A stretch of 64,000 bases of DNA, taken from contig MGUA01000020.1 of assembly GCA_001799735.1 (NCBI GenBank), forward strand, positions 7,572-71,571, read 5' to 3'. The DNA comes from Elusimicrobia bacterium GWB2_63_22 (GTDB taxonomy: Bacteria; Elusimicrobiota; Elusimicrobia; Elusimicrobiales; UBA9959). Positions 1-64,000 of the stretch are shown here, in pieces; position 1 is the first letter of the stretch, and the number at the start of each line of letters is the position of its first letter. The notes beneath the pieces were generated by a model. It was not told the DNA's origin. It searched no databases and saw only the letters and a program-made list of their open reading frames with translations. A program made the position numbers and the translations under genes.

Positions 1-542
1 AGGGCGGGGTCGAAGCTCTGCACGCCGATGGCCAGCCATTCCACTCCGGCGGACTTCAGGAAGGCCAGCTTCTCCGGGTCCAGCGTATTGGGGCTGGCTT
101 CGAAAGCTATGCGGGTCTTGGGCGTGACCTTGAAATACGCGCGCAGCATTTTAAACATCCGGTCCAGCTGGGCTATGGTCAGCAGGCTGGGCGTGCCGCC
201 GCCTATGCAGAGGAACCTGAGCGGGCGGCCTTTGAAGAGCGGCCCCAGGATCTTTATTTCTTTCTCCAGCGCGTCCAGGAAGCGGTCGATGGCACCGGGC
301 GCGGCCGGGAGTTTATAGAAACCGCAGAAGCGGCAGAGGGTTTCGCAGAAAGGCACGTGCACGTAGACCACCGGCCTGCGGCCGCCGTCGGAACGGAGCG
401 ACCGGCGCCAGGCCGCCACTATTTTCTCCGTGCCGCGCAGCTCGGGCCAGGCCGCCATGGGCGGATAATTGGGCGGGGCCTCCGGCAGGGAGTCCCTGTC
501 GGCGCAGGCCAGCAGCCGCTCTATGTCCATGGCGGCTTTCAT
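1..542 (-). CDS. HemN-like (coproporphyrinogen-III-oxidase family, class C type) radical SAM protein; C-terminal part lies beyond the window edge
   Basis: Hand translation of the minus strand from ATG 542..540 gives MKAAMDIERLL...VVYVHVPFCETLCRFCGFYK...FLCIGGGTPSLL...WLAIGVQSFDP. This has CxxxCxxC in the HemN-type context plus GGGTPS and GVQS motifs. It is absent from the ORF track because no stop lies in the window. ATGA start/stop overlap with the upstream gene at 539..542. Confidence 0.75.
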   Translation of the reverse strand, partial: MKAAMDIERLLACADRDSLPEAPPNYPPMAAWPELRGTEKIVAAWRRSLRSDGGRRPVVYVHVPFCETLCRFCGFYKLPAAPGAIDRFLDALEKEIKILGPLFKGRPLRFLCIGGGTPSLLTIAQLDRMFKMLRAYFKVTPKTRIAFEASPNTLDPEKLAFLKSAGVEWLAIGVQSFDPA

Positions 543-1930
543 TGATAACCCTCCGCCCAGCCTTCCAGCATTTTGCGCGCCGCCGGCTCTTTTAGTTTTG
601 CGAGCAGCAGGTCCGACACGCCCATGAAGACCCGGCAGCGGCCGTTGGTCATCATGTCGCCCCAGAAACCGCCCTGCGCCGCGTGGTTATAGACCGGAGA
701 GACCCGGCACCAGGCGCTGTGCGGGCAGCGCGCGCAGCGCGGCTGCGTCAGCCGCGGGAAACAGGAAAGGATCAGAGTCCTGCCCAGCGGGGAGGAGGCC
801 AACCGGCAGAAGGAGTCCTCCACCGAGCCCAGCCTGAAGAATTCGTTGCCGCCGGCGGCCAGCAGGCGAGCCTCGTCGGAACCGTAGACGGAGCCGTCGG
901 GCCCATAGGCCAGGCGGTACAGCAGGTCCAGGTTCTGGTAGCGCGGGCGTTCGCCGCCCACCATCTGCTTGAGGAACATCAGCGCGCCCTTCTCATACAC
1001 CGCCACGCCCCTGCGGTTCAGGCGCAGCATATACTCCAGGGCTTCGGCGTAGAAAGCGAGGAATTCTTCCGGGGTCACGGCCAGGCCCGCGCGGGCGGCG
1101 CGGCCGATAGGCTCCAGCGGTCCCAGCTGCACGCGCTTGATGCCGCGCTTTAAAAATTCGTCCACTATCGCCTTCGGCTGCGACAGGGAATATTTAGTGA
1201 CGGTGCAGATGGCGTTAAGAGGTTCCAGCTCCCCGGCCGCCGCGAGCTTCTGTACCAGGGCTATGCCGCGGACGGCGGCGGCGTGGCTGGAGCCGCCGGA
1301 ATACTTGCGGCCGCTGTCGTGGATGGCCGCGGGGCCGTCGAGCGAGGTGCATAAGGTCACCTTGTTCGCCGCCAGGTAGGCCAGTTTTTCGGCCGTAAGG
1401 CCGGCCAGGTTGGAGACCATGGAGAAATGCAGGCTCTGTCCCCCCCGCGCCGCGAGCCGTTTGGCCTCGCCTATCATGTACTGCACCACGCCGAAATTGC
1501 GCAGCGGCTCTCCGCCCTGGAATTCTATCACCAGTTCAGGGGCGCCCGTGCTGAAGATGAAATTGAGCGTCTTCTTAGCCGTCGCGCGGGTCATGTGGGA
1601 GCCGCCGGAGCCGGACGAGGCACCGCAATAAAGGCAGGCGTGGTCGCAGTCGGCCGTCACGGCTACGATATGCACCCTGGGGCCTTTCCAATCGGCCAGC
1701 AGGGCCGCGAAATGCCGCGGCAGCAGCCTGGCGAAATCCAGCCGGCCGGAGAAAAAGCCTTTCTCCTCCAACCCCTTGCGCAAGGCCGGCGGCAGGGCCG
1801 CGCCGCGGGCGAAACGGGACAGCTCAGCGGCGCTCAGCTCCGTGGTCATGGACAGATCATTGGACAGCAGCCTGCCTCCGCCGCGGCGGGCGAAGTTGAA
1901 CTCCATGGGGCGGTCGTCCCTCTTCGCCAT
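539..1930 (-). CDS. Radical SAM / SPASM-type maturase, HxsB-like; paralog of 20692..22146
   Basis: 463 aa with CDHACLYC (CxxxCxxC), IEFQGGEPL, and a C-terminal Cys block (CARCPHSAWC..., CRVFMG). Alignable by eye over most of its length with the 484-aa protein at 20692..22146 (IEFQGGEPL, CTSLDGPA, GGSSHAA vs GGNSHAA, LNRRG). Confidence 0.8.
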   Translation of the reverse strand: MAKRDDRPMEFNFARRGGGRLLSNDLSMTTELSAAELSRFARGAALPPALRKGLEEKGFFSGRLDFARLLPRHFAALLADWKGPRVHIVAVTADCDHACLYCGASSGSGGSHMTRATAKKTLNFIFSTGAPELVIEFQGGEPLRNFGVVQYMIGEAKRLAARGGQSLHFSMVSNLAGLTAEKLAYLAANKVTLCTSLDGPAAIHDSGRKYSGGSSHAAAVRGIALVQKLAAAGELEPLNAICTVTKYSLSQPKAIVDEFLKRGIKRVQLGPLEPIGRAARAGLAVTPEEFLAFYAEALEYMLRLNRRGVAVYEKGALMFLKQMVGGERPRYQNLDLLYRLAYGPDGSVYGSDEARLLAAGGNEFFRLGSVEDSFCRLASSPLGRTLILSCFPRLTQPRCARCPHSAWCRVSPVYNHAAQGGFWGDMMTNGRCRVFMGVSDLLLAKLKEPAARKMLEGWAEGYQ

Positions 1931-3012
1931 CAGATGTAACCCTTCTTAAAAAGTTTTATCAGGCGCTTCAGGTAGGCCTTCATGGCCGGCTCGGCGGCGG
2001 ACCTGCGCACCAGCTCCGCCGCGGCGGCGCGGCAGACTTCCGTGCGCAGGGCGTGGGCGCGGCTGCCGTCGGCCAGGCCGGGCAGGCGGTAATAGGAGCG
2101 GGCGCAGGCCAGGCAGCGGCGGGAACCGGCGGCAGGAGCGCAGGCGGCGTATTTTTTAGCCACCCCCCCATCAGCCGTGCCGATGGCCGCGGCCCTGCGC
2201 TCGGCGGCAGTGCGCAGGAAAGGGTAAGGGTAGAAGGAGAGGGTGCCGTCGGGGAAGAGTTCCAGGTCGCGCAGGAAAGGGCAGAAGGTGCTCTTGAATT
2301 CTTTGTCCCTGAGGAATTCCAGCAGCGGCTCCAGCACCACCGGGGATTTGTCCCCCGCGTGCGCCAGGGTGTAGGCGGCTATCTTTTTCATGCCGGCTTC
2401 GAAAGCTTTATAGTCGGCGGCCCGCCAGGGGAAACCGTGCACGCATTCTATGCCGATATTTCGGAAGCCGTCCTCCGCCAGCCGCAGGAAATCCTGGTAG
2501 GCGGCCGCGGCGCGCCGCGGGTGCACGCAGAGTATGACGTGCAGACCCTCGCCCAGCTTTGAGAGGAACATCGGGATCTTGGCCTCCACGGCGGCGTGGG
2601 AGCCTTTCCCGGAAATAAATTTGCGCGACAGGTCGTGGCTGCGGCCGCTGCCGGAGAAGCTCACGGCGAAACGGACGCCGCGGGCGGCCAGCCAGTCCAG
2701 CTGCTCGGCGCCGGCCAGCACGCCGTTGCTGGCCACGGAGACGGCGAGGGTCTTGCCGAGTTTTCTGGCGAGTGAGCGGGCGGCGGTGATGATGGTTTTG
2801 ACCAGTTCGAATTCCATCAGGGGCTCGCCGCCGTAGATCTCGAGGGTCTTGGTCCGGCCGGGGGAGCGCAGGAAGGTCTCCACGGCCTTCAGGGCGGAGG
2901 GAGCGGGGATGGTCTCGACCCGGCTCTTGTCGATAAAGCAATGCGTGCACCGCAGGCAGCAGCCCGAGGTGACGGCTATCTTGAACTTCAGTATTTCCTT
3001 GTTGAACTTCAT
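1930..3012 (-). CDS. Radical SAM protein, HxsC-like by size and pairing with the HxsB-like gene
   Basis: 360 aa with GCCLRCTHC cluster motif, IYGGEPL, and C-terminal Cys residues (FCPF..., CLAC). Its stop overlaps the downstream start by 1 nt (TGATG at 1928..1932). The HxsC assignment is positional, not verified. Confidence 0.7.
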   Translation of the reverse strand: MKFNKEILKFKIAVTSGCCLRCTHCFIDKSRVETIPAPSALKAVETFLRSPGRTKTLEIYGGEPLMEFELVKTIITAARSLARKLGKTLAVSVASNGVLAGAEQLDWLAARGVRFAVSFSGSGRSHDLSRKFISGKGSHAAVEAKIPMFLSKLGEGLHVILCVHPRRAAAAYQDFLRLAEDGFRNIGIECVHGFPWRAADYKAFEAGMKKIAAYTLAHAGDKSPVVLEPLLEFLRDKEFKSTFCPFLRDLELFPDGTLSFYPYPFLRTAAERRAAAIGTADGGVAKKYAACAPAAGSRRCLACARSYYRLPGLADGSRAHALRTEVCRAAAAELVRRSAAEPAMKAYLKRLIKLFKKGYI

Positions 3013-3040
3013 CGTTATTTCAGTTTCCGGTCATCGCTGC

Positions 3041-3169
3041 GCCGCCACCGGGGCAGGAACGCAAAAACGTGGTCTCGCACACCGTGCTCGCCACTCCCCG
3101 TCTCGGCCCTCGCGCTTACGCAAGCTCGGGCCTCCGACAGGGTTTTGCTAACCCTGCCCCGGCGTCGGC
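3041..3169. repeat. Possible degenerate, shorter third copy of the palindromic intergenic element seen at 30505 and 41613
   Basis: Flanking inverted repeat: ccggggcagg (3048..3057) pairs with cctgccccgg (3153..3162), extendable to 15/17. Inner segments tcgcacaccgtgctcgc and tctcggcc resemble ctcggcacacagtgcctcgc and tctcggcc of the full copies. The similarity is weak. It overlaps the 3' end of CDS 3116..4180. Confidence 0.3.
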
Positions 3170-4180
3170 ACGAAGCCCCTTCTTCTTAAGTAAAACCTGA
3201 GCCCTCTTCAAGCGGTTGTGGGAGGGCACCAGCGGGAAGGGGACGGCTGGTTTACGGACGGGGCGGAATTCGCTGCCGCCGAACAGGTCCGAGTACCATT
3301 TCTCGAAGCCCATGCAGCGCGCGTTGTAGATACAGGCCTCGCAGCCCTTGTTCTTGAGGCAGAGGCGCTCTTTGAGGCCGTGGATGCGGTCCTCGCGGCC
3401 GTCGATATGGAACAGCGGCTCGTCCTTCGTCCCGGCCGGGCGCTCCCATTCGGCCATCAGGTGGACGGCCTCCGGGAGATTGCAGGGCGTAAAATTCACC
3501 AGCACCGTGTCCTCTATCGCCGCGCCGGAATCCTTGAGATAGGCCAGCGCCTCGCGCACATAAGGCACGGCCTGGGTCACGCTCACCTTCAGCTCGGAGG
3601 CCCGCGCGGCCATCATGCCGTTGTAATGCGGGAAGATCACGTTAAAATCTTCTATGCCGAAGCGCCCGCTGATGATCTCCAGCAGGGGCTTGAGCTTTTT
3701 ATAGTTTCTCTTGTTGAGCGCGTGGTTGACGGAGATCTCGGCGCCCAGGCGCGTGAGGTTGTCGAAGGCCTTCATCACTTTTTTAAAGGCGCCCGGCACG
3801 CCGACCAGGGCGTCGTGGGTGGCGGCGTCGGGGCCGTGCACCGAGACGCGGAAAATGTTGGCCCCGGCCTCCACCAGCTCCCTGGCGTAGGCGGGGTCGG
3901 CCAGCTTGAGGCCGTTGCTCATCACCTGCACGTAGGGGTAGCCCATGTCGCGAGCTATCCGCACTATCTTGGGCAGGTCGGGGCGCATGGTGATCTCGCC
4001 GCCTATCAGGTAGGCGACCCAGCATTTTTCCCGGCGGCCCTTGTACAGCGCCTCGGCGGCCTTGGCAAAAGGCATGCGCTCCGCCACCTGGTTCAGCACC
4101 GCTTCCGGGTGGTAGCAGAACCTGCATTTAGCGTTGCAGTCGTAGTTCAGTATGACTTCGCAGTTGCGCGGTTTTATCAT
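3116..4180 (-). CDS. Radical SAM protein with C-terminal twitch/SPASM-like CxxCx5CxG motif; tandem paralog of 4177..5247
   Basis: 354 aa with CNAKCRFC, LIGGEITMRPD, and C-terminal CEACIYNARCMG. It carries a ~30-aa C-terminal extension relative to its paralog, and that extension is encoded by the repeat-like sequence at 3116..3200. Confidence 0.8.
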   Translation of the reverse strand: MIKPRNCEVILNYDCNAKCRFCYHPEAVLNQVAERMPFAKAAEALYKGRREKCWVAYLIGGEITMRPDLPKIVRIARDMGYPYVQVMSNGLKLADPAYARELVEAGANIFRVSVHGPDAATHDALVGVPGAFKKVMKAFDNLTRLGAEISVNHALNKRNYKKLKPLLEIISGRFGIEDFNVIFPHYNGMMAARASELKVSVTQAVPYVREALAYLKDSGAAIEDTVLVNFTPCNLPEAVHLMAEWERPAGTKDEPLFHIDGREDRIHGLKERLCLKNKGCEACIYNARCMGFEKWYSDLFGGSEFRPVRKPAVPFPLVPSHNRLKRAQVLLKKKGLRADAGAGLAKPCRRPELA

Positions 4181-5247
4181 ATCTCAAAAAGGGTCTTAAC
4201 CGCGAAAGAGCGCGGGGCCCTGGCCAGCGGCTTGAACTCCCTGCCGCCGGCGAGCTTTATGTACTCGGCGTCGAAGCCGCGGCAGCGCCGGTCCAGCGCG
4301 CAGCGCGCGCAGCTGGCAGGCTTGCAGCTCTGCAGGTTCTTCATCTCGGCCATGTTCACCACGGCCCCGTCGGCCGGCATCAGGGGGTCGCCTTCGGAGA
4401 TATCGGATTCCCAGTCGGCCAGCAGGTTCATATGGCGCGGCAGCAGGCAGGGGGTGAAGTTGACCAGCACGCGGTTGAGCGCGGGCACGCCGGACTTTTT
4501 AAAGACTTCCATCCCTTTGACTATATAGGGCAGGGTTTTAGAAATATTCACGCGCAGCAGTTTTTCATTGCAGGCCATCACGCCGCGGTAATGCCCGTAG
4601 ATGATGTTGAAGTAGTTTACGCCCAGGCCGTTATAGGCAAAGTCCATAAACTTCGGAAAATGTTTATAGTTCAGCGCGTTGACCACCAGGTTAGTGCCGG
4701 TCTCGCGGCCCAGCTCCCGCACATTGCGCATGGCCCGCACGGCCTTGTCGAAAGCGCCCGGCACGCCCACCAGCCGGTCATGCAGCGCCGCGTTGTGCCC
4801 GTGCAGGGACACGTCGAACATGTTGAAACCGGCGGCCGCCATCCGTTTGGCGTAGGCCGGGTCGGCCAGGCGCGCGCCATTGGTGCAGAGCTTTATGCAG
4901 GAGTAGCCGGCCTTCCGGGCGAAGGAGGCGACCTTGTCGATATCGCCGCGCAGCGTCGGTTCCCCGCCGATCACGGCGGCTATCCAGCAGCCCTGCCGGC
5001 GGCCCGTGTAGAGGGCCTTGAAGATCTCCTCCAGCGAGGGCTCCGGGCCGTTCGCGAAGGAGCCCGGTTCGGCGTAGCAGAACAGGCAGCGGTTATTGCA
5101 GGCGGAATTTACGGTAACCTCGCAGACCCGGGCTTTAAGGCTGACGGGCCAGCGTATATTGGCGAGGCGCGCCGCGAGGACGGCCTTGTTCAGGCCGGGC
5201 GTTCTGCCGGTCGCGAACCTTATGTTCTTTTCAAGCAATGAGTTCAT
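4177..5247 (-). CDS. Radical SAM protein with C-terminal twitch/SPASM-like motif; tandem paralog of 3116..4180
   Basis: 356 aa with CNNRCLFC, VIGGEPTLRGD, and C-terminal CARCALDRRCRG. ATGA overlap with the downstream paralog (4177..4180). Clearly alignable with 3116..4180 (SLHG/SVHG, LVGVPGAF, VNFTPC). Confidence 0.8.
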   Translation of the reverse strand: MNSLLEKNIRFATGRTPGLNKAVLAARLANIRWPVSLKARVCEVTVNSACNNRCLFCYAEPGSFANGPEPSLEEIFKALYTGRRQGCWIAAVIGGEPTLRGDIDKVASFARKAGYSCIKLCTNGARLADPAYAKRMAAAGFNMFDVSLHGHNAALHDRLVGVPGAFDKAVRAMRNVRELGRETGTNLVVNALNYKHFPKFMDFAYNGLGVNYFNIIYGHYRGVMACNEKLLRVNISKTLPYIVKGMEVFKKSGVPALNRVLVNFTPCLLPRHMNLLADWESDISEGDPLMPADGAVVNMAEMKNLQSCKPASCARCALDRRCRGFDAEYIKLAGGREFKPLARAPRSFAVKTLFEI

Positions 5248-5320
5248 TCAAGACAAAGCCAACTTTCCCGGCGTTTACGGGTGCCGGGATATTATTATTA
5301 TATAATTAAAGCCTGAAATT

Positions 5321-6676
5321 ATGGCGGAACTCTCGGAACAGGCTTTTGACGCCTTCCTGGCGGCCCTGCGGCGCCTGGATTACACCGGCTATGCCGAGCA
5401 ACACCCGCCTTTCGGCAGCTGGCAGGATTTCGGCCGCCAGGGCGCCGGCATAAAGGCCGCCTGGGGGCGCAGCCTGGGGCTCACAAAAGAGGCCGGGCTG
5501 TTCGTCAACGTGCCGTTCTGCCGCGCCCGCTGCCGCTTCTGCTTCCTGCCGGTCACGGCCATCGGCTCTTCCGGCGAAAAGAGGACCGCCTCTTTCAGGC
5601 GCTATCTTTCCGCGCTGGACAAGGAAGCCGCCCTCTACGCCCCGCTTTTCAAGAACGTCCGTTTTTCCACTCTCTACATCGGCGGCGGCACGCCGTCCAT
5701 GATGACGCCGGCCGAGACCCGTGAGTTCTTTGCCCTGCTGCGCCGGCGCTTCAAGGTGTCGCGCAGCGCGCAGACCGTACTGGAGCTGCACCCCGACGAC
5801 GTGACGGAAGAAAAACTTTCGGCCTACACGGACTGCGGCGTCAGCCGGGTCTGCATCGGCGTGCAGTCCATGGACGCGGAAGTCCTCAACGCGAACTCCC
5901 GGCGGCAGGGCCTGGCCCAGGTGGCCGCCGCGCACGCCGCGCTGAAGGCCCGCGGCATCGGCGTCAACATCGACCTCATCTGCGGCCTGCCCGGCCAGGA
6001 CCGCGCCAGCTTCCTCTCCGGCCTGAAGAAGGTCATAAAACTCGGGCCGGACCAGGTGCACCTGAACACTTTCATCAACACCCCGTACACAGTGCACGCC
6101 ATGACCGGCGGCAAGGCCGGCGACGAGCGGGCCGTGGAGGCGCTGCGCGCCCAAGGCTTCCGGCTGCTGGCCCGCGCCGGCTACCTAAAGATAGATTCCG
6201 ATTCGATGGGCCGCACGAAAGAGTCCCGCAACAGGCAGACCACGGACCTGAGCGGCAGGCGCTCGGTACTGGGCCTCGGGCCCGGCGCCGTCTCGCGCGC
6301 TTTCGGCGCGGCGCGCTACATTAACCGCGCGGGCTGGGACGGCTGGCTGGCGCGGGCCGGCTCCGGCCTTTGCCCGGCCGACAGGGGCGTTTTCTGCGGC
6401 CCCGAAGACGAGATGATCTACTCGGCCCTGACAAAGTTCACCGACGAGCAGGCCATGGACCTGGCCTGGTTCCGCCGCGTCCACAAGGCCGATTTCCTGA
6501 AAGTCTTCGCGCCCGAAGCGGCCGCGCTTAAAACCGCCGGCGCAAAACTGTCCGGCGGCAAATTCAGGCTCCCGCATAATATGTGGGGGCTGGTGCGGCG
6601 CCTCTTCTACCGCCCAGACGTTATCGCCCGCGGCCTGGCCAACCTGAAAAGGGTCCGGCGTCCGGGCCCGCGCTGA
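5321..6676 (+). CDS. HemN-like (class C type) radical SAM protein
   Basis: 451 aa with FVNVPFCRARCRFCF, YIGGGTPS, RVCIGVQS and NIDLICGLPGQ. These are hallmark motifs of the oxygen-independent coproporphyrinogen oxidase / HemN-like family. Divergent from the rSAM operon at 1..5247. Confidence 0.8.
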   Translation: MAELSEQAFDAFLAALRRLDYTGYAEQHPPFGSWQDFGRQGAGIKAAWGRSLGLTKEAGLFVNVPFCRARCRFCFLPVTAIGSSGEKRTASFRRYLSALDKEAALYAPLFKNVRFSTLYIGGGTPSMMTPAETREFFALLRRRFKVSRSAQTVLELHPDDVTEEKLSAYTDCGVSRVCIGVQSMDAEVLNANSRRQGLAQVAAAHAALKARGIGVNIDLICGLPGQDRASFLSGLKKVIKLGPDQVHLNTFINTPYTVHAMTGGKAGDERAVEALRAQGFRLLARAGYLKIDSDSMGRTKESRNRQTTDLSGRRSVLGLGPGAVSRAFGAARYINRAGWDGWLARAGSGLCPADRGVFCGPEDEMIYSALTKFTDEQAMDLAWFRRVHKADFLKVFAPEAAALKTAGAKLSGGKFRLPHNMWGLVRRLFYRPDVIARGLANLKRVRRPGPR

Positions 6677-6696
6677 GCCCCGCGCAAAAATATTTC

Positions 6697-7917
6697 ATGT
6701 CCACGGTAAAAATAAACCAGCTCCTTCTCCGCAGGCTGTCGCCCGGCTCCGGCAACGGCCCGGAGGGGCTCTACGAGCAGGCCGTCACCCGGGGCCACGG
6801 CGGCGACATCCCCGGCATGCGCGCGCTGTTCGCGCGCTTCGCGGTCTCGGCGGGGCGGGACGCAGACCCGGAAAAACTGTTCCGGGCCCTGATGGAACTG
6901 CGCCTGTACGCCAGGGCTTTCGCCGCCGGAGAAAAGCTAGTGCGGCTCAGGGGCTCGGACCGGCTGCCTCTAAAAGACCCTTTCATCGACATTCGCTTCG
7001 CCCCCCCGCCGGGCTATTACGAAGAGCATATCCGTTCCCTGCGCCGGTTCAGGGCAGGCGCTGGGAGCGAGGCGTGGAAGAATTACTATCTGGGAGCGCT
7101 GCACCGCCGGCTTAACCGGCTGGAGGAGGCGCTGGTCTTTTTCAACAAGGCCCGGCCGGCCGGACCTGCCTATGGCTGGATGCGCTTCCAGCGCGGCTGG
7201 ACGCTGCTCAACCTGGGCGGGGATCTGCGGGAGGCGGAGGCCGACCTGCGCGCCGCCGTCCGCGCCGACGGGGCGGACTGGGTGGCGCGCTGCCTGCTCG
7301 GGGAAACCCGCATCTGCGCCGGCCGGAGAGCCGGGGGGCTTAAAGATTTTTCCGCGGCCCTGAAGGCCGCGCCGGCGCACTCGGCCGACATCGCCGCGTG
7401 GCGCGGCCAGATGCGCCTCCTGTACGGCGACTACCGCGGGGCGCTCGGGGACCTCAGGGCGGCCAATAAAAAAAAGAGCGTTTTTTCCTACTGCTGGCTG
7501 GGGGCCGCCTGGCTCTGCCTCGGGAAAACCGGCAAAGCCCTCTCCCTCCTGCGCCAGGCGGTGCGGCTGCTGCCGCGGGACGCCGAAGCCCGGCTCTGGT
7601 ACTGCGAGGCCCTGCGGAGGCTTGGCCGCCGGGGAGCGGCGCTGCGCCAGCTCTCCTTCGCCGGCGACGGCAACTGGACCAGGGCCAACAAGACGCTCCT
7701 GCACGCCCAGGCCGGGCGCTATTCCGAAGCTTTCGGCTGGTACCTGAAACTGGACGGGGAAATAAGGCTGAGGCTGGAAAAAGAAACCGGCCTGAGGCCG
7801 GTGGACGCGCCCGCCCTGGCGGGGCTGATGGAAGCCCTCTTTAAAAAAGCCCTCGGCAACCGCACAGACAAGCGCTACCTCTACACCCGGTGGCTGACGC
7901 CGCCGCCCCGCGCCTGA
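6697..7917 (+). CDS. TPR-repeat protein
   Basis: ORF-track entry 6583..7917, trimmed to the first ATG after the upstream stop (MSTVKINQ..., 38 codons in). Repeated Ala/Leu/Arg-rich helical pairs with TPR-like spacing, e.g. WYCEALRRLGRRGAALRQL and AWLCLGKTGKALSLLRQAVRLLPRDAEA. Confidence 0.6.
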   Translation: MSTVKINQLLLRRLSPGSGNGPEGLYEQAVTRGHGGDIPGMRALFARFAVSAGRDADPEKLFRALMELRLYARAFAAGEKLVRLRGSDRLPLKDPFIDIRFAPPPGYYEEHIRSLRRFRAGAGSEAWKNYYLGALHRRLNRLEEALVFFNKARPAGPAYGWMRFQRGWTLLNLGGDLREAEADLRAAVRADGADWVARCLLGETRICAGRRAGGLKDFSAALKAAPAHSADIAAWRGQMRLLYGDYRGALGDLRAANKKKSVFSYCWLGAAWLCLGKTGKALSLLRQAVRLLPRDAEARLWYCEALRRLGRRGAALRQLSFAGDGNWTRANKTLLHAQAGRYSEAFGWYLKLDGEIRLRLEKETGLRPVDAPALAGLMEALFKKALGNRTDKRYLYTRWLTPPPRA

Positions 7918-7960
7918 ACCGCGGGTAGAACTTCCTCAGCCGCGGTTTTTTCGCTAGAAT

Positions 7961-9088
7961 GTGGGCATGGGGTTCCGGGGGCTACTGCGCACGCTGCTGC
8001 TTTCTTTGCCTATGCTGGCATTGAGCGCCTACCTGCTTACAAGGGGCGTTATTCCTCCGGATTGGCCGCACCGGGCCGCGCTCCTCCTGGTTTTCTTTTT
8101 TTTCAACGCCGCTTTCATAGCGATGATACATACCGGCAAGACGGACCGCTGGCGGGCCCCGCTTTTTATCGCTATCGCCGGCCTGTTCGCCGTCTCCTTC
8201 ATGGGCAACATGCTGGAACTCAACTCCCGGCAGGGCGAATTTGTGGATTTCATCTTCCGGGATAGCGTGCCCATGTGCCCGGTCGTGATCCCGATGATGC
8301 TGATCCCGGCCGCCGTCGGCAAGACCATTATCTGGCCCGGGGCCGTCGCCGGCACCTACGCCGCCGCGGGGCTCATGTTCGTCATCTGGCTGGCCGCTTC
8401 GCTGGGCCTGGGCAAGGCCTGGTGCGGCTGGGGCTGCTTCTTCGGCGGCCTCGACGACGCTTTCTCGCGCCTGCTGCCCAGGGCGCTCCTCGGCACGCCG
8501 GGCTGGCTCAGGGCGCTGCCCTATGCCGTACTCATAGTGTTCGCGCTGCTGACCGCCGCCTCCATGATGCCGGCCTATTGCGGGCTTCTCTGCCCGGTCA
8601 AGGCCGCGACGGAACTGCCGCCGGGAGACTTTGTCAGCGACAAGCTCATGCTCTGGGTGCACCTGGGCATGTTCGGAGCTTTTACCGCGGCGCTGCCGAT
8701 ACTTACCAAGCGCCGCGTCCAATGCGCCTTCATCTGCCCGCTGGGCGCGCTGCAGAACGGCATGGACCGCCTGGCCCCATTCAAGATGCGCGTGGACGCC
8801 GCCCGCTGCACCGCCTGCGGCGCCTGCGCAAAAAACTGTCCGGTCCTGGCGATAAAGCCGGGAACCGCAACCCCGGGCAGCGCCTGCGTCAAGTGCGGGC
8901 GCTGCGCCGATAATTGCCCGGCCGGGGCCATCAGTTTCTCCGTCAAAGGCGCCGTCCACTCCCCCGGTTCAGGGCGGCTGCTCTTTCTTTATCCGGCTTT
9001 TCTTTTTATGACGGGTTTCGGCGGCGGCATCTGCGTCGACGCCGTAGCCAGGCTCATTACCTTCGGCCTGACCGGGAGGCTGTTCTGA
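7961..9088 (+). CDS. Polytopic membrane polyferredoxin (NapH/NosR-like 4Fe-4S binding protein)
   Basis: 375 aa with multiple hydrophobic helices, a CGWGCFFGG motif, CPVKA and CPLGA, plus two classical ferredoxin motifs (CTACGACAKNCP and CVKCGRCADNCP). The start is either GTG 7961 or ATG 7967. Confidence 0.75.
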   Translation: MGMGFRGLLRTLLLSLPMLALSAYLLTRGVIPPDWPHRAALLLVFFFFNAAFIAMIHTGKTDRWRAPLFIAIAGLFAVSFMGNMLELNSRQGEFVDFIFRDSVPMCPVVIPMMLIPAAVGKTIIWPGAVAGTYAAAGLMFVIWLAASLGLGKAWCGWGCFFGGLDDAFSRLLPRALLGTPGWLRALPYAVLIVFALLTAASMMPAYCGLLCPVKAATELPPGDFVSDKLMLWVHLGMFGAFTAALPILTKRRVQCAFICPLGALQNGMDRLAPFKMRVDAARCTACGACAKNCPVLAIKPGTATPGSACVKCGRCADNCPAGAISFSVKGAVHSPGSGRLLFLYPAFLFMTGFGGGICVDAVARLITFGLTGRLF

Positions 9089-9540
9089 AACGCGTAAGGA
9101 ACGCTCCCTCCCTGCTCTGGGCGGCGCTGGCCACCCCGGCGGTATTCCTGTCCCTCGCCGGCAGCGACGCCTTCAGCCGCACCCTCGCGGAGAAATCCGG
9201 GCTGAAGATCTCTCCCCGGTTCACCGGCGGGGAAATAGTCGCCGAGACCAGGCACGGCGGGTACAAGACGCTGCTGCACCGGCCGGTCTTCGACGGCATC
9301 GCCGGCGAGCGGGAGACAGGCTTCATCCAGGTGGACTGGCGGCCGCTGCCGGCCCTGCCCCCGGAGCTGAGCGAGGAGATCCCGCTGCCCGGAGGAGGCA
9401 GTTTCCGGCTGAACGTGGAGACGGCCACCGGGCGGGTCTCCTGCGAAGGCGGCGGCGGCCGGGTACTCTGCGACCCCGGCACGGCGCGCGCGAAGAACGC
9501 CCTCACCGTGCGGGTCAAGCTTTACCGGCGCCGCGGCTGA
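9085..9540 (+). CDS. Hypothetical exported protein; start codon unresolved
   Basis: In frame with ORF-track entry 8914..9540, whose first ~57 codons overlap the polyferredoxin gene in another frame. A signal-like LLWAALATPAVFLSLAG begins just after the upstream stop. GGGAGG (~9074..9079) precedes a CTG at 9085, and I saw no in-frame ATG or GTG in the first ~55 codons after it. Confidence 0.3.
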   Translation: MKRVRNAPSLLWAALATPAVFLSLAGSDAFSRTLAEKSGLKISPRFTGGEIVAETRHGGYKTLLHRPVFDGIAGERETGFIQVDWRPLPALPPELSEEIPLPGGGSFRLNVETATGRVSCEGGGGRVLCDPGTARAKNALTVRVKLYRRRG

Positions 9541-9551
9541 ACCCCGCCGGC

Positions 9552-11219
9552 TCAGCGCCCCAGCGCGGGAATTATTTTATCGTTGGAGATCCTGAACAGG
9601 CCGCCGGCCCCGGCGGCGTAGAGATATTTTTTGGTCGCCGACAAGCCCTCGATGCGGGGCGTCACGTAGAAAGACCCCAGCCTTTTAGAAGAAGAGACCT
9701 CGTAGACCACCACGTCGCCGCCGAGATAGGACCCCGCGTAAAGAAATTTTCCGTCGGCGGAGAACTCCAGCTTCCTCACATGGAAGGGCGCGTCGATCTT
9801 GCCGATGATCTTCAGACTCTCCGCATCCAGCATGTAGATATCCTGCGTGAAGACCGAAGGGGCGTAGAGCCTGCGGCCGTCAGGCGACAGCGCCAGGTCC
9901 ATGAAGGCCCTGGAGGGATCGGAAGCGCCGGTCAGCTGCAGGGTATTTTCGTCGAACTCCAGGATGCGCCGGCCCGGCTGCGCGCCGATCCAGTGCATGA
10001 ACCACATCAGCCGCCAGAAACCCGGCCTGGCCGCGGGGTCCTGGCCGTAGAGCGAGACCAGGAGCGTGCGCCGGCGCGGGTTGCGCTTGACCTGGAAGAC
10101 CACGGCGCCGTTGCCGATCAGGCCGGCCTCGTGCAGCGACAGCGATTTGAGCAGCTTGCCCGAGCCGTCCAGGGCGAACAGCGCCGGGTTCAGGTTATTG
10201 ACCGCGTACACCCTGCCGCAGGCGTTATGCACGGCGAAGAGTTCCTCCACCGGCCACCCGCCGACCGAGGCCGGCAGCGGCAAGCGCTTGAGCGAATCGG
10301 CGCCGGGCACGTATTCCAGCAGGTACGGCGCGTGCCAGGGCGCGAAGTAAAGCCGCCCGGGGCATTCCGAAGAGAACCGCCGCACCTGGGACCCCTCGTA
10401 AAAAGCCCTGAACTCCGGGCGGAGCAGGTCTACCCAGGCGAAGCTCGGCCTGGGCGCCGCGTCGCGCCCGAAGGTGGCCCCAAAGGAGAGCGCGGCCCAG
10501 GAATCGTCGGGCGCCGCGTAGACCTCGTGGGGGTGCAGCGTCCCCGCGGGCCAGGGCTCGCCTTCGGCCCCGGCGTAACCCTCGGCCGGGAAAACCTTCT
10601 CCAGGCCCGCCGGCCGGGAGCGCAGCTCGCGCAGGGGCCCGCCGGGGTGGAAGTAAAGCAGGGCGAACAGCGCCGCGGCGCAGGCGGCGGGCAGCAGCAG
10701 CGTTACGGTAAGGCGGAAGGCGGAACGGCGATAGACGAGGGCCCAGTAGGCCGCGCCTATCAGGGCCAGCAGCGCCGCGGCCGGCAGCGGGTTGGCGTAC
10801 AGCAGGATCCAGCCCACAAAATGCCAGAGCCCCACCAGCGGCGCGAAGATGTCGGGGCGGCCGTGGGCGGTTATGGGGAAAAGGAAGAAGAGCACCGAGA
10901 GCAGGAGCAGCACCAGCATCCTGCCCGCCATTGGCAGCCAGACCAGGGGCCCGGGGCCCAGGCGTTTCGCCTCCAGCAGCCTGGTCGCCGCGTATTCTAA
11001 AACCAGCAGCGGCAAGGCGGCCGCGGCCGCGGTCCAAGCCGGCAGCGGCAGCAGGTACAGGAGATAACTGTGCGCGGAACGTATATAATATAACTGAGCG
11101 AAAGTTGCCGCGGCCGGGGCCAGCAGGTAAAAAACGGCCGCCCGGGACCCCGCCGGGAGCGGGGCTTTCTCTAAAATTTTAAAAAAATACTTTTTGATGT
11201 CAGAACTCGCCATTATCAT
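9552..11219 (-). CDS. Polytopic membrane protein with C-terminal beta-propeller (YVTN/YncE-like repeats)
   Basis: 555 aa. The N-terminal ~200 aa are very hydrophobic (several TM helices). The C-terminal part has repeated ...DG..LY....... blades (DGRRLYAPS, DGKFLYAGSY, KKYLYAAGAG). The first ~20 codons are AT-rich and overlap the divergent GT2 start, so the true start is uncertain. Confidence 0.6.
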   Translation of the reverse strand: MIMASSDIKKYFFKILEKAPLPAGSRAAVFYLLAPAAATFAQLYYIRSAHSYLLYLLPLPAWTAAAAALPLLVLEYAATRLLEAKRLGPGPLVWLPMAGRMLVLLLLSVLFFLFPITAHGRPDIFAPLVGLWHFVGWILLYANPLPAAALLALIGAAYWALVYRRSAFRLTVTLLLPAACAAALFALLYFHPGGPLRELRSRPAGLEKVFPAEGYAGAEGEPWPAGTLHPHEVYAAPDDSWAALSFGATFGRDAAPRPSFAWVDLLRPEFRAFYEGSQVRRFSSECPGRLYFAPWHAPYLLEYVPGADSLKRLPLPASVGGWPVEELFAVHNACGRVYAVNNLNPALFALDGSGKLLKSLSLHEAGLIGNGAVVFQVKRNPRRRTLLVSLYGQDPAARPGFWRLMWFMHWIGAQPGRRILEFDENTLQLTGASDPSRAFMDLALSPDGRRLYAPSVFTQDIYMLDAESLKIIGKIDAPFHVRKLEFSADGKFLYAGSYLGGDVVVYEVSSSKRLGSFYVTPRIEGLSATKKYLYAAGAGGLFRISNDKIIPALGR

Positions 11220-11928
11220 CCCCGCCTACAACTCGGCAAAAAGCGTAGAGCCTACCCTGGAACGCCTGGCCGCCGTGCTGCCGCGCCTGCCGCGCGCGGC
11301 CGTGCTGCTGGTGGACGACGGCAGTTCAGACGGCACCGCCGCGGCGGCCGCGGCCGCCGGGCAGAGGCTGGGCCTGGACCTGCGCGTGCTGCCCCACCTG
11401 GCCAACCGCGGCTACGGCGCCGCGCAGAAAACCGGCCTGAAGGCCGCGCTGGAGTCCGGCTGCCGGGCGGCGGTCCTGCTGCATGCCGACGGGCAGTACG
11501 CCCCCGAAGAGCTGCCGGCCATAACGGCGCCTGTTTTCTCCGGCGCCGCGGACGTCTGCGTGGGCTCCCGGCTGCTGTCCGGCCAGGCCAGGCAACAGGG
11601 CATGCCGTTCGCGCGCTACTGGGCCAACCGCGGGCTCACCGCCCTGGAGAACCTGGTGTTCGGCCTGGATTTCGCCGAGTACCACACCGGCTACCTGGCC
11701 TACTCGGCCGGGGCGCTGCGCGCCATCCGGTTCGACACCCTGACCGATAAATTCCATTTCGACGGGGAGATGCTGCTCTGCTCCGGCAAGCTCGGCCTGC
11801 GCGTGGCCCAGGTGCCCGTCTCCGCCTATTACGGCCCCGGCTCTTCCAGCCTGGCCCCCCTGCCTTATCTCGCCGAGATCGCCGGCGTGCTGTTTAAATA
11901 CCTGCGCCGCGGCTATTTCTTTCAGTGA
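11194..11928 (+). CDS. Family 2 glycosyltransferase (Dpm1/polyprenol-phosphate sugar synthase-like)
   Basis: 244 aa with LAIIIPAYNS, VDDGSSDGT, NRGYGAA and HADGQY. This is the typical GT2 (GT-A fold) N-terminal motif set. Confidence 0.8.
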   Translation: MMSELAIIIPAYNSAKSVEPTLERLAAVLPRLPRAAVLLVDDGSSDGTAAAAAAAGQRLGLDLRVLPHLANRGYGAAQKTGLKAALESGCRAAVLLHADGQYAPEELPAITAPVFSGAADVCVGSRLLSGQARQQGMPFARYWANRGLTALENLVFGLDFAEYHTGYLAYSAGALRAIRFDTLTDKFHFDGEMLLCSGKLGLRVAQVPVSAYYGPGSSSLAPLPYLAEIAGVLFKYLRRGYFFQ

Positions 11929-13391
11929 GCCGTCGCGCGAAAAAAATTCTTCAGCAGGCCGTAGCCCCAGCGCTCGGGCAGCGGCTTTAAAAAACCCGTC
12001 CTGAGCCTGAACCAGGCCAGCGGCCTGTACAGATAGTACAGCGCCCTGAGCGCGGCCGAACCGGCGCCATAGTCGTCCATCTTGCGGTCGAGGAACTTGC
12101 TGACAAAGCAGGCGCGCTCCAGGAAATCCTTCATCGAGGGGTCCCCCTCGTGCATGTGCGAATAGTCCCACTCGTAGCGGCCCCAGTCCTCCAGCCTGCC
12201 CGGAAAAGCGACGCCCTTCCTCTCCAGCCCGGCGTAGATCTCGGTGCCCGGGTAGGGCGCGAAGATATAGAACTGAGGGATGCGGAAATTGTCGCCCAGT
12301 TTAAGGATCTCCATCCCGAAGCGCATGGTCTCGCGGATCTCCGTCAAAGTCTCTCCGGGCAGCCCGACGATAAAGGAGCAGAGCACCGCTATGCTGCGGC
12401 CCTTGAACCGCGCCACCTGCGCGCGCGCGAGCTCCAGGCTGCCGGACTTGTTGAGGATCTCGCGGCGCACGCGGTCTACCCCGGACTCCACGCCGATGGC
12501 CAGCCGCACCACGCCGGCCTCCTCCAGAAAGTCCAGGTCCGCGTCGCTCAGCCTGGCCAGCGTCTCTATGTCCACGCCCTGCAGCACGCAGCCCAGGCCC
12601 AGCGCCTTCAGGCCTTTCAGGATCGTCATCGCGCGGCCCTGGTCTATGAAAAAATTATCGTCGAGCAGGTAGACCAGGGAGAAATCGTACTTCTCCCGGA
12701 GCTCTTTTATTTCCCTGAGAACCAGGTCCGCGTGTTTGGCGCGCAGGCGGCCTCGGCTGAAGGCGCGGTTGTAGCAGTAGGCGCAGCGGCAGGGGCAGCC
12801 GCGGCTGGACTGGTAGAAGAACATGCGCCGCCCGTTATAGGTCTGGGCGTAGCGCTCCATGTCCACCAGGTGGTAGGGCACGGGCGGCAGGGCGTTGACG
12901 TCGAGGAGTTCCTGGGGGGCGGGGGCCGAGGGCCGGCCGTCGCGTTTGAACCACACCCCGGGGATGCCGGCAGTGTCGGCGCCGGAGGCCAGGCGGCGGG
13001 CGAGTTCCGCCAGCGCGTTCTCCCCTTCGCCTTCTACCACGTAATCGGCGAGCTCGTGGGCCGCCGCCTGCTCCGGCAGCAGCGAAGCGTGTATGCCGCC
13101 CCAGACCAGCGGCGCGGCGGTAAGCCGGCGCGCCTCGCGGGCGGCCTCGAGGGCGCGGGTGATCATCTGGCCGGTCATGGCCGTAAAACAGACCGCCGCC
13201 GTATCGGCGTCTATCGCCGCGGCCAGCGCCGCCCGCCAGTCACCCGGGAGGCGCTGGTCGACCACTCTCACTTCAAACTCGCGGCAGGCCACGGACGCGG
13301 CGGCTAGCAGCCCCAGCGGCGGCGTGGGCTTGTCGCGGAACATGTCCATATCGCCGATGCCCGGCTGGACCAGGACCAGGTTCTTTTTCAT
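11922..13391 (-). CDS. B12-binding domain radical SAM protein (class B type)
   Basis: 489 aa. N-terminal Rossmann-like cobalamin-binding region (KNLVLVQP...PPLGLL...), then SSRGCPCRCAYC. ATGA overlap with the upstream gene (13388..13391). Confidence 0.85.
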   Translation of the reverse strand: MKKNLVLVQPGIGDMDMFRDKPTPPLGLLAAASVACREFEVRVVDQRLPGDWRAALAAAIDADTAAVCFTAMTGQMITRALEAAREARRLTAAPLVWGGIHASLLPEQAAAHELADYVVEGEGENALAELARRLASGADTAGIPGVWFKRDGRPSAPAPQELLDVNALPPVPYHLVDMERYAQTYNGRRMFFYQSSRGCPCRCAYCYNRAFSRGRLRAKHADLVLREIKELREKYDFSLVYLLDDNFFIDQGRAMTILKGLKALGLGCVLQGVDIETLARLSDADLDFLEEAGVVRLAIGVESGVDRVRREILNKSGSLELARAQVARFKGRSIAVLCSFIVGLPGETLTEIRETMRFGMEILKLGDNFRIPQFYIFAPYPGTEIYAGLERKGVAFPGRLEDWGRYEWDYSHMHEGDPSMKDFLERACFVSKFLDRKMDDYGAGSAALRALYYLYRPLAWFRLRTGFLKPLPERWGYGLLKNFFRATAH

Positions 13392-14332
13392 ACCGGGCCG
13401 CCGGCGGGCACAATAAGGTCCGCCAGGACCAGCGCACCGGAGAGCTCCGCGCCGGCCGCCACCCGCCCGCCGGGGAAGACTACGGAATCTTTGATCCTGG
13501 CGCCGGCCCCGACAAAGGCGCCGCGCGCCGCTACTGAATTTTCAAGTTCCGCCCCCGGGCCAACCTCGGCGCCGGGGTGCGCGAACCCCCGCAGGCCGCG
13601 CTCAGCCAGCCAGGCGGCGTTGGCCTTCACGATATCCGCGGGATAGGTGATGTTTACGTCCAGCGAGAGCGTCTCCATGGCGGTGACCAGGCCGCCGGCC
13701 GAGATGAGGTTCTGTATCGCGTCGGTCAGTTCTATCTCGCCGCGCAGGGAGGAGGGGCGCGTGTACGCGAGGGCCGGCAGGAAGAGCGGGCCGAAAAAGT
13801 AGACGCCGCAGGGTTTGACCAGGCTGAGCGCCCGGGCCGGCTTCTCTATGATCTTAAGCACGCGCCCCGTCTCGTCCTGGGCTATAGTGCACTCCTTCAG
13901 GATGGCCGCTTCGTCCTCGACGCTGCGCACGGAGAGCACGGCGTCCGAACGCCCCTCGGCCACGGTCTTTACGGCGCCGGAAAAACGCGGCGCCGAATAG
14001 TAGGTGTCGCCCAGCACCAGCGCGAAGGGCCCCCCGGCCAGCCACGGCGCGGCCAGGGAGGCGGCGTGGCCGATGCCGAGGCGCTCGGCCTGCGGCGCGA
14101 TAAAAAGTTCGGAGCCGGTGCCGGCCAGCGCGGCGCGCGCGGCGGCCTCTATGGAGCTGCCGGCGGGGTCCGTGACTATGACGAACCGGCGGCTGCCGGC
14201 GGCCAGGAAGGCTTTAAGGTGCATCTCCAGCAGCGTGGAGTCGCCGACCGGCAGCAGGGCCTTCGGGAAGCGCCTGCCTACCTCGCCCAGGCGCTTGCCG
14301 CTGCCGGCGGTAAGTATGACGACGGGGATCAT
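13388..14332 (-). CDS. Sugar-1-phosphate nucleotidyltransferase with C-terminal left-handed beta-helix
   Basis: ORF-track entry 13388..14626, trimmed to Met99 (MIPVVILTAGSGKRLG, the canonical G-x-G-x-R-L NTP-transferase signature). That ATG forms an ATGA overlap with the upstream stop (14329..14332). The C-terminus has hexapeptide-like repeats. Confidence 0.8.
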   Translation of the reverse strand: MIPVVILTAGSGKRLGEVGRRFPKALLPVGDSTLLEMHLKAFLAAGSRRFVIVTDPAGSSIEAAARAALAGTGSELFIAPQAERLGIGHAASLAAPWLAGGPFALVLGDTYYSAPRFSGAVKTVAEGRSDAVLSVRSVEDEAAILKECTIAQDETGRVLKIIEKPARALSLVKPCGVYFFGPLFLPALAYTRPSSLRGEIELTDAIQNLISAGGLVTAMETLSLDVNITYPADIVKANAAWLAERGLRGFAHPGAEVGPGAELENSVAARGAFVGAGARIKDSVVFPGGRVAAGAELSGALVLADLIVPAGGPV

Positions 14333-15669
14333 TTCAGGATCTTTCCGGCGGCGGCCAGGCCGGCCTCGATGCTGTGGTCCATGTTGTAGACGGCCCATTC
14401 GCCGAAGCGCCCGGCTGAAATTATCCCGGCCCGGGCCAGGGAGCGCAGGCAGGCGCCCGTGTCCTCGGCGTGGCGCGCGTGCGGCACCGGGTAGGCGGGG
14501 CAATGGTCGTAGGCCCAGACGCCCCTGATATCTTTCTTCTTTATTATTCCCAGCCGCAGCAGGGCCGCGGTGACGCGGGCCTGCAGGCCGGCCGGCGCGG
14601 CGGCGCTGCCGCCCGGCAGCGCGCACTCCACGATCAGGGCCTTGCCGCCGGGCACGGCGCGAGGGTTAAAAAGGTCGGCGCGGGTCAGGCGGTAGAACGG
14701 CAGCGCCGGGTCCGGCACGTAGATCCAGTGGTAGGGCGGCAGGTTCACGGCGGAGAGGGCGTAATGCAGGCACAGCACCCGCGTGGCGCGCAGGCGCGGC
14801 GCTGCCTGGCGGCAGTCCCTCAGGCCGGCCAGCGCGACGGCTTTATCCAGCGGCAGGGTGGAGATGAGCCGGCCGTAGCGCACGGGGCCGCGGGAGGTCA
14901 GCACGGTCTTGCGCCGGGCGTCTATGCCCGTCACCGCGGTGCCGCAGAGCGGCGAGACCGGAGCTATTTCGCCCAGCAGGCCCTCTATCACGCCCTCTAT
15001 GCCGCCGGTCTTCGGGTAAATAAACTCCGCGTGCGGCGCCACGTCGCCGCGGGAGGACGGCTTGCCGCCGAGGATGCTCTCGGCCAGGCCGGCCGGGCCG
15101 GGCAGGCGGATCTTGGAGGCGAGCCAGGCGTAACTCATGCCGGCCAGCGGGGTCTGCCACAGTTTCTCGTTGTAAGGCCGGAAAAAAAGGTCCGTTATCC
15201 CGGCGCCCAGTTCGCGCAGGGCGTACTCTTCCAGGTTGCGGGGGCCGGGGGCGGGGCCGCCGGACCGGTTCTCCAGCAGGCTCACCAGCACCCGGCGCCT
15301 GTCTTCGGGCGAAAGCTGGTGAATGTTGTCCTGAAAAGGAAAATCCACCCAGCCGCCCTTCCACATTACCCCCAGCCGGTGGCGGTGCGAGTAGACCGGG
15401 CCGGCGAGCGCCCTGAAGACGCCGGCGGCGCGCCGGTTCCTGGTAAAAAAAACGTGCGGCAGCTCGTCTATCGTCACCCCGCCGGAGCGGTTGGTCTTCA
15501 TGAGGCCGCCCGGCCTGGCGTCCCGCTCGAGCAGCAGTATATCCCGCCGGCCGGCCCGCAGCAGTTCGCGGGCGGCGACCAGGCCGGTAAGGCCGGCGCC
15601 AAGGATCACCACCCCGGCCTTTGCGGGCAGGGAGGCGGGGCGGGCGGCGGCTGCTTTCTTCTTCATCAT
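14329..15669 (-). CDS. FAD/NAD(P)-binding oxidoreductase (amine-oxidase / protoporphyrinogen-oxidase / UDP-galactopyranose-mutase-like fold)
   Basis: 446 aa. N-terminal dinucleotide-binding motif VVILGAGLTGLVAAREL...LLLERDARPGG. The C-terminus has the GRFGEW motif seen in this fold. Confidence 0.7.
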   Translation of the reverse strand: MMKKKAAAARPASLPAKAGVVILGAGLTGLVAARELLRAGRRDILLLERDARPGGLMKTNRSGGVTIDELPHVFFTRNRRAAGVFRALAGPVYSHRHRLGVMWKGGWVDFPFQDNIHQLSPEDRRRVLVSLLENRSGGPAPGPRNLEEYALRELGAGITDLFFRPYNEKLWQTPLAGMSYAWLASKIRLPGPAGLAESILGGKPSSRGDVAPHAEFIYPKTGGIEGVIEGLLGEIAPVSPLCGTAVTGIDARRKTVLTSRGPVRYGRLISTLPLDKAVALAGLRDCRQAAPRLRATRVLCLHYALSAVNLPPYHWIYVPDPALPFYRLTRADLFNPRAVPGGKALIVECALPGGSAAAPAGLQARVTAALLRLGIIKKKDIRGVWAYDHCPAYPVPHARHAEDTGACLRSLARAGIISAGRFGEWAVYNMDHSIEAGLAAAGKILK

Positions 15670-15692
15670 TTAAATATTATCAAATCTGGCGT

Positions 15693-17789
15693 TCAGGCCC
15701 TCTCGGCGCAGAAGACGCTCCATTTGCCGAGCGGCACCGTCCTGGTCAGGCGCCAGCCGGCCGACCGCAGGTCGTTCTCCAGGGTTTCCCGCGCGCACTC
15801 CATCCAACTCCCGGTCAGTTCCCAGCCGGGGCCGAATTCAGGATAGCCCAGGCCGCTGTCGATAATGAATAATTTAGCGCCAAAACCGGCCGAGCCCAGC
15901 AGGCGCCTGAGCAGGCCGACCCGCCCGGCCGCCGGCAGGGCGCCGAGCACCTGCGAAACCACGATATCCCGGAAATGGCCGCCTTTAAGGGCACCGGCCG
16001 CGGCCGCCGGCAGGGCGGGCCTGTCCGCGTAAAACCTGTCCCGGGCCGGCGGGGTCGGGAAAAAGCCGAATTTTTCTTCTACCAGCAGTTCCCGCGAAAA
16101 GTCGCAGCCGGAAAGCCGGGCCGGGTCGGAGGAGGCCGCCCCGCAGACGAGCAGCGAGGGGGAACGCAGCCGTTCGCCTGCTGCCAGGCGCAGCACCCTG
16201 TCGGCCGTGGCGCCGTCCACCCTCTCCCAGGCCAGGCGCGCCTCGCAGAACCCCGCGTAGCGCGCCGCGAAGGCCCGCCTCTCGCGGCCTCGCTCCAGCC
16301 CGGCCAACTCCCCTATCAGCCAGGCCCGGCGTTCCCTGAAAGTGTTCACGTCCAGCCCCGACCAGTCCCCGTCGTCCTGGAACGCGTCCGTCTCGGCCGC
16401 GGCCGCCGCCATGCCTTTGTCCGCCCGGGCCAGCCTGTTCACCCGGCGGCAGAGCGCCACCCCGGGAAACTCGCCGGCGTGGCCCCGCGCGATATGGCGG
16501 AACAGGAAGCCGAAATACTTATCCGCGAAGACGATGTTGGCGGCCAGCGACACTTCCCGGGCCAGCGCGCAGGCGCGCTTCAGCCCGGCCGCGCCGAGCG
16601 ACGGCACGCTGAGAACGTAATAGGGGTCCAGCTCCTGGAACTTAATGCCCAGCCGCGCGGCCGCCTTGCCCAGCGGCGTGCCCGGGTAGACGCGCAGGCG
16701 GTGGAAGAAGAGCCCGGCGTTGACCGAAAGGCCCCAGTCGAAGTTGGCCAGGCAGTTCTTATAGGTGTCGCCCGGCAGGCCTATGATGAAGCTGAGCACC
16801 ACCTTGGCCCGCGGGGCCGCGGCCGCGAGCAGGCCGGTCTTGCGCCGGAGCTCGCCGAAATCCATCCGCCTGTTGATCAGCCGGCAGGTCTCGGGGAAGA
16901 CGCTCTGCACGCCCACGCCGAGAATGAAGGCCCTGTCGTTGAGGAGCGGGATCCTCCGCTCGTCCAGGTTGCGGAGGTCCATCTGTATCTCCACGTTGAT
17001 CCCGCGCCGGGACACCTCCCCGCCCAGCAGCCGCAGCAGCTGCGGCATGGCGGAGTTCTGGCAGAGGTCGGGGTCTATAAGAAAAAGCGTGCGCAGCTCG
17101 GGAAAATCGCTCAGGATGCGGGCCAGTTCGGCCCTGGCCCGCCGGATGCCGAATTCACGGTAATTCCTGGTGATGGCGCAGTAGAGGCAGGACCCGCGGC
17201 AGCCGCGCGAGTTCTCGAAAGGGATGCGCGGGTAGCCCGCCCACTTGAAGAGGCCGCCCAGGTAGGGCGAGGGCACGGTTGAAAGGTCTTTGACGGACTC
17301 GCCGGGTGGATTGACGGCGACGCGCCCGCCTTCGGCGTAGGAAAGGCCCCTGACCCCGGCCAGGTCTCCCCGGCCCAGCAGCGCCCTGAGAACCGCCACG
17401 AAGGCCAGCTCCCCCTCCCCGGCTACGGCGTAGTCCACAGCGCCTCCGGAGAAGATCTCGCCGGCCGGCACCGAACCGGCCAGCGGGCCGCCGAAGATTA
17501 TTTTAGCGCCGCAAAGTTTTTTTACGCCCTGCGCCGCCTTCTTGGTCAGCGCCAGCCCGCCGTAGACAGTAAAGCCGGCCAGGTCCGGCTTCAGCGCCGC
17601 CACGCGCGCCGGAGCCTCCTCCGCGCCTACCCAGGGCTCCAGGATGGTTATCTCCACGCGCCCGCGCAGGAAAGGATCGCGCAGGGCGCAGGCCTTCAGC
17701 AGGCCCGCGGCCAGCGGCAGCAGCCCGTCCGCGTGCAGCGGCGGCACCAGCACCACCCTGTACTTGTCCCGGCGGGCGGCGGCCTTCAC
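15693..17789 (-). CDS. B12-binding radical SAM protein fused to a C-terminal methyltransferase-like domain
   Basis: 698 aa. N-terminal B12-binding-like region, then NSRGCRGSCLYC. The C-terminal ~180 aa (FRDIVVSQVLGALP...KLFIIDSG...) resemble the C-terminal half of a class I SAM methyltransferase fold; that assignment is weak. GTG start, with a GTGA overlap with the upstream stop. Confidence 0.75.
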   Translation of the reverse strand: MKAAARRDKYRVVLVPPLHADGLLPLAAGLLKACALRDPFLRGRVEITILEPWVGAEEAPARVAALKPDLAGFTVYGGLALTKKAAQGVKKLCGAKIIFGGPLAGSVPAGEIFSGGAVDYAVAGEGELAFVAVLRALLGRGDLAGVRGLSYAEGGRVAVNPPGESVKDLSTVPSPYLGGLFKWAGYPRIPFENSRGCRGSCLYCAITRNYREFGIRRARAELARILSDFPELRTLFLIDPDLCQNSAMPQLLRLLGGEVSRRGINVEIQMDLRNLDERRIPLLNDRAFILGVGVQSVFPETCRLINRRMDFGELRRKTGLLAAAAPRAKVVLSFIIGLPGDTYKNCLANFDWGLSVNAGLFFHRLRVYPGTPLGKAAARLGIKFQELDPYYVLSVPSLGAAGLKRACALAREVSLAANIVFADKYFGFLFRHIARGHAGEFPGVALCRRVNRLARADKGMAAAAAETDAFQDDGDWSGLDVNTFRERRAWLIGELAGLERGRERRAFAARYAGFCEARLAWERVDGATADRVLRLAAGERLRSPSLLVCGAASSDPARLSGCDFSRELLVEEKFGFFPTPPARDRFYADRPALPAAAAGALKGGHFRDIVVSQVLGALPAAGRVGLLRRLLGSAGFGAKLFIIDSGLGYPEFGPGWELTGSWMECARETLENDLRSAGWRLTRTVPLGKWSVFCAERA

Positions 17790-18874
17790 CTGGCCGCCCC
17801 GGCGCGCGGCACGTCCGGGTTTCCGGAGCCCATCCCCGTAGCGCGCAGCAGCCGGACGATATCCGTGCTGCTCTTGAGCATGGCTTTAAGGTCGCCGCCG
17901 TGCAGCAGGCTGCTGTAATAGATGCAGAGCAGGCAGCCCAGGAACTCGCGGCGCCCTCCGGCCATGACCGCCTTGAAAATTTTTTCCCTGGACGCCCTGA
18001 CCTTAGCGAGGTCCGGGCCGGTGCGCCAGTCGCCCGCGGCGTAGCGGGCGCGCAGCGCGGGCTCCTGGGCTACGCTGGAAGCCGAGAGCATGGAGCAGGG
18101 GTAGAAATACCCGTCGGGCCCGATGGAGATCTCGCCCTGGCCGCAGAAACTCTCCAGCCAGGGCTTGCCCGCCCGCATGAGCTTGTAGCCGAACCGCGGG
18201 CTGTCCTTGAAAGCCCCGCGGCCAGCGCCCTTAAGCCAGCGGCTGGCGGCGAGCAGCTCGCACTCCAGGCCGGCCAGGTCGGCGCGCGTCCAGCGCTCCT
18301 GCACCGCGAAAGAGAGCCCCAGGTCGCCGGCGCAGAGCGAAGCCAGGAATTTAATATTTTCAAAAAGGCGGGGCGCGGTGGCGCGCGTCACGGTGGCGGA
18401 GATGCCGAGGCTGCGGCGCAGGCTTTTCGGGATGGCCAGCAGGTTGCGCACTACCCGGGCGGAGCTCGGCGCGCCGCCGGCATCGACGCGGTTAAGGTCC
18501 TGGCTGGCGGGCGCCCCGTCCAGGCTTATCTTCAGGTGCACGCCGCTGCGGCGGAACAGCTCCGCCGTGGGGCGGTCCAGCAGCAGGCCGTTGGAAAAAC
18601 ATTCTATCTCCAGGTCCGGCCCGGCCGCGCGCCGCAGCCAGGGCAGCAGCGAGCGCAGCAGTTTTTTATCCAGCAGCGGTTCGCCGCCGGAGATGCTGAT
18701 CTTCTCGGCCCGCGGGCCGGCGGCCCGCAGATACTGCAGCACGGCCAGTTTCATCCTGCGCAGGTCCAGCCGCTGCGCGCGCGAGCGGTCGAGACTGCCG
18801 GAATAGCAGTAGCGGCAGCGCATATTGCACTGGTTGGAAACGCAGATGTCTAGTTCCTGGGGGATGGTGTTCAT
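17786..18874 (-). CDS. Radical SAM protein with twitch/SPASM-like region, HxsC-like by position
   Basis: 362 aa with CNMRCRYC, ISGGEPLL, and CGQGEISIGPDGYFYPCS (the typical SPASM/twitch beta-hairpin motif). It lies 95 nt downstream of the His-Xaa-Ser peptide gene. Confidence 0.8.
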   Translation of the reverse strand: MNTIPQELDICVSNQCNMRCRYCYSGSLDRSRAQRLDLRRMKLAVLQYLRAAGPRAEKISISGGEPLLDKKLLRSLLPWLRRAAGPDLEIECFSNGLLLDRPTAELFRRSGVHLKISLDGAPASQDLNRVDAGGAPSSARVVRNLLAIPKSLRRSLGISATVTRATAPRLFENIKFLASLCAGDLGLSFAVQERWTRADLAGLECELLAASRWLKGAGRGAFKDSPRFGYKLMRAGKPWLESFCGQGEISIGPDGYFYPCSMLSASSVAQEPALRARYAAGDWRTGPDLAKVRASREKIFKAVMAGGRREFLGCLLCIYYSSLLHGGDLKAMLKSSTDIVRLLRATGMGSGNPDVPRAGAAR

Positions 18875-18969
18875 CGGAAACCCGCCGGGGGGCGGGGCTG
18901 CGGGGGAGACGCGGACGGAAGCCGCCCGCGCCCGCGGATGCGGGACGCGGGAGCGCCGTTAAAGCCCTG

Positions 18970-19302
18970 CTAGCACCAGCCGCCGCGGGCGTGCGAACCG
19001 TGGCTGCCGTGCGAACCGTGGCTGCCGTGCGAACCATGGCTGCCGTGCGAGGCGTGCGAACCGTGGCTGCCGTGCGAGCCGTGGCTGCCGTGGCTCTGGT
19101 GGCTGACGTGCGAGGTCGGGTCGGCCGGCGGGTAGAAGTAGTTCTGGTGGATGGTCTGCGCGCTCGCCTGGTCCACCATCGCCGCGCCGAGTATGCCCAG
19201 CGCGAGGCCGGCCTTCACTATGTCGGCGTCAAGCATCTTCCCCTCTTCGCTGTTGAGGAAGAGCTTTATATTCTTTTTTACTCCGGGTTTTTTCTTTTTC
19301 AT
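18970..19302 (-). CDS. His-Xaa-Ser repeat peptide (HxsA-like precursor candidate), 110 aa
   Basis: ORF-track entry 18970..19317 begins at a TTG. Five codons in there is an ATG (19302) preceded by AAGGAG with a 6-nt spacer. Product: MKKKKPGVKKNIKLFLNSEEGKMLDADIVKAGLALGILGAAMVDQASAQTIHQNYFYPPADPTS, then HVS-HQS-(HGS)4-HAS-(HGS)6, then HARGGWC. Confidence 0.8.
   Translation of the reverse strand: MKKKKPGVKKNIKLFLNSEEGKMLDADIVKAGLALGILGAAMVDQASAQTIHQNYFYPPADPTSHVSHQSHGSHGSHGSHGSHASHGSHGSHGSHGSHGSHGSHARGGWC
18994..19110 (-). repeat. Coding tandem repeat: 13 x 9 nt, organised as ~18-nt units gtgcgaaccgtggctgcc, encoding His-Xaa-Ser
   Basis: Direct reading shows gtgcgaaccgtggctgcc repeated with minor variants from ~18991 to ~19110 on the plus strand. 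On the minus strand it is in frame with the peptide CDS. Confidence 0.85.
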
Positions 19303-19313
19303 GGCCGGCTCCT

Positions 19314-20381
19314 TCAATCCTTACCTAAGGCCTTCCTGGCGTTTTTATTCACGTCTTCTATTATTTTCTGCTCTTCTTTCTTGCGGGCCTCTTCGAGGCG
19401 TTTCTTTTTCTCGGGGCTCATATTCTGTTCGTGCGTCGCCTCCGTCTGGGCGAAAGTGCCGGCGATCTTGTCGAGTATGAGCGAGCAGACCGAACCGGAC
19501 TTGGTGGAGAAAACTCCGCACTCCGTCATGTACTTCTCGGGGCAGGCGGAGATGTTGTTGTCCCGGAGCGAGAGGTAAAGCCTGTTGTTGTCCATGCAGT
19601 CCTGGGTCCTGCAGTTGCGGCTGTCGGCGGGGAACGCCTCGCGGCAGCGGCTCTTGTCGCGGGCGGGCGCCATGTCGCAGATATAGGAGAAGCCTTTGGC
19701 CACCTCGCGGCAGAATTCCGGCGGCACCTTGGCGCCCTCCACGCTGTCCCCCGCGAGATACTTGCGGCAGACCGACTCGCCGTTGACGTTGAACCGGCCG
19801 GCGGCGTAAGCGTAGAAGAGCACGCGGCTGGCGGGGTCCACGCACTGGTAATGCGGGCTCCAGAAATATTTATCCTTCTTGTTGAGGGACCCGGGCAGGA
19901 AGTTGCACATGTTCAGGTCGCCGTAGGCCACGGCGTTGCAGGAGAAGAACTGGGCCAGCAGGCTGTAGAGGGCGTCGTTCTCTTCCTTGGTGAAGACGTC
20001 CGGGCCGAAAGTGGCGTTGCCCCAGGCCTTGCCGTGGGAGGAGAGGATGCCGTTGAGGGTTTTGCCGGTGTAGCCTACCGGGGCGCGGGCGAAGTCCGCG
20101 TTGATGGTGGGCAGCGGGCCGGCCCCGGCCATTTCGGCCGGCGCCTTGAAAACCGAAGAGGGCGGGGCCTTTATCGGGGCAGAGGGCCGCGTTTCCTGCG
20201 ACGGCTGCTGGGCCGCGTAGGCGGTGGCCTCGGCCGGCAGCGGTATGCCCGCGGGGGCCTCGGCGACGGGCGTAGCCTGGCCCGCCGGCAGGGCGGGAAC
20301 GGGGCTGCGCCGCTGCATGTACTGCAGGAAAAGCACCAGGGCCAGCAGCCCGACAATAGCGATCACCACTGATTTTTTCAT
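19314..20381 (-). CDS. Membrane-anchored or exported Cys-rich protein (12 Cys) with Lys/Glu-rich C-terminal tail
   Basis: ORF-track entry 19314..20489, trimmed to Met37 (MKKSVVIAIVGLLALVLFL, a signal/anchor sequence). That ATG forms an ATGA overlap with the stop of the HxsD-like gene (20378..20381). A Pro/Ala-rich linker is followed by a ~220-aa domain with 12 Cys. No family recognised. Confidence 0.65.
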   Translation of the reverse strand: MKKSVVIAIVGLLALVLFLQYMQRRSPVPALPAGQATPVAEAPAGIPLPAEATAYAAQQPSQETRPSAPIKAPPSSVFKAPAEMAGAGPLPTINADFARAPVGYTGKTLNGILSSHGKAWGNATFGPDVFTKEENDALYSLLAQFFSCNAVAYGDLNMCNFLPGSLNKKDKYFWSPHYQCVDPASRVLFYAYAAGRFNVNGESVCRKYLAGDSVEGAKVPPEFCREVAKGFSYICDMAPARDKSRCREAFPADSRNCRTQDCMDNNRLYLSLRDNNISACPEKYMTECGVFSTKSGSVCSLILDKIAGTFAQTEATHEQNMSPEKKKRLEEARKKEEQKIIEDVNKNARKALGKD

Positions 20382-20695
20382 TTGCTCCCCCGTAAGCGCG
20401 GCTTGTTTTCGCCGCAGGCCGACAGCAGCGCCTTGGTCACTATCATGCCGGCCAGTTTTGAATTCTTTTTGGCAAGGTCGATACGGCACTGCTGGTTGAG
20501 CGCCTCGTTGGCGAACTCGCCGGCCAGCCGGTCCAGCGCCGCGCCCCCGGACAGCCGCGCGACCAGAACGCCTTTGCCGGGCGAGACTTTTACGCCGCAG
20601 CGCCCGGCGAAGACGTAGGCCGCCAGCTCGACGGCCTCTTTAGAATAGACCGCCGAGTCAAAAACCAGTTCTTTAGCGTCAGTCTGCTTTTTCAT
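20378..20695 (-). CDS. HxsD-like small protein (copy 1)
   Basis: 105 aa. Its size, position next to an HxsB-like rSAM gene (ATGA overlap 20692..20695), and the segment LAGEFANEALNQQCRIDL resemble the LLNDYxLRE-type signature that I recall for the HxsD family. Not verified by HMM. Confidence 0.55.
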   Translation of the reverse strand: MKKQTDAKELVFDSAVYSKEAVELAAYVFAGRCGVKVSPGKGVLVARLSGGAALDRLAGEFANEALNQQCRIDLAKKNSKLAGMIVTKALLSACGENKPRLRGSK

Positions 20696-22146
20696 TTTTT
20701 TGCCACCCAGCTCTCCAGCACCTTTTTGTCGCGGGCGTTCCCCAGCCTTTTAAAAATAGCGGCGAAGACGCCCTTGAACAGGCTGCAGCGGCCGTTGGAG
20801 CGCATATTGCCCCACAGCGAGCCCTGCGCCTCGTAGTTGTACACGGGGCAGACGCCGCAATAGGGCTTATAGGCGCAGCGCGAGCATTCGGGCTGGGCCT
20901 CGAGATTGGAGGAGACCACGCAGGCGCGGGCGGCCGGCGAGGCGAGGACCTTGCGCAGGCTGTCCTTGAACACGTTGCCGACGCGGAAAATGTCGTCGCC
21001 TTCCCAGCCCACCATGCGGCCCTCGTCGCAGGTGAAGAGGTCGCCGTTGTAGTTGTAGGCGATCTGGCCTATGGCCGCGCCGCAGGGGCAGCGCGCGTCC
21101 AGGTAGCCGGGCTCCGTGGCGTTCACTATCTTCTCCAGCATCATGGCGGCGGTCTTTTCGCGCATGACCGTGCCGCGGCGGTTAAGGGCGAGGATGTAGT
21201 CCAGGCAGCGGCCGTAAAATTCCTGGAACTCTTCCGGGGTATAGCCGATCTTGTCCCAGAGGCCGCGGGCGTAGCCGATGGGGGCCAGCGGCCGCACGAA
21301 GATGTCTTCCAGCCCCAGCGCCGCGTACTCTTCTATGATCTCCTTCCAGCGGGGCAGGGACTGGCGGGACACGGTGAGCAACGCGCCGGGTTTGAAGACG
21401 CGGTACTGCTGCGACTGGCGCGCGTGTTTCTCCTGGAAATATTTTATCCAGCGCACCGTGGCGGCGTGGGAGTTGCCGCCGGCGAAGATCCGGTTCTTGT
21501 TATGCAGGTCCGCCGGGCCGTCGAGAGAGGTGCAGATGGAGACCTCATTCTCGAGGAGGAAACGGGCCTTCTCCTCCGTCATCAGGGTAAAATTGGAGAC
21601 CAGCGCCAGCTTGAGTTCCTTGCCGGTGGCGGCGGCCTTTTCGCGGGCGCGCTTCACGGCGGCCTTCAGCACGTCCCAGTTCAGCAGCGGCTCCCCGCCC
21701 TGGAACTCTATGGTTATCAGGGGATTGGGAGAGGTGAAAGCGAAATCCACGCTGGCCAGCGCGGTCCTGCGGTCCATGTCCGTCTTTTTTGCGCCCTCGC
21801 CGGCGGCGCTGGACTGGCAGTAGAGGCATTTATGGTTGCACCTGAGGGTCAGCACCAGTATGTGCAGGCCCGGCCCCTGGTCCAGGTGCGCGTTCAGGGT
21901 GCGCCATTTAGCGGCCAGCCCTTCAAAATCCATGCTCTCCCGGACGAAGCCCGCGGCGGCGAGCCGCTTGAAGAGGGGGTCTTTTTTGGTTATGCCGCCG
22001 GCCATGACCCGCGCGAAATCCTTCTCGCCCAGCAGGGCGTGACAGCCGGCGTCGTTGGTCAGCAGGCGGCCGCCGGCCACCCGCTCCCAGCGGGCCAGGG
22101 GCGTCCTGGCGGACTTTTTATTTTTTACGGGGCTTTTTGGCGCCAT
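20692..22146 (-). CDS. Radical SAM / SPASM-type maturase, HxsB-like
   Basis: 484 aa with CNHKCLYC, IEFQGGEPLL, and a C-terminal Cys block (CPCGAA..., CSRCAYKPYCGVCPVYN, CSLFKG) typical of SPASM auxiliary clusters. Paralog of 539..1930. Confidence 0.8.
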   Translation of the reverse strand: MAPKSPVKNKKSARTPLARWERVAGGRLLTNDAGCHALLGEKDFARVMAGGITKKDPLFKRLAAAGFVRESMDFEGLAAKWRTLNAHLDQGPGLHILVLTLRCNHKCLYCQSSAAGEGAKKTDMDRRTALASVDFAFTSPNPLITIEFQGGEPLLNWDVLKAAVKRAREKAAATGKELKLALVSNFTLMTEEKARFLLENEVSICTSLDGPADLHNKNRIFAGGNSHAATVRWIKYFQEKHARQSQQYRVFKPGALLTVSRQSLPRWKEIIEEYAALGLEDIFVRPLAPIGYARGLWDKIGYTPEEFQEFYGRCLDYILALNRRGTVMREKTAAMMLEKIVNATEPGYLDARCPCGAAIGQIAYNYNGDLFTCDEGRMVGWEGDDIFRVGNVFKDSLRKVLASPAARACVVSSNLEAQPECSRCAYKPYCGVCPVYNYEAQGSLWGNMRSNGRCSLFKGVFAAIFKRLGNARDKKVLESWVAKK

Positions 22147-22579
22147 ACTTGTCTTCCCAAGTGCTCGTCAGTCCCAGCGGGTCCGCGGCTCCCCCGCGGA
22201 CGTCCTCTTTAATTTCTTTCTCGACCTGCGAAATAAGGTCGGCCAGCTCTTTTTCCTGTTCCGGGGTAAGCCCGGAATCCGGGACCGGGGCCGGGGTAGG
22301 CGAGGAGAGCGCCTTCAGCGTAAGGAACTCCCTGAGCTCCCTGTTCTCGGCCGAAATTTTTTCCCGCAGCTTCTCGTCCTCCAGTTCGGCCAGGAACTTC
22401 CCCTTCAGGGCGGCTCCGGACCCGCCGTCTTTAGGCGAGAGCGACACGGCCACGGCGCCGGCGCCGGCGCGGCTTATAAAAACGAAAGCCTCGCCGCTCA
22501 GGGCGTAAGCCGCGTAGCGCGCGGCGTCGAGGCTGTATTTTTTAAGGTCTACCTTAACGTTTGCGATCCTGTTGTCCAA
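22118..22579 (-). CDS. HxsD-like small protein (copy 2) with acidic/Pro-rich C-terminal extension
   Basis: 153 aa. The N-terminal ~100 aa parallel copy 1 (YSLDAARYAAYALSGEAFVFI vs YSKEAVELAAYVFAGRCGVKV) and contain LAELEDEKLREKI (an xLRE motif). It overlaps the HxsB-like start by 29 nt. Confidence 0.55.
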   Translation of the reverse strand: MDNRIANVKVDLKKYSLDAARYAAYALSGEAFVFISRAGAGAVAVSLSPKDGGSGAALKGKFLAELEDEKLREKISAENRELREFLTLKALSSPTPAPVPDSGLTPEQEKELADLISQVEKEIKEDVRGGAADPLGLTSTWEDKYGAKKPRKK

Positions 22580-22612
22580 AGCCCTGTCCTCCGTAAACTC
22601 GTTCTAAACCCG

Positions 22613-23398
22613 TCAGATTATACGGCAGCAGACCATGGTGCCGCCCCAGTCCTCGCCGAGCACTATGTAGCGGCCGACCCCGGTGGAAGTCTGGTTCAGG
22701 GGCAGGAAGCCCCAGACGCGGGCCACGCCGTCGCCCATATAGCCCATCACGCGGGCCCCCGCCGGGCAGAACGCCTGGGGCCCTATGGTGTACTGCACCC
22801 TGGAGCAGACGTTGCGGATATAGCCGGTGCCGGGGGTCATGATGATGTCGCCGGTCACCGAGATATTGCCGGAGACGCTGAGGCGCTGGCTGGGGAAGGA
22901 GGTGGCTATGCCCACGTTGCCGCCCTGGGTAATGGTCATCTGGGGCGAGGTGATGCGCTGGGTACCGGCCTGGGGCAGGCCGAAGACCCAGTTATTGCTG
23001 GAGTCTATGCCCATGGCCTTTACCACGTTGCCCTGCCGGGTCATCGCGATATAGGTAAGGGTCTGGCCGGAAGCAGGGCGCGTGACGCCGAAGGTGCCGT
23101 AGGACGCCGTGTCGGCATTAGCGCTGCCGTCCGTTATCTGCGTGGCCCCGTGCACGTGCAGTTTGCTGCCGGGCCCGGCGATGTTGATGCCCACGTTGCC
23201 GCCGTCCCTGGCCAGCAGGGTCTGGTTGGTGGTCAGCAGGCTGACATAGCCGCCGTAAGGGGCCGGATAATAAGTGGTAAGGGTTAAAGTCTCGGAGCCG
23301 ATAAAGCCCGGATGCCAGGCCAGCAGAAAGAAAGCAAGCAGAACCGAGATCTGCCTGCGGTTGAAGTTGAGTTTTAAGGATATTTCCGTGGTTTCCAT
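22613..23398 (-). CDS. Membrane-anchored or secreted protein with tail-fibre-like GNVGI repeats and a Cys-containing C-terminal domain
   Basis: ORF-track entry 22613..23434, trimmed to Met13 (METTEISL...), which is preceded by GGGGGAGG. It has a hydrophobic anchor (ISVLLAFFLLAW), TLTLTTYYPAPYGGY, two GGNVGI(N/A)...L.V.G motifs, and 4 Cys in the last 70 aa. Confidence 0.6.
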   Translation of the reverse strand: METTEISLKLNFNRRQISVLLAFFLLAWHPGFIGSETLTLTTYYPAPYGGYVSLLTTNQTLLARDGGNVGINIAGPGSKLHVHGATQITDGSANADTASYGTFGVTRPASGQTLTYIAMTRQGNVVKAMGIDSSNNWVFGLPQAGTQRITSPQMTITQGGNVGIATSFPSQRLSVSGNISVTGDIIMTPGTGYIRNVCSRVQYTIGPQAFCPAGARVMGYMGDGVARVWGFLPLNQTSTGVGRYIVLGEDWGGTMVCCRII

Positions 23399-23463
23399 AG
23401 AACCTCCCCCACTGGGACCGTCCCAAAGGCGCAAAACAGCGCCGCACCCAAATGCGCTGCTAT

Positions 23464-23518
23464 AGTCTAGCAGAAAATATTAATATTTTCAACGGGAAGT
23501 TAAGTATATGTATATACT
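23464..23518 (-). promoter_or_regulatory. Candidate promoter plus two AT-only palindromes upstream of the Hxs-type operon
   Basis: On the minus strand: TTGAAA (23492..23487), 17 nt, then TAGACT (23469..23464). A perfect 18-bp palindrome GAAAATATTAATATTTTC (23473..23490) overlaps the -35 and spacer. A second near-palindrome AGTATAT-gt-ATATACT lies at 23503..23518. Both are striking in a high-GC background. Confidence 0.35.
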
Positions 23519-23907
23519 CAAAGGAGGACCACGGTAAAAGGGGTTTTTGACTTTTCCAGCAGGAAAGCCCGGGCTTCGCCGGCCACATCGGCAAAATCCT
23601 CCAGGTCTTTGGGGGAGGAGGCGAGAAAAGAGGCGGAATTGCTTATTACCAGAGCGTAGCCGCCTGCCGGCAGCTCTTCGTGCAGGGACCGGAGGCAGTC
23701 CAGAAGAGCGTCCCAGTTGCGGCCGAAATAGGCGGGAAATTTGAAACTGTCGGCGAGCGCCTCCATAAGTTCGGCCTTGGCGGGGACCTTTGCCCCGTCT
23801 ATCCAGGCTGTAAAATAAACCGGCGGAGGGAACATTTTATTGATCCCCTCCGCCGTCATGCCGCGGCCCTTAAGGTCCAGGAAAAGTCCTTGTTCCCCGG
23901 GGCCCAT
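23518..23907 (-). CDS. Barstar-family ribonuclease inhibitor
   Basis: 129 aa with ...ELMEALADSFKFPAYFGRNWDALLDCL..., matching the barstar signature (F-P-x-Y-[FY]-G-x-N-x-D-A-L-x-D-C-L). It lies immediately downstream of the RNase gene. Confidence 0.8.
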   Translation of the reverse strand: MGPGEQGLFLDLKGRGMTAEGINKMFPPPVYFTAWIDGAKVPAKAELMEALADSFKFPAYFGRNWDALLDCLRSLHEELPAGGYALVISNSASFLASSPKDLEDFADVAGEARAFLLEKSKTPFTVVLL

Positions 23908-23911
23908 CGGC

Positions 23912-24463
23912 TCAGTAAACTACTTCGAGCAGTATGAAATGCGCGTAATGGTCGGGCGTGTAATAGATCTTCTGGCCGCCGCCGATTATAACGCGCTCGG
24001 AACCGCGGGCGCTCAGGTCGGGCGCCACCTGATAGGTGGTGCCGCCTATCACTACGGTGTGCGGGGCGTTGCCGGTGAGCAGCGTGTACTCTTTGTAGAA
24101 GCCGGCGGGCTGCGCGGGCAGTTTGCCTTCCTTGTTCTTGAAGGTGGTGCCGTCCTGCGAGTAGGGCAGGGGCTTGCCGTTATAAACATCCGAAACGAGC
24201 TTCATGATGGCCTTGATGCGGGCCTGGTCCTTGATGACGGGGGTGAAGTCCTTGCCGGGCTGCGGGGCGAGGCCGGCGGCCTTTTCCGGGGCGGCTACCT
24301 CGGCGGGGACGGGGAGCTCTACCAGGTTGGTATAGGACGAATTATCCAGCAGGTCGCCGAGCGCGGCGGATTTAAGTTCCTGCGCGCCGGCATAAGAAGC
24401 TATCGAAGTGAAAGAGAGGGCGGCTACCGCGAAAACATTTAACCAGAAGTTTTTCTTAAGCAT
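23912..24463 (-). CDS. Secreted barnase / RNase Sa-type (microbial N1/T1 family) ribonuclease
   Basis: ORF-track entry 23912..24484. The likely start is Met8 (MLKKNFWLNVFAVAALSFTSIASYAGA signal peptide), preceded by AAGGA. The C-terminal domain reads ...DGTTFKNKEGKLP...FYKEYTL...RGSERVIIGGG.KIYYTPDHYAHF, with the catalytic-type E, R and H context of barnase-like RNases. Confidence 0.8.
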   Translation of the reverse strand: MLKKNFWLNVFAVAALSFTSIASYAGAQELKSAALGDLLDNSSYTNLVELPVPAEVAAPEKAAGLAPQPGKDFTPVIKDQARIKAIMKLVSDVYNGKPLPYSQDGTTFKNKEGKLPAQPAGFYKEYTLLTGNAPHTVVIGGTTYQVAPDLSARGSERVIIGGGQKIYYTPDHYAHFILLEVVY

Positions 24464-24575
24464 GTTGACGTCCTTTATCCGCATTTTTAACGACAGCGTT
24501 ACAGTTATAGTTTAACTATACTGGCAAACCTTGCCGAGAGCAATAAGACCCAGGCCCGCCTAGGTCTTTAGGCCC

Positions 24576-24610
24576 AAAAAAGAACGGGCCGCGGTTTTTC
24601 TCCGCGGCCC
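24576..24610 (-). terminator. Intrinsic terminator downstream of the PIN-PhoH gene
   Basis: 9-bp GC stem gggccgcgg (24586..24594) pairs with ccgcggccc (24602..24610), with a 7-nt loop. On the minus-strand transcript it is followed by GUUC-UUUUUU (A-run 24576..24581 on the plus strand). Confidence 0.6.
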
Positions 24611-24632
24611 GCCCGTTCCGGCTTTCCCGGGG

Positions 24633-25937
24633 TTACAGCAGTTCCGCCACCAGGGCCGCCAGCTGGCTGCGCTCGGTCTTGGTGAACGTCAGGTGGCCGT
24701 ACAGCTTCTGGCCGCGCATGCGGTCCACAATGTAGGTCAGGCCGTTGGAGGCGATGTCCAGGTAGGGGTTGTCTATCTGGTACGGGTCGCCGGTGACGAC
24801 GACCTTGGTGCCCTCGCCCGCGCGGGACAGGATGGTCTTGATCTCGTGCGGCGTCAGGTTCTGGGCGTCGTCGACGATCATGTACTGCTTGGGCAGAGAG
24901 CGGCCGCGGATATGCGTCACAGAGGCGATCTCGATCTTCTCGTTCTGCAGCAGGTATTCGAATTTTTCCACGGCGCTTTCCTGGTGGCGCTTGTCCATCA
25001 CGAACTCGAGGTTGTCGTAGATGGCGCCCATCCAGGTGGAGAGCTTCTCCTCCTTGGTGCCGGGGATGAAGCCGATGTCCTTGCCGACGGGGACGATGGG
25101 GCGGCAGATGATGAGCTTGCGGTAGACGTTCTCCTCCACGGCCTTCTGCAGGCCGCAGACCAGCGTCATCAGGGTCTTGCCGGTGCCGGCGGCGCCGAGC
25201 AGCGTGACCAGCTTGACGGAGTCGTCGAGCAGCAGCTCCATGGCGCAGCGCTGCTCCTTGTTGAGCGGGCGGATGCCCCACGGCGAGGGTTCGGCCCCGA
25301 GCGCGCGGATCTTGGAGACGTCGTTCGGGTCCACGCGGCCGAGCGCGGACTTCTTGGGGTCCTCTTTGGAATGGATCACCACGAACTCGTTGGGGGAAAG
25401 CTCCTCTTTCTCGGGGCTCTTCAGCTCGTGGTCCTTGTAGAACTTGTCGACGGAGGCGGAAGGCACGTCGAGCGACACCAGGCCGGGGTACAGCTCGTCC
25501 ACGTTCACCTTACCGGCCTCGTAATCCTCGGTGGTCAGGCCCACGGCCTCGGCCTTGAGGCGCAGGTTGATGTCCTTGGTCACCAGGATGGCGCTGTGCT
25601 TTTTCTGCTCGTACCAGTAGGCGGTATTGAGGATGCGGTTATCCATCTCGAGCAGCTTGAATTCTTTGGGCAGCACCTGCACGTGGTCCAGGTCCACGAT
25701 CAGCGTGCCGCCAGCCTCGGTCTTCACGCCGGCGTTCAGCTTGCCCTTGATGCGGAACTCGTCGAGCTTGCGCGACACGATGCGCGCGCTCTTGCCGCGC
25801 TCGTCGGCGGTATGTTTAAAATTGTCCAGCTCCTCTATGACGGAGATCGGGATCACTACGGTGTTCTCTTCGAATTTGGTGAAGGAAAGCGGGTCGTGGA
25901 TGAGTACGTTAGTGTCGAGTATGTAGACTTTTTTCAT
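24633..25937 (-). CDS. PhoH-like ATPase with N-terminal PIN domain (YlaK-type)
   Basis: The ORF-track entry 24633..27788 is over-extended. The real start is MKKVYILDTNVLIHDP (434 aa, ATG 25937), preceded by GGAGGAAG. PIN-type N-terminus; Walker A LLGAAGTGKT; PhoH motifs IVDDAQNLTPHE and VVVTGDPYQID. Confidence 0.9.
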   Translation of the reverse strand: MKKVYILDTNVLIHDPLSFTKFEENTVVIPISVIEELDNFKHTADERGKSARIVSRKLDEFRIKGKLNAGVKTEAGGTLIVDLDHVQVLPKEFKLLEMDNRILNTAYWYEQKKHSAILVTKDINLRLKAEAVGLTTEDYEAGKVNVDELYPGLVSLDVPSASVDKFYKDHELKSPEKEELSPNEFVVIHSKEDPKKSALGRVDPNDVSKIRALGAEPSPWGIRPLNKEQRCAMELLLDDSVKLVTLLGAAGTGKTLMTLVCGLQKAVEENVYRKLIICRPIVPVGKDIGFIPGTKEEKLSTWMGAIYDNLEFVMDKRHQESAVEKFEYLLQNEKIEIASVTHIRGRSLPKQYMIVDDAQNLTPHEIKTILSRAGEGTKVVVTGDPYQIDNPYLDIASNGLTYIVDRMRGQKLYGHLTFTKTERSQLAALVAELL

Positions 25938-26102
25938 TCTTCCTCCGTTGATCGGCTTGGGGGTTTTTGCGCGCCCGGGATGCAACCGTTGGGCGCCCTG
26001 ACCCGTAGTATTTATGTCAGCGATATCAAACTCCGCTAATTCTAGCATAAAATACGGGAAAGACCGATTTATGCCGCGCGGCAAAAATAGTAAGATATCT
26101 AT

Positions 26103-26137
26103 ATTGACACCCTTGCCGGAGATTGACACCTGCCGGA
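26103..26137 (+). promoter_or_regulatory. Tandem direct repeat ATTGACACC(C)TTGCCGGA / ATTGACACC-TGCCGGA upstream of bamA
   Basis: Two near-identical 16-18-nt units at 26103..26120 and 26122..26137, each containing TTGACA, ~30 nt upstream of the bamA ATG. No convincing -10 at 17-nt spacing from either unit, so their role (promoter or regulator site) is open. Confidence 0.3.
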
Positions 26138-26165
26138 AGGGCGCTCCGCCCGATTTTTTAAGGAT

Positions 26166-28637
26166 ATGATGAAAAAACTCCAGCTTCTGCTTCTTTTGAC
26201 CCTTCTCCCCGCCCTGCCCCTTTCGGCCCAGACGCCAGACCAGCCGCAGCAGCAGGCGCCCGCGGCGCAGCCGGCCAGCCCTGGCATCCCGCCCGCCGCC
26301 CTGCCCGGCATGCAGGACCCGACGGCCGCCGAACCCGCCCCCCTCCCCCCTCCGGAGACCGCGGCCGCGCCGGCGGAGCACGCCGACGGCCCCTGGGAAG
26401 TGGCCGAAACGGCCGTAAAGGGCAGCGTTAATATAAAGGCCAAGGCCATACTGAAGACCGGCAAGGCCAGGAAAAAGCGCCTCTACCAGCGGTCGTTCGT
26501 CGGCCAGGACATAGAAGCCATCCTCGGCCTGGGCAGCATAGACCGGATCTCCGTGGAGATAGACGACCTGCCCGGCCTCCCCGTTTCGCCCAAACTGGCG
26601 GCGGTCGGCGTCTCCTCCACGCCCGTGAGGATAACCTACATCATCTCCGAGAAACCCATGGTCAAGACGGTCACCGTGACCGGGGCCAAGGGCATGTCCA
26701 AGGGCGCCGTCAAGGACGAGATGACCCTGAAAGAAAAAGATTTCTTCGACGAGTTGAAGGTACGCGAAGACCTGATAAAGATCACGGACAAATACCGCGA
26801 GAAAGGTTTCATAGACGCCAGGGCCGACTACGAGGTGAAGTTCGACACGGCGGCCAATCTCTGTTTTCTGACCATCGCGCTCACCGAGGGCAAGAAAGCC
26901 CGGGTGGCGGCGGTGGAGCTGGAAGGCGCCGCCGGCTTCAAGCTTAAGAAGCTGGTGAAGAAATTCAAGAACAGGCCCAAGAAGATCTACACCCCGCAGG
27001 ACCTGGACGCCGACTACAAGGCGCTGGAGGCTTTCTACAAGAACAACGGCTACGCCGACTTCAAGATCACGGACTCCACCGTCTCTTTTAACGCGGACCG
27101 CTCCAGCGTCACCATACACGTTACGCTGACCGAGGGCAACAAGCAGAAGTTCGGCGCCACCTACTTCGCCGGCAATACCGTCTACCTGCCCAGCGAGCTG
27201 GAGCCGCGGCTGGAGTACCGCCGGGGCAAGCTGTTCAACCAGGACCGCTTCGACGACACCCTGCGCGGCATCCAGGACAAGTACGCCGACAAAGGCTACC
27301 TCCGCGCGGGCATCCAGCCGGAGCGGGTCTACAACGAGAAGACCGGCGAGACCGACGTCACCTTCACCATCACCGAGAACAACCAGATCTTCGTGGACCA
27401 CGTGGACGTGGAGGGCAACAAGGCCACCAAGACCTACGTGCTCAAGCGCGAAATAACCCAGAAGGAAGGCGAGGTCTTCAGCTCCTCCAAGATCCGCCGC
27501 AGCCAGGAGAAGATCTTCAACCTGGGTTTCATCGACGACGTCAGCCCCGTGATCAACCCCACGGCCGACCCGGACAAAGTGGACCTGGTCTTCGACGTGG
27601 CCGAAGGCAAGCCCGGCATGCTGACCGCCGGCGCCGGCATCTCCTCCACCGACGGCCTGGTGGGCACGCTGTCGCTGTCGCACCTCAACCTTTTCGGCCG
27701 CGCCTACAAGACCTCGCTCTCCTGGAACTTCGGCAAGAAGGTGCAGGACTACTACCTGAGCTGGTCCACCCCGTGGATAGGCAGCCACCCGACCTCCTTA
27801 GGCCTCGACATCTTCAACACGCGCCATTACAAGCCCTACCGCGACACCGTCTCGGCCTACACCGAGCGCCGCACCGGCGGCAAGATCTCGCTGGGGCCGC
27901 GCTTCCAGGACGACAAGTACCACCTGACCACCTCCTACACCTACGAGCAGGTGCGCATCTACGAGGTGGACGATATTTACGCGGGCGAGCTGCAGGACGG
28001 CACCAGCGTCACCTCCTCCGTTTACGTGGAGTTCGCCCGGGACACCCGCGACAGCACCTACGACCCCACCCGCGGCTGCCGCACCTCGCTGGGCCTGGAA
28101 TACGCCGGCGGCGCGCTGCAGGGCGACGTGAACTACTACAAGCCCACCTTCTCCCACAGCTACAACCTCAAGCTGTTCTCCATCGACGAGTACCCCTTCG
28201 TCCTCTCGATCGCCAACCGCCTCGGCTTCGTGGGCCGCTTCGGCAGCACCAAGTCGGTGCCCGTCTACGAGCGCTACTTCCTGGGCGGCGCGGAGACCGT
28301 GCGCGGCTACTCCAATAACGGCCAGATCGGCCCGCTCAACGGCGGCAAGGTCTACGACGTCATGAATATCGAGTTCAAGTTCCCGCTGGCCCGCGAGCGC
28401 CGGCGCACCATAGTGCAGTGGGCCTTCTTCTTCGACATCGGCAACTCGTGGGACGGCTTCGACGACGTTTCCGGGCGCATCGGCACCGGGACCTCCAACC
28501 TGAAGGCCGGCGCCGGCTTCGGCATCCGCTTCACCACCCCCGCTTTCCCGATACGGCTGGACTGGGGCTACGGCTTCAACCACAAGCCCGGGGAACAGCG
28601 CTCGGATATTTACTTCACGCTGGGCAACCTGTTCTAA
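26166..28637 (+). CDS. bamA: Outer membrane protein assembly factor BamA (Omp85 family)
   Basis: 823 aa. Signal peptide, Pro/Ala/Gln-rich linker, POTRA-like repeats (...GF.DA.V....), and a C-terminal beta-barrel with RGY and the terminal aromatic ...YFTLGNLF. Confidence 0.9.
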   Translation: MMKKLQLLLLLTLLPALPLSAQTPDQPQQQAPAAQPASPGIPPAALPGMQDPTAAEPAPLPPPETAAAPAEHADGPWEVAETAVKGSVNIKAKAILKTGKARKKRLYQRSFVGQDIEAILGLGSIDRISVEIDDLPGLPVSPKLAAVGVSSTPVRITYIISEKPMVKTVTVTGAKGMSKGAVKDEMTLKEKDFFDELKVREDLIKITDKYREKGFIDARADYEVKFDTAANLCFLTIALTEGKKARVAAVELEGAAGFKLKKLVKKFKNRPKKIYTPQDLDADYKALEAFYKNNGYADFKITDSTVSFNADRSSVTIHVTLTEGNKQKFGATYFAGNTVYLPSELEPRLEYRRGKLFNQDRFDDTLRGIQDKYADKGYLRAGIQPERVYNEKTGETDVTFTITENNQIFVDHVDVEGNKATKTYVLKREITQKEGEVFSSSKIRRSQEKIFNLGFIDDVSPVINPTADPDKVDLVFDVAEGKPGMLTAGAGISSTDGLVGTLSLSHLNLFGRAYKTSLSWNFGKKVQDYYLSWSTPWIGSHPTSLGLDIFNTRHYKPYRDTVSAYTERRTGGKISLGPRFQDDKYHLTTSYTYEQVRIYEVDDIYAGELQDGTSVTSSVYVEFARDTRDSTYDPTRGCRTSLGLEYAGGALQGDVNYYKPTFSHSYNLKLFSIDEYPFVLSIANRLGFVGRFGSTKSVPVYERYFLGGAETVRGYSNNGQIGPLNGGKVYDVMNIEFKFPLARERRRTIVQWAFFFDIGNSWDGFDDVSGRIGTGTSNLKAGAGFGIRFTTPAFPIRLDWGYGFNHKPGEQRSDIYFTLGNLF

Positions 28638-28657
28638 CATAGCTACGGAAGGAAAAA

Positions 28658-29470
28658 ATGAAAAAACTTATTTTCCTGTTGCTGGCGCTGGCGCCCCTTA
28701 ACGCGGGAGCCCTGGAGCTCCTGCTCGAGGAGAACCGCGGCGAGTCCGGGACCATCGGCTACGTCGACATAGACCGGGTGTTCAAGGAATACTCCGGCAC
28801 CACCGGCGCGCGCGACGAGTTCATCGCGGAGATAAAAAAGCGAGAGGACGCCCTGAACGCCAAGAAGATGACGGTGTTCACCCTCAAGGCCGAGATCGCC
28901 AAGCTGCGCCAGGAGCGGGAATTCGCCATAACCCTCCCGTCGCTGCTGGAGACCCGGCGCAGCGTGGAGGAGGCCGCCGCCGCGGTGGCGGCTTCTACCC
29001 AGGCTGCTCCCCAGCAGGTCTCCACCCAGCCCGCCGCGGGAGTGCAGGCTTCCACCCAGACCGCCGTTTCTACCGCCGCCCCGGCCGCGCTGCCGGCCGG
29101 CCTGGCCGCCCTCCCCGGGATGGACGGCATCGACATGCCCGGCGTGGCCAAGGTGCCCGTCGCCCATTTTAAATTCTCCGTCTCCACCTCCGTGCCGGAG
29201 ATAGACCTGGCCCTGCAAAAAAAAGAGACGGAACTAAAGAACAGGGAGGAGGACCTGCGCCTCTCCCAGCGGTTGGCGGAAAAAGAACTGCTGGACTACG
29301 AGAGCCGCAAAGGCGAGCTCCTGCTCGGCCGCATCTACGTCGCGCTCAAGGAACTGGCCATCAAGGAAGAGGTCAGCGTGATCGTAGACAAGCGCAGCAT
29401 CCTTTTCGGTCAGAACGCCGTGGACCTCACCGGCAAGCTGCTTAAGAAGCTGGAGGAGACCGGCCTATGA
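28658..29470 (+). CDS. skp: OmpH/Skp-like periplasmic chaperone with low-complexity insertion
   Basis: 270 aa. Signal peptide, coiled-coil segments typical of Skp (VDIDRVFKEY..., RIYVALKELAIKEEVSVIVDK), and the canonical position between bamA and lpxD. A ~70-aa Ala/Thr/Gln/Pro-rich insert sits mid-protein. Confidence 0.7.
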   Translation: MKKLIFLLLALAPLNAGALELLLEENRGESGTIGYVDIDRVFKEYSGTTGARDEFIAEIKKREDALNAKKMTVFTLKAEIAKLRQEREFAITLPSLLETRRSVEEAAAAVAASTQAAPQQVSTQPAAGVQASTQTAVSTAAPAALPAGLAALPGMDGIDMPGVAKVPVAHFKFSVSTSVPEIDLALQKKETELKNREEDLRLSQRLAEKELLDYESRKGELLLGRIYVALKELAIKEEVSVIVDKRSILFGQNAVDLTGKLLKKLEETGL

Positions 29471-30495
29471 ACCTGACCGCCGCCGACATAGCCAAGCTCG
29501 CCGAAGGCGACCTGCAGGGCGACGGCGCCACCCCGCTATTTGCCGCCGCCCCGTTGGAGAAAGCCGGCCCGGCGGACCTCACCTTTCTGGCCGACGCGGC
29601 CCTGGCGGCCGCCGCCGCCTCTTCGCGCGCCGGTTGCCTGCTGGCGCCCCGCGGCTGCGAGGCGGTCCTGAAGGTTTTCCCCGGCGTTGTGGTGTACACC
29701 AAGAACCCGAAGTATGCCTTTATGCTGGCCCTGCGCCTGATAGAGAAGGAAATGCGCCCGCTGCCCGCGCCCGGCATACACCCTTCAGCCGTAATTTCCC
29801 AGTCGGCCAAGCTCGGCGCCGACGTCCACGTGGGTCCCTGCGCCGTAATAGAGGACGGGGCCGCCATAGGTACCGGCGCCGTCATCGGCGCGCAGTGCTA
29901 TGTGGGCCGCAATGCCAGGGTGGGCGCGCGCTCGCGGCTTTACCCCGGCGTGAAGATCATGGACGCCTGTGAAGTGGGCATAGAGGTTATAGTCCACGCC
30001 GGCGCCGTGATAGGCTCGGACGGCTACGGCTACACCTCGCCCCGCGGCGTGCACGAAAAAATTCCCCAGTTGGGCAAGGTTGTTGTAGAGGATAAGGTGG
30101 AGATCGGGGCCAATACGGCCATCGACCGCGCGGCCCTCGAGACCACACTGATCGGCGCGGGCACCAAGATAGACAATTTGGTCCACATCGCCCACAATGT
30201 GCAGATCGGCAAGAATTGCCTTATCATCGCGCAGTGCGGCATAGCCGGCTCAACCGTGCTAGGCAGCGGCGTCATCATCGCCGGCCAGGCGGCGGTCTCC
30301 GACCACCTGACCATCGGCGACAATACCGTGGTGATGGGCAAGACCGGCGTGATAGCCGACCTGGGCCCCAACCAGATAGTGTTCGGCCACGTCGCCCGCC
30401 CGCGCCTGCAGGCCATGAAAATAGAAGCTTTGCTGGGCCGCCTCCCCGAAATGCACCGGACGATCAACAAGATCAGGAAGCAGCTCGGTATTTGA
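29467..30495 (+). CDS. lpxD: UDP-3-O-acylglucosamine N-acyltransferase
   Basis: 342 aa. LpxD-type N-terminal domain, long hexapeptide-repeat LbH (IHPSAVI..., GSDGYGY, KIPQLG.V.....VEIGANT.IDR, KIDNLVHIAHN). ATGA overlap with skp. Confidence 0.9.
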   Translation: MNLTAADIAKLAEGDLQGDGATPLFAAAPLEKAGPADLTFLADAALAAAAASSRAGCLLAPRGCEAVLKVFPGVVVYTKNPKYAFMLALRLIEKEMRPLPAPGIHPSAVISQSAKLGADVHVGPCAVIEDGAAIGTGAVIGAQCYVGRNARVGARSRLYPGVKIMDACEVGIEVIVHAGAVIGSDGYGYTSPRGVHEKIPQLGKVVVEDKVEIGANTAIDRAALETTLIGAGTKIDNLVHIAHNVQIGKNCLIIAQCGIAGSTVLGSGVIIAGQAAVSDHLTIGDNTVVMGKTGVIADLGPNQIVFGHVARPRLQAMKIEALLGRLPEMHRTINKIRKQLGI

Positions 30496-30504
30496 AAGGG
30501 TTCT

Positions 30505-30697
30505 GGCCGCGGTGTGCCGGCCGTGAGCTCATAAGCGTGCGCTGGGGAAGAGGGCCTGCGGTCCTCCGCCGGCCTCGAACTCGCTCGGCACACAGTGCCT
30601 CGCTCAAACAATCTCGGCCGCAGCCTTAATGATAGGCTGTCCGCTGCGGACCTTGGCCCTGCGCACTAAAATCGCTCACGGCCGGCACACCGCGGCC
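30505..30697. repeat. Palindromic structured intergenic element, copy A (between lpxD and lpxC)
   Basis: Perfect 24-bp terminal inverted repeat: ggccgcggtgtgccggccgtgagc (30505..30528) pairs with gctcacggccggcacaccgcggcc (30674..30697). It encloses a ~145-nt core that is ~95% identical to 41632..41784. Internal hairpins include ggcac-aca-gtgcc and ccgcagc...gctgcgg. Confidence 0.75.
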
Positions 30698-30714
30698 CGA
30701 CAGCACGAATTTCG

Positions 30715-31551
30715 ATGAGAACCACCATAAAAACACCAGCGACGATAGAGGGCATCGGCCTGCATAAGGGGAAGCCTTCGAAGGTTACTTTTCTGCCTGC
30801 CGAAGGGGCTACCGGGTACCGCTTTATCAGTTCCGTTTTCAGCGAACCGCTGCCGGCACGACTGGACCGGGTGGCGGGGACGGTGCGCGGGACTAATATT
30901 ACCGACGGCAAGAATACTATTTACACCGTAGAGCATTTACTGTCCGCCGCCGCCGGGCTGGGGATAGACGACCTCGATATAGAGATAACCGGGGAGGAGC
31001 CGCCGGCCGCCGACGGCTCGGCGCTGGCTTTCGCCACTGCACTGCACAAGGCCGGGCTGAAGGAAAAACCGGATCAGGAGCGCAAAACGCTCACCCTCTC
31101 AGGTCAGTTGGAGATGGTCAAGGGCGACATCCGGTTCGTCGCTCGACCGAACCACCTCGGCGTCACATTTAAACTCACCTACGACTACCCGCACAAACTG
31201 GTAGGCAAACAGGTTATAGAATTCACCCTCACTCCGGAAGAATACCTGGTCCGCGTGGCCCCGGCCCGCACTTTCGGCTTCTCCCATGAGCTGGAGGCCC
31301 TGAAGAAGGCCGGCCTCGCCCTCGGCGGTTCGCTGGACAACGCCGTGGTGATAGCCGAGAATGAAATAACGGCCAAGGGCGGCCTGCGCTTCGCCGAGGA
31401 ATTCGCCCGGCACAAGCTGCTGGACCTCATAGGCGACCTGGCGCTGACCGGCCTGCCGCTAAAGGATATCTATATTGAAGCCGAGCGCCCCGGGCACGCC
31501 GCCAATGTCAATTTTGCTAAACTATTATTGGAAAAGGCCCAAACAGTATGA
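30715..31551 (+). CDS. lpxC: UDP-3-O-acyl-N-acetylglucosamine deacetylase
   Basis: 278 aa with TI...GIGLH.GK...V.F.PA, TVEHLLSA, ARTFGF and EFARHK.LD.IGDL (Zn-ligand and HK motifs of LpxC). Confidence 0.9.
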   Translation: MRTTIKTPATIEGIGLHKGKPSKVTFLPAEGATGYRFISSVFSEPLPARLDRVAGTVRGTNITDGKNTIYTVEHLLSAAAGLGIDDLDIEITGEEPPAADGSALAFATALHKAGLKEKPDQERKTLTLSGQLEMVKGDIRFVARPNHLGVTFKLTYDYPHKLVGKQVIEFTLTPEEYLVRVAPARTFGFSHELEALKKAGLALGGSLDNAVVIAENEITAKGGLRFAEEFARHKLLDLIGDLALTGLPLKDIYIEAERPGHAANVNFAKLLLEKAQTV

Positions 31552-32009
31552 CCGAAACCAAGCCCCGCCATTATAAGCCCGTCCGCGTCATCTCCTGCGA
31601 GGAGATCCTCAAGATCATCCCCCACCGCTACCCCTTCATGATGGTGGACCGCGTGGAAGTGGTGGAGGAAGGCCGGTACTGCGTCGGCGTAAAGTGCGTC
31701 AGCGCCAACGAACTCTATTTCCACGGCCATTTCCCGGAAAAGCCCATCATGCCGGGCGTCCTGATGCTGGAAGGCATGGCCCAGACCGCGGCCGCCATGA
31801 TGATGGACCTCCCCGAGACCAAAGGCCGCCTCGGCTTCTTTGCCGGCATCAGCCGCGCCAAGTTCCGCCGCCAGGTAGTGCCCGGCGACGTGCTGAAGAT
31901 GCACGTGGAGATCCTGCGCATGAAAAGCCACCTCGGCAAGGTCAGAGCCGAGGCCTGGGTGGGCGACGAATCCGCCGCCGAAGCCGAACTGACCTTCGCG
32001 ATAGGCTAA
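31548..32009 (+). CDS. fabZ: 3-hydroxyacyl-ACP dehydratase FabZ
   Basis: 153 aa with ILKIIPHRYPFMMVDRV, HFPEKPIMPGVL..E.MAQ. Canonical FabZ hot-dog motifs. ATGA overlap with lpxC. Confidence 0.9.
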   Translation: MTETKPRHYKPVRVISCEEILKIIPHRYPFMMVDRVEVVEEGRYCVGVKCVSANELYFHGHFPEKPIMPGVLMLEGMAQTAAAMMMDLPETKGRLGFFAGISRAKFRRQVVPGDVLKMHVEILRMKSHLGKVRAEAWVGDESAAEAELTFAIG

Positions 32010-32037
32010 AATTTCAGACACCTTTCTGGAGGAGACA

Positions 32038-32838
32038 ATGCCCACCAAGATACACCCCACCGCGGTAATAGACCCCAAGGCGCAGATAGACGAGGGCGTG
32101 GAGATAGGCCCGTTCACCGTAGTCGGCGAGGACGTACAGATAGGCGCCGGCACCAAGATCGGCCCGCACTGCATCTTCGAGTTCTGCACCGTGGGCAAGA
32201 ACAACCTGTTCACCGGCGCCGCCTACGTGGGCATGCCGCCCCAGGACTGGTCCTACCACGGCGAACACACCCGCTTTACCATGGGCGACAGCAACGTCAT
32301 CCGCGAGAACGTGACGCTGCACCGCGGCTCTCACGCCACCAATCTCACCTCCATGGGCAGCAACTGCATGCTGATGGCCAACTCCCACCTCGGCCACGAC
32401 TGCCGCGTGGGCAACAACGTCATACTCGTGAACTCCTCCGCCCCGGCCGGCCACGTGCACATCGGCGACAGGGCCACCATCTCAGGCCTCGTGGGCATCC
32501 ACCAGTTCACCCGCATAGGCGCGTACGCCATGGTTTCCGGCGGCGGCATGGTGAACCAGGACATCATCCCCTACGTGATAGCGCAGGGCGACCGCGCCCG
32601 CCCGGTGACGCTCAACGTGGTCGGCCTGCGCCGCAACGGCTTCACCCCGGAGCAGATAAAGTCCATAAAGCACGTTTTCAAGACGCTGTTCTTCCACGGC
32701 CTCATGCTGAAAGACGCCATCACAAAACTCCGTGCGGAGAATCTGCCGCCGCAGGCCACGCTGATACTGGACTTTATAGAGGGGTCCAAGCGCGGCATAG
32801 CCCGGCCGCGCCGCAACGCCGTATCGCTCGAAGACTGA
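32038..32838 (+). CDS. lpxA: Acyl-ACP:UDP-GlcNAc O-acyltransferase
   Basis: 266 aa with IHPTAVIDP.A.I, hexapeptide repeats, NSHLGHDC.VGN, NVVGLRR.GF, and a C-terminal helical domain. Confidence 0.9.
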   Translation: MPTKIHPTAVIDPKAQIDEGVEIGPFTVVGEDVQIGAGTKIGPHCIFEFCTVGKNNLFTGAAYVGMPPQDWSYHGEHTRFTMGDSNVIRENVTLHRGSHATNLTSMGSNCMLMANSHLGHDCRVGNNVILVNSSAPAGHVHIGDRATISGLVGIHQFTRIGAYAMVSGGGMVNQDIIPYVIAQGDRARPVTLNVVGLRRNGFTPEQIKSIKHVFKTLFFHGLMLKDAITKLRAENLPPQATLILDFIEGSKRGIARPRRNAVSLED

Positions 32839-32866
32839 CAGGAAGCGGCAAGGGCCGCGCTAAAAA

Positions 32867-33709
32867 ATGAGCAATGAAAAAATAGGCCTGATAGCCGGCG
32901 GCGGGAGCTTCCCGCTGTTGTTCGCGGCCGAGGCAAAGAAAGCCGGCCTCGACGTCTTTGTCGTCGGCCTTAACGATATTTCGCCCAAAGAGATAGAGCA
33001 GTACGCGGCAGAGACCCGCTGGTTCCGCCTCGGCAACGTGGGCGGCCCGATAGATTTTCTCAGGAACAGCGGCGTAAAAAAAGCGCTGATGATCGGCCAA
33101 ATCCCGCACGTTAACATCTTCGGCGGCATAGTACCCGACCTGCGCGCGGCCAAACTCCTTTTTAAACTGCGGGACAAAAAAGCCAAGGCCATCTTCTCGG
33201 CCGTGGCGGAAGAGCTGGCCTCCGACGGCATAGAGATAGTGAGTTCCGCCACCCTGCTCGGCCACCTGCTGGTGAAACCCGGGCTGCTGGCCGGCAAAAA
33301 GCCCGACGCCGGCACATTGAAAACCGCCGCCTACGGCTGGCGCGCGGCCAAAGCCATCGCCGCCCTGGACATCGGCCTTACCGTGGTGCTGCGCGACCAG
33401 ACCGTTATCGCCGTCGAGGGCATGGAAGGCACCGACGAATGCATCCGCCGCGCCGGGCAGCTTACCAAAGGCAGGGGCGGCTCTACCCTCACCGTAGTGA
33501 AAGTGGCCCGACCGGACCAGGACATGCGCTTTGACCTGCCGGTGGCCGGCGCCCGCACCCTGCACGTGATGAAGGAATCCGGCGCGTCCACTCTGGTGAT
33601 CGAAGCCGGCAAGACCCTGATCCTCGGCATGGATGAATTTCTCGCCGCCGCCAAAGAAACGGGCGTAACGGTGATCGGCGCGGACGACAGCACCTTCCCG
33701 GGAAAATGA
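32867..33709 (+). CDS. lpxI: UDP-2,3-diacylglucosamine pyrophosphatase LpxI (DUF1009 family)
   Basis: 280 aa with IGLIAGGGSFP, AVEGMEGTDECIRRAG, KV.RP.QDMRFDLP..G..T. These match my recollection of the LpxI family. Its position after lpxA is typical, and no LpxH is seen in the window. Confidence 0.7.
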   Translation: MSNEKIGLIAGGGSFPLLFAAEAKKAGLDVFVVGLNDISPKEIEQYAAETRWFRLGNVGGPIDFLRNSGVKKALMIGQIPHVNIFGGIVPDLRAAKLLFKLRDKKAKAIFSAVAEELASDGIEIVSSATLLGHLLVKPGLLAGKKPDAGTLKTAAYGWRAAKAIAALDIGLTVVLRDQTVIAVEGMEGTDECIRRAGQLTKGRGGSTLTVVKVARPDQDMRFDLPVAGARTLHVMKESGASTLVIEAGKTLILGMDEFLAAAKETGVTVIGADDSTFPGK

Positions 33710-34350
33710 ACGAACTGCTCTACAAGAACTCGCCCGCGCACAGCGTGCTTTCGCTGCTGGCCTGGCTCTATATCCAGCTCGTGGGCAAGACCTCCCGCAT
33801 CGTTATAAAAGGCAGGCCCGCCGCCGCCGGCCCCGCGGTCTACGCCCTCTGGCACCGCCAGGAAGTGCTGCTGATCTACCTGCACCGCAACAGCGGCATC
33901 TGCGGCCTGGTCAGCAAGAGCAAGGACGGCGAATACATGGCCCGCATCCTCAAGCGCTTCGGCTTCACCTTCGTGCGCGGCTCCACCTCCTCCGGCGGCA
34001 TCATGGCCCTGCGCGGCCTCATCAAGGCGGCGCGGGACGGCTACTCCATAGCCATCACCCCCGACGGACCCAAGGGCCCCATCTTCAAGGTGCAGCCCGG
34101 CCTGGTACTGATAGCCCAGAAGGCCGGCATACCCATCATCCCGGCCGCCTGCGCCCTCTCCAGCAAAAAGATCCTGCGCAGCTGGGACCGATACCAGTTC
34201 CCGCTGCCCTTCGGCCGCATCGAGGCCGTCTACGGCGCGCCTATCCAGGTCGCCGAGACCGACGACGTGCAGGCCAAGGCGCTGGAGCTGGAGAACGCTC
34301 TCAACAAACTGACCGAAGAAGCGGAAACCCTGCTGGCCGCAGGCGACTGA
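33706..34350 (+). CDS. DUF374-type lysophospholipid acyltransferase-like protein
   Basis: 214 aa with ...ALWHRQ...[26 protein letters not shown]......G....ITPDGPKGP. This pattern is seen in DUF374 proteins commonly linked to lpx/kdtA genes. ATGA overlap with lpxI. Confidence 0.6.
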
Positions 34351-34360
34351 AGGTAAAACC

Positions 34361-36262
34361 ATGCCGACCGATAACAAGAACCTGCTCACCGACCAGGACC
34401 TCTACCTGTTCAACGAAGGCAACCACCTGCGCCTCTACGAGCGCCTGGGCGCGCACCCTTTCACCCTCGACGGTACCGAGGGCACCAATTTCGCCGTCTG
34501 GGCGCCCAACGCCAGGGAAGTATTCGTGATGGGCGACTTCAACGGCTGGAATAAAACTTCCCACCCGCTGCGCCAGCACGCCTCCTCCGGCATCTGGGAG
34601 GGCTTCGTCCCCGGCGTGAAGGAAGGCGCCAACTACAAATATTACATCGCCTCCCGCTACAAGGACTTCAAGGCCGAGAAGGCCGACCCTTTCGCTTTCG
34701 CCTCCGAAACCCCGCCCAAGACCGCCTCGGTGGTGCGCGGGCTGGATTATGCCTGGCACGACGGGGACTGGATGAAGGGTCGGGCCGCGAAGAACGGGCT
34801 TAAGAGCCCCGTCTCCATCTACGAGGTGCACCTGGGCTCCTGGATGCGCGTGCCCGAGGACGGCGACCGCTGGCTCACCTACCGCGAGCTCGCCGAGAAG
34901 CTGACCGCCTACGTGAGAGACACCGGCTTCACCCACGTGGAGTTCATGCCGGTGACCGAGCACCCGTTCTACGGCTCCTGGGGCTACCAGACCATCGGCT
35001 ATTTCTCGCCTACCAGCCGCTACGGCTCGCCGCAGGACCTGATGTTCCTTATAGACAGCCTGCACCAGGCCGGCATCGGCGTGATCCTGGACTGGGTGCC
35101 GGCGCATTTCCCGGCGGACCCGCACGGCCTCGGCTTCTTCGACGGCACGCACCTCTACGAGCACGCCGACCCGCGCCAGGGCTTTCACCCGGACTGGAAG
35201 AGTTCCATCTTCAATTTCGGCCGCAACGAGGTAAAGAGCTTCCTGCTCTCCTCGGCGATGTTCTGGCTGGACAAGTACCATGTCGACGGCCTGCGTGTGG
35301 ACGCCGTGGCCTCCATGCTCTACCTCGACTATTCCCGCAAGGCCGGCGAATGGGTGCCCAACAAGCACGGCGGCAACGAGAACCTGGAGGCCATCGCCTT
35401 CCTGAAACAGTTCAACCAGGTGGTCTACCAGAATTTCCCGGACACGCAGACCTACGCCGAGGAGTCCACCGCCTGGCCCATGGTCTCTCGCCCGACGTAC
35501 CTGGGCGGCCTCGGCTTCGGCCTCAAGTGGGATATGGGCTGGATGCACGACACGCTGCAGTATTTCTCCAAGGACCCGGTGTACCGCAAGTACCACCACA
35601 ACAGCCTCACCTTCCGGATGCTCTACGCCTGGGGCGAGAACTTTACCCTGCCGCTCTCGCACGACGAGACGGTGCACGGCAAGGGCTCCATGCTGGCCAA
35701 GATGGCCGGCGACGACTGGCAGAAGTTCGCCAACCTGCGCCTGCTCTACGGCGCCATGTACGCCCAGCCCGGCCAGAAGCTGATGTTCATGGGCAACGAG
35801 TTCGCCCAGTGGGGCGAATGGAAGCACGACCAGAGCCTCGACTGGCACCAGGCCGAGCACGGCCCCCACCGCGGCATGCGGCTGTGGGTAAAGGACCTCA
35901 ACGCCCTGTACCGGGCCGAGCCCGCCCTGCACGAGCTCAACTGCAGCCCGGCCGGTTTTGAATGGATAGACGCCAACGATTCCCAGCAGAGCGTGACAGC
36001 TTTCCTGCGCAAGGACTCCTCGGGCGGGATGGTGCTGGCCGTCTGCAATTTCACCCCGCTGGCAAGGGTGGACTACCGGGTAGGCGTGCCGCAGGACGGC
36101 TTCTGGCGGGAGCGCTTGAACAGCGACGCCCCGGATTACTGCGGCAGCGGCATGGGCAACTTCGGCGGCGTGCAGGCGGAACAGCTGCAGGCGCACGGCC
36201 GCCCCTTCTCGCTCAAGATCACGCTGCCGCCGCTCTCCATACTCTTCTTCAGCCCGGAATAG
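34361..36262 (+). CDS. glgB: 1,4-alpha-glucan branching enzyme
   Basis: 633 aa with [45 protein letters not shown] and NE.L.LSHDE. This is the full GH13 GlgB motif series. Confidence 0.92.
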
Positions 36263-36281
36263 CCGCGCCAGGGATGGAACT

Positions 36282-36671
36282 ATGGCAAAGAAAATACTCA
36301 TCGTAGACGACGAGCCGGATATGTCCGAAACGCTGCGGCGCATTTTCGAGCCGCGGGGCTTCCAGGTGAAGGTCTGCGACAACGGCCTTGAAGTGGTGGA
36401 CGCCCTGGTGGAGTTCAAGCCGGACCTCCTGATAATGGACGTGATGCTGCCGGGCGTGGACGGCTACACGCTGGTCTCGAGCATCACGGGCAGCGTGGAC
36501 AGGGAGCTTAACACCCTGCCCATAATAATAATCTCGGCCCTCGACACCTCCAGGTGCATGTTCGAAAGTTTCCGGCAGGTAAAGGCCTTCTTCAGCAAGC
36601 CCTTCGAACCGCAGGATTTCCTTGAAGCCGTCAACACCGCCATAGACACCAGGGAATTCAACGCCTCCTGA
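36282..36671 (+). CDS. Stand-alone response-regulator receiver domain protein
   Basis: 129 aa with KILIVDDEPD, the phospho-acceptor context DLLIMDVMLPGVDG, and a conserved ...KPF near the C-terminus. Confidence 0.8.
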   Translation: MAKKILIVDDEPDMSETLRRIFEPRGFQVKVCDNGLEVVDALVEFKPDLLIMDVMLPGVDGYTLVSSITGSVDRELNTLPIIIISALDTSRCMFESFRQVKAFFSKPFEPQDFLEAVNTAIDTREFNAS

Positions 36672-36824
36672 CATCTTCAGGAGAGAATAGCCCCGCCCAC
36701 AAGCTCCAAAAGCCCAGGTTGCTGTCCTTTCGCCCGCAAAAGCTGACCCAGCGGCTTGCACGCAAGATGGCACACAAATTGCTCCGCCTTATTCAGATGT
36801 TAACTCAAGCCAAAGGCGGAGAGC

Positions 36825-37484
36825 ATGAAAAAAATAATATTAGCTTTGCTAGCGGCGGCAGGAACGGTTTCCCTGGCCGGCGCTGGAGAATTCAACATTG
36901 GCTTTGACGGCCAGAAAGGGGCCGGCGGCTTAAGCGCGGCCGCTATCAGCCAGCTGGTGGAGGACCTGAAGGGTCCGCCTCCGCCCCCCGTAAACTATTC
37001 CTGCTGCGGCGTGCCGATGCGGCTCTGGGACGCCTGCCTGGCGGTCTGCCCCGGGGATCTTTCAGAGTACAGCGCCGAAAGTTTCCGCCAGCTCAGTTTT
37101 TACGCGGCCGCACAGGGGGAAATGAAGAAAAAGGCGGCCGCCCATTTTACCGCCAAAGGCCGCAAAAGCCTGGCCGCGGCCTTCGCCTCGGCGAAGACGG
37201 TGGTTTCATACGAGAAAAAAACCGTTTCCCTCGTCTTTACTGACAAGCTTTACGCTTTCAAGGACGAGGCGCTGGCCGAGGCCCTGGGGACGATAGGCGG
37301 CCCGTACGGCGGCAGGGGCGTATTTAACCTGATCGTGCCGTCAAGGACCAGCGACCCCTGCCAGATCGGCCCGGAGGAGTGTGAAGTCCCCCCCGAAAAC
37401 CAGCCGAGGGCGGCCGCCACCGGCACGCAGGAATGCCTCGGCCCCTACGGCCCCCAGCCCTGCCCGACAGAGCCCCTCCGCTAG
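36825..37484 (+). CDS. Hypothetical exported protein
   Basis: 219 aa. Clear signal peptide (MKKIILALLAAAGTVSLAGA), several Cys. No family recognised. Confidence 0.5.
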   Translation: MKKIILALLAAAGTVSLAGAGEFNIGFDGQKGAGGLSAAAISQLVEDLKGPPPPPVNYSCCGVPMRLWDACLAVCPGDLSEYSAESFRQLSFYAAAQGEMKKKAAAHFTAKGRKSLAAAFASAKTVVSYEKKTVSLVFTDKLYAFKDEALAEALGTIGGPYGGRGVFNLIVPSRTSDPCQIGPEECEVPPENQPRAAATGTQECLGPYGPQPCPTEPLR

Positions 37485-37629
37485 CCCTATGGTCCTCCCG
37501 GCCTGCCCCCGGCAGGCCGATGGGGACCGCCCTCCGCAGCCCGTATACCTCCATTTTTAGTAGAATAATAAGATAACCCCGGGTTTTAAGCCCGGGTTTC
37601 ACCGTCATTTTTAAGTTCCAGAGGACAAC

Positions 37630-38694
37630 ATGGCTGACAAAAAAATGCGTTTCGGAGTGGTGGGCGCCGGCAAACTCGGCGGTTTCCATACCCGCACCCT
37701 TTCCACGATGCCCGAAGTCGAACTGGTGGGCGTCTCCGACCCCAACCTGCTCAGGGCCCAGGTACTGGCCTGGCGCTACAACTGCGTAGCCTACAAAACC
37801 GTGGAGGAACTGCTCGGCCAGGTGGACGCGCTGGTGATAGCCGCCCCCACCGAGTACCACGCCGACCTGGGCATCAAGGCCCTCTCGGCCGGCGTGCACG
37901 TGCTGATGGAGAAGCCGATCACCAATTCCGAGGAAGGCGCCCGCCGGCTGCTGGAGCTCTCTGAAAAGAATAAAGTCGTCCTGCAGGTGGGCCATTCCGA
38001 GCGCTTCAACGCCGCCGTGGTGGAAACCCTCAAGCATGTAAAGAACCCGCGCTACGTCACCATAGAGCGCCTGGGGCCGTACGACCCCCGCGTGGCCGCC
38101 ACCGGCGTCACCCTGGACCTGATGATCCACGACCTGGACATCATCCTGCTGATGATCGACTCCGAGATAGAAAAGTTCGAGGCCATCGGCGCCAGCATGC
38201 TCTCGGCCCACGAGGACATCTGCAACGTCCGCATAAAATTCAAGAACGGCTGCGTGGCCGACATCACCGCCAGCCGCGCCACCATGGAAGCCGCCCGCCG
38301 CATGCGCATCTACCAGCAGGACGCCTACATCTCGGTGGACTATGTCAGCTCCCGCCTGAAGATCTACACCAAGAAGACCCCGGTGGTGAACTCCCTCAAG
38401 GACATAGAGATCTCCTACCCTAAATTCGCCCCGAAGCAGCCTATCAAGGAAGAGCTGATGCACTTCATAGACTGCATCAAGACCTCCAAGACCCCCACGC
38501 CCAGCGGCGAGAAGGGCCTGAAGGCGCTGCGCCTGGCGCTGGACATCACCAACCAGATGCGCCGCTTCGAGGTTTCCGGCTCCAAGACCGACGAGGCCCC
38601 CGAATCCCTGGCCGGCGCGCTGGCCGACATGGGCAACGCCGCCAAGGTGCTGGTAGAGGAAGGCCTCAAGAACGCCGGCATAGACAAACAGTAA
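37630..38694 (+). CDS. Gfo/Idh/MocA-family NAD(P)-dependent oxidoreductase
   Basis: 354 aa with MRFGVVGAGKLGGFH, EKP (EKPI) and the GH.ERFN pattern. It sits immediately upstream of lpxB, the position occupied by GnnA-type UDP-GlcNAc 3-dehydrogenases in some lipid A clusters; that function is not demonstrated here. Confidence 0.85.
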   Translation: MADKKMRFGVVGAGKLGGFHTRTLSTMPEVELVGVSDPNLLRAQVLAWRYNCVAYKTVEELLGQVDALVIAAPTEYHADLGIKALSAGVHVLMEKPITNSEEGARRLLELSEKNKVVLQVGHSERFNAAVVETLKHVKNPRYVTIERLGPYDPRVAATGVTLDLMIHDLDIILLMIDSEIEKFEAIGASMLSAHEDICNVRIKFKNGCVADITASRATMEAARRMRIYQQDAYISVDYVSSRLKIYTKKTPVVNSLKDIEISYPKFAPKQPIKEELMHFIDCIKTSKTPTPSGEKGLKALRLALDITNQMRRFEVSGSKTDEAPESLAGALADMGNAAKVLVEEGLKNAGIDKQ

Positions 38695-38698
38695 ACCC

Positions 38699-39847
38699 AT
38701 GGCAAAGATCGCACCCTCCAACAAGAACATACTGGTGGTGGCCGGGGACCCTTCCGGCGACCTGCACGCCGCGAACCTGATAAAGGCCCTGCGCGCCAAG
38801 GACCCCGAGATCACCGTCACCGCCATGGGCGGCGTGCGGATGCAGGAAGTCTGCAACCGCTTCCTCTACAACCTGGTCTCCGTGGGAGCGGTCGGCTTCG
38901 CCGAGCCCTTCAAGCATTTCTTCCTCTGGTTCAAGCTGATCAAGCTGGTGCGCCGCTATATGGAGGAGAAGCGCCCGTCATGCGTGATCGCCGTGGACTT
39001 CTACGGCTTCAACCACCAGGTGCTGGGCCTGGCCGCGCACCGCAAAATCCCGGCCTTCTACTACATCAGCCCGCAGGTCTGGGCCTCGCGCCCGGGCCGC
39101 GCCGCCAAGCTGGCCAAGCTGACGAAAGAGCTCTTCGTTATCTTCCCTTTCGAGGCCGACCTCTACAAGAAGGTGAAGGGCAACGCCACTTTCGTCGGGC
39201 ATCCGCTGTTGGACCTGATGCCCGAGCCTGCCGCCAAGGATTTTCCCCCGGCCAACGGGGAGTGGCGGATCGGCATCCTGCCCGGCTCGCGCAAGACCGA
39301 GATCTCGCGCCACCTGCCGCTGTTCATCAAGGCTTTCTACCGCATCAAGGAGCAGCATCCCAAGGCCCGCGCCTACCTGTTCGCCGTGCCGGAATTCCCG
39401 GACGAGCTGCTGGTGACGCAGCTGGAGGCGGTGGAAAAATACTGGTCCAAGGACATAGAGATCGTGCGCGAGAAGGACTACAAGGAACGCGCCAACCTGG
39501 ACTTCGCCTTTACCTGCTCCGGCACCGCCACGCTGGAGAACGGCCTGCTGGGCGTGCCCATGGCCGTGGCCTACAAGATGCAGCGGCTCACCTACGCGGT
39601 GGCCAAGCGCATCGCCAAGGTGCAGTACATCTCGCTCGTCAACATCCTGCTCAAGAAGCCCGCGGTCAAGGAGCTCATCCAGGAAGCCGCCACGGTGGAC
39701 GGCCTGGCGCAGGAAGCTTTCTCCTACATCAACAACCCGCCGCGCATGCAGGCCGCCCGCAAGGAACTCATCGGCCTGCGGACCATGCTGGGCTCGCGCG
39801 GCGCCGCCGAGCGGGCCGCCGCCCGGATAGTCTCCTACCTGAGCTGA
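38699..39847 (+). CDS. lpxB: Lipid-A-disaccharide synthase
   Basis: 382 aa with ILVVAGDPSGDLHAANLIKAL, DFYGFN, YYISPQVWA.R, LPGSR..EI, and SGTATLE..L...PMAV.YK. Confidence 0.9.
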   Translation: MAKIAPSNKNILVVAGDPSGDLHAANLIKALRAKDPEITVTAMGGVRMQEVCNRFLYNLVSVGAVGFAEPFKHFFLWFKLIKLVRRYMEEKRPSCVIAVDFYGFNHQVLGLAAHRKIPAFYYISPQVWASRPGRAAKLAKLTKELFVIFPFEADLYKKVKGNATFVGHPLLDLMPEPAAKDFPPANGEWRIGILPGSRKTEISRHLPLFIKAFYRIKEQHPKARAYLFAVPEFPDELLVTQLEAVEKYWSKDIEIVREKDYKERANLDFAFTCSGTATLENGLLGVPMAVAYKMQRLTYAVAKRIAKVQYISLVNILLKKPAVKELIQEAATVDGLAQEAFSYINNPPRMQAARKELIGLRTMLGSRGAAERAAARIVSYLS

Positions 39848-39848
39848 C

Positions 39849-41606
39849 ATGCAAGAATTAGCCCCGCAAGCCCAGAAAGAACGCTTCAAGGTACTGCTGA
39901 AGTCCCTGTTCGGCTACGTAAAGCCGCACAAGGGCAAAATGCTGCAGGCCGCGGCTTCCATGCTGCTGCTGGCGGCTATCCGCGGCGGCATCGTCTATGT
40001 CATGGGCCCGGTCATCCAGGGCGTCTTTGTGGACAAGCGGATGGACATCCTGAGCATGGTGGTCATCGGCCTGCCGTTCCTGTTCGTCCTCAAGATGGTT
40101 GCCGAGTACACCAACACCTACACCATGAGCTGGGTGGGCCAGCGGGCCGTGCAGAAGATCCGCGAGGACCTCTTCACCCACATCCACCGCCTGTCGATAG
40201 AGTTCTACTGGCGCCGCCGCTCGTCCGACGTGATGAGCCGCGTGATCAACGACCTGACCAACGTGCAGAGCACGGTGCAGTTCATCCCGCTCTACGGCAT
40301 CCGCGACGTGCTGACGGTGGTCTCCTGCATCGGCGTGCTGTTCTACATAGACTGGCAGTTCGCGCTGATCTCGCTGGTCATCCTGCCGGTCACCGGGCTG
40401 CTGCTGGGGATCTTCGGCAAGAAAATGCGCCGGGCGAGCTCCGAGAGCAACGTGATCGTGAGCGAGATCTCGCACAAGTTCCAGGAGAGCCTGCAGGGCA
40501 TCACGGTGGTGAAGGCCTTCAATTACGAGGACCAGGCCATCGCCAAATTCAAGGTCTCCAACGACGCCTACTTCGGCAAGATGATGCGCTACCTGCGCGC
40601 CGCCACCATCAGCGGCCCCGTCATGGAGCTGCTGGGCGGCCTGGTGCTCATCGGCATCATCTACATGGGCGGCAAGGCCATCTTCGCCGGCACCATGAGC
40701 ACGGCCACGTTCTTCTCTTTCTCGGGCGGCTTCCTGACGGCCTACATGCCGCTCAAGAACATCTCCAACCTGAACTCCAAGCTGCAGCAGGGGCTGGCGG
40801 CCTGGGAGCGCATCTACCAGATCCTGGAGGAGAAGCCCGCCGTGGTGGTGAAGCACGAGACCAAGAACATAGACCACCTGGACGGGAAGATAGAGTTCCA
40901 GGGAGTGAATTACAAGTACCCGTCGCGCGACACGCAGGTGCTTAAGGACCTCTCTTTCACCATTAAGCCCGGCGAGGTCGCAGCCTTCGTGGGGCCGTCC
41001 GGTTCCGGCAAGACCACCATCATCCACCTGCTGCTGCGCTTCTTCGACCCCATCTCCGGCCGGGTGAATATTGACGACCACGACATGCTGGACCTGGACA
41101 CCACGGACCTGCGCGAGCACATGGGCCTGGTGACGCAGGACACGATCCTTTTCGACGACACGGTGTACAAGAACATCACCATCGGCCGCCCCGGCGCGAC
41201 GATGGCGGAGGTGGAGGAGGCCGCGCGGGCGGCCGACGCGCACGCCTTCATTACGGCGATGCCGCAGGGCTACGAGACCATGCTGGGCGAGCGCGGCGTT
41301 AAGCTTTCCGGCGGCCAGCGCCAGCGCCTGGCCATAGCGCGGGCGATCATCAAGAAGCCCAAGATCCTGCTGCTGGACGAGGCGACCTCCAACCTGGACA
41401 CCGCGAGCGAGCAGTCGGTGCAGGCGGCCATAGAGCGCATCCTGAGCGGCCGCACGGTGGTGATGGTGGCGCACCGGCTCTCCACGGTGAGGAACGCGGA
41501 CAAGATTTTCGTTCTCAAGAAAGGCGAGCTGGCCGAGACAGGCACGCACGAAGAACTCCTGGCCCTCAATGGCGTCTACAAGGGCCTTTACGAGGCACAG
41601 AGCTAG
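39849..41606 (+). CDS. msbA: ABC transporter, fused permease/ATPase; lipid A exporter MsbA-like
   Basis: 585 aa. Six-helix TMD followed by NBD with Walker A GPSGSGKTT, signature LSGGQRQR, and Walker B ILLLDEATS. Context directly after lpxB. Confidence 0.85.
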   Translation: MQELAPQAQKERFKVLLKSLFGYVKPHKGKMLQAAASMLLLAAIRGGIVYVMGPVIQGVFVDKRMDILSMVVIGLPFLFVLKMVAEYTNTYTMSWVGQRAVQKIREDLFTHIHRLSIEFYWRRRSSDVMSRVINDLTNVQSTVQFIPLYGIRDVLTVVSCIGVLFYIDWQFALISLVILPVTGLLLGIFGKKMRRASSESNVIVSEISHKFQESLQGITVVKAFNYEDQAIAKFKVSNDAYFGKMMRYLRAATISGPVMELLGGLVLIGIIYMGGKAIFAGTMSTATFFSFSGGFLTAYMPLKNISNLNSKLQQGLAAWERIYQILEEKPAVVVKHETKNIDHLDGKIEFQGVNYKYPSRDTQVLKDLSFTIKPGEVAAFVGPSGSGKTTIIHLLLRFFDPISGRVNIDDHDMLDLDTTDLREHMGLVTQDTILFDDTVYKNITIGRPGATMAEVEEAARAADAHAFITAMPQGYETMLGERGVKLSGGQRQRLAIARAIIKKPKILLLDEATSNLDTASEQSVQAAIERILSGRTVVMVAHRLSTVRNADKIFVLKKGELAETGTHEELLALNGVYKGLYEAQS

Positions 41607-41612
41607 CAGCCA

Positions 41613-41803
41613 CCGGTGAGGCGCGCCCTGTTCGCTCATAAGCGGGCGCGGCGGAAGAGGGCCTGCGGTCCTCCGCCGGCCTCGAACTCGCTCGGCACAC
41701 AGTGCCTCGCTCAGACAATCTCGGCCGCAGCCCTAATGATAGGCTGTCCGCTGCGGACCTTGGCCCTGCGCCCTAAAATCGCTCACAGGGCGCGCCTCAC
41801 CGG
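41613..41803. repeat. Palindromic structured intergenic element, copy B (between msbA and the ZIP transporter gene)
   Basis: 19-bp terminal inverted repeat: ccggtgaggcgcgccctgt (41613..41631) pairs with acagggcgcgcctcaccgg (41785..41803). Its sequence is unrelated to the arms of copy A, while the enclosed core is ~95% identical to copy A. Confidence 0.75.
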
Positions 41804-41827
41804 AGCCTGTCCTCGTGATTTTAACTT

Positions 41828-42547
41828 ATGGTAATCCTTTTTAGCATTATCGCGGTCATATTCACGCTGCTGGGGGCGGCGGGGGTGCTGCATTTCGGCA
41901 GCTTCAGCAAGACTTTCCTGGCCCGCACGCTGGCTTACGCCGCGGGCGTGCTCATCGCGGCCGCCATCCTGGACATCATCCCCGCCGGCTTCAGCCTTAA
42001 CTCCACGGCGCTTTCCTACGGCGTGCTGACGGCCCTGGCCGCCCTGTTCACGCTGGAGACCTTCGCCGCGCACAGCGCCTGCAGCGAGTTCATGGAAGAC
42101 TGCCACGTGCACCATATGGGCGCCTTCGCGCTGGCGGCGATGACGCTGCATTCGCTGCTCGACGGCTTCAATATAGCCGTGGGCTTCGCGCCGGGCGCGG
42201 TCGCCGGCCTTAACGTCGCGCTCGGAGTGGTGCTGCATAAGTTCGCCGACGGTATCACGCTGGTCTCGCTGCTGCTGCACGCGGGCCGGTCGCGGCGCGA
42301 CGCCCTGATGTACAGCGTGCTGCTGGCCGCGGCCACCCCGGCCGGCGCCTTTATAGCCGCCCCCCTCATTGAGAACATTCCACCCTCGGCCGAAGCCTTC
42401 GCCCTGGGCCTCAGCGGCGGCTCATTCCTCTATATCGCCATGGCGGACATCCTGCCGCGCCTGCATAAGGCCTACGACCGGCTGACCCCGGCCATCTTCC
42501 CGCTCGGTTTCGCCACGGTGCTGCTGATCCGCTATTTCGGAGAATAA
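41828..42547 (+). CDS. ZIP-family divalent metal (Zn/Fe) transporter, ZupT-like
   Basis: 239 aa polytopic protein with ...HS.LDGF.IA.GF... and ...HKF.DG..L... motifs characteristic of ZIP/ZupT permeases. Confidence 0.8.
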   Translation: MVILFSIIAVIFTLLGAAGVLHFGSFSKTFLARTLAYAAGVLIAAAILDIIPAGFSLNSTALSYGVLTALAALFTLETFAAHSACSEFMEDCHVHHMGAFALAAMTLHSLLDGFNIAVGFAPGAVAGLNVALGVVLHKFADGITLVSLLLHAGRSRRDALMYSVLLAAATPAGAFIAAPLIENIPPSAEAFALGLSGGSFLYIAMADILPRLHKAYDRLTPAIFPLGFATVLLIRYFGE

Positions 42548-42550
42548 TAA

Positions 42551-43993
42551 ATGGAACTCGACGAACTGCTTAAAAAATTCCGCGAATACTCCTCCCAGGA
42601 CACCACCCTGCTGGAATACGCCTGGAACTATTCCTGCGAGGCGCACCAGGAACAGAAGCGCGCCTCCGGCGAAAAATATTTCGTGCACTGCGCGGCCGTG
42701 GCGGAGATCCTGGTGGACTTCAAGATGGACCTGGAGACCGTGGCGGCCGGCCTGCTGCACGACGTGCTGGAGGACACCAAGATCCCCCACGAGACCTTCC
42801 GCAAGGAGTTCGGAGAGGAGATCTACACGCTGGTGGCCGGCGTAACCAAGATCGAGACGCTGAAATTCTCATCGCGCGACGAGGCCCAGGCCGAGAACTG
42901 GCGCAAGATGATCCTGGCCACCGCCAAGGATATCCGCGTCATCGTGATAAAGCTGGCCGACCGCCTGCACAACATGCGCACGCTGAATTTCCTCTCGCGA
43001 GAGAAGCAGATGGAGATCAGCCACGAGACCATCTCCCTGTACGCCCCGCTGGCGCAGCGCCTCGGCATCTTCCACCTGAAGTCGGAGCTGGAAGACCTCT
43101 CTTTCAAGTACCTGCACCCCGACGAATACCAGAGCCTGCTGGCCAAGGTGCAGCTGCGCTACGCCATGCGCGAGAAGCTGCTGGAGGATTTCCGCAAGGA
43201 GCTGGAGGCGCACCTCGCCGGCGCCAACGTGCCGCACCGCGTGCTGGCCCGCGTGAAGAACCTCTACTCCATCTACCGCAAGATGCTGCGCCAGGAGAAG
43301 CCGTTCGAGGAGATCCAGGACGCCCTCGCCGTGCGCGTCATCACCGACACCGTCATCAACTGCTACGCGCTGCTGGGCACCGTGCATTCGGTCTTCAAGC
43401 CGGTGGCCGGCTCGTTTACCGACTATATCGCCGTGCCCAAGATGAACCTCTACCAGAGCCTCCACACCAGCGTGATGGCCGGCACCGGCGAGGTCATAGA
43501 GATCCAGATCCGCACCGAGGACATGCACCGCACCTCCGAGTACGGCATCGCCGCCCACTGGCGCTACAAGCTGGGCGACAAGGGCGCCGACAAGCACCTC
43601 GACGAGAAGCTCAACTGGCTGCGCCAGTGGATGGAGTGGCTGCAGGACCTCTCCAGCCCGCGCGAATTCATAGAGAGTTTCAAGACCGACCTGGAGCTGG
43701 ACCAGATCTTCATCTTCACCCCTAAGGGCGACGTGAAGCCGCTCCCCGTGGACGCCACGCCCATAGATTTCGCCTACACCATCCATACCGACATCGGCAA
43801 CACCTGCATCGGCGCCAAGGTGAACAACAAGATGGTGCGCCTCGACCACCCCATGAAGAGCGGCGACATCTGCGAGATCATCACGCGCAGGAACTCCGCC
43901 CCGAAGAAGGACTGGCTGGGCACGGTAAAGACCGCCGGCGCCCGCTCGCACATCCGCAAGTACCTGCGCGAGCACGGCCAGCCGCAGGAGTAG
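42551..43993 (+). CDS. rel: Bifunctional (p)ppGpp synthetase/hydrolase, short form (HD + synthetase + TGS only)
   Basis: 480 aa with the HD motif (HCAAVAEIL...LLHDVLEDT), the synthetase region (RVKNLYSIYRKM, DYIA.PK.N.YQSLHT, EIQIRT..MH), and TGS (IFIFTPKGDV..LP..ATPIDFAY.IH...G). It ends directly after TGS. Confidence 0.9.
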   Translation: MELDELLKKFREYSSQDTTLLEYAWNYSCEAHQEQKRASGEKYFVHCAAVAEILVDFKMDLETVAAGLLHDVLEDTKIPHETFRKEFGEEIYTLVAGVTKIETLKFSSRDEAQAENWRKMILATAKDIRVIVIKLADRLHNMRTLNFLSREKQMEISHETISLYAPLAQRLGIFHLKSELEDLSFKYLHPDEYQSLLAKVQLRYAMREKLLEDFRKELEAHLAGANVPHRVLARVKNLYSIYRKMLRQEKPFEEIQDALAVRVITDTVINCYALLGTVHSVFKPVAGSFTDYIAVPKMNLYQSLHTSVMAGTGEVIEIQIRTEDMHRTSEYGIAAHWRYKLGDKGADKHLDEKLNWLRQWMEWLQDLSSPREFIESFKTDLELDQIFIFTPKGDVKPLPVDATPIDFAYTIHTDIGNTCIGAKVNNKMVRLDHPMKSGDICEIITRRNSAPKKDWLGTVKTAGARSHIRKYLREHGQPQE

Positions 43994-43995
43994 GC

Positions 43996-44370
43996 GTGAA
44001 CTTTCCGGAACTCTCCGACATAACGGCCGCCAAGATGGAGGCCCTGAAAGCCCGGATCGCCCGGCTGGGCATAGACCTGCGGCTGGTGGACGAGCAGTTC
44101 ACCCGCGGCAGCGGCAACGGCGGGCAGAAGATAAACAAAACCTCCAACGCGGTGCTGCTGCGCTACCCGGCCCTGGGCCTGGTGGTAAAGTGCCAGCGCG
44201 AGCGCAAGCGCTCGCTCAACCGCTTCATAGCCCTGAGGGAACTGGTGGACGAGATAGAAGTGAGGATCTCCCCGGCCACCTCGGAAAGGCTCAGGGAGAT
44301 AGCCCGCATCCGCAAGAAGAAAGCCCGCAGGCGCGCGCCGCGGCCCGACGGAGGCCAGGATGAAAGCTGA
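43996..44370 (+). CDS. arfB: GGQ-domain peptidyl-tRNA hydrolase, ArfB/ICT1-like ribosome rescue factor
   Basis: 124 aa with RGSGNGGQKINKTSNAV (GGQ motif) and a basic C-terminal tail (IRKKKARRRAPRP). GTG start. Confidence 0.75.
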   Translation: MNFPELSDITAAKMEALKARIARLGIDLRLVDEQFTRGSGNGGQKINKTSNAVLLRYPALGLVVKCQRERKRSLNRFIALRELVDEIEVRISPATSERLREIARIRKKKARRRAPRPDGGQDES

Positions 44371-45355
44371 ACAGAAAACTTACCGGAAAATACTGCTCAT
44401 ACTGCTGGGCCGGCTGGGCGACTACATCATCACCACGCCTTTCCTGGAAGGCTTAAGGAAGGCGTACCCGGGCGCCGAGATCACCCTCATCACCTCGGCC
44501 AAGGCCGCCGGTCTGGCCACCGGCAACCCTGACCTGGACAAGGTAGTGGTCTTCAAAGGCTGGCATCACCCGCCGAGCACGCTAAAGATGTTCGCCGCCG
44601 CCTGGCGCCGCTGCGACCTGGCCATAGACCTGAACCCGGCCTACAGCCGGGCCTCGCTGTCCCTGATGCGCCTGGCGCGTGCGCCGGAGCGCATCGCCTT
44701 CGAGAAAAAAGCCCCCGCCGGCGTCTACACCCTCACGCTCCCGCACGACCTGGAGCGGGACCATTTCATGGAGAAGTACGTAGCCCTGGCGGAACGCCTG
44801 GGCTTTACCCCGCCGGAGAGCATGCGCGTGACCCTGCCGCCGGACGTGCTGGCGGAGGGCGGCCGGCTGGTGGACGGCCTCGGTTTCCCGCAAGGGGACG
44901 TGATAGTCGCCATACACCCAGGCAACTTCAAGAAGTACGAGAACCGCTGGCCCGAAGACAAGTTCGTAGCGTTCACGAAGGCGCTACTCAAAAAGCAAGG
45001 AATCTCGGTTTTTTACCTGGTGGGTCTGGGCGAGGAAAAAGAAACGGCAGACGGCATCCTGCGCCACCTGCCCGGCGTGAAGCACATCCCCCCTAAATCC
45101 CAGGAACTGACCGCCGGCATACTAAAGCACTGCTCCATCCTGGTCTGCAACAGCACCGGCACGCTGCACCTGGCCGCCGCGGCCGGCGTGCCCACCTTCT
45201 CCTTCAACCGGCCCTACAACGAGAAATGCTGGAAGCCGAAGGGCAGCATCCACTCCGCCATCGTTTCCAAGGGCCACAAGACCTGCCGGGACATAGAGGT
45301 AGCCGACGCGGCAGAGGCTTTCTGCCGCGCCCTGGAAGGGTTGAAAAAGAATTAA
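44360..45355 (+). CDS. Family 9 glycosyltransferase (LPS heptosyltransferase-like)
   Basis: 331 aa with ILLILLGRLGDYIITTPF, IHPG......RWP...F, and NSTGTLHLAAA.G.P. These are typical GT9 motifs. Confidence 0.8.
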   Translation: MKAEQKTYRKILLILLGRLGDYIITTPFLEGLRKAYPGAEITLITSAKAAGLATGNPDLDKVVVFKGWHHPPSTLKMFAAAWRRCDLAIDLNPAYSRASLSLMRLARAPERIAFEKKAPAGVYTLTLPHDLERDHFMEKYVALAERLGFTPPESMRVTLPPDVLAEGGRLVDGLGFPQGDVIVAIHPGNFKKYENRWPEDKFVAFTKALLKKQGISVFYLVGLGEEKETADGILRHLPGVKHIPPKSQELTAGILKHCSILVCNSTGTLHLAAAAGVPTFSFNRPYNEKCWKPKGSIHSAIVSKGHKTCRDIEVADAAEAFCRALEGLKKN

Positions 45356-47169
45356 TTTTTACTGAACTTCTTGGCTTCCGCCTGGAAGGACAGCAGCAGC
45401 GGGGTAAAAACTTTAACCCGTTCTTTCCCAGCTTCCTGGTAAGCCCCGTCGTAAACCGTTACCCCGCCCCGGTAGGCCTCCAGCGGCATCACCAGGGTTT
45501 CCCCCCCGCGTATTATCGCCGCCGTATCCCAGGAAAAAGACGTCACGAACTCCCTGTCGCCGGGAGCGAACAGGTCCCGCCCGCTTGAATAGTCGGAGGG
45601 CGGGTTCTTCACGCCCGCCAGCCCCAGCAGCGCGGCGGGCAGGTCCAGGTGGCTGGTGACGGCGTTCACTACGGCCGGGGCGCGGCCGGGCCGGTAGAAC
45701 AGCAGCGGCACGCGCACCTCTTCCTCGCTGTAGGCCTGGTTATGCCCGTAGTAGCCCTTCTCAAAGAAAGGCTCGCCGTGGTCGCCCGCCACTACTATCA
45801 CCGTGTCCTTCATGCCGCCGGTCTCGCGCACGGTCTTCAGGATGCGGCCGATCAGGTGGTCGTCGTAATGAATGGAGTTCTTGTACTTATTGAAGAGCGG
45901 CAGGACGTTATCCTTGTTCAGGCGCAACAGGTTGACCGCGGCTGAAGGCTTGAACTTCTCGAAGGCCGGCTCGTAGTCGTAGCTGCCGTGGGAGGCGTCG
46001 TAGAAGATGAAGGAGAAATACGGCTTTTTAGGGTCCCGGGCCTTCAGATACTCCATGAATTTCTCCGAGATATCCCTGTCGCGCAGGGCGCCGTCGGTCC
46101 CAGCCGGCTCGTCGTAAATGCCGCTCCGCGGCACCTCCACGAAGCAGGTCTTATTGAACTCGGGGAAGCTCAGCTTTGAGGCGGAGAACAGCCGCAGGTC
46201 GTAACCCTGCTCTTTCAGCACGTCCAGCAGCACCGGGCCGCGCCGCTCGCCCAGCATGTGGAACCAGTAGTTGCCGTACAGCCCGTAGAAAAGCGAGAAG
46301 ACGCCGAAGCGGGTGCAGTTGCCGCCGCTGTAATGATTGCGGAAGACGGCGGCTTTTTTCCCCAGCGCCCAGGTCTCCGGCATAGTCTCCGGGCTCAGCA
46401 TGTCGTAGCGCATGGAATCCACCACGATCAGCAGCACGTTGAGCGGCCTGGCCGGGAGTTCGGTCCGCAGCGCGACCTTGGGATAATCCAGCCCCGAATA
46501 GCGCGGGTCTATGCCGGCATCCACTTCGCTGTCGAGCTTCACCCCGAGGTAGCGGCTGGCGAAACTCCGCACGCTGACCTTCTGGTACAGCGGGAACAGC
46601 TGGCCGTTGCGGGTTATGTGTACCGAGTCCGTCAGCGAGCCCCAGGCGAACAGGCCTTTGTCGGCCAGCACGCAGAGCAGCAGCGCCCCGGCTGCCGCCA
46701 GGACCCGGCGCCGGGTAAGCCCCGCCGCCAGCCGGGGGGAGAGGCGCAGGAAGTACCACTGCGCGCCAAAGGCCAGCACTGCGGCCAGCACGAACAGCGC
46801 CTTGGTGAGCCAGCCCTGGTCCAGCGATTCCAGGCCGCCGGGGGTCAGCACCAGGTTCAGCGCCATCGAATTCAGGTGGAAATGGAAGATCTTGTAGATG
46901 GAAATGTCGGTTATCAGCGCCAGCTGCAGGGCGCCGGCCAGGAAGGCCAGGACGGCGCGGCCCGCGGCAAAGAAGGACAGGAGCGCGGCAGCCAGCGCCA
47001 GCGGGGCGTAGATCATGGCCGTGTTGGAGACCAGCGCCAGCGCGGCAAAGGCCAGGCCCAGCGGGTGGGACCCCGCGAAAAGCAGGAAAAAGGAACAAAT
47101 GAACAGCGACAGGCAGTAGTTCAGGGCCAGGAAAATGCCGGTGCGGCTGAAGTTATCTTTGACCATCAT
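45352..47169 (-). CDS. Membrane-anchored sulfatase-superfamily protein (YejM/LapC-like or phosphoethanolamine/LTA-synthase-like)
   Basis: 605 aa with ~5 N-terminal TM helices, then the alkaline-phosphatase-superfamily core (NVLLIVVDSMRYD, ...GDHGE...). Confidence 0.8.
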   Translation of the reverse strand: MMVKDNFSRTGIFLALNYCLSLFICSFFLLFAGSHPLGLAFAALALVSNTAMIYAPLALAAALLSFFAAGRAVLAFLAGALQLALITDISIYKIFHFHLNSMALNLVLTPGGLESLDQGWLTKALFVLAAVLAFGAQWYFLRLSPRLAAGLTRRRVLAAAGALLLCVLADKGLFAWGSLTDSVHITRNGQLFPLYQKVSVRSFASRYLGVKLDSEVDAGIDPRYSGLDYPKVALRTELPARPLNVLLIVVDSMRYDMLSPETMPETWALGKKAAVFRNHYSGGNCTRFGVFSLFYGLYGNYWFHMLGERRGPVLLDVLKEQGYDLRLFSASKLSFPEFNKTCFVEVPRSGIYDEPAGTDGALRDRDISEKFMEYLKARDPKKPYFSFIFYDASHGSYDYEPAFEKFKPSAAVNLLRLNKDNVLPLFNKYKNSIHYDDHLIGRILKTVRETGGMKDTVIVVAGDHGEPFFEKGYYGHNQAYSEEEVRVPLLFYRPGRAPAVVNAVTSHLDLPAALLGLAGVKNPPSDYSSGRDLFAPGDREFVTSFSWDTAAIIRGGETLVMPLEAYRGGVTVYDGAYQEAGKERVKVFTPLLLSFQAEAKKFSKN

Positions 47170-47222
47170 CGTTGACCAATATCAATAATTCGACTAATTT
47201 TATATACTAATTATACTATCTT

Positions 47223-48332
47223 ATGAAACTGCCAAGAACCCTATTTAGCGCGGCACTTCTCTCCTTCTCCCTCCTCTCCCAGGCCCCTGCCTTCGAGCTG
47301 GACTCCCTGGGCGCCTCCGACATACAGGAGCTGGCCGCGGACCTGAGCCTGCCGGAACCCCGCCTGGCCTACGCGGAAGCCATTACCCCTAAAAACGGCC
47401 TGGACCCGGTGGTTATAACCATCCCCGGCCTCAAGTTCGGAGAGATCGGTTTCGGCTCTATGGAGCTGAGGAATGTCCTGCGGTTCATCCAGTTCTTCAT
47501 GCGCGACAAGGAAATTACCGAAGCCGACATCGCCAACGGCATCGTCGCCTTCAGCCCGCGCTATTTCTTTCCCCAGGAAGAAGAGGACGGCGCGGAGGCG
47601 AAGTACGATCCCGCCCGCCTGGCCGACAACTACCTGGAAGAGAAACTCAAAGAGATCCCCGGCTACGACCAGCACAACGTGATAGTGGTGCCCTTCGCCT
47701 GGTCGCGCGACCCCGGCGACACCAAGGCCACCCTGCCCGAATTGCAGGCCCGGATAATCGAGATTTACGACACCTATAAGAAAACCGGCCGCCCGGTCTA
47801 CATCCTGGCCCACAGCTGGGGCTCGGTGCTGGCCCATACGGCCCTGCACCGCGTCGGCCGCGAGCGCCCCGACGTGCGGATAGACAAGCTTATTACCGCC
47901 GGCTCGCCTCTGGTGCCCGGCAATTTCGTGGTAAAAATGTTCATAAAGATAGAGGTGGCCAAGGAGAAGCTGGAGAAGCGGGTCTCCAAGCCGGCCGTGG
48001 TGGGAGTCTGGCGCAATATCTGGGCCATGCGCGACGCCTACTCCAACGAGATCCCCGCCGCCGACTCCAACTTCCAGGCTGACGTCGACGTTGAGAACGT
48101 AGAACCCACCCTGATCAACCTGATCCTCCACAACAAGCTGCTCAAGAAAGAAGCCCGCCGGGACCTTTTCAAGATCCGCGACATCAAAGCCTGGCACGGC
48201 TCGTATTTCTTCGACTACCAGGCCTCGCTGACCTCGATACAGAAAGAGATCTTCGTGCCGGTGTTCCGGCCCGTGCTGGCCCCGCAGGTGGTGGATTGTT
48301 CCAAAACACCCGCCCCCATGTGCGTCCCCTGA
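47223..48332 (+). CDS. Exported alpha/beta-hydrolase (lipase/esterase-like)
   Basis: 369 aa. Signal peptide and a nucleophile-elbow motif, AHSWGS (GxSxG-type). No SD sequence upstream. Family not resolved. Confidence 0.55.
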   Translation: MKLPRTLFSAALLSFSLLSQAPAFELDSLGASDIQELAADLSLPEPRLAYAEAITPKNGLDPVVITIPGLKFGEIGFGSMELRNVLRFIQFFMRDKEITEADIANGIVAFSPRYFFPQEEEDGAEAKYDPARLADNYLEEKLKEIPGYDQHNVIVVPFAWSRDPGDTKATLPELQARIIEIYDTYKKTGRPVYILAHSWGSVLAHTALHRVGRERPDVRIDKLITAGSPLVPGNFVVKMFIKIEVAKEKLEKRVSKPAVVGVWRNIWAMRDAYSNEIPAADSNFQADVDVENVEPTLINLILHNKLLKKEARRDLFKIRDIKAWHGSYFFDYQASLTSIQKEIFVPVFRPVLAPQVVDCSKTPAPMCVP

Positions 48333-48407
48333 CGCTCCAGGCCGCGCCCCGAAGCCCGCTACGGCGGGCTTTGTTTTTGGGAGCCGCATATTTGGGATAA
48401 TATACCT

Positions 48408-49430
48408 ATGGACTTTAAAAAGCTTACTGTTTTCTTTAAAGAGAACGGCGTGCCCGCCTTCCGCCTGAAGCAGGTGCAGGACGCCATCTACAAGAACTTC
48501 GCCGTCTCCTGGGACGAGATCCCGGTGCTGCCCGCCCCGCTGAGAGAGAAGCTGAAGCCCGAACTGCGCATAAACTCCCTGGACACCCTGGAAACCCAGG
48601 TCTCCAAAAGAGGCAACGCCATAAAGTTCTGCTTCGAGCTGAAGGACGGGCTCAAGATCGAGACCGTGCTGCTCAACCTCATCCCGGAGAAGTGGAGCAT
48701 CTGCATTTCCACCCAGGTCGGCTGCCCGGTGCGCTGCCCTTTCTGCGCCACCGGCAAGAAAGGCCTCAAGCGCAATCTTTCCCCCGACGAGATCACCGAC
48801 CAGTTCCTGGCGGCCGCCAGTTTTCTCAAGAAAACGCGGAACCACAAGATCGCCAGCGTCATCTTCATGGGCATGGGCGAGCCGTTCTACAACTACGAAG
48901 CCGTGGGCGAAGCCATCCACGCTATGACCGACCCCGCCCGCATCGGCCTGGGCCAGCGCCACGTCTCCGTCTCCACCGCCGGGCATGTGCCCGCCATACG
49001 CCGCTTCGCCAAGGACTTCCCGCAGTGCAACCTGGCGGTCTCGCTGCACGCCGCCGACGACACCCTGCGCACCGACCTGGTGCCGCTCAACCGCACCTAC
49101 CCGCTCTCGCAGCTGGCCAAGGCGCTCACCGACTACATCGTCATGACCAAGCGCAAAGTGTTCGTGGAATACGTGCTGATGGACGGCATCAACAACAGCC
49201 GCTCCTCGGCGGCCAAGCTGAACTCCTGGCTGCGCGCGGTGGCGGCCCCCAAGTACTTCACCATCAACCTCATCACCTACAACCGCACCGGCGGCCCCTA
49301 CAGGGCCCCCGCCAAGGACCGCGTCAGCGTTTTCGCCGGCATCCTGGAGGATTGCGGCTTCGAAGTCACCATCCGCAAAAGCCTCGGCGACGACATAGAC
49401 GGCGCCTGCGGCCAGCTGGCCGGAAAGTAG
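48408..49430 (+). CDS. rlmN: 23S rRNA/tRNA adenine-C2 methyltransferase RlmN (radical SAM)
   Basis: 340 aa with FR.KQ...A.Y, CISTQVGCPVRCPFCATG, MGMGEP..N, SLHA..D..R and DIDGACGQL. Confidence 0.9.
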   Translation: MDFKKLTVFFKENGVPAFRLKQVQDAIYKNFAVSWDEIPVLPAPLREKLKPELRINSLDTLETQVSKRGNAIKFCFELKDGLKIETVLLNLIPEKWSICISTQVGCPVRCPFCATGKKGLKRNLSPDEITDQFLAAASFLKKTRNHKIASVIFMGMGEPFYNYEAVGEAIHAMTDPARIGLGQRHVSVSTAGHVPAIRRFAKDFPQCNLAVSLHAADDTLRTDLVPLNRTYPLSQLAKALTDYIVMTKRKVFVEYVLMDGINNSRSSAAKLNSWLRAVAAPKYFTINLITYNRTGGPYRAPAKDRVSVFAGILEDCGFEVTIRKSLGDDIDGACGQLAGK

Positions 49431-49433
49431 GCG

Positions 49434-51011
49434 CTAAACCGCGGCCTGTTGCGCCGCCTCCACGGCCCGGATGGCGTCGGAGGCCGCGCTGGTTATGCCG
49501 CCGGTATAACCCGAGCCTTCCCCTATCGGATAGAGCCCGGGCAGGCTTGCCGATTCAAAATTATCCCCGCGCTTTATTTTTACAGGCGAAGAGGTCCTCG
49601 TCTCCGGCCCCATCAGCATGGCGTCGCCCGCCACGAACAGCGGGCACTCTCCGGCCCATTTCTTAAAAGCGGCGCGCAGCGTTTCAGTCACAAAGGCCGG
49701 GAAGATGGCGGCCAGGTCCGCGCTCCGCAAGCCCATTTTATAGGAGCTCCCGTTTAAAACTGCGGAAGGCCTTCCCTCCAGGAAGTCGGGGAGGTTCTGC
49801 GCCGGCGCCCGCCAGTCGCCGCCGCCGGCCAGAAAGGCCCTGCGCTCTATCGCCTTCTGGAATTCAGCCCCGGCCAGCGGATGGCCCGGGCCGTAATCCG
49901 CGGCGCCGCAGGTTACCACGATGGCGGCATTCGAGAACGCCGACGCCCTGGCCGCGTAGCTCATCCCGTTAAGCGCCAGCCCGCCCTCCTCGGAGGAGGC
50001 GTTGACCACCTCGCCGCCAGGGCACATGCAGAAAGTGTACGCGCCGCGGCCCGCCTTGCGGTCGGTATAGTTGAACGAGTAGGCGGCCGCCCCGATACCG
50101 GGGAAAGCGCGGTACTTCGCCCCGTACCTGATAAGGTTGATCTTGTCGGCCGGATGCTCCAGCCGCACCCCCACCGAAACCGGCTTAGCCTCCAGGCTGA
50201 CGCCCTTTTCATGCAGCATGCCGAAGGTGTCGCGCGCCGAATTGCCGGGCGCGAAAAAAACACCCGAGCCCGCGTATTCCGCCGAACCGTTCACAACAAC
50301 CCCGGCCGCGCGGCCACCGGCGATCAGGATGTCCGTCACCTTGGCGCCGTAATATATTTCCCCTCCGCGCTCTAATATGTAGTTCCGCACGTTGAGAACT
50401 ATCCGGCGCAGCACATCGGTGCCCAGGTGCGGCTTGCTGACATAGCCGATCTCCGCCGGGGCGCCGAACCTGATAAAGGTTTCCAGCACGCGGCTGGCAT
50501 AAGGAGAATTGTTGATCCGGGAGAAAAGTTTTCCGTCCGAATAGGAGCCCGCGCCGCCTTCTCCGAACTGTATGTTGGACTCGGGGTCCAGGACGCGGGC
50601 GCCGATGAACCGCTGCACGTCCAGGTGGCGCTCTTCCAGTTTTTTGCCCCTCTCGAAGATCAGAGGTTTCAGCCCGTACGCCAGCAGCTCCAGCGCCGCG
50701 AACATCCCGGCCGGGCCGAAACCGACTATCACCGGCCTGGGGCCGGCCTGCGCGGGCGGATAGGTCCGGGCCGGACCGGGAACATAAGCGGGCAGCCCCT
50801 CCGTGTTGGAGAACCCGGCGGGAACGCGCACCGCCAGGGAAAGCTGATAGTAGAATTGCTGCTGGTCTCCGAATACCGGGACCTTGGATATTATCCTGAC
50901 GAGCTCCAGTTCTCCGCAAGGAAGATTAAGCCTCAGCGCGGCGGCCTTCAAATACTCCACGGGCCCGTCGTTCTCCACAGGTACGCGCAGGCCGCTTATG
51001 ATCAGTTCCAT
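49434..51011 (-). CDS. FAD-dependent dehydrogenase (COG2509-like, uncharacterised)
   Basis: 525 aa with VIVGFGPAGMFAALEL dinucleotide motif, FERG, ...FCMCPGG.V... and ...YP.GEG.GY.GGI.SAA.DG. Confidence 0.75.
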   Translation of the reverse strand: MELIISGLRVPVENDGPVEYLKAAALRLNLPCGELELVRIISKVPVFGDQQQFYYQLSLAVRVPAGFSNTEGLPAYVPGPARTYPPAQAGPRPVIVGFGPAGMFAALELLAYGLKPLIFERGKKLEERHLDVQRFIGARVLDPESNIQFGEGGAGSYSDGKLFSRINNSPYASRVLETFIRFGAPAEIGYVSKPHLGTDVLRRIVLNVRNYILERGGEIYYGAKVTDILIAGGRAAGVVVNGSAEYAGSGVFFAPGNSARDTFGMLHEKGVSLEAKPVSVGVRLEHPADKINLIRYGAKYRAFPGIGAAAYSFNYTDRKAGRGAYTFCMCPGGEVVNASSEEGGLALNGMSYAARASAFSNAAIVVTCGAADYGPGHPLAGAEFQKAIERRAFLAGGGDWRAPAQNLPDFLEGRPSAVLNGSSYKMGLRSADLAAIFPAFVTETLRAAFKKWAGECPLFVAGDAMLMGPETRTSSPVKIKRGDNFESASLPGLYPIGEGSGYTGGITSAASDAIRAVEAAQQAAV

Positions 51012-51017
51012 GTCGGG

Positions 51018-51638
51018 CTACAGACCCCGTGCCGCTTCTTTTACGGCGGCAGCCGCGGCCCTGACCAGCAGGTCCAGCGGCAGCGACGGGGAGATCCTCG
51101 GACCCGGCTTTTCTTTAAGGGCCATCTCGGTGCTCACCGGCAGGTGAACAAAAGCGTATATAGCCGGCAAGCCGGAGAGCTCTATGGCCCGCAGCGCCGC
51201 ATACATCAGCGTGTTGCAGACATAGCCGCCGGCGTGGTTGCTGACGTAGGCGGGCACGCCGGCCCGACGCACGGCCGCCGCCAGTGCCAGCGGGGCGGCG
51301 GTCACGGCGTAGGCCGCCGGCCCGCCGGCGTCCAGCTTTTTCCCCTCCGGCCGCCAGCCGGCGTTATCTTTTATCCGGTAATCGGCGATGTTGACGGCAA
51401 AGCGCTCCACCCTCACGGCAGCCTCTCCGGCCGCCAGCCCCAACGAGACCACCAGATCGGGCCGGAACTTGGCGAGCAGCGACGATATTTTTTTCCCCAC
51501 GGCCCTGCCGCTGACCGGCAGCACTCCCCTGTACAGGCGCGCCCCCGCGGGCGCCCTGAGGGCCTTCATCACGCGCAGCGTCGGGTTTTCGCTCCGCCCG
51601 TCAAAAGGTTCGAAAGCTGTTACCAGTATTTTTTTCAT
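51018..51638 (-). CDS. pcp: Pyroglutamyl-peptidase I
   Basis: 206 aa with KILVTAFEPF.G...NP, ...G.AAGE, SN.AG.YVCN and FVH.P. Confidence 0.85.
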   Translation of the reverse strand: MKKILVTAFEPFDGRSENPTLRVMKALRAPAGARLYRGVLPVSGRAVGKKISSLLAKFRPDLVVSLGLAAGEAAVRVERFAVNIADYRIKDNAGWRPEGKKLDAGGPAAYAVTAAPLALAAAVRRAGVPAYVSNHAGGYVCNTLMYAALRAIELSGLPAIYAFVHLPVSTEMALKEKPGPRISPSLPLDLLVRAAAAAVKEAARGL

Positions 51639-51759
51639 GTCTGTATCCTTAAGCGTTTAAACCGCGCGGGCTGGACGGCGGCTCCATTCGATAATTCTAT
51701 AATCCTTAGCCCCCCGTTACAATGGGCGCGCCTCTGTTCTGCGGGCTCCGGCTATGGGT

Positions 51760-51797
51760 TAAGATAAAAGAGCCCCGGAGTTTAATCCGGGGCTCTT
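51760..51797 (-). terminator. Intrinsic terminator downstream of the thiolase gene
   Basis: 11-bp stem aagagccccgg (51768..51778) pairs with ccggggctctt (51787..51797), with an 8-nt loop. It is followed on the minus-strand transcript by UUUAUCUU. Confidence 0.6.
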
Positions 51798-51815
51798 CCA
51801 TGTTTCAGGCTAAGC

Positions 51816-52994
51816 CTAGCGCTCGACGCAGATGGCGATACCCATGCCGCCGCCGATGCAGAGGGTGGCGAGGCCCTTCTTTACGTTGCGCTTCTTCATC
51901 TCGTGCAGCAGGGTCACCAGGATGCGCGCGCCCGAGGCGCCCACGGGGTGGCCCAGGGCCACCGCGCCGCCGTTGACGTTGACGATGTCCTTGTTGAAGC
52001 CCAGTTCCTTGGCCACGGAGAGCGACTGCGCCGCGAAGGCCTCGTTGGCTTCTATCAGCTCAACATCCTTCAGCTCCCAACCGGCCTTCTTGAGCGCCTT
52101 GCGTACGGCTTCGGCCGGGCCTATGCCCATGACGGACGGGTCCACGCCGGCCCAGGCGTAGGAGACTATCTTCGCCATCGGGGTCAGGTTGTGTTTTTTA
52201 ACCGCGTCGGCGGAGGCTATCAGCAGCGCGGCCGCGCCGTCGTTGATGCCGGAAGCGTTGCCGGCGGTAACCGAGCCGTCCTTTTTGAACGCCGCGCGCA
52301 GCTTGGCCAGGCCCTCGGCGGTCACGCCGGCCTTGGGATATTCGTCTTTGGTGAACATGACAGGGTCGCCCTTGCGCTGCGGGATGGCCACCGGGGCGAT
52401 CTCGTCGGCAAAGCGGCCTTCTTTCAGGGCCTTCTCGGCCTTGTTCTGGGACTCGGCCGCGAACTTATCCTGCTCCTCGCGGGTCAGGTTATACTTGGTC
52501 ACCAGGTTCTCGGCGGTCATGCCCATGTGATAGTTATTGAAGACGTCCCACAGGCCGTCTCCGATCAGGGAGTCGGTCAGCTCGCCGTGGCCCATCTTGT
52601 AGCCGTAGCGGGCTTTCTTGAGCAGGTAGGGGGCATTGGTCATGCTCTCGGTGCCGCCGGCGATTATCATCTCGGCGTCGCCGCACATGATGCTCTGCGC
52701 CGCCGTAGCCACGGCGCGCATGCCGGAACCGCAAAGCATATTCAGGGTCACCGCGGTCTTCTCCACCGGTATGCCGGCGCCTATGGCCACCTGCCGCGCC
52801 ACGCCCTGGCCGAGGCCGGCCTGGTAGATGCTGCCCATCAGCACCTCGTCGATGTCGGCGGGATTCACCTTGGCCCGCTCCATCACCGCTTTGGTCACCA
52901 CTTTCCCCAGCTCCACGGAACTAAAATCGGCCAGAGACCCCCCGAAGCTGCCTATCGCCGTCCTCACGCCGTCCACTATAAAGACTTCTTTCAT
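51816..52994 (-). CDS. Acetyl-CoA C-acetyltransferase (thiolase II)
   Basis: 392 aa with the active-site contexts LNMLCGSGMRAV, NASGINDGAAA, NGGA.ALGHP.GASG and LCIGGG.G. Confidence 0.92.
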   Translation of the reverse strand: MKEVFIVDGVRTAIGSFGGSLADFSSVELGKVVTKAVMERAKVNPADIDEVLMGSIYQAGLGQGVARQVAIGAGIPVEKTAVTLNMLCGSGMRAVATAAQSIMCGDAEMIIAGGTESMTNAPYLLKKARYGYKMGHGELTDSLIGDGLWDVFNNYHMGMTAENLVTKYNLTREEQDKFAAESQNKAEKALKEGRFADEIAPVAIPQRKGDPVMFTKDEYPKAGVTAEGLAKLRAAFKKDGSVTAGNASGINDGAAALLIASADAVKKHNLTPMAKIVSYAWAGVDPSVMGIGPAEAVRKALKKAGWELKDVELIEANEAFAAQSLSVAKELGFNKDIVNVNGGAVALGHPVGASGARILVTLLHEMKKRNVKKGLATLCIGGGMGIAICVER

Positions 52995-53032
52995 TTTATT
53001 CTCCTCCGTCAGGTTAATTTAAAATACTGAAA

Positions 53033-54364
53033 TTACAGATACCCCAGTTTCTCTCCCTGCGCTCTCAAACCCTCGCGGAAATCGGGATGGGCCACGCCGA
53101 TCAGGGCGTTGGCCCGCTCGCGCACGGTGCGGCCGCGCAGCCGCGCTATGCCGAACTCGGTAACCACGATGTCGGTGTTGGCGCGGTGCAGCGTAACCGC
53201 CGTCCCCTCGGCCAGCGCGGGAACTATGCAGGACACGGTCCCCTTCCGGGCGGTAGAGCGGCAGGCGATGATGGACTTGCCGAGACCGTCGTAGGCTTCC
53301 TTGGCGCCCACGGCGGTATCCGTCTGGCCGCCGGTGCCGGAATACTGCACGGGGCCGATGGATTCGCTGGCCACCTGGCCGGTCAGGTCCACGGTGAGGC
53401 AGGTGTTGATGGACACCATGCGGGAATTCCGCCGTATTACGGCGGGGTCGTTAACCCAGGAGCCGCGGCGGAACTCCACGGCGGGATTGTCGTGCAGCCA
53501 GTCGTAAAGCTTGCGCGACCCCATGGCGAAGGTGCAGACGAACTTGTCCTTCAGCAGGGCCTTGCGCTTGTTGGTGATGACGCCGGCCTCGCAAAGTTCC
53601 ATCATCGAGTCCACCATCATCTCGGTGTGGACGCCAAGGTCCTTCTTGCCCTTGAGGGCCAGCGCGCAGGCGTTAGGAATGCCGCCGATGCCGAGCTGTA
53701 TGGTGGAGCCGTCCTCTACGAGCTCCGAGATATAGTTGCCGATGGCCGTCTCGGTGGCGTCGGGGGCGGGCGACGGCAGGGCCGGCACCGGCTGGTCGTG
53801 CTCCACGAACCAGTCCACGTCGCGCATGTGCAGGTGGGTATCGCCGAAAGTGCGCGGCAGGTTGCGGTTCACCTCCAGAATAACGGTATCAGCCGCCTCC
53901 AGGATGTCCTTCTCGTAGGTGATGCCGAGCGAGAGCGAAACAAAGCCCTTGGCGTCGGGCGGGGTGCAGGTGCCGAAGAAAATGTCAGGCTTGCGGGCCT
54001 GCAGGCGGTCCAGCGCGGCGCGGTGCAGCATGTTGGGCACGTATGTAACCGTGCCGGCCCCGGCGGCCAGCGCCTGGCGCGAGCCGGGCGCGTGGAACCA
54101 GCTGGCCAGTTCGAAATGACCTTTCATCTCCGGCAGCATATAGAAATCGTAAGGCTTGAGGGTCAGCACGGAGAATACCCGCGCGTCCTCCACCCTGGGC
54201 GCCGCGGTGTGGAAGGCCGACATGCAGCCCTGCGGCTCGGAGGCGCACTGGGCCACCACTACGTCGTCGCCGCTCTTTATCTTGGCGGCGGCTTCTTCGG
54301 CGGTTATCAGTTTGTCGGCGTAGGCGCTCGCGCGCGTCACCCTGGTCTTTTCAGCCGTCGTCAT
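53033..54364 (-). CDS. Acetyl-CoA hydrolase/transferase family CoA-transferase (4-hydroxybutyrate / butyryl-CoA:acetate type)
   Basis: 443 aa with ...IQLGIGGIPNA..., ...HTEM..D...., SIN....VDL.GQV.SE..G....SG.GGQ.D and VVTE.G.A.L.G. Confidence 0.8.
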   Translation of the reverse strand: MTTAEKTRVTRASAYADKLITAEEAAAKIKSGDDVVVAQCASEPQGCMSAFHTAAPRVEDARVFSVLTLKPYDFYMLPEMKGHFELASWFHAPGSRQALAAGAGTVTYVPNMLHRAALDRLQARKPDIFFGTCTPPDAKGFVSLSLGITYEKDILEAADTVILEVNRNLPRTFGDTHLHMRDVDWFVEHDQPVPALPSPAPDATETAIGNYISELVEDGSTIQLGIGGIPNACALALKGKKDLGVHTEMMVDSMMELCEAGVITNKRKALLKDKFVCTFAMGSRKLYDWLHDNPAVEFRRGSWVNDPAVIRRNSRMVSINTCLTVDLTGQVASESIGPVQYSGTGGQTDTAVGAKEAYDGLGKSIIACRSTARKGTVSCIVPALAEGTAVTLHRANTDIVVTEFGIARLRGRTVRERANALIGVAHPDFREGLRAQGEKLGYL

Positions 54365-54993
54365 GCCTTCCCCCTCAGTATCCCCCGCTTGAAGATGCGG
54401 GCGAACAGCTTTACGGCTTCCGTGTCCGGCAGGCCGTAATGCCCCTTCACCTTGAACAGCTTCTCCATTATGAAATAGTTGGAGTAATTCCAGGTCACCA
54501 TCATCAGGGCGGCCACCGGGTCCACGTCCGGCGCTATCTTTGCCAGGCCCGCCGTACCGCGCGTCTTCAGGGCCTGGGCGTAGCCGGCGCGCATATTGGC
54601 GAACAGCCGGGCCACGTGTTTGGCCTCGAACTCCACCACATCCACATAGATAAGGAGAATATAGGCCGAGAACTTCTCTATGGTGTCGCGGGAGGCGAAA
54701 CCCAGCTCCTCTATATTGTCCGGGAAAGAGGTGGACAGCAGGGCCTTTATCAGCGGCTGGTCGGCCTTGAAGTATTCTTTTTCGTAGGTTTCCAGCAGCG
54801 AGACGAAGATGGCCTCTTTAGTAGGGAAGTAATTATAGATATTGCCCAGCGATACGCCGGCCTCGGAGGCGATATCGCGGGTGGAGGTGCCGTGAAAGCC
54901 CTGCCGGGTAAAAAGTTTGGCCGCGGCGGAGAGGATCCGGTCGAGGTTGGGGGCGCCGCGTGTCCGCCTGGTTTTGGGGGCCGTCTTGGTCAT
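54361..54993 (-). CDS. TetR/AcrR-family transcriptional regulator
   Basis: 210 aa with the N-terminal HTH ILSAAAKLFTRQGFHGTSTRDIASEAGVSLGNIYNYFPTKEAIF. ATGA overlap with the CoA-transferase start. Confidence 0.85.
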   Translation of the reverse strand: MTKTAPKTRRTRGAPNLDRILSAAAKLFTRQGFHGTSTRDIASEAGVSLGNIYNYFPTKEAIFVSLLETYEKEYFKADQPLIKALLSTSFPDNIEELGFASRDTIEKFSAYILLIYVDVVEFEAKHVARLFANMRAGYAQALKTRGTAGLAKIAPDVDPVAALMMVTWNYSNYFIMEKLFKVKGHYGLPDTEAVKLFARIFKRGILRGKA

Positions 54994-55063
54994 ACATGAA
55001 CGAGCGTTCGTTCAGATAAATTTTACCAAACGCCTTGCGCCAGGTCAATACCCGCGCGCGGCC

Positions 55064-55423
55064 TTAAGTTGGTTTAAGGATTTTTTTAATAGTGACAGGC
55101 AGGACCTGGTTGTGAAATTCTTTTTTGACGATATACACGTCAGGGTCGTCGCAGAGGTCCAGCACTGTTTCCGGGTTGGTGGTGGCGAACAGCACCGGCA
55201 CCTTGCTCATAAAGACATTGCGCAGCCGCTCCAGCACGCCCTTCCCGCCCCCGCCAGGCAGCTCCAGGTCCAGGATCACCACGTCGGGCTTTATCTCGCC
55301 GAACTTGGCGACAGCCAGCATGGCGTCGTCCGCGGTATGGATGTCAAAGCCAACCTTGGAAAACAGCTCTTTGTAGCATTCCAGGACATAAAGGTCCTGG
55401 TCCACCGCAAGTATTTTAGTCAT
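55064..55423 (-). CDS. Stand-alone response-regulator receiver domain protein
   Basis: 119 aa with KILAVDQD and the acceptor context DVVILDLELPGGGG. The conserved Lys region is less clear. Confidence 0.7.
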   Translation of the reverse strand: MTKILAVDQDLYVLECYKELFSKVGFDIHTADDAMLAVAKFGEIKPDVVILDLELPGGGGKGVLERLRNVFMSKVPVLFATTNPETVLDLCDDPDVYIVKKEFHNQVLPVTIKKILKPT

Positions 55424-55477
55424 TTACCCCCCCCCAAAAAAAACCGTCGTCCCTGCAACGTAGCGGCATAGCACTGG

Positions 55478-55836
55478 TTATCCGCCGGGGAGGACCGGGA
55501 AGTCCACCCCCTTTCCCCTAACTTTTTCATTATAGTAATTTATTCCGCCTGCGCCTTTTATTTCTTTTATGGTGTAGCGCGCGGCGGTCCTGTCCCCGCT
55601 GTGCGTCACTATCCCCCTGGTCCAGTTGAACCACGGCGCGCTTTTGGGCGAAAACGGCATAACCGCCATCTTGCCGCCGGGGAAGAACTTGAAGCCGCCC
55701 AGGTACAGGTCGCCCTGAAAGCATTACAAACAAAAAAGTTCCCGCTGCCGGGCCAGCCTGTTCACGCTTAAATACGGACAGAGAAGAGCCTGTGCCGCTA
55801 AAGATATAGTCTCCCACCGTGAGCGATGCGGGTCAC
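55478..55836 (-). pseudogene. Decayed coding remnant(s) of unknown family, adjacent to the IS fragment
   Basis: Minus-strand reading gives coding-like stretches in different frames, separated by stops and frameshifts: ...SDYYVEKLEDGRKVQSEIWK*, GDYIFSGTGSSLSVFKREQAG..., and ...GDLYLGGFKFFPGGKMAVMPFSPKSAPWFNWTRGIVTH.... No intact gene. Confidence 0.3.
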
Positions 55837-55916
55837 TTCCAGATTTCGCTCTGAACCTTCCGGCCGTCCTCCAGTTTCTCCACATAGTAATCGCTGGACC
55901 TCGTGCTCAGGTCGCC

Positions 55917-56117
55917 GTGTTCGTGGAGCGGCTGTGGCGTTCGGTCAAGTACGAGGACGTTTTCTTGAAGGGCTACCGGACTATCCCGGAAGCCAGGGAA
56001 GGGTTAAAAAAGCATCTCGAGTTCTACAACAACACCCGGCACCATCAGGGACTGGACTATAAGATGCCGGCAGAGGTTTACTTCGGAGAACCGAGGCTTC
56101 GCCCGGCTATAGCGTAG
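55917..56117 (+). mobile_element. IS3-family transposase C-terminal fragment (remnant)
   Basis: A 66-aa ORF reading FVERLWRSVKYEDVFLKGYRTIPEAREGLKKHLEFYNNTRHHQGLDYKMPAEVY. This is the conserved C-terminal tail of rve/IS3-type OrfB transposases. No catalytic core or OrfA lies upstream. Confidence 0.7.
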
Positions 56118-56172
56118 CCAAAAAATAAAAAAACGACCACCCGGGGCCCGGCGAGTTTCCTGGGCGACAGCG

Positions 56173-56805
56173 TTACAACTCAGGTGGATTTAATTTAAAG
56201 CCGTGATCACTACAAACCGCGGCGTAAACAAGCACGTTCCGCCATGCTTTGCGTGTAAACAGTTTTTTTCTGGCCAGTCCTTCTTTTTTGAATCCGCCGG
56301 CTTCCGCCGTCCTGACGGACGCCAGGTTAACAGGCTCGATATAAGCCTCTATCCGATTAAGCCCCAGCTCCGTAAAGGCCAGCCTGAGGCATGCCTTGAC
56401 GGCTTCTTGGGCGTAACCCCATCCCCAGAAAGGGTTGAAAATCCTGTAAGTGATCTCGGCGCTTTGATAGGCGTCTCTGGTAATGTTCATCAGGCCTATC
56501 CGCCCGATGAGCCTGTTGTCGTTCAGGAAAACACCCCAAAAACAACCGGCGCCGTCGCGCAGCAAGCTCTTATTCGCTTTTAAAATACCCCTGAAGGTTT
56601 TTCTGGTGCGCCCGGCCGGCTTTACCGCCGGCGGAACATCAAATTCACTCCGCGGAGCGGCCATCGCGGCCTGGGATTCCCTCCAGGAACCGAAATCGGA
56701 CGCCCGCAAAGGCCGGATATAAATTCTTTTATTTTTTCCCGCGAGCTTTTCAGGTATCAGATGGGTCATTCTTACCCCCTGTGTAAATAAACTTTGTCGC
56801 GGCAT
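56173..56805 (-). CDS. GNAT-family N-acetyltransferase (RimJ/RimL-like)
   Basis: 210 aa with ...IYIRPLRASD..., IGRIGL......SAEI.Y.I...WGWGYA.EAV...L..AF..L.L.RIEA...P.N..S. Confidence 0.75.
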   Translation of the reverse strand: MPRQSLFTQGVRMTHLIPEKLAGKNKRIYIRPLRASDFGSWRESQAAMAAPRSEFDVPPAVKPAGRTRKTFRGILKANKSLLRDGAGCFWGVFLNDNRLIGRIGLMNITRDAYQSAEITYRIFNPFWGWGYAQEAVKACLRLAFTELGLNRIEAYIEPVNLASVRTAEAGGFKKEGLARKKLFTRKAWRNVLVYAAVCSDHGFKLNPPEL

Positions 56806-56872
56806 GAACGCACCTCTTCGCCTTAAAGCCCGGGAGCATGCCCTTATTTTCAGCCGAGGGCACTCCTCCGTT

Positions 56873-57577
56873 TTACTCCAGTGTCCGTGGATTTTGACCA
56901 GCGGCCTCCCCCGTCGGCCGCCGGCTTTGCTCGGCGTATCTTTTTGCCAGCCCCACCAATTGGGAACAGACTTTCGACAAAAGATGATTATACGGCCGGT
57001 TCGCGGTCAGGATAGAGCCGAACTGCCGCGTGTAGGTTCCCGCCGCTACGTCGTCAGAGGCCGTTCCCGGGAACTGCCGCAGCGTGGCGCCGTGCAGAGA
57101 GCCCGCGGCGGCATCGATGCAGGGCATGGTATTGGTAAACACCACCTTTATATCTCCGTTCATGGAAACGGTTTCCGAGGATACCCCGAGAGGCGCGGGG
57201 GAACTTCCCAGCGGCAGCACCAGCGGGCGGCCGGGCAGCTTTTGGTCGTCACTGCCGGCGATAGCCGCGGCATTCGCCACAGTCACGCAGACCCCGGCTA
57301 ATTCCCGTTTAAACGCCGTGTCAAACAAGACCGCCTTCCGGGCGTCTTTTGTGTAGCGCTTTATGGCTCCGGCATTTTCCGGCTTATCCGGCAGGTAATA
57401 GTTGCGCGCCGCGTGGCCCATGGCCTCTATAACGACGTCAACCACCTGATCGATATCATACCCGTCCAGAGAAGCGGCACTGGGACCCACGGGCTTTATA
57501 GCCTCACCCCTTTCCGCCCAGGCGTCGCCGCCGAGAAGCCCGAAGGCCAGAACCGCCGCCATAAAATATTTTTTCAT
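56873..57577 (-). CDS. Hypothetical exported protein
   Basis: ORF-track entry 56873..57598, trimmed to Met8 (MKKYFMAAVLAFGLLGGDAWA signal peptide). No family recognised. Confidence 0.5.
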   Translation of the reverse strand: MKKYFMAAVLAFGLLGGDAWAERGEAIKPVGPSAASLDGYDIDQVVDVVIEAMGHAARNYYLPDKPENAGAIKRYTKDARKAVLFDTAFKRELAGVCVTVANAAAIAGSDDQKLPGRPLVLPLGSSPAPLGVSSETVSMNGDIKVVFTNTMPCIDAAAGSLHGATLRQFPGTASDDVAAGTYTRQFGSILTANRPYNHLLSKVCSQLVGLAKRYAEQSRRPTGEAAGQNPRTLE

Positions 57578-57598
57578 ATTAACACCCCCCCGCCCCAT

Positions 57599-58138
57599 TC
57601 AAGTCGCGTCCCGGCACGCCGGCAGTTTTTTGGCCAGCCTGAGCTGAAGCGGCACGTATCCGGAATCCCTGAACAGCGCTTGCCCTTGCTCGTTCCCGCT
57701 CCAGACCGTCAATTCCATCACACTTATCTTATTCTCCGCGGCCCAGGCCTCGAGCCGCTGCATCAAAGACCGGGCGACGCCGCGTCTACGGTATTTTACC
57801 TCCACGTATATATAGACGAGGCTCACGAAAGGAGCCGTTAAAAGGTCATCGGAGTATTTTTCGATACAGCCGGTGATGAATCCAGCCAGGCCGCCCGCCT
57901 GCGTCCGGGCGACCAGCGTTAACTGGTTCCTGTCCTTCAATTCCCCGATAATGCGGCGCTTTTCATCGTCCGGAACGTCGGGGCCGTTAAGGGCGGCCCC
58001 AAAACCCCGCGGACTTAGCTTGTACATCAGCTTACGCGCCTTTATAAATAGAGCGGCAAGTTCCTCCGCATCAGTTTTTCTCGCAGGGCCTATGACAATC
58101 TTCATAAAAATCCACCTTCCTGTTTTCCACACCCTCAA
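57599..58138 (-). CDS. GNAT-family N-acetyltransferase
   Basis: 179 aa in the track. It has the acetyl-CoA-binding context YIYVEVKYRRRGVARSLMQRLE. The likely real start is the internal Met (MKIVIGPARKTD, about 58105). Confidence 0.7.
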   Translation of the reverse strand: MRVWKTGRWIFMKIVIGPARKTDAEELAALFIKARKLMYKLSPRGFGAALNGPDVPDDEKRRIIGELKDRNQLTLVARTQAGGLAGFITGCIEKYSDDLLTAPFVSLVYIYVEVKYRRRGVARSLMQRLEAWAAENKISVMELTVWSGNEQGQALFRDSGYVPLQLRLAKKLPACRDAT

Positions 58139-58333
58139 AGGAAACCTGCGGACCTCCCCGGCACAGCTTCCTTTGTTCTATTAATAGTTTACCAGACCAT
58201 GCGCCGCGGCACATGAGGCCCAGGACCCGGCCGAAAAGTTTTTAGACTTAGGAGGAAAAACCGCACTAAAACGGCCCTTCCGCGCAGGATTCCCGCGTTA
58301 TTGCCCGCGGAGCGCGTGCAGTTCCTGGGGCGC

Positions 58334-58516
58334 TCAGGGGACAGCATACTTATCGGTTGCCCTCTTTTCCCACCTTCCGCACAGGTGCCGGACCTGCCTG
58401 TCGCTGCGGCCCAGGATCTGGGCGGCCTCGGCCTGCGTAATCCTGGAGCCTATGGCGTTCTGTATCACTTTAAGTTTGTCTATTTCCCGGTTGCTTATTG
58501 CTAAATAACCCTCCAT
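58334..58516 (-). pseudogene. N-terminal HTH fragment of an IS481/ISNCY-like transposase
   Basis: 60 aa reading ISNREIDKLKVIQNAIGSRITQAEAAQILGRSDRQVRHLCGRWEK. This resembles the N-terminal HTH of this transposase type. It is truncated before any catalytic domain. Confidence 0.45.
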
Positions 58517-58673
58517 CGTGCCTCCGATTTAAACAGCCCGATCTCCGGGAGAGATAACCGGCGACCGCAGGAAGCGCGCCCTGATTCCGCATGAACTGCT
58601 TAGGCCGGTTAGGACTGAACTTTTTTCCATGCGCCGGCACTAACCGTTGAAGACTTAGTGTATGTGAGGTGCT

Positions 58674-58994
58674 ATGGAGAGAAGAAAATTATACGCGGCG
58701 TGGGGCGCGGCCCTGTGCCTCTGCATCCCGGCGGCCGTCTGGGCGCTGCGCCAGGGCGGCACCGGGGCGTTGCGCTGCCCGGACCCCGCCAATCCCATCT
58801 GCGGGCTCTACGCCGTCTGCCGACCCATCCTTGACGGCTACCCGGAAGCGGAAATCACCGCCGAGGGCAAGGACTGCACGCTGACCGTGGAGTCCAGCCA
58901 GCTCATCATCCGCAGGAAGAGGGTAGACGGCGCCGCTGGCTATTATTTCTACGCTCGCCGCCGGCCGGCCGGCGGCGAGCACCCGTACCGCTGA
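58674..58994 (+). CDS. Small hypothetical exported protein
   Basis: 106 aa with a signal-like N-terminus and 6 Cys. High third-position GC in this frame supports coding. No family recognised. Confidence 0.4.
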   Translation: MERRKLYAAWGAALCLCIPAAVWALRQGGTGALRCPDPANPICGLYAVCRPILDGYPEAEITAEGKDCTLTVESSQLIIRRKRVDGAAGYYFYARRRPAGGEHPYR

Positions 58995-59030
58995 AGCGCG
59001 GTAAAACTATATAATTATTTACCGCGATTT

Positions 59031-59624
59031 ATGGAATACACGGACAAGAACGGACTTGCCGGGCTGGAAAAGGCCCTGGTCGCGCGCTTTCAGGGCGGCG
59101 ACACGGCGGCTTTCTCCGGCTTGGCCGATCTCTACAAGGACCGGTTGCACCAGTTCATCCTCTGTCTTCTGGGGCCGGACCGCGAGGCGGAAGACATTGC
59201 GCAGGAGGCCTTCGTCCAGATCTACAAGTCCCTGCCCTCCTTCAGGGGAACGTCCGGCTTCGGCACCTGGGCCTATGCCGTCACCCGCAACGTCTGCCGC
59301 CGCAGGCTCCGCGAACGCGGCCGGGACGCCGTCCTTTTCACTGAAGAGCGGGAGACGGCGGCGGACGACGTTCCCCAGTCCGGCCCCACCCAGGAACTGG
59401 CGCTGGAATCCGCCGAGACCAGGGCGCTCATCCGCGCCGAGATAGCAGCCCTCTCACCGGTGCACAGGTCCGTCATTTTTCTGAGCTGTTGGGAGCGGCT
59501 CTCTTACGCGGAGATGGCCGAAGCCCTGGAGATACCCGTGGGCACGGTGCGCTCGCGGCTGCATAACGCCCTGGCGGCCCTGGCGGCGCGGCTGAAAGTC
59601 CTGGCGGAGGAAGAAAAAATATGA
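59031..59624 (+). CDS. ECF-type RNA polymerase sigma-70 factor
   Basis: 197 aa with region 2 (DAEDIAQEAFVQIYKSL..F.....F.TWAY.V.RN) and region 4 (LS...R.V..L..WE.LSY.EMAE.L.IPVGTVRSRL). Confidence 0.88.
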   Translation: MEYTDKNGLAGLEKALVARFQGGDTAAFSGLADLYKDRLHQFILCLLGPDREAEDIAQEAFVQIYKSLPSFRGTSGFGTWAYAVTRNVCRRRLRERGRDAVLFTEERETAADDVPQSGPTQELALESAETRALIRAEIAALSPVHRSVIFLSCWERLSYAEMAEALEIPVGTVRSRLHNALAALAARLKVLAEEEKI

Positions 59625-60100
59625 ACTGCCTTACAAACGCGGAGCTGCTGGACCGGCTTTTTGGCGAAGCTGCTCCGGAGAGCAGCAAAGAGACGCACCT
59701 CGCAGCCTGCCCCGCCTGCCGGGGGAGGCTGGCCGCCCTCAAGGCCGCCACTGCTGCCGCCTCTTCCGTCCAACCGACGCCGGTCTCGGAGGATTTTACC
59801 GCCAGGCTGATGGCCAGGATCGGGGAGGAAGCCGCGCCCGCGCGGGCCCGGCTCGGCGCTGGGTTCCTGGACCGGCTGCGGCCGCGCGAGCTGGCTTTCG
59901 CGGCCGGCGCGCTGGCCCTGCTGACCTTCGTCTATTTCAAGGCCGGCGGCGGCCCCGCAGAGCGGGCGCAGGTGCTGCTGGTTATGACCGACGGCCCGGC
60001 CACGCCTGCGGCGATAGCCGCGCCGCCCTCCCCCTCCGCGGCTGGCCCGGACGGGGTGCTTCTTTCGGATTTCTGCGTGACGGCCAGGTGCGGATTGTGA
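59621..60100 (+). CDS. Anti-sigma factor (zf-HC2 type) with one TM segment
   Basis: 159 aa with HLAACPACRGRL (H-x3-C-x2-C) near the N-terminus and a hydrophobic helix (LAFAAGALALLTFVYF). ATGA overlap with the sigma gene. Confidence 0.75.
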   Translation: MNCLTNAELLDRLFGEAAPESSKETHLAACPACRGRLAALKAATAAASSVQPTPVSEDFTARLMARIGEEAAPARARLGAGFLDRLRPRELAFAAGALALLTFVYFKAGGGPAERAQVLLVMTDGPATPAAIAAPPSPSAAGPDGVLLSDFCVTARCGL

Positions 60101-60145
60101 ACTTTTTCCGGAGCTCCGCCACTAACGGCTGATGGTTGCTTACGA

Positions 60146-61441
60146 ATGGAGACTGATATGAAAAAATTAGCAATGCTGTTCCTCGTCCTTACTTTCCTGC
60201 CTTTCCACGCACCTGCCGCCGCGGCGGAAAAAGCGGCGCCCATGGAAAAGAAGATGACGTGCCGGTTCCAGAGCATCACTCTCCCGAAATTCTTTGCGTA
60301 TGTTTCCAGGGAGACCGGGCTGAACTTCAGAATAGACCCGGCGGTCAGCGAAATGCGCCTTACGCTCTTCGCCCGTAAATTTACCGCCGCCGAAGTAATG
60401 GAACTTCTGCGGATAGCAAAGGAACTGGAATTCCGCCGGGAGGCGGATGGCGGATATTTCGTGACGAAAGGCGCCCGTCTCTCTTTCCCACCCTTCACCC
60501 GCAAGGACCTGGAGGACCCGCTGCTGCAGCGGATGACGACCAATATACGTCTAAAGGAAGCGCCGCTCACGGTGCTCCTGGACATAGTATCCGCCAGCGC
60601 GCGCGTCAACTTCTTCGTCACGGAGGAGGCCGCGAAAGCCAAGATAACCGTGGAACTCACCAAGACCACCGTAGCCGACATCCTGCAATTCCTGCGGCGC
60701 GCGGGCTACGAGTATGCCCGAGTAGGCGCCACCAGCACCATCGTGGTGCGTAAAGCCGGTCCGGACGCGGGGATATTCTTCGAGGCGGAGGAAGCCTTCA
60801 ACACCAAGAAATATGAGAGGGCCGCGGTCATCTATAAGGAGATAGCGGCCGACGACCCGGAGTCCGACATGGCCGATTACGCCCTGCTGATGAGCGCGGT
60901 CAGCTACGACTGGCTGGCGGCCAGGGAGAATTCCCTCCAGGCGATGAAGACGGAGGAGGAACTGCTGGAGCGCCTTATCAAAACCTATCCGGGCAGCCAG
61001 CGCCTGGGGGACGCTTACCTGTACCTGGGCCAGATCCACTCCGGCTTCGGCGGCGCCAAGGCCGGCCCGGTTGATTGCCCCAAGGCCATCGGCTTCTACG
61101 AGCTCGCCATCAGGAACACCTACCGCGACTGGGTGAAGGCGCAAGCCCTGGCCAGGATAGCGCAATGCCACGAGCGAGCCGGCGGCAAGGAGAAAGCTGC
61201 CGCCGTCTACAAGGAGATACAGGAGAAGTACCCCGACACCCCAGCGGCTAAAGAACTGCGGGCCTTGGCTGCCGAGCGTGACCCGCTGCTGGAAGCCGGC
61301 CTGGCGCTGGAACGCGCCAAGGAGTACGAACTGGCCATCCAGACCTACAAACGGCTGATAGCCAGGGGCGACCCGGCCGAAGCCGTGCGCGAGGCCAGGA
61401 CCAGGCTGGAGGCCTGCCGCATGGCGCTGGAGGGGAAATAA
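60146..61441 (+). CDS. Exported protein with two STN/secretin-N-like modules and C-terminal TPR (YbgF/BamD-like) repeats
   Basis: 431 aa. Signal peptide. Two repeats of ...L..(F/L)L..(V/I)S.......F......(K/R)(I/L)T(L/V)....T..E(V/I)(M/L)..L... (residues ~40-110 and ~135-200), then TPR-like helices (KYERAAVIYKEIAADDP, GDAYLYLGQIH, AAVYKEIQEKYPDT). Confidence 0.6.
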   Translation: METDMKKLAMLFLVLTFLPFHAPAAAAEKAAPMEKKMTCRFQSITLPKFFAYVSRETGLNFRIDPAVSEMRLTLFARKFTAAEVMELLRIAKELEFRREADGGYFVTKGARLSFPPFTRKDLEDPLLQRMTTNIRLKEAPLTVLLDIVSASARVNFFVTEEAAKAKITVELTKTTVADILQFLRRAGYEYARVGATSTIVVRKAGPDAGIFFEAEEAFNTKKYERAAVIYKEIAADDPESDMADYALLMSAVSYDWLAARENSLQAMKTEEELLERLIKTYPGSQRLGDAYLYLGQIHSGFGGAKAGPVDCPKAIGFYELAIRNTYRDWVKAQALARIAQCHERAGGKEKAAAVYKEIQEKYPDTPAAKELRALAAERDPLLEAGLALERAKEYELAIQTYKRLIARGDPAEAVREARTRLEACRMALEGK

Positions 61442-61537
61442 GGTTCCGCAGGGCCCTGCTCAGATTGCAGGGAATATAGGTTATCAGCAGTTCCCATTGG
61501 TGAAAAAGATGAACAGCTGGCAACCCTGGCTGGGCCT

Positions 61538-62440
61538 TTATGGACCGGACGCCGTCCGCAGCACAGGCCGCCCGAGCATTTTACGAAGGATCTTCTGCTC
61601 CATGCCGAAATGGCCCGCCCCGTACACGACCAGCACCCGGTCAAACCTGTTCAGGCCCTCGGCGATGGCCCGGCAGACCGCCGCGTCCCTGACCCTTGCC
61701 ACCTGGTAGTCCATTTTCTGGGTGAATAAGGAATCAGCAGCGTTGTAAGGCGCGGTCTCCTGAATAGTTATGGCCCCGCTGTCGAATTGTTTTTTGTTCC
61801 TTTGCGAGTACCAGGCCGCCAGTTCGGACTCCGACATCAGCGCGGCCCCGGTGAGCTTGTACATCCGCCCGGCGTTCCTGGAAGCCGCCGAGTAAAAGTC
61901 GCTGAAACTCTCCGCTCCTCCCTGCCTGCGCCATACGGGGATCTCCGTCAGGATGCTGTAACCGAAAATATCCTTTTCGGTGTACCCTTTGGACAGCAGC
62001 CATTGTTTTATCTCCTGCGGCGCAGGCTCGCCGCCGGCGAACACCGCCGAGCCGGCAAGGGCGAGCGACGCGGCATAGTAGGATTCCATACGGAGAGGGT
62101 CGCTATTGATAAGTTTTACGAAGGCCGGGCTGTTATCCCCGGCATTCCGGGGAATACCTTCTACTATCACCAGTTGCGGCGGTCTCGCCGCGAATTCCGC
62201 CCTGATAAGGGCGAATGTTGCGCTGTCCAGTCCGGATTCATGCCGGGCGGCTATGTAACTCAACCGCTTTCCGCGCCGTTCATATCTGGCGACGAAAGGC
62301 GGCGGAGGACAATCGTCGCACCGGTAAGTGGCCGGCATCAAAGAGATATCTGGCGGAGATATCTTCGCGTGGCCGCAGCCAAGCGACAAGAGGGCCGCTA
62401 TCGTCGCTACGGTCAACCTTACTACCCGGATGTTTTTCAT
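61538..62440 (-). CDS. Hypothetical lipoprotein
   Basis: 300 aa with a lipobox-like N-terminus, ALLSLGCGH. No confident family; VVYGAGHF is reminiscent of TraB/GumN/ChaN-type proteins but is insufficient to assign one. Confidence 0.55.
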   Translation of the reverse strand: MKNIRVVRLTVATIAALLSLGCGHAKISPPDISLMPATYRCDDCPPPPFVARYERRGKRLSYIAARHESGLDSATFALIRAEFAARPPQLVIVEGIPRNAGDNSPAFVKLINSDPLRMESYYAASLALAGSAVFAGGEPAPQEIKQWLLSKGYTEKDIFGYSILTEIPVWRRQGGAESFSDFYSAASRNAGRMYKLTGAALMSESELAAWYSQRNKKQFDSGAITIQETAPYNAADSLFTQKMDYQVARVRDAAVCRAIAEGLNRFDRVLVVYGAGHFGMEQKILRKMLGRPVLRTASGP

Positions 62441-62449
62441 GCAGAACTC

Positions 62450-63709
62450 CTACTCAGCGCAAACGTCGCGGACCAGGTCCGCTTCAGCCGGTTCATAGCC
62501 GGCACCGGCGGCCAGACACAGCAGCCTTAAGGCCTCCGCTGAATTTTTCGGCACCGCCTCTCCGGCGGCATACCCCAGGGCCAGCTTGTATTGGGCCGGA
62601 GGATATCCCGCGTCGGCGGCCAGTCGGTATAAACGGAAAGCCTCGTTCCTGTCCGGCTTCACGCCGGAGCCGTTCTGATACGCTTCGGCCAGTTTGTACT
62701 GTTCCGCAGCGTCTCCCTGCGCGGCTGCTGCCCCATCCGTCCCGCTACCGCTCCCCGGCTTTTGACAGGTGGCGAGGATTATCTGCTTTTTAGCGGAAAC
62801 GATCACCTGCGGCATATCCGACTGGGCCTCAGGGTTGTGATTTGCCGTCAAACACCACCACTTTAAGGCCGCGGCCGGGTTCTTCGGCACAACTTCTCCC
62901 GAGTCATACAGCAGCCCCAGCTTGTATTGCGCGCTGCCAAATCCGGAATTCGCGGCCGCACCGTATAATCTGAAGGCTTCCATTCTATCCTTCTCCACGC
63001 CTCCCCCGTCTTCGTACGCCTGGGCAAGCCTGTATTGCGCCCCGGGCGCCCCCTGAGCGGCGGCCAGTTTATAGAGCCGGAACGCTTCCTCTTTATCCGC
63101 CCTGACGCCGAGGCCGGACTCGTAACGGGTCCCCAGATTATATTGCGCTATGGGGCTGCCGTTGTCCGCGGCCCGCCGGTACCATTCGGCGGCTTTTTTC
63201 TCATCCATTTCCAGGCCTTTACCTTGCGCGTAGGCATAGCCAATATTACACTGGGCTTCGGGGTTACCCTGCAGGGCCGACTTCAGAGACCATTTAACGC
63301 CTTCCGCGGCGTTCTTCTGCGTACCTTCCCCATAGGAGTACATTCTTCCGAGAGCATACTGCGCCAGGTCATCGCCGGCCTCCGCCAACTGCCGTATGCC
63401 CGGAAAAGCGGCTTTTCTCAGGTTGTCTGCGGCGGCCCTGGCTTTAAGCGACAGCGAGTTGCGGACGATACAATTGGAATAGAAATAGTAGGCGACGGGA
63501 TTATCCCTTTGCCCTAACTGTTTAAACTTCGCGCAGGCAAGGGGATACTCGAACCGCCTCCAGAGGGCGACGGCCTTGCGAAGCTCTTTTTTTTGCGCTT
63601 TATACCGCGCCGGGCTGTAGGCGCCTTCGGCGGCATCCGCACACAACGGGAGAGCGCCAAGAAGGGCCCAAAAGAGCATAACATAAGTTTTCAAAATTGA
63701 GTGAAACAT
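62450..63709 (-). CDS. Sel1-like repeat (SLR) protein, exported
   Basis: 419 aa. Signal peptide, then about 8 repeats of the A.Y.LG..Y..G.GV..D...A..W(L)Y..AA..G...AQ pattern. Confidence 0.85.
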   Translation of the reverse strand: MFHSILKTYVMLFWALLGALPLCADAAEGAYSPARYKAQKKELRKAVALWRRFEYPLACAKFKQLGQRDNPVAYYFYSNCIVRNSLSLKARAAADNLRKAAFPGIRQLAEAGDDLAQYALGRMYSYGEGTQKNAAEGVKWSLKSALQGNPEAQCNIGYAYAQGKGLEMDEKKAAEWYRRAADNGSPIAQYNLGTRYESGLGVRADKEEAFRLYKLAAAQGAPGAQYRLAQAYEDGGGVEKDRMEAFRLYGAAANSGFGSAQYKLGLLYDSGEVVPKNPAAALKWWCLTANHNPEAQSDMPQVIVSAKKQIILATCQKPGSGSGTDGAAAAQGDAAEQYKLAEAYQNGSGVKPDRNEAFRLYRLAADAGYPPAQYKLALGYAAGEAVPKNSAEALRLLCLAAGAGYEPAEADLVRDVCAE

Positions 63710-64000
63710 GTTTCTCCATCCTCTTGACGAGTTTTTTTAAACCTTCGGCTGAACTGCTCACGCTTTGTTCATGATACGAAAAAATATCCCGCTTTCACTT
63801 TTTCGCACGGTCCTTGCTTCAGCCGGGCGCCAGGCGCGAGAAAGAATGCTCCCTGAACTCGCCTATCTCCGATTCCCCCCCCGATTTTTCTTTCCTCCTG
63901 ACGCGTTTTTTCGATTTACGAACTATTGCCGGACGTTTTTTCCGGAGTCCAACCGGCATCCCAACGTTCCCGCCCACCCCTCCCTGTTATCGGGGCTCGA

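Follow-up and report, generated by a model that had tools for sequence, protein, structure and literature searches.

What role falls to a cysteine-rich protein whose gene sits directly before that of a His-Gly-Ser repeat peptide? The question is raised by an operon on the minus strand of the window, a stretch of 64,000 nt from contig MGUA01000020.1 of Elusimicrobia bacterium GWB2_63_22. A preliminary description, made from the DNA letters alone, had recognised no family for the protein and had offered two ideas: that it is a partner of the peptide, such as a receptor, scaffold, carrier or immunity protein, or that it is a non-repeat part of longer HxsA proteins, encoded here as a separate gene. 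The only characterised relative of the locus is the HXS antiphage system of E. coli, whose HxsA is 214 aa long (Li et al., Nat Commun 2026, PMC13128918); a literature search found no papers on HxsA4, the type to which the present peptide belongs.

A conserved gene in an hxsA4 operon

The open reading frame runs from an ATG at 20381 to a TGA at 19314–19316 (Table 1). Its start shares bases with the TGA that ends the 105-aa HxsD-like gene upstream (AAATGA, 20378–20381) and is closely preceded by a GGGGGAG stretch. A longer, GTG-started ORF of 391 aa is ruled out as the gene, because M1-K2-K3 is conserved among homologs (invariant across the close homologs and kept by no fewer than 69 of the 80 family members); the start proposed earlier, at the ATG within the ATGA overlap, is thereby borne out. 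After the stop come AGGAGCCGGCC and the hxsA4 ATG at 19302; the spacer measures 11 nt, and the ribosome-binding site lies at the stop codon. Comparison with a 95%-identical relative (dS 0.22) gave a dN/dS of 0.105, i.e. this is a real, conserved gene under purifying selection.

Table 1. Genes of the operon and segments of the cysteine-rich protein (window coordinates)
Feature	Position	Strand	Remarks
First operon gene, anchored protein	22613..23434	minus	TLTLTTYYPAPYGGY motif and tail-fibre-like region; weak PHROG tail-fibre matches
HxsD-like gene 1, 153 aa	22118..22579	minus	TIGR03976 43 bits, below cut-off 50
hxsB, radical SAM/SPASM maturase	20692..22146	minus	TIGR03978 473 bits, cut-off 370
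HxsD-like gene 2, 105 aa	20378..20695	minus	stop overlaps start of Cys-rich gene (ATGA)
Cys-rich anchored protein (P0001), 355 aa	19314..20381	minus	ORF and translation, stop codon included
Residues 1–25	20307..20381	minus	MKK, 19-residue hydrophobic stretch, RR; putative uncleaved signal-anchor, first half of N-module
Residues 26–91	20109..20306	minus	disordered Pro/Ala-rich linker; pLDDT <50, 46% P+A
Residues 45–49, GIPLP	20235..20249	minus	conserved G-V/I-x-L-P motif in otherwise variable linker
Residues 92–322	19416..20108	minus	predicted all-alpha Cys-rich domain; 12 Cys here, 14 in family consensus
Residues 323–355	19317..19415	minus	Lys/Glu-rich C-terminal helix, ends NKNARKALGKD; AlphaFold helix 323–351
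hxsA4, 110-aa His-Gly-Ser repeat peptide	18970..19302	minus	NF038313 67 bits, cut-off 55
Radical SAM/SPASM gene downstream of hxsA4, 362 aa	17786..18874	minus	PF04055

The gene order at the locus is D-B-D-X-A-rSAM, as against D-B-C-A in the HXS type. Two features of an HXS-type locus score above the curated cut-offs, HxsB and the HxS-repeat substrate; both HxsD-like genes remain below (the second with 37 bits for TIGR03976 and 28 bits for NF038315), and relatives of the second carry PF27806 HxsD. For the radical-SAM protein encoded downstream of hxsA4 the best NCBIfam match is PapB, at 89 bits versus a cut-off of 340, and no HxsC model is found among its best 25 NCBIfam matches. The HxsA4 peptide consists of a Lys-rich leader, a hydrophobic segment, an ASA|Q sequence, the repeats and a C-terminal RGGWC, with no anchoring domain.

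Layout, predicted fold and cysteines

Composition, hydropathy and the AlphaFold model agree with the earlier picture of an N-terminal anchor, a Pro/Ala-rich linker, a domain with 12 Cys and a Lys/Glu-rich C-terminal helix. Residues 4–22 are hydrophobic (Kyte–Doolittle 2.3) and lie within a predicted helix (residues 3–25), and this anchor layout is common to the family, where the hydrophobic stretch has a median of 16 residues. The linker varies between 27 and 74 residues; its motif is retained by most of the 80 members (G45 in 72, L48 in 65 and P49 in 74). The Cys-rich domain is modelled with confidence (pLDDT 82.7, pTM 0.82). Charged residues make up 51% of the C-terminal tail (family median 46%), in which N345 is kept in 62/80 members and a basic residue at position 349 in 70/80.

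That no family could be recognised is fully matched by our searches: models from Pfam, NCBIfam, PADLOC and PHROG did not match the protein, and Foldseek with the AlphaFold model returned 0 neighbours in PDB or BFVD. As modelled, the Cys-rich domain is thus without a detectable neighbour among solved structures and represents an undescribed family. This family amounts to about 78 clusters at 50% identity among 1.84 billion representatives, with 14 close homologs of the protein; homolog searches by word index, run with alignments A1 and A2, brought in no more than five further sequences, and a related-locus search with alignment A1 only six close loci. The closest analogy in form is to twin CX9C or CHCH-type helical hairpins, which are likewise all-alpha with a repeated Cys spacing. 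Here, C-x10-C spacings occur at residues 148/159, 224/235/246/257 and 288/299, at least 235/246 acting as a unit. However, CHCH-type proteins have an x9 spacing and are small proteins of the mitochondrial intermembrane space, whereas the x10 spacing is found in a 230-residue bacterial domain; there is also no Pfam CHCH match, and homology is not supported.

Residues conserved in at least 80% of the members are exclusively Cys, Gly, Pro and aromatic ones; a putative conserved surface includes W120, Y269 and Y310. Because no polar residue is conserved throughout the family, the sequences point to a protein that probably binds or scaffolds rather than an enzyme. The net charge of the domain ranges from −15 to +16 over the family, a range hard to square with binding through one simple, conserved electrostatic surface.

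The 12 cysteines occupy residues 148, 159, 180, 205, 224, 235, 246, 257, 262, 280, 288 and 299. The family norm is 14, the clade of the window's protein being without one pair (positions 103 and 311). An even number of Cys is found in 71 of 80 members, and 67 have either 12 or 14. Indeed, the Cys columns go missing pairwise (103/311, 235/246, 280/288, 205/224 and 257/262): 103/311 is complete in 69 of the 80 members, absent from 9 and reduced to a single Cys in 2, and 235/246 is complete in 57, absent from 19 and single in 4. In several homologs (L024, L025, L032, P0068 and P0071) a classical cleavable signal peptide replaces the anchor. Taken together, even counts, pairwise loss and the signal peptides of distant homologs indicate that the domain is most likely periplasmic and disulfide-bonded, and the exported, disulfide-containing domain suggested beforehand gains support from all three. 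The positive-inside rule leaves the topology undecided, as the charges around the anchor are balanced (N flank +2, net about +2 in the 12 residues past the anchor). Among the proteins encoded in the genome is an anchored DsbA-like CPAC protein adjoining a MauE-family membrane protein; neither DsbB nor VKOR was found in this 95%-complete genome. In locus L027, a gene upstream of hxsA4 encodes a protein with a signal peptide and 10 Cys; its C...CP...C...YC pattern is similar, but it is no family member by detectable homology (hhalign 1.5%).

Twelve cysteines, in a gene cluster with many radical-SAM/SPASM enzymes, could also suggest a cytoplasmic metal-binding or Fe-S accessory of these enzymes, or a second, thioether-forming radical-SAM substrate, all the more as the ambiguous charge flanks of the anchor would allow it and the best named match of the downstream enzyme is a ranthipeptide maturase. 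We consider this barely plausible: homologs carry cleavable Sec signal peptides, the PapB score is far below its cut-off, and the Cys vanish two at a time and not as cluster-binding sets. An Fe-S or zinc Cys-cluster protein was rejected, as the smallest Cys spacing is 5, CxxC and CxxxC motifs are absent from the 355 residues and these contain no Pfam metal-binding domain. Also rejected was a RiPP precursor or thioether substrate of the short leader-plus-core kind, since the product is 355 aa long, begins with a signal-anchor and has a helical domain of 230 residues, modelled with confidence, in place of a short peptide core.

Linkage to hxsA4 and comparison with canonical HxsA

In a phylum sample of 401 genomes the Cys-rich family is confined to Elusimicrobiota lineages that carry HxsA4. 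A broad profile matched 41/46 genomes of GTDB family f1, 20/48 of f8, 3/10 of f6 and 1/1 of f12, and 0 in the remaining sampled families; HxsA4 is present in 64 of the 66 genomes positive for the Cys-rich family. As neither family extends beyond related lineages, this co-occurrence at the genome level is confounded by ancestry. Within the window's GTDB family, 35 of 42 copies lie on the same strand as hxsA4 at a distance of no more than 300 nt, either upstream or downstream, and 7 copies do not adjoin it; among the first 20 loci examined, 18 had the Cys-rich gene within 300 nt. Outside f1, a distant homolog is found no more than 3 kb from hxsA4 in 11 of 24 positive genomes, in another gene arrangement. 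This strong adjacency, recurring in different arrangements, supports, in general terms, the view that the protein is a partner of the HxS peptide. About a quarter of the HxsA4-positive genomes (21/85) have no detectable Cys-rich homolog, and at several HxsA4 loci none occurs within 6 kb. Therefore, the protein is not essential to every HxsA4 system.

It is also the fastest-diverging component of the module, with identities of 22–35%, where HxsB shows 49–69% and HxsA4 50–82%. Such divergence would suit a co-evolving pair, and a membrane-anchored protein encoded just before a radical-SAM-modified, exported peptide recalls the immunity proteins of bacteriocin or RiPP clusters, which here would shield the producer's membrane from matured HxsA4. 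A self-protection role nevertheless strikes us as very improbable. The high conservation of HxsA4 is not what one would expect of a peptide in an arms race with the protein that confers immunity to it, the operon is without the exporter or peptidase typical of bacteriocin clusters, and the one relative of the system that has been characterised acts as a periplasmic antiphage effector and not as a toxin.

The second idea of the preliminary description, a detached non-repeat part of HxsA, does not hold as homology. Canonical HxsA (TIGR03979) resembles the Cys-rich protein in coming from an HxsB/HxsD radical-SAM operon and in being exported. It is built from a signal peptide, the HxS repeats and, at the C-terminus, a PG_binding_1 domain, with 0 Cys; in the 192-aa copy from an Aeromonas plasmid (P0093) residues 134–187 match PF01471 at 4e-10. 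Canonical HxsA indeed exceeds 110 aa (192 and 214 aa), as the preliminary description had supposed, but its non-repeat part is the Cys-free PG_binding_1 domain, without similarity to the Cys-rich protein. PF01471 did not match the 355-aa protein even at E<=1; BLASTP against one canonical HxsA gave only 28-residue matches at chance level, and hhalign of the family profile against one canonical HxsA a probability of 0.9%. No H-x-S repeat occurs in the 355 residues, the repeats being encoded by the neighbouring gene, and there is no NCBIfam match at E<=0.01, including the HxsA3/HxsA4 models that the neighbouring peptide does match. The two proteins also differ in placement: canonical HxsA is wall-bound, anchoring itself in cis through PG_binding_1, a domain required for defence (PMC13128918), whereas the Cys-rich protein would be membrane-tethered and comes from a separate gene adjoining the short HxsA4 peptide. 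It may supply the anchoring function that PG_binding_1 gives canonical HxsA, which would be a functional substitution only, of a membrane tether for the peptidoglycan anchor.

A candidate membrane tether for HxsA4

The first 55 residues of the Cys-rich protein form a module of their own. They match 120-aa Cys-less "mini" proteins of related Elusimicrobiota with an hhalign probability of 97%, sharing MKKW, the transmembrane segment, a basic patch and the GVxLP motif of the linker. The mini proteins also end in a Lys/Glu/Gln-rich tail, which resembles that of the Cys-rich protein in composition only. In 5/5 cases they come directly after a gene with the TYYPAPYGGY motif, at loci without visible Hxs genes. 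The present genome has a single copy each of an N-module protein and a TYYPAPYGGY protein, both in this operon; an apparent N-module paralog, the sole weak match in the genome, lies antisense to an ORF read as SecG-like and was dismissed as spurious. Furthermore, a TYYPAP-motif gene is the first gene of every sufficiently flanked HxsA4 locus where the motif scan detected one. On these sequence grounds the first-gene protein is a likely partner of the N-module. The same observations could mean that the Cys-rich protein belongs with the TYYPAPYGGY protein, as its membrane base or assembly partner, and that its link to hxsA4 is merely that of cargo in a shared operon. We regard this as unlikely, given that it is the Cys-rich domain, and not the N-module, that tracks hxsA4: the mini proteins are entirely without this domain, and two homologs that have a signal peptide but lack the N-module (L024 and L025) still adjoin hxsA4. 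In the loci read, the mini proteins do not adjoin hxsA4.

We propose that the Cys-rich protein, probably a periplasmic helper of HxsA4, is an accessory envelope subunit and a membrane-tethered docking partner of the matured peptide, a reading to which we give about even chances. Very probably, the N-terminal segment anchors it in the inner membrane, with three parts in the periplasm, the flexible linker of ~65 residues, the helical domain of 230 residues and the charged tail, and the 12 Cys (14 in most relatives) would form six (seven) structural disulfides. For the window's protein the predicted disulfides are 205–224, 235–246, 257–262 and 280–288, with Cys 148, 159, 180 and 299 making up two further pairs. 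HxsB, HxsD and other radical-SAM enzymes would mature HxsA4 in the cytoplasm, after which the peptide would leave through its own Sec-type signal. Since HxsA4, unlike canonical HxsA, has no anchoring domain, it would be in need of a partner; the Cys-rich domain may bind the ~65-residue His-Gly-Ser repeat peptide and keep it at the membrane on its tether. The tethered protein would then replace the peptidoglycan-binding domain that canonical HxsA has in cis and HxsA4 is missing. The N-proximal module of transmembrane segment and GVxLP probably also couples it to the tail-fibre-like protein of the first gene.

Instead of holding the peptide, the Cys-rich protein might act on it transiently, as a periplasmic processing or folding factor (a chaperone, a helper in leader removal or a thiol-disulfide partner of the Cys in RGGWC). 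E. coli HxsA indeed undergoes a non-canonical N-terminal cleavage that needs the other Hxs proteins (PMC13128918), and HxsA4 of the window's clade ends in a single Cys. Moreover, among the tree loci Cys246 is kept in 26/26 of the RGGWC type, and Cys235/246 are lost in 8/10 of the GSY type; however, this correlation comes from a single clade, so that it represents one event and carries no inference. With no conserved catalytic set of His, Asp, Ser or Glu, no CxxC redox motif and no peptidase or thioredoxin fold found by Pfam or Foldseek, a processing role appears improbable.

Going beyond the docking partner, the whole operon might be a three-part envelope device, in which the TYYPAPYGGY protein, the Cys-rich tether that captures the peptide and the modified peptide as a "gate" at the inner membrane would together block the entry of phage DNA from a membrane-anchored position. 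This is a rather doubtful extension; antiphage activity, by blocking DNA entry from the periplasm, has been shown for the E. coli system only (PMC13128918). If true, its architecture would differ from that of the wall-anchored E. coli HXS system.

The Elusimicrobiota variant bears on how HXS effectors are positioned and how they act: its repeat peptide stands apart from any anchoring domain and is joined by a dedicated protein, probably exported and disulfide-rich. The variant further connects the system with tail-fibre-like envelope proteins, a connection not seen in proteobacterial HXS systems. In the HxsA4-type loci of Elusimicrobiota, as defined by NF038313 and its companion models, the Cys-rich protein is a frequent component that none of these models covers, and the ~78 clusters of its family are now annotated as "hypothetical". 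Should it prove to be the docking partner, the effector would be available as a tractable system of two components, suited to binding and structural work, and annotation would gain a new protein family and fold.

The Cys-rich gene and its operon

The gene runs on the minus strand from an ATG at 20381 to a TGA at 19314–19316 (355 codons). This ATG shares bases with the TGA that ends the preceding 105-aa HxsD-like gene (AAATGA), and a run of purines directly precedes it. This bears out the trimmed start of the preliminary description, as does the N-terminal M1-K2-K3, which all close homologs share and which at least 69 of the 80 members of the family have; for the same reason a 391-aa GTG-started frame from the mechanical ORF list was discarded. 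Only 11 nt separate the stop from the ATG of hxsA4 (110-aa peptide), and an AGGAG lies at the stop codon. The sole promoter-like site on the operon strand (23492–23464) is located upstream of the first gene, and the identical gene order was found again in other Elusimicrobiota metagenome-assembled genomes. Directly upstream of the operon (23518–24484, minus strand) we noted a secreted barnase-type ribonuclease (PF00545, 190 aa) with a barstar inhibitor (PF01337, 129 aa), a pair also present in the related locus L001.

Hxs operon of the window, and pairs of a mini protein (Cys-less, ~120 aa) with a TYYPAPYGGY gene in other loci
Feature	Coordinates	Strand	Evidence
Anchored TYYPAPYGGY-motif protein	22613–23434	−	motif; weak tail-fibre matches
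HxsD-like 1	22118–22579	−	TIGR03976, under cut-off
HxsB	20692–22146	−	TIGR03978, 473 bits
HxsD-like 2	20378–20695	−	TIGR03976, under cut-off
Cys-rich gene	19314–20381	−	
HxsA4	18970–19302	−	NF038313, 67 bits
Radical-SAM/SPASM enzyme	17786–18874	−	PF04055
B12-radical-SAM enzyme	15693–17789	−	B12-binding radical-SAM NCBIfam models, all far under cut-off
Mini-protein pair	L067 1188–3633		
Mini-protein pair	L069 1672–3685		
Mini-protein pair	L068 1246–2068		
Mini-protein pair	L070 about 1775–2475		

A conserved accessory gene of HxsA4 loci

As the preliminary description had it, the protein belongs to no recognised family: it matched no model in Pfam, NCBIfam, PADLOC or PHROG. A word-indexed search returned 14 close relatives whose labels read hypothetical or Elusimicrobiota, and phmmer, run exhaustively against 1.84 billion representatives, returned 78 clusters, nearly all of 300–420 aa and of the same layout. 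In a survey of the phylum with a broad family profile (401-genome sample), the family was present in 41/46 genomes of the window's GTDB family, in 20/48 and 3/10 of two sister families and in 1/1 of a fourth, and in none of the remaining families, including the two largest (0/118 and 0/89). HxsA4 was found in 85 genomes of the sample. Of the 66 that contain the Cys-rich family, 64 encode HxsA4 as well; the other 2 are the only ones with the family among the 316 that lack HxsA4. Since the positive lineages are related, such co-occurrence alone is weak evidence, and gene adjacency is the stronger argument.

In the window's GTDB family, 35 of the 42 copies read lie within 300 nt of hxsA4 on the same strand, mostly upstream, once downstream, and in two genomes on each side. 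The latter, two genomes of the window's genus, carry two divergent Cys-rich paralogs in the order copy-hxsA4-copy (L055 2310–4678, L056 2397–4775). Of the seven non-adjacent copies, five are the second copy of a genome in which the other one adjoins hxsA4; for the remaining two (one genus) hxsA4 lies on the same contig at a distance of ~30 kb. Outside the family, 11 of the 24 positive genomes have a very divergent homolog no more than 3 kb from hxsA4, in a different arrangement, so the linkage has outlasted rearrangement. The linkage does not hold everywhere: no homolog could be detected in 21 of the genomes that encode HxsA4, nor within 6 kb of several of the HxsA4 loci.

The protein diverges fastest in the module (22–35% identity to same-family relatives, against 49–69% for HxsB and 50–82% for HxsA4). 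Its dN/dS of 0.105 (at dS 0.22, against a 95%-identical relative) is close to that of hxsB (0.08), which identifies a functional gene. The data show the gene to be genuine and conserved, a family-specific accessory of HxsA4 loci.

A shortened 283-aa copy with only 8 Cys (L044 2263–3114, G214:C7), not adjoining hxsA4, lacks the Cys pairs 205/224, 235/246 and 257/262 and is possibly decaying. The slot just upstream of hxsA4 is filled in one sister-family genome by another protein (L027 6871–7815), which has 314 aa, a signal peptide and 10 Cys; it shows no detectable homology to the family (hhalign 1.5%), and the pattern C...CP...C...YC is common to both. Some sister-family HxsA4 peptides (L029 7038–7517, L031 6840–7328) have the C-terminus HCRGGWCCPRC(F), which includes four Cys, and these lack a detectable Cys-rich partner within 6 kb.

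Predicted export and disulfides, and modelled fold

The layout described from sequence was recovered in full: MKK, a 19-residue hydrophobic stretch and RR are followed by a 66-residue Pro/Ala-rich linker (disordered in AlphaFold), a helical region with exactly 12 Cys (residues 148–299) and a helical tail with 51% charged residues. The charge balance flanking the anchor left its orientation undecided, and four independent lines point to export of the Cys-rich domain. Distant homologs carry classical cleavable signal peptides instead of anchor and linker (e.g. MKKTAFFVLISLVATGVFA↓Q, ...LALPAPAAQA↓Q, ...ISFQTFGA↓E, as well as those of P0068 and P0071); the number of Cys after the anchor is even in 71/80 members (12 or 14 in 67/80); Cys disappear pairwise from a family consensus of 14; and the protein contains no CxxC motif. 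Cys 103 and 311 are both present in 69 members, both absent in 9 and single in 2, and Cys 235 and 246 likewise in 57, 19 and 4; the pairs 280/288, 205/224 and 257/262 follow this pattern too. In the window's protein 103/311, a pair that presumably closed the domain, has been lost. Each loss is perhaps one clade-level event, and the argument stands on several pairs rather than on statistics. Among the rival readings is that of a cytoplasmic protein which binds metal or serves as a radical-SAM substrate; pairwise loss, however, is expected of structural disulfides and not of metal clusters. The even-Cys, exported domain of the preliminary description is thus supported, and we strongly infer a periplasmic, tethered, disulfide-bonded domain. 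DsbB and VKOR were not detectable in the source genome, so that a membrane-anchored DsbA-like thioredoxin (CPAC site) directly followed by a MauE/DoxX-family membrane protein (contig C18, L036 1375–2465), plausibly an oxidising pair, may be the lineage's disulfide-forming pair.

The C-termini of HxsA4 are either RGGWC or HGSY. The partner lacks Cys235/Cys246 in eight GSY-type loci (L013, L014, L017, L018, L022, L023, L043, L049) and lacks both in no RGGWC-type locus; as all eight form one clade of the partner tree, the association counts as one event.

The full-length AlphaFold model is mediocre (pLDDT 65.8), and that of residues 92–322 (21-row alignment) is confident (pLDDT 82.7, pTM 0.82, about twelve helices). 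Foldseek searches with the latter gave a best E of 1.2 (TM ≤0.28) in PDB and 1.1 in BFVD, and the family profile hit no PDB sequence; the modelled domain thus has no detectable neighbour in these sets, which does not prove a new fold. Only Cys, Gly, Pro and aromatics (W120, Y269, Y310 and others) are ≥80% conserved, no catalytic-type polar residue is conserved across the family, and the domain's net charge spans −15 to +16, all of which speaks for a scaffolding or binding role rather than an enzymatic one; rival readings are a processing or folding helper and an immunity protein.

Relation to canonical HxsA and to the fibre-like protein

In E. coli, the hxsD-B-C-A operon acts broadly against phages by blocking DNA entry (Li et al., Nat Commun 2026, PMC13128918). 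Its HxsA (214 aa) requires each of its three parts, a signal peptide, five basic HxS repeats and a domain that binds peptidoglycan, and HxsB, HxsC and HxsD are necessary for its non-canonical N-terminal cleavage and +8 Da modification (PMC13128918). We found no paper on HxsA4. Our reference, one HxsA encoded in an annotated hxsD-B-C-A operon of an Aeromonas plasmid, has 192 aa with signal peptide, HRS/HSS repeats, a C-terminal PG_binding_1 domain (PF01471, 4e-10) and no Cys. Canonical HxsA is longer than 110 aa, as the preliminary description had it, but the suggestion that the Cys-rich protein is its detached non-repeat part was rejected: against this HxsA, BLASTP gave chance-level matches only, and the family profile reached an hhalign probability of 0.9%. 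A functional analogy remains. HxsA4 has a conserved Lys-rich leader, a hydrophobic segment and an ASA↓Q site and, unlike canonical HxsA with its PG_binding_1, no domain able to hold it in place; a predicted tethered periplasmic domain is its constant neighbour. On a Methylobacter plasmid (NZ_CP091425.1, L034 3920–7286), hxsB-hxsC is followed by an annotated thermonuclease-family gene in the expected hxsA slot, which may be another variant effector for Hxs maturases.

Residues 1–55 (MKKx, TM segment, basic patch, G-V-x-L-P) have homologous counterparts at the N-termini of the mini proteins of related genomes (hhalign 97%, E 4e-11), which have no Cys and a similar Lys/Glu/Gln-rich tail. These lie directly downstream of TYYPAPYGGY-motif genes in 5/5 cases read, two such pairs standing in tandem in one genome; the gene pair appears to be undescribed. 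The single TYYPAPYGGY gene compared is homologous to the first gene of the window operon (42% identity, E 1e-26), and the Hxs operon contains the source genome's only TYYPAPYGGY gene and its only N-module gene. By this homology the protein looks like a mini anchor protein with an inserted Cys-rich domain, its N-module apparently tied to the fibre-like protein and its Cys-rich domain to HxsA4; a rival reading makes it a component of the fibre-like protein only. In the proposed mechanism, the Cys-rich protein would dock matured HxsA4 at the membrane, replacing the missing wall-binding domain, and would itself form a bridge to the TYYPAPYGGY fibre-like protein.

Follow-up and report, generated by a model that had tools for sequence, protein, structure and literature searches.

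A previously undescribed family of hairpin-forming repeats dispersed in uncultured Elusimicrobia from groundwater

Two intergenic elements of about 193 bp in a 64-kb stretch of Elusimicrobia DNA (the window, by which we mean the whole of the stretch analysed) belong to a previously undescribed family of hairpin-forming repeats, whose copies are dispersed over the genomes of Elusimicrobia that live in groundwater and are uncultured. In kind we take the family to be an interspersed palindromic repeat, and we assign it to no named family; no such element was found in Rfam or in the literature searched. We consider it probable that the two copies represent one interspersed, non-coding foldback repeat, similar to REPINs and MITEs, which likely serves as the folded single-stranded DNA substrate of an enzyme acting in trans. 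A first-pass annotation of the window had offered two other explanations: a structured RNA or DNA element under selection for pairing, for instance an mRNA stabiliser, an attenuator or a noncoding RNA, or else a small mobile element that targets the loops of terminator hairpins already in place.

The two copies, designated A and B (Table 1), have in common a core of 149-153 nt with six differences, outside which lie inverted arms that are specific to each copy. Aligned over 153 nt (30527-30679 with 41634-41786) the cores are 96% identical and all six differences are substitutions, much as the first-pass annotation had estimated. A 36-nt probe from the core matches only copies A and B in the window, and shuffled sequences give no match. 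The arms form the two longest inverted repeats of the 64 kb: 30502-30528 with 30674-30700 for copy A (27 nt, 96% complementary) and 41607-41631 with 41785-41809 for copy B (25 nt, 92% complementary). Both copies fold far better than their dinucleotide shuffles (z = -9.5 and -6.7 for A and B, respectively). The genes around them (lpxD, lpxC and those of the MsbA-like ABC transporter and the ZIP transporter) are all on the + strand. In copy A, bases 30525-30526 are GA in place of the usual TC, and the arm pairing there is flush with the core. The sequence of copy A recurs identically in six other metagenome contigs, and its right arm is homologous to those at the same site in L027, L046 and L047; the left arm of copy B is 90% identical to that of its ortholog L103.

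Table 1. Positions of the two copies of the repeat in the window and of their parts
Feature	Position	Strand	Context or basis
Copy A, complete 193-nt unit	30505..30697	- (wobble-tolerant strand)	between lpxD (29467-30495) and lpxC (30715-31551)
Copy A, left arm, GGCCGCGGTGTGCCGGCCGT, 20 nt	30505..30524	.	pairs perfectly with the right arm
Copy A, right arm, ACGGCCGGCACACCGCGGCC	30678..30697	.	preceded by TC at 30676-30677
Copy A, conserved core, 149 nt, GCTCATAAGCG...CTAAAATCGC	30527..30675	-	consensus fold and pair counts
Copy A, P2	30537-30542/30661-30666	-	consensus fold
Copy A, P3	30551-30556/30655-30660	-	consensus fold
Copy A, P4	30560-30564/30648-30652	-	consensus fold
Copy A, P5	30568-30578/30612-30620	-	consensus fold
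Copy A, central module, TCGCTC-GGCAC-ACA-GTGCC-TCGCTC	30581..30605	-	minus-strand reading GAGCGA-GGCAC-TGT-GTGCC-GAGCGA
Copy A, hairpin P7, CAGCC-TTAATGATA-GGCTG, conserved 9-nt loop	30621..30639	-	alignment columns 64-69/77-82
Copy B, complete unit	41612..41804	-	between the MsbA-like ABC transporter gene (39849-41606) and the ZIP transporter gene (41828-42547)
Copy B, left arm, ACCGGTGAGGCGCGCCCTGT	41612..41631	.	followed by TC at 41632-41633
Copy B, right arm, ACAGGGCGCGCCTCACCGGA	41785..41804	.	preceded by TC at 41783-41784; 19/20 positions paired with the left arm
Copy B, conserved core, 149 nt	41634..41782	-	sequence comparison with copy A and the family

These two copies are not alone, since at least 50 distinct copies of the foldback repeat occur in at least nine Elusimicrobia MAGs and in groundwater metagenomes. 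A 20-nt probe from the central hairpin recovered 31 stretches from species-representative genomes, 27 of them true copies, in nine Elusimicrobia MAGs; the best-sampled genomes are GWC2_64_44 with eight exact matches to the probe and STC_50 with six. With a different probe, taken from elsewhere in the core, 62 further loci were recovered from JGI metagenomes. An nhmmer search over the fetched loci (0.94 Mb) gave 106 hits, from which 51 distinct complete copies were bounded by a regular expression, and two more distinct copies have no recognisable ends. Identity between cores ranges from 89 to 99%, and the core is 149 nt long except in one sub-family, where it is 23 nt longer. The copy number is modest, below that of typical REP or REPIN populations. 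The uncultured clade that bears the element inhabits groundwater and sediment, among other habitats. The LpxC protein of the window is also encoded on groundwater (Rifle aquifer) metagenome contigs, of which four out of ten end inside the element, as is expected of any repeat. A known RNA family, which the first-pass annotation had left room for, did not emerge: a comparison with Rfam 15 yielded nothing in the window at the gathering score and, for both strands around copy A, nothing even at E <= 10. Plasmid and phage collections searched by BLAST, and viral contigs scanned with a pattern, held no match to the element either.

The rod-like fold of the element, with its three-way junction, is strongly supported by covariation. 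The consensus fold computed on 50 distinct copies has 64 pairs, and 98.1% of its cells are standard pairs, compared with 82% when partners are shuffled and about 40% when they are slid by one to three columns. Changes on both sides occur in 29 of the 64 pairs, and the covariation score is 0.414 as against 0.115 in shuffles, none of which (0/500) reaches the observed value. The folded single strand is a rod made up of the arms, a GAGCGA/GAGCGA internal motif, three helices and a three-way junction with two short hairpins, and the heavy covariation falls in the arms and in four to five helices of the core. P2 has three covarying pairs, P4 has one and P5 has two, the P5 variants being GGCGGAGA/TCTCCGCC, GGCGAAGAA/TTCTTCGCC and GGCAAAGAA/TTCTTTGCC. 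The compensatory replacement of a T-A by a G-C pair in P2, on which the first-pass annotation had laid weight, was exactly placed; family-wide this pair (columns 38/188) is G-C in 34 copies, U-A in 16 and broken in none. Of the two hairpins that had been taken as conserved, ggcac-aca-gtgcc proved to be part of the central module, where its extension also shows double changes outside the arms; in 16 copies a variant module has the same architecture in a shifted register (columns 101/117 and 104/116). The other, the helix ccgcagc...gctgcgg, we rejected as a feature of the family: of its seven pairs, two change with no compensating substitution (60% and 18% paired), and its variable base covaries instead within the short hairpin CAGCC/GGCTG of P7, where the pair at columns 65/81 is C-G in 31 copies, G-C in 10 and A-U in 9. 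The unpaired loops and internal loops are conserved in sequence among the copies. The 193-nt unit holds no open reading frame, and no longer or gene-interrupted copy was present among the loci recovered with nhmmer. Small open reading frames noticed in the unit by eye extend into the variable arms.

The arms belong to the element and are not captured terminator stems. Their length is fixed at 20 nt, plus a TC on each side (GA on the other strand), and their outer ends are GG...CC. A position logo over 24 locus groups yields the loose arm consensus GGCGCGGGCGGGCTCGCCGC followed by TC, which the right flank mirrors, and the boundary at -22/+22 is sharp, with consensus inside and random composition outside. 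The arms had been described as perfect inverted repeats within each copy and as unrelated between copies. The former holds for copy A, which has no mismatch, and nearly so for copy B, which pairs at 19/20 positions; the latter is true only between A and B, whose arms are among the most diverged of the family; elsewhere arm identity between non-orthologous loci is mostly 50-85%, and 70-85% for many pairs. In principle, a preference for certain targets, and not common descent, might have produced this consensus of the arms. Across 306 kb of loci the ordinary hairpins are bidirectional terminators of the classical type, in which a 7-10-bp G+C stem with a 4-nt loop stands between a run of A and a run of T. 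Some of these A/T-flanked terminators directly adjoin a copy of the element.

No arm-like palindrome without a core was present in the 306 kb scanned, and every nhmmer hit in the full 0.94 Mb of loci was a copy that either has a core or is truncated. At orthologous sites the whole unit, arms included, is present or absent together. A single orthologous empty site was recovered, L033 of STC_50 (compared with L011 of GWC2_64_44, downstream of a glycosyltransferase gene), from which both arms are gone and where no hairpin is left, in flanks that are too diverged to place the exact ends or to tell insertion from loss. There is no target-site duplication beyond chance, as the repeat lengths in the flanks equal those of the shuffled control, and no conserved target motif flanks the copies of the 24 locus groups. 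The proposal that the core had been inserted into terminator hairpins must therefore be abandoned, because the arms are of fixed length with GG/CC ends and a consensus of their own, the real terminators differ from them, empty arms are lacking in the 306 kb scanned, the one empty site recovered is free of hairpins and no duplication accompanies the copies. Nor is the element itself an intrinsic terminator, an identity that was considered and rejected: no terminator-like site occurs at the elements, and the genomes' real terminators are the A/T-flanked 7-10-bp stems.

The mismatches in the arms differ sharply between the two strands. In the window-+ orientation, positions 2-18 of the distinct arms hold 32 C·A or A·C mismatches as against 3 G·T, some orthologous and hence non-independent copies being included, and the alignment cells hold 45 as against 5, again with orthologous copies partly included; on the complement of the window + strand these same mismatches become G·T (G·U) wobbles. 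Whether a copy is sense or antisense to its host genes makes no difference to the asymmetry. Also on the complement strand, the TC...TC beside the arms reads GA...GA, and the motif GAGCGA occurs four times, the first facing the fourth and the second the third; only on that strand can it pair with itself. Read from the sequence, the facing motifs would pair as G·A, A·G, G-C, C-G, G·A, A·G, in a tandem G·A motif, and the central module on the minus strand would be a 5-bp hairpin extended by GAGCGA/GAGCGA, with two tandem G·A pairs around G-C/C-G. The wobble pairs and the GAGCGA motifs indicate that the strand kept foldable is the complement of window +, regardless of the direction of the host genes; in copy A this wobble-tolerant strand is antisense to lpxD-lpxC. 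Since the asymmetry is found in sense and antisense copies alike, read-through host transcripts cannot be the selected form, and since the flanks have no shared promoter, a transcript of the element's own is unlikely. The acting form, we infer, is a single strand with the sequence of the complement of window +, most probably DNA. The predicted folding energy was rejected as evidence of polarity: the minus strand is the more stable in 49/50 copies, but the difference between strands is nearly the same in shuffled sequences (-8.7 kcal/mol, versus -10.0 in the real ones) and is mostly an effect of base composition.

The history of the element can be followed at the lpxD-lpxC site. The spacer of GWB2_63_16 (L027) contains a full copy with arms homologous to those of copy A; its left arm differs from that of copy A at 9/20 positions (55% identity), and its own arms are paired at 18/20. 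The copy in L046 (LpxC 92%) differs from copy A at three right-arm positions, that in L047 (LpxC 87%) has suffered an internal deletion that spared the arms and only about 48 nt of the core ends, and in L048 (LpxC 85%) only a 3' remnant survives. Other relatives have a different palindromic repeat at this site, and in L045 (LpxC 65%) lpxD and lpxC overlap, leaving no spacer. This series from full to deleted, remnant and absent means that the insertion is old, vertically inherited and dispensable. The element has thus been inherited vertically over long periods and decays by internal deletion, another instance of which is L079.

Between orthologous copies, sequence change in the arms outpaces that in the core several-fold, yet the arms stay complementary; the core is conserved at 89-99% across genomes whose arms and flanks at orthologous positions differ by 20-45%. 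In three of four orthologous pairs the core is nearer to its same-genome paralogs than to its ortholog; the core of copy A, for example, is 88.7% identical to that of its ortholog L027 and 96.0% and 97.4% identical to those of paralogs. Non-orthologous core pairs have a mean identity of 94.9% within the same genome compared with 91.3% between genomes. The cores are homogenised within genomes, that is, they undergo concerted evolution, and it is for this reason that the cores of A and B are 96% identical despite their unrelated arms. The homogenisation is patchy; L016 and L032 have a rare P2 variant in common, and their P5 variants are genome-specific, which fits short-patch gene conversion better than replacement of the whole core.

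Alignment of the flanks at orthologous sites revealed at least four independent cases in which the core is inverted between homologous arms: copy B versus L103 (with flanks 92-96.5% identical), L022, L070 and L083, which represent four related genomes; L017 versus L064, L077 and L078; L085 versus L035 and L062; and L031 versus L105. The TC dinucleotides beside the arms turn together with the core. Among the orthologous contigs compared, no inverted pair has flanks that are at least 99% identical, and the seven independent contigs that carry copy A are identical and all in one orientation, so there is no sign of rapid phase variation. Two studies (PMC8604942, PMC8794818) report that a switch of template at short inverted repeats makes their arms alike and turns the spacer around. 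Template switching would be a sufficient, though unproven, mechanism for the homogenisation of the arms and the inversions seen here.

All the copies analysed are intergenic, in either orientation to the flanking genes; they often begin 0-10 nt past a stop codon and end 3-40 nt ahead of the next start. With orthologs included, 21 copies in co-directional contexts have one sense and 9 the other, 11 are in convergent and 4 in divergent contexts. The genes that adjoin them are housekeeping genes, and Pfam identified, the gene between two copies included, a glycosyltransferase, a ZIP transporter, an ABC transporter, a GMP synthase and a peptidase C11; no transposase or recombinase gene was found beside the copies when the neighbouring genes were compared with Pfam. 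A scan of both strands at copies A and B for a sigma-70-like promoter consensus found none in or beside the element, and a scan for terminators found none attributable to it, with no T-tract or terminator-like tail. The orientation of copies shows no relation to local GC skew (20 positive, 24 negative, p = 0.34; a weak test); this counts against a replication-coupled single-strand mechanism, which might have predicted one. In tblastn searches with approximate queries for the TnpA of IS200/IS605 (IS608) and the RAYT of E. coli there was no hit in the 0.94 Mb of loci, which amount to a small fraction of the genomes.

Among the known kinds of repeat, the element behaves most like REPINs, minus their defining architecture. 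REPINs are hairpin-forming, non-autonomous elements with compensatory changes, defined by two highly conserved REP ends (16-mers) inverted around a less conserved spacer (PMC3116915). Like REPINs and the REP-RAYT systems, the element is a short, non-coding extragenic repeat able to form a long single-stranded DNA or RNA hairpin with compensatory changes, and like them it lacks a target-site duplication, persists vertically for long periods and decays into remnants (PMC3116915). The pattern of conservation is the reverse, however: a REPIN is best conserved at its ends and varies in its spacer, whereas in the Elusimicrobia element conservation is lowest at the ends and the 149-nt centre hardly varies. 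The Elusimicrobia unit is also longer, contains a three-way junction, has a lower copy number and has no RAYT gene linked to it within the 0.94 Mb searched by tblastn. In REP-RAYT systems a cognate single-copy RAYT gene is present in the same genome and is usually flanked by the repeats.

Classical MITEs such as the Correia and ERIC elements resemble the Elusimicrobia repeat in their size of 100-200 bp, their terminal inverted repeats, their intergenic and non-coding nature and the long RNA or DNA hairpins that they can form. The terminal repeats of MITEs are conserved because the transposase binds them and are shared with an autonomous insertion sequence, and MITE insertions duplicate their target, TA in the case of the Correia elements; the terminal repeats of our element, on the other hand, are only about 50-85% alike between loci and no target duplication accompanies them. 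The ends of IS200/IS605 elements, their gene-less derivatives and the attC sites of integrons are substrates of single-strand-specific recombination, and the element would be like them in that one folded strand appears to be the functional one; it also has no target duplication and conserves structure over sequence in part. Yet it lacks both the flanking target tetra- or pentanucleotide and the similar pair of subterminal hairpins of IS200/IS605, being a single rod closed by both of its ends. Sites of the attC type have conserved R''/R' ends, a variable centre and a fixed orientation to the cassette gene; in the element the conservation is opposite and the orientation mixed. An IS110-type or bridge-RNA element, which would contain a recombinase gene and have a core dinucleotide common to donor and target, was suggested by the TC...TC flanks but rejected: the unit has no ORF, its TC is reversed together with the core, and no palindrome remains at the empty site.

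Several other explanations deserve to be weighed against a single-stranded DNA substrate. Were the element a cis-acting structured RNA in host transcripts (a REP/BIME-like stabiliser, an RNase III site, an attenuator or a terminator) whose pairing is selected through co-transcription, one could readily account for the place of copies A and B inside operon-like gene rows, a few bases past a stop codon, for the long G+C-rich stem, which forms in RNA of either polarity, and for the strong covariation. What speaks against this is the mixed orientation (21 versus 9 co-directional copies, along with the 11 convergent and 4 divergent ones), the 21 copies whose sense strand is window-+-like, so that their arm mismatches would be C·A on the RNA and not G·U, the lack of a T-tract or terminator-like tail, and the loss or truncation of orthologous copies without replacement. 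Thus the pairing that the first-pass annotation took to be under selection is indeed maintained, both in the arms and over four to five of the core helices, but its specific forms, an mRNA stabiliser, attenuator or noncoding RNA read with the host genes, are unsupported, because the copies lie in either orientation to genes and the wobble-tolerant strand of copy A is antisense to lpxD-lpxC; we regard a role in host transcripts as unlikely. A family of small RNA genes transcribed independently from the complement of window +, with the arms as closing stem, agrees with the G·U-type wobbles and tandem G·A motifs of that strand and with the conserved loop and internal-loop sequences, and it would have to be new, as no known family matched. 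It is nonetheless quite improbable, as transcription would need to start upstream of the 5' arm, where the flanks are random and have no shared motif, no sigma-70-like promoter or terminator is found in or beside copies A and B on either strand, and repeated inversion would uncouple the core from an external promoter.

A further possibility is a small mobile core that enters the loops of hairpins already present, either terminators or a separate palindromic repeat, so that the arms are old stems. This would explain why the arms of A and B are wholly different around cores that are 96% identical, why the core is found in both orientations within homologous arms and why it is homogenised within genomes, and the flanking TC...TC can be read as a 2-nt duplication. 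However, the arms have a fixed length, fixed ends and a family consensus, coreless arm palindromes are lacking in the 306 kb and nhmmer over 0.94 Mb found core-bearing or truncated copies alone, the real terminators are unlike the arms, the sole empty site is hairpin-free, the TC turns with the core and would form G·A pairs on the other strand, and the patchy homogenisation in L016 and L032 is the better fit to gene conversion; we find this explanation very hard to credit. Equally hard to credit is a phase-variable invertible switch (inverton) controlling neighbours such as lpxC. The element is indeed a segment between perfect 20-bp inverted repeats that occurs in both orientations between related genomes through at least four independent inversions, a start codon often follows it at a distance of 3-40 nt, and many contigs break inside it; but any repeat can be expected to break contigs, contigs whose flanks are at least 99% identical never differ in orientation, the seven independent contigs with the lpxD-lpxC copy are identical and in one orientation, and the core has no promoter-like site and no recombinase gene nearby. 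Finally, the element might be an old and passive DNA palindrome, functionless in itself, whose complementarity, double changes and inversions are by-products of template switching and gene conversion. Quasi-palindromes under template switching do resemble it in having arms that diverge yet stay complementary and a spacer that is inverted (PMC8604942, PMC8794818), copies decay at several sites, and the neighbouring genes reveal no host function. Template switching is a mutational process, though, and not a kind of element, and it leaves unexplained the dispersal of the copies, the conservation of the core at 89-99% where orthologous arms and flanks have diverged by 20-45%, the conserved sequence of the unpaired loops and the strand-specific spectrum of mismatches, the last of which a symmetric process does not predict; such passivity seems to us improbable.

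The reading that we prefer is consequently that of a substrate. The element would act, or be acted on, as a single strand with the polarity of the complement of window +, most likely as single-stranded DNA handled by an enzyme in trans, by analogy with REP/REPIN-RAYT systems, the ends of IS200/IS605 and attC sites. Recognition would rest with the conserved core, for which the arms would serve only as a clamp, and template switching between the arms during replication may explain part of the arm homogenisation and of the core inversions. More tentatively, and with rather little confidence, one may suppose a cis-acting substrate of an unrecognised single-stranded DNA transaction system, in which the folded 149-nt core, with its GAGCGA tandem G·A motifs and two short hairpins, is recognised in place of the termini, the arms are a sequence-free clamp, and the flipping and the homogenisation are themselves enzymatic rather than passive.

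The family adds a well-defined structured repeat to a phylum that is known almost only from metagenomes, whose assemblies in these Elusimicrobia the element breaks. It marks intergenic sites within rows of essential lipid A and outer-membrane genes. Its strand-specific wobble pattern provides a means, based on sequence only, of identifying the active strand of a palindromic repeat, and its copies constitute a natural data set for spacer inversion and arm homogenisation at short inverted repeats. An invariant centre with free but complementary ends is the mirror image of the architecture of REPINs and MITEs, and it raises the question of what recognises the element.

In one sub-family of the ~193-bp foldback element an insertion of 23 nt (resembling GAAGACCTGTCGCTGCGCTCCATC) adjoins the central hairpin module and extends the core to 172 nt, and this form was found at several loci and in several genomes. 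One or both of the TC dinucleotides that separate core and arms are changed in three copies (copy A, which lies in the lpxD-lpxC spacer of the window, and those of loci L025 and L015), with the result that pairing of the arms runs right up to the core. Either a single TC has become GA or both have become GC; the pattern gives the impression that one arm was copied from its partner.

In other Elusimicrobia the lpxD-lpxC spacer is occupied by a second family of palindromic repeats, distinct from the element studied here. Its members form an imperfect hairpin ~300 nt long (example arms, GGCGGCCTACCGCAGGG and CCCTGCGGTAGGCC), and the module CGCTCGGCCACACCGTGGCCTCGCTC is common to this family and to the central hairpin of our element, truncated copies of which are fused to the second repeat in L043 and L093. 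The window itself also contains a perfect 28-bp palindrome, the outer part of which is similar to the arm consensus GCTCGCCGC; the core of the element is absent from this site.

Two further features of the region were recorded. Directly upstream of the bamA-skp-lpxD row are genes for a barnase-like ribonuclease with barstar, a PhoH/PIN ATPase and a pair composed of HxsD and a radical-SAM/SPASM protein. Elsewhere, a minus-strand ORF contains, close to its C-terminal end, a tandem repeat that codes for a histidine-rich (HGS)n stretch (...SHGSHGSHGSHGSHASHGSHGSHGSHGSHGSHGSHA).

Coordinates of the features discussed (L-numbers, loci or contigs of Elusimicrobia assemblies and metagenomes)
Feature	Location	Remark
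Sub-family with 23-nt insertion	L035, L039, L018, L105, L083, L050	after GAAC of the core
Altered flanking dinucleotide, copy A	window 30525-30526	
Second palindromic family	L044 2160-2470; L043 2120-2480; L093 850-990; L042 2430-2470	
Perfect 28-bp palindrome, GCTCGCCGCCGGCC then GGCCGGCGGCGAGC	window 58953-58980	within last 15 codons of ORF 58674-58994
Region upstream of bamA	L001 1-5223	same region as window about 20700-26000
Tandem repeat, 9/18-nt units	window 18970-19110	minus strand
Contigs ending in the element	L007-L010, L013, L026, L036, L040, L046, L053, L101, L104	

Finally, many contigs, from metagenomes and from metagenome-assembled genomes alike, end in the interior of the element, which makes it a place where assemblies of these organisms break recurrently.
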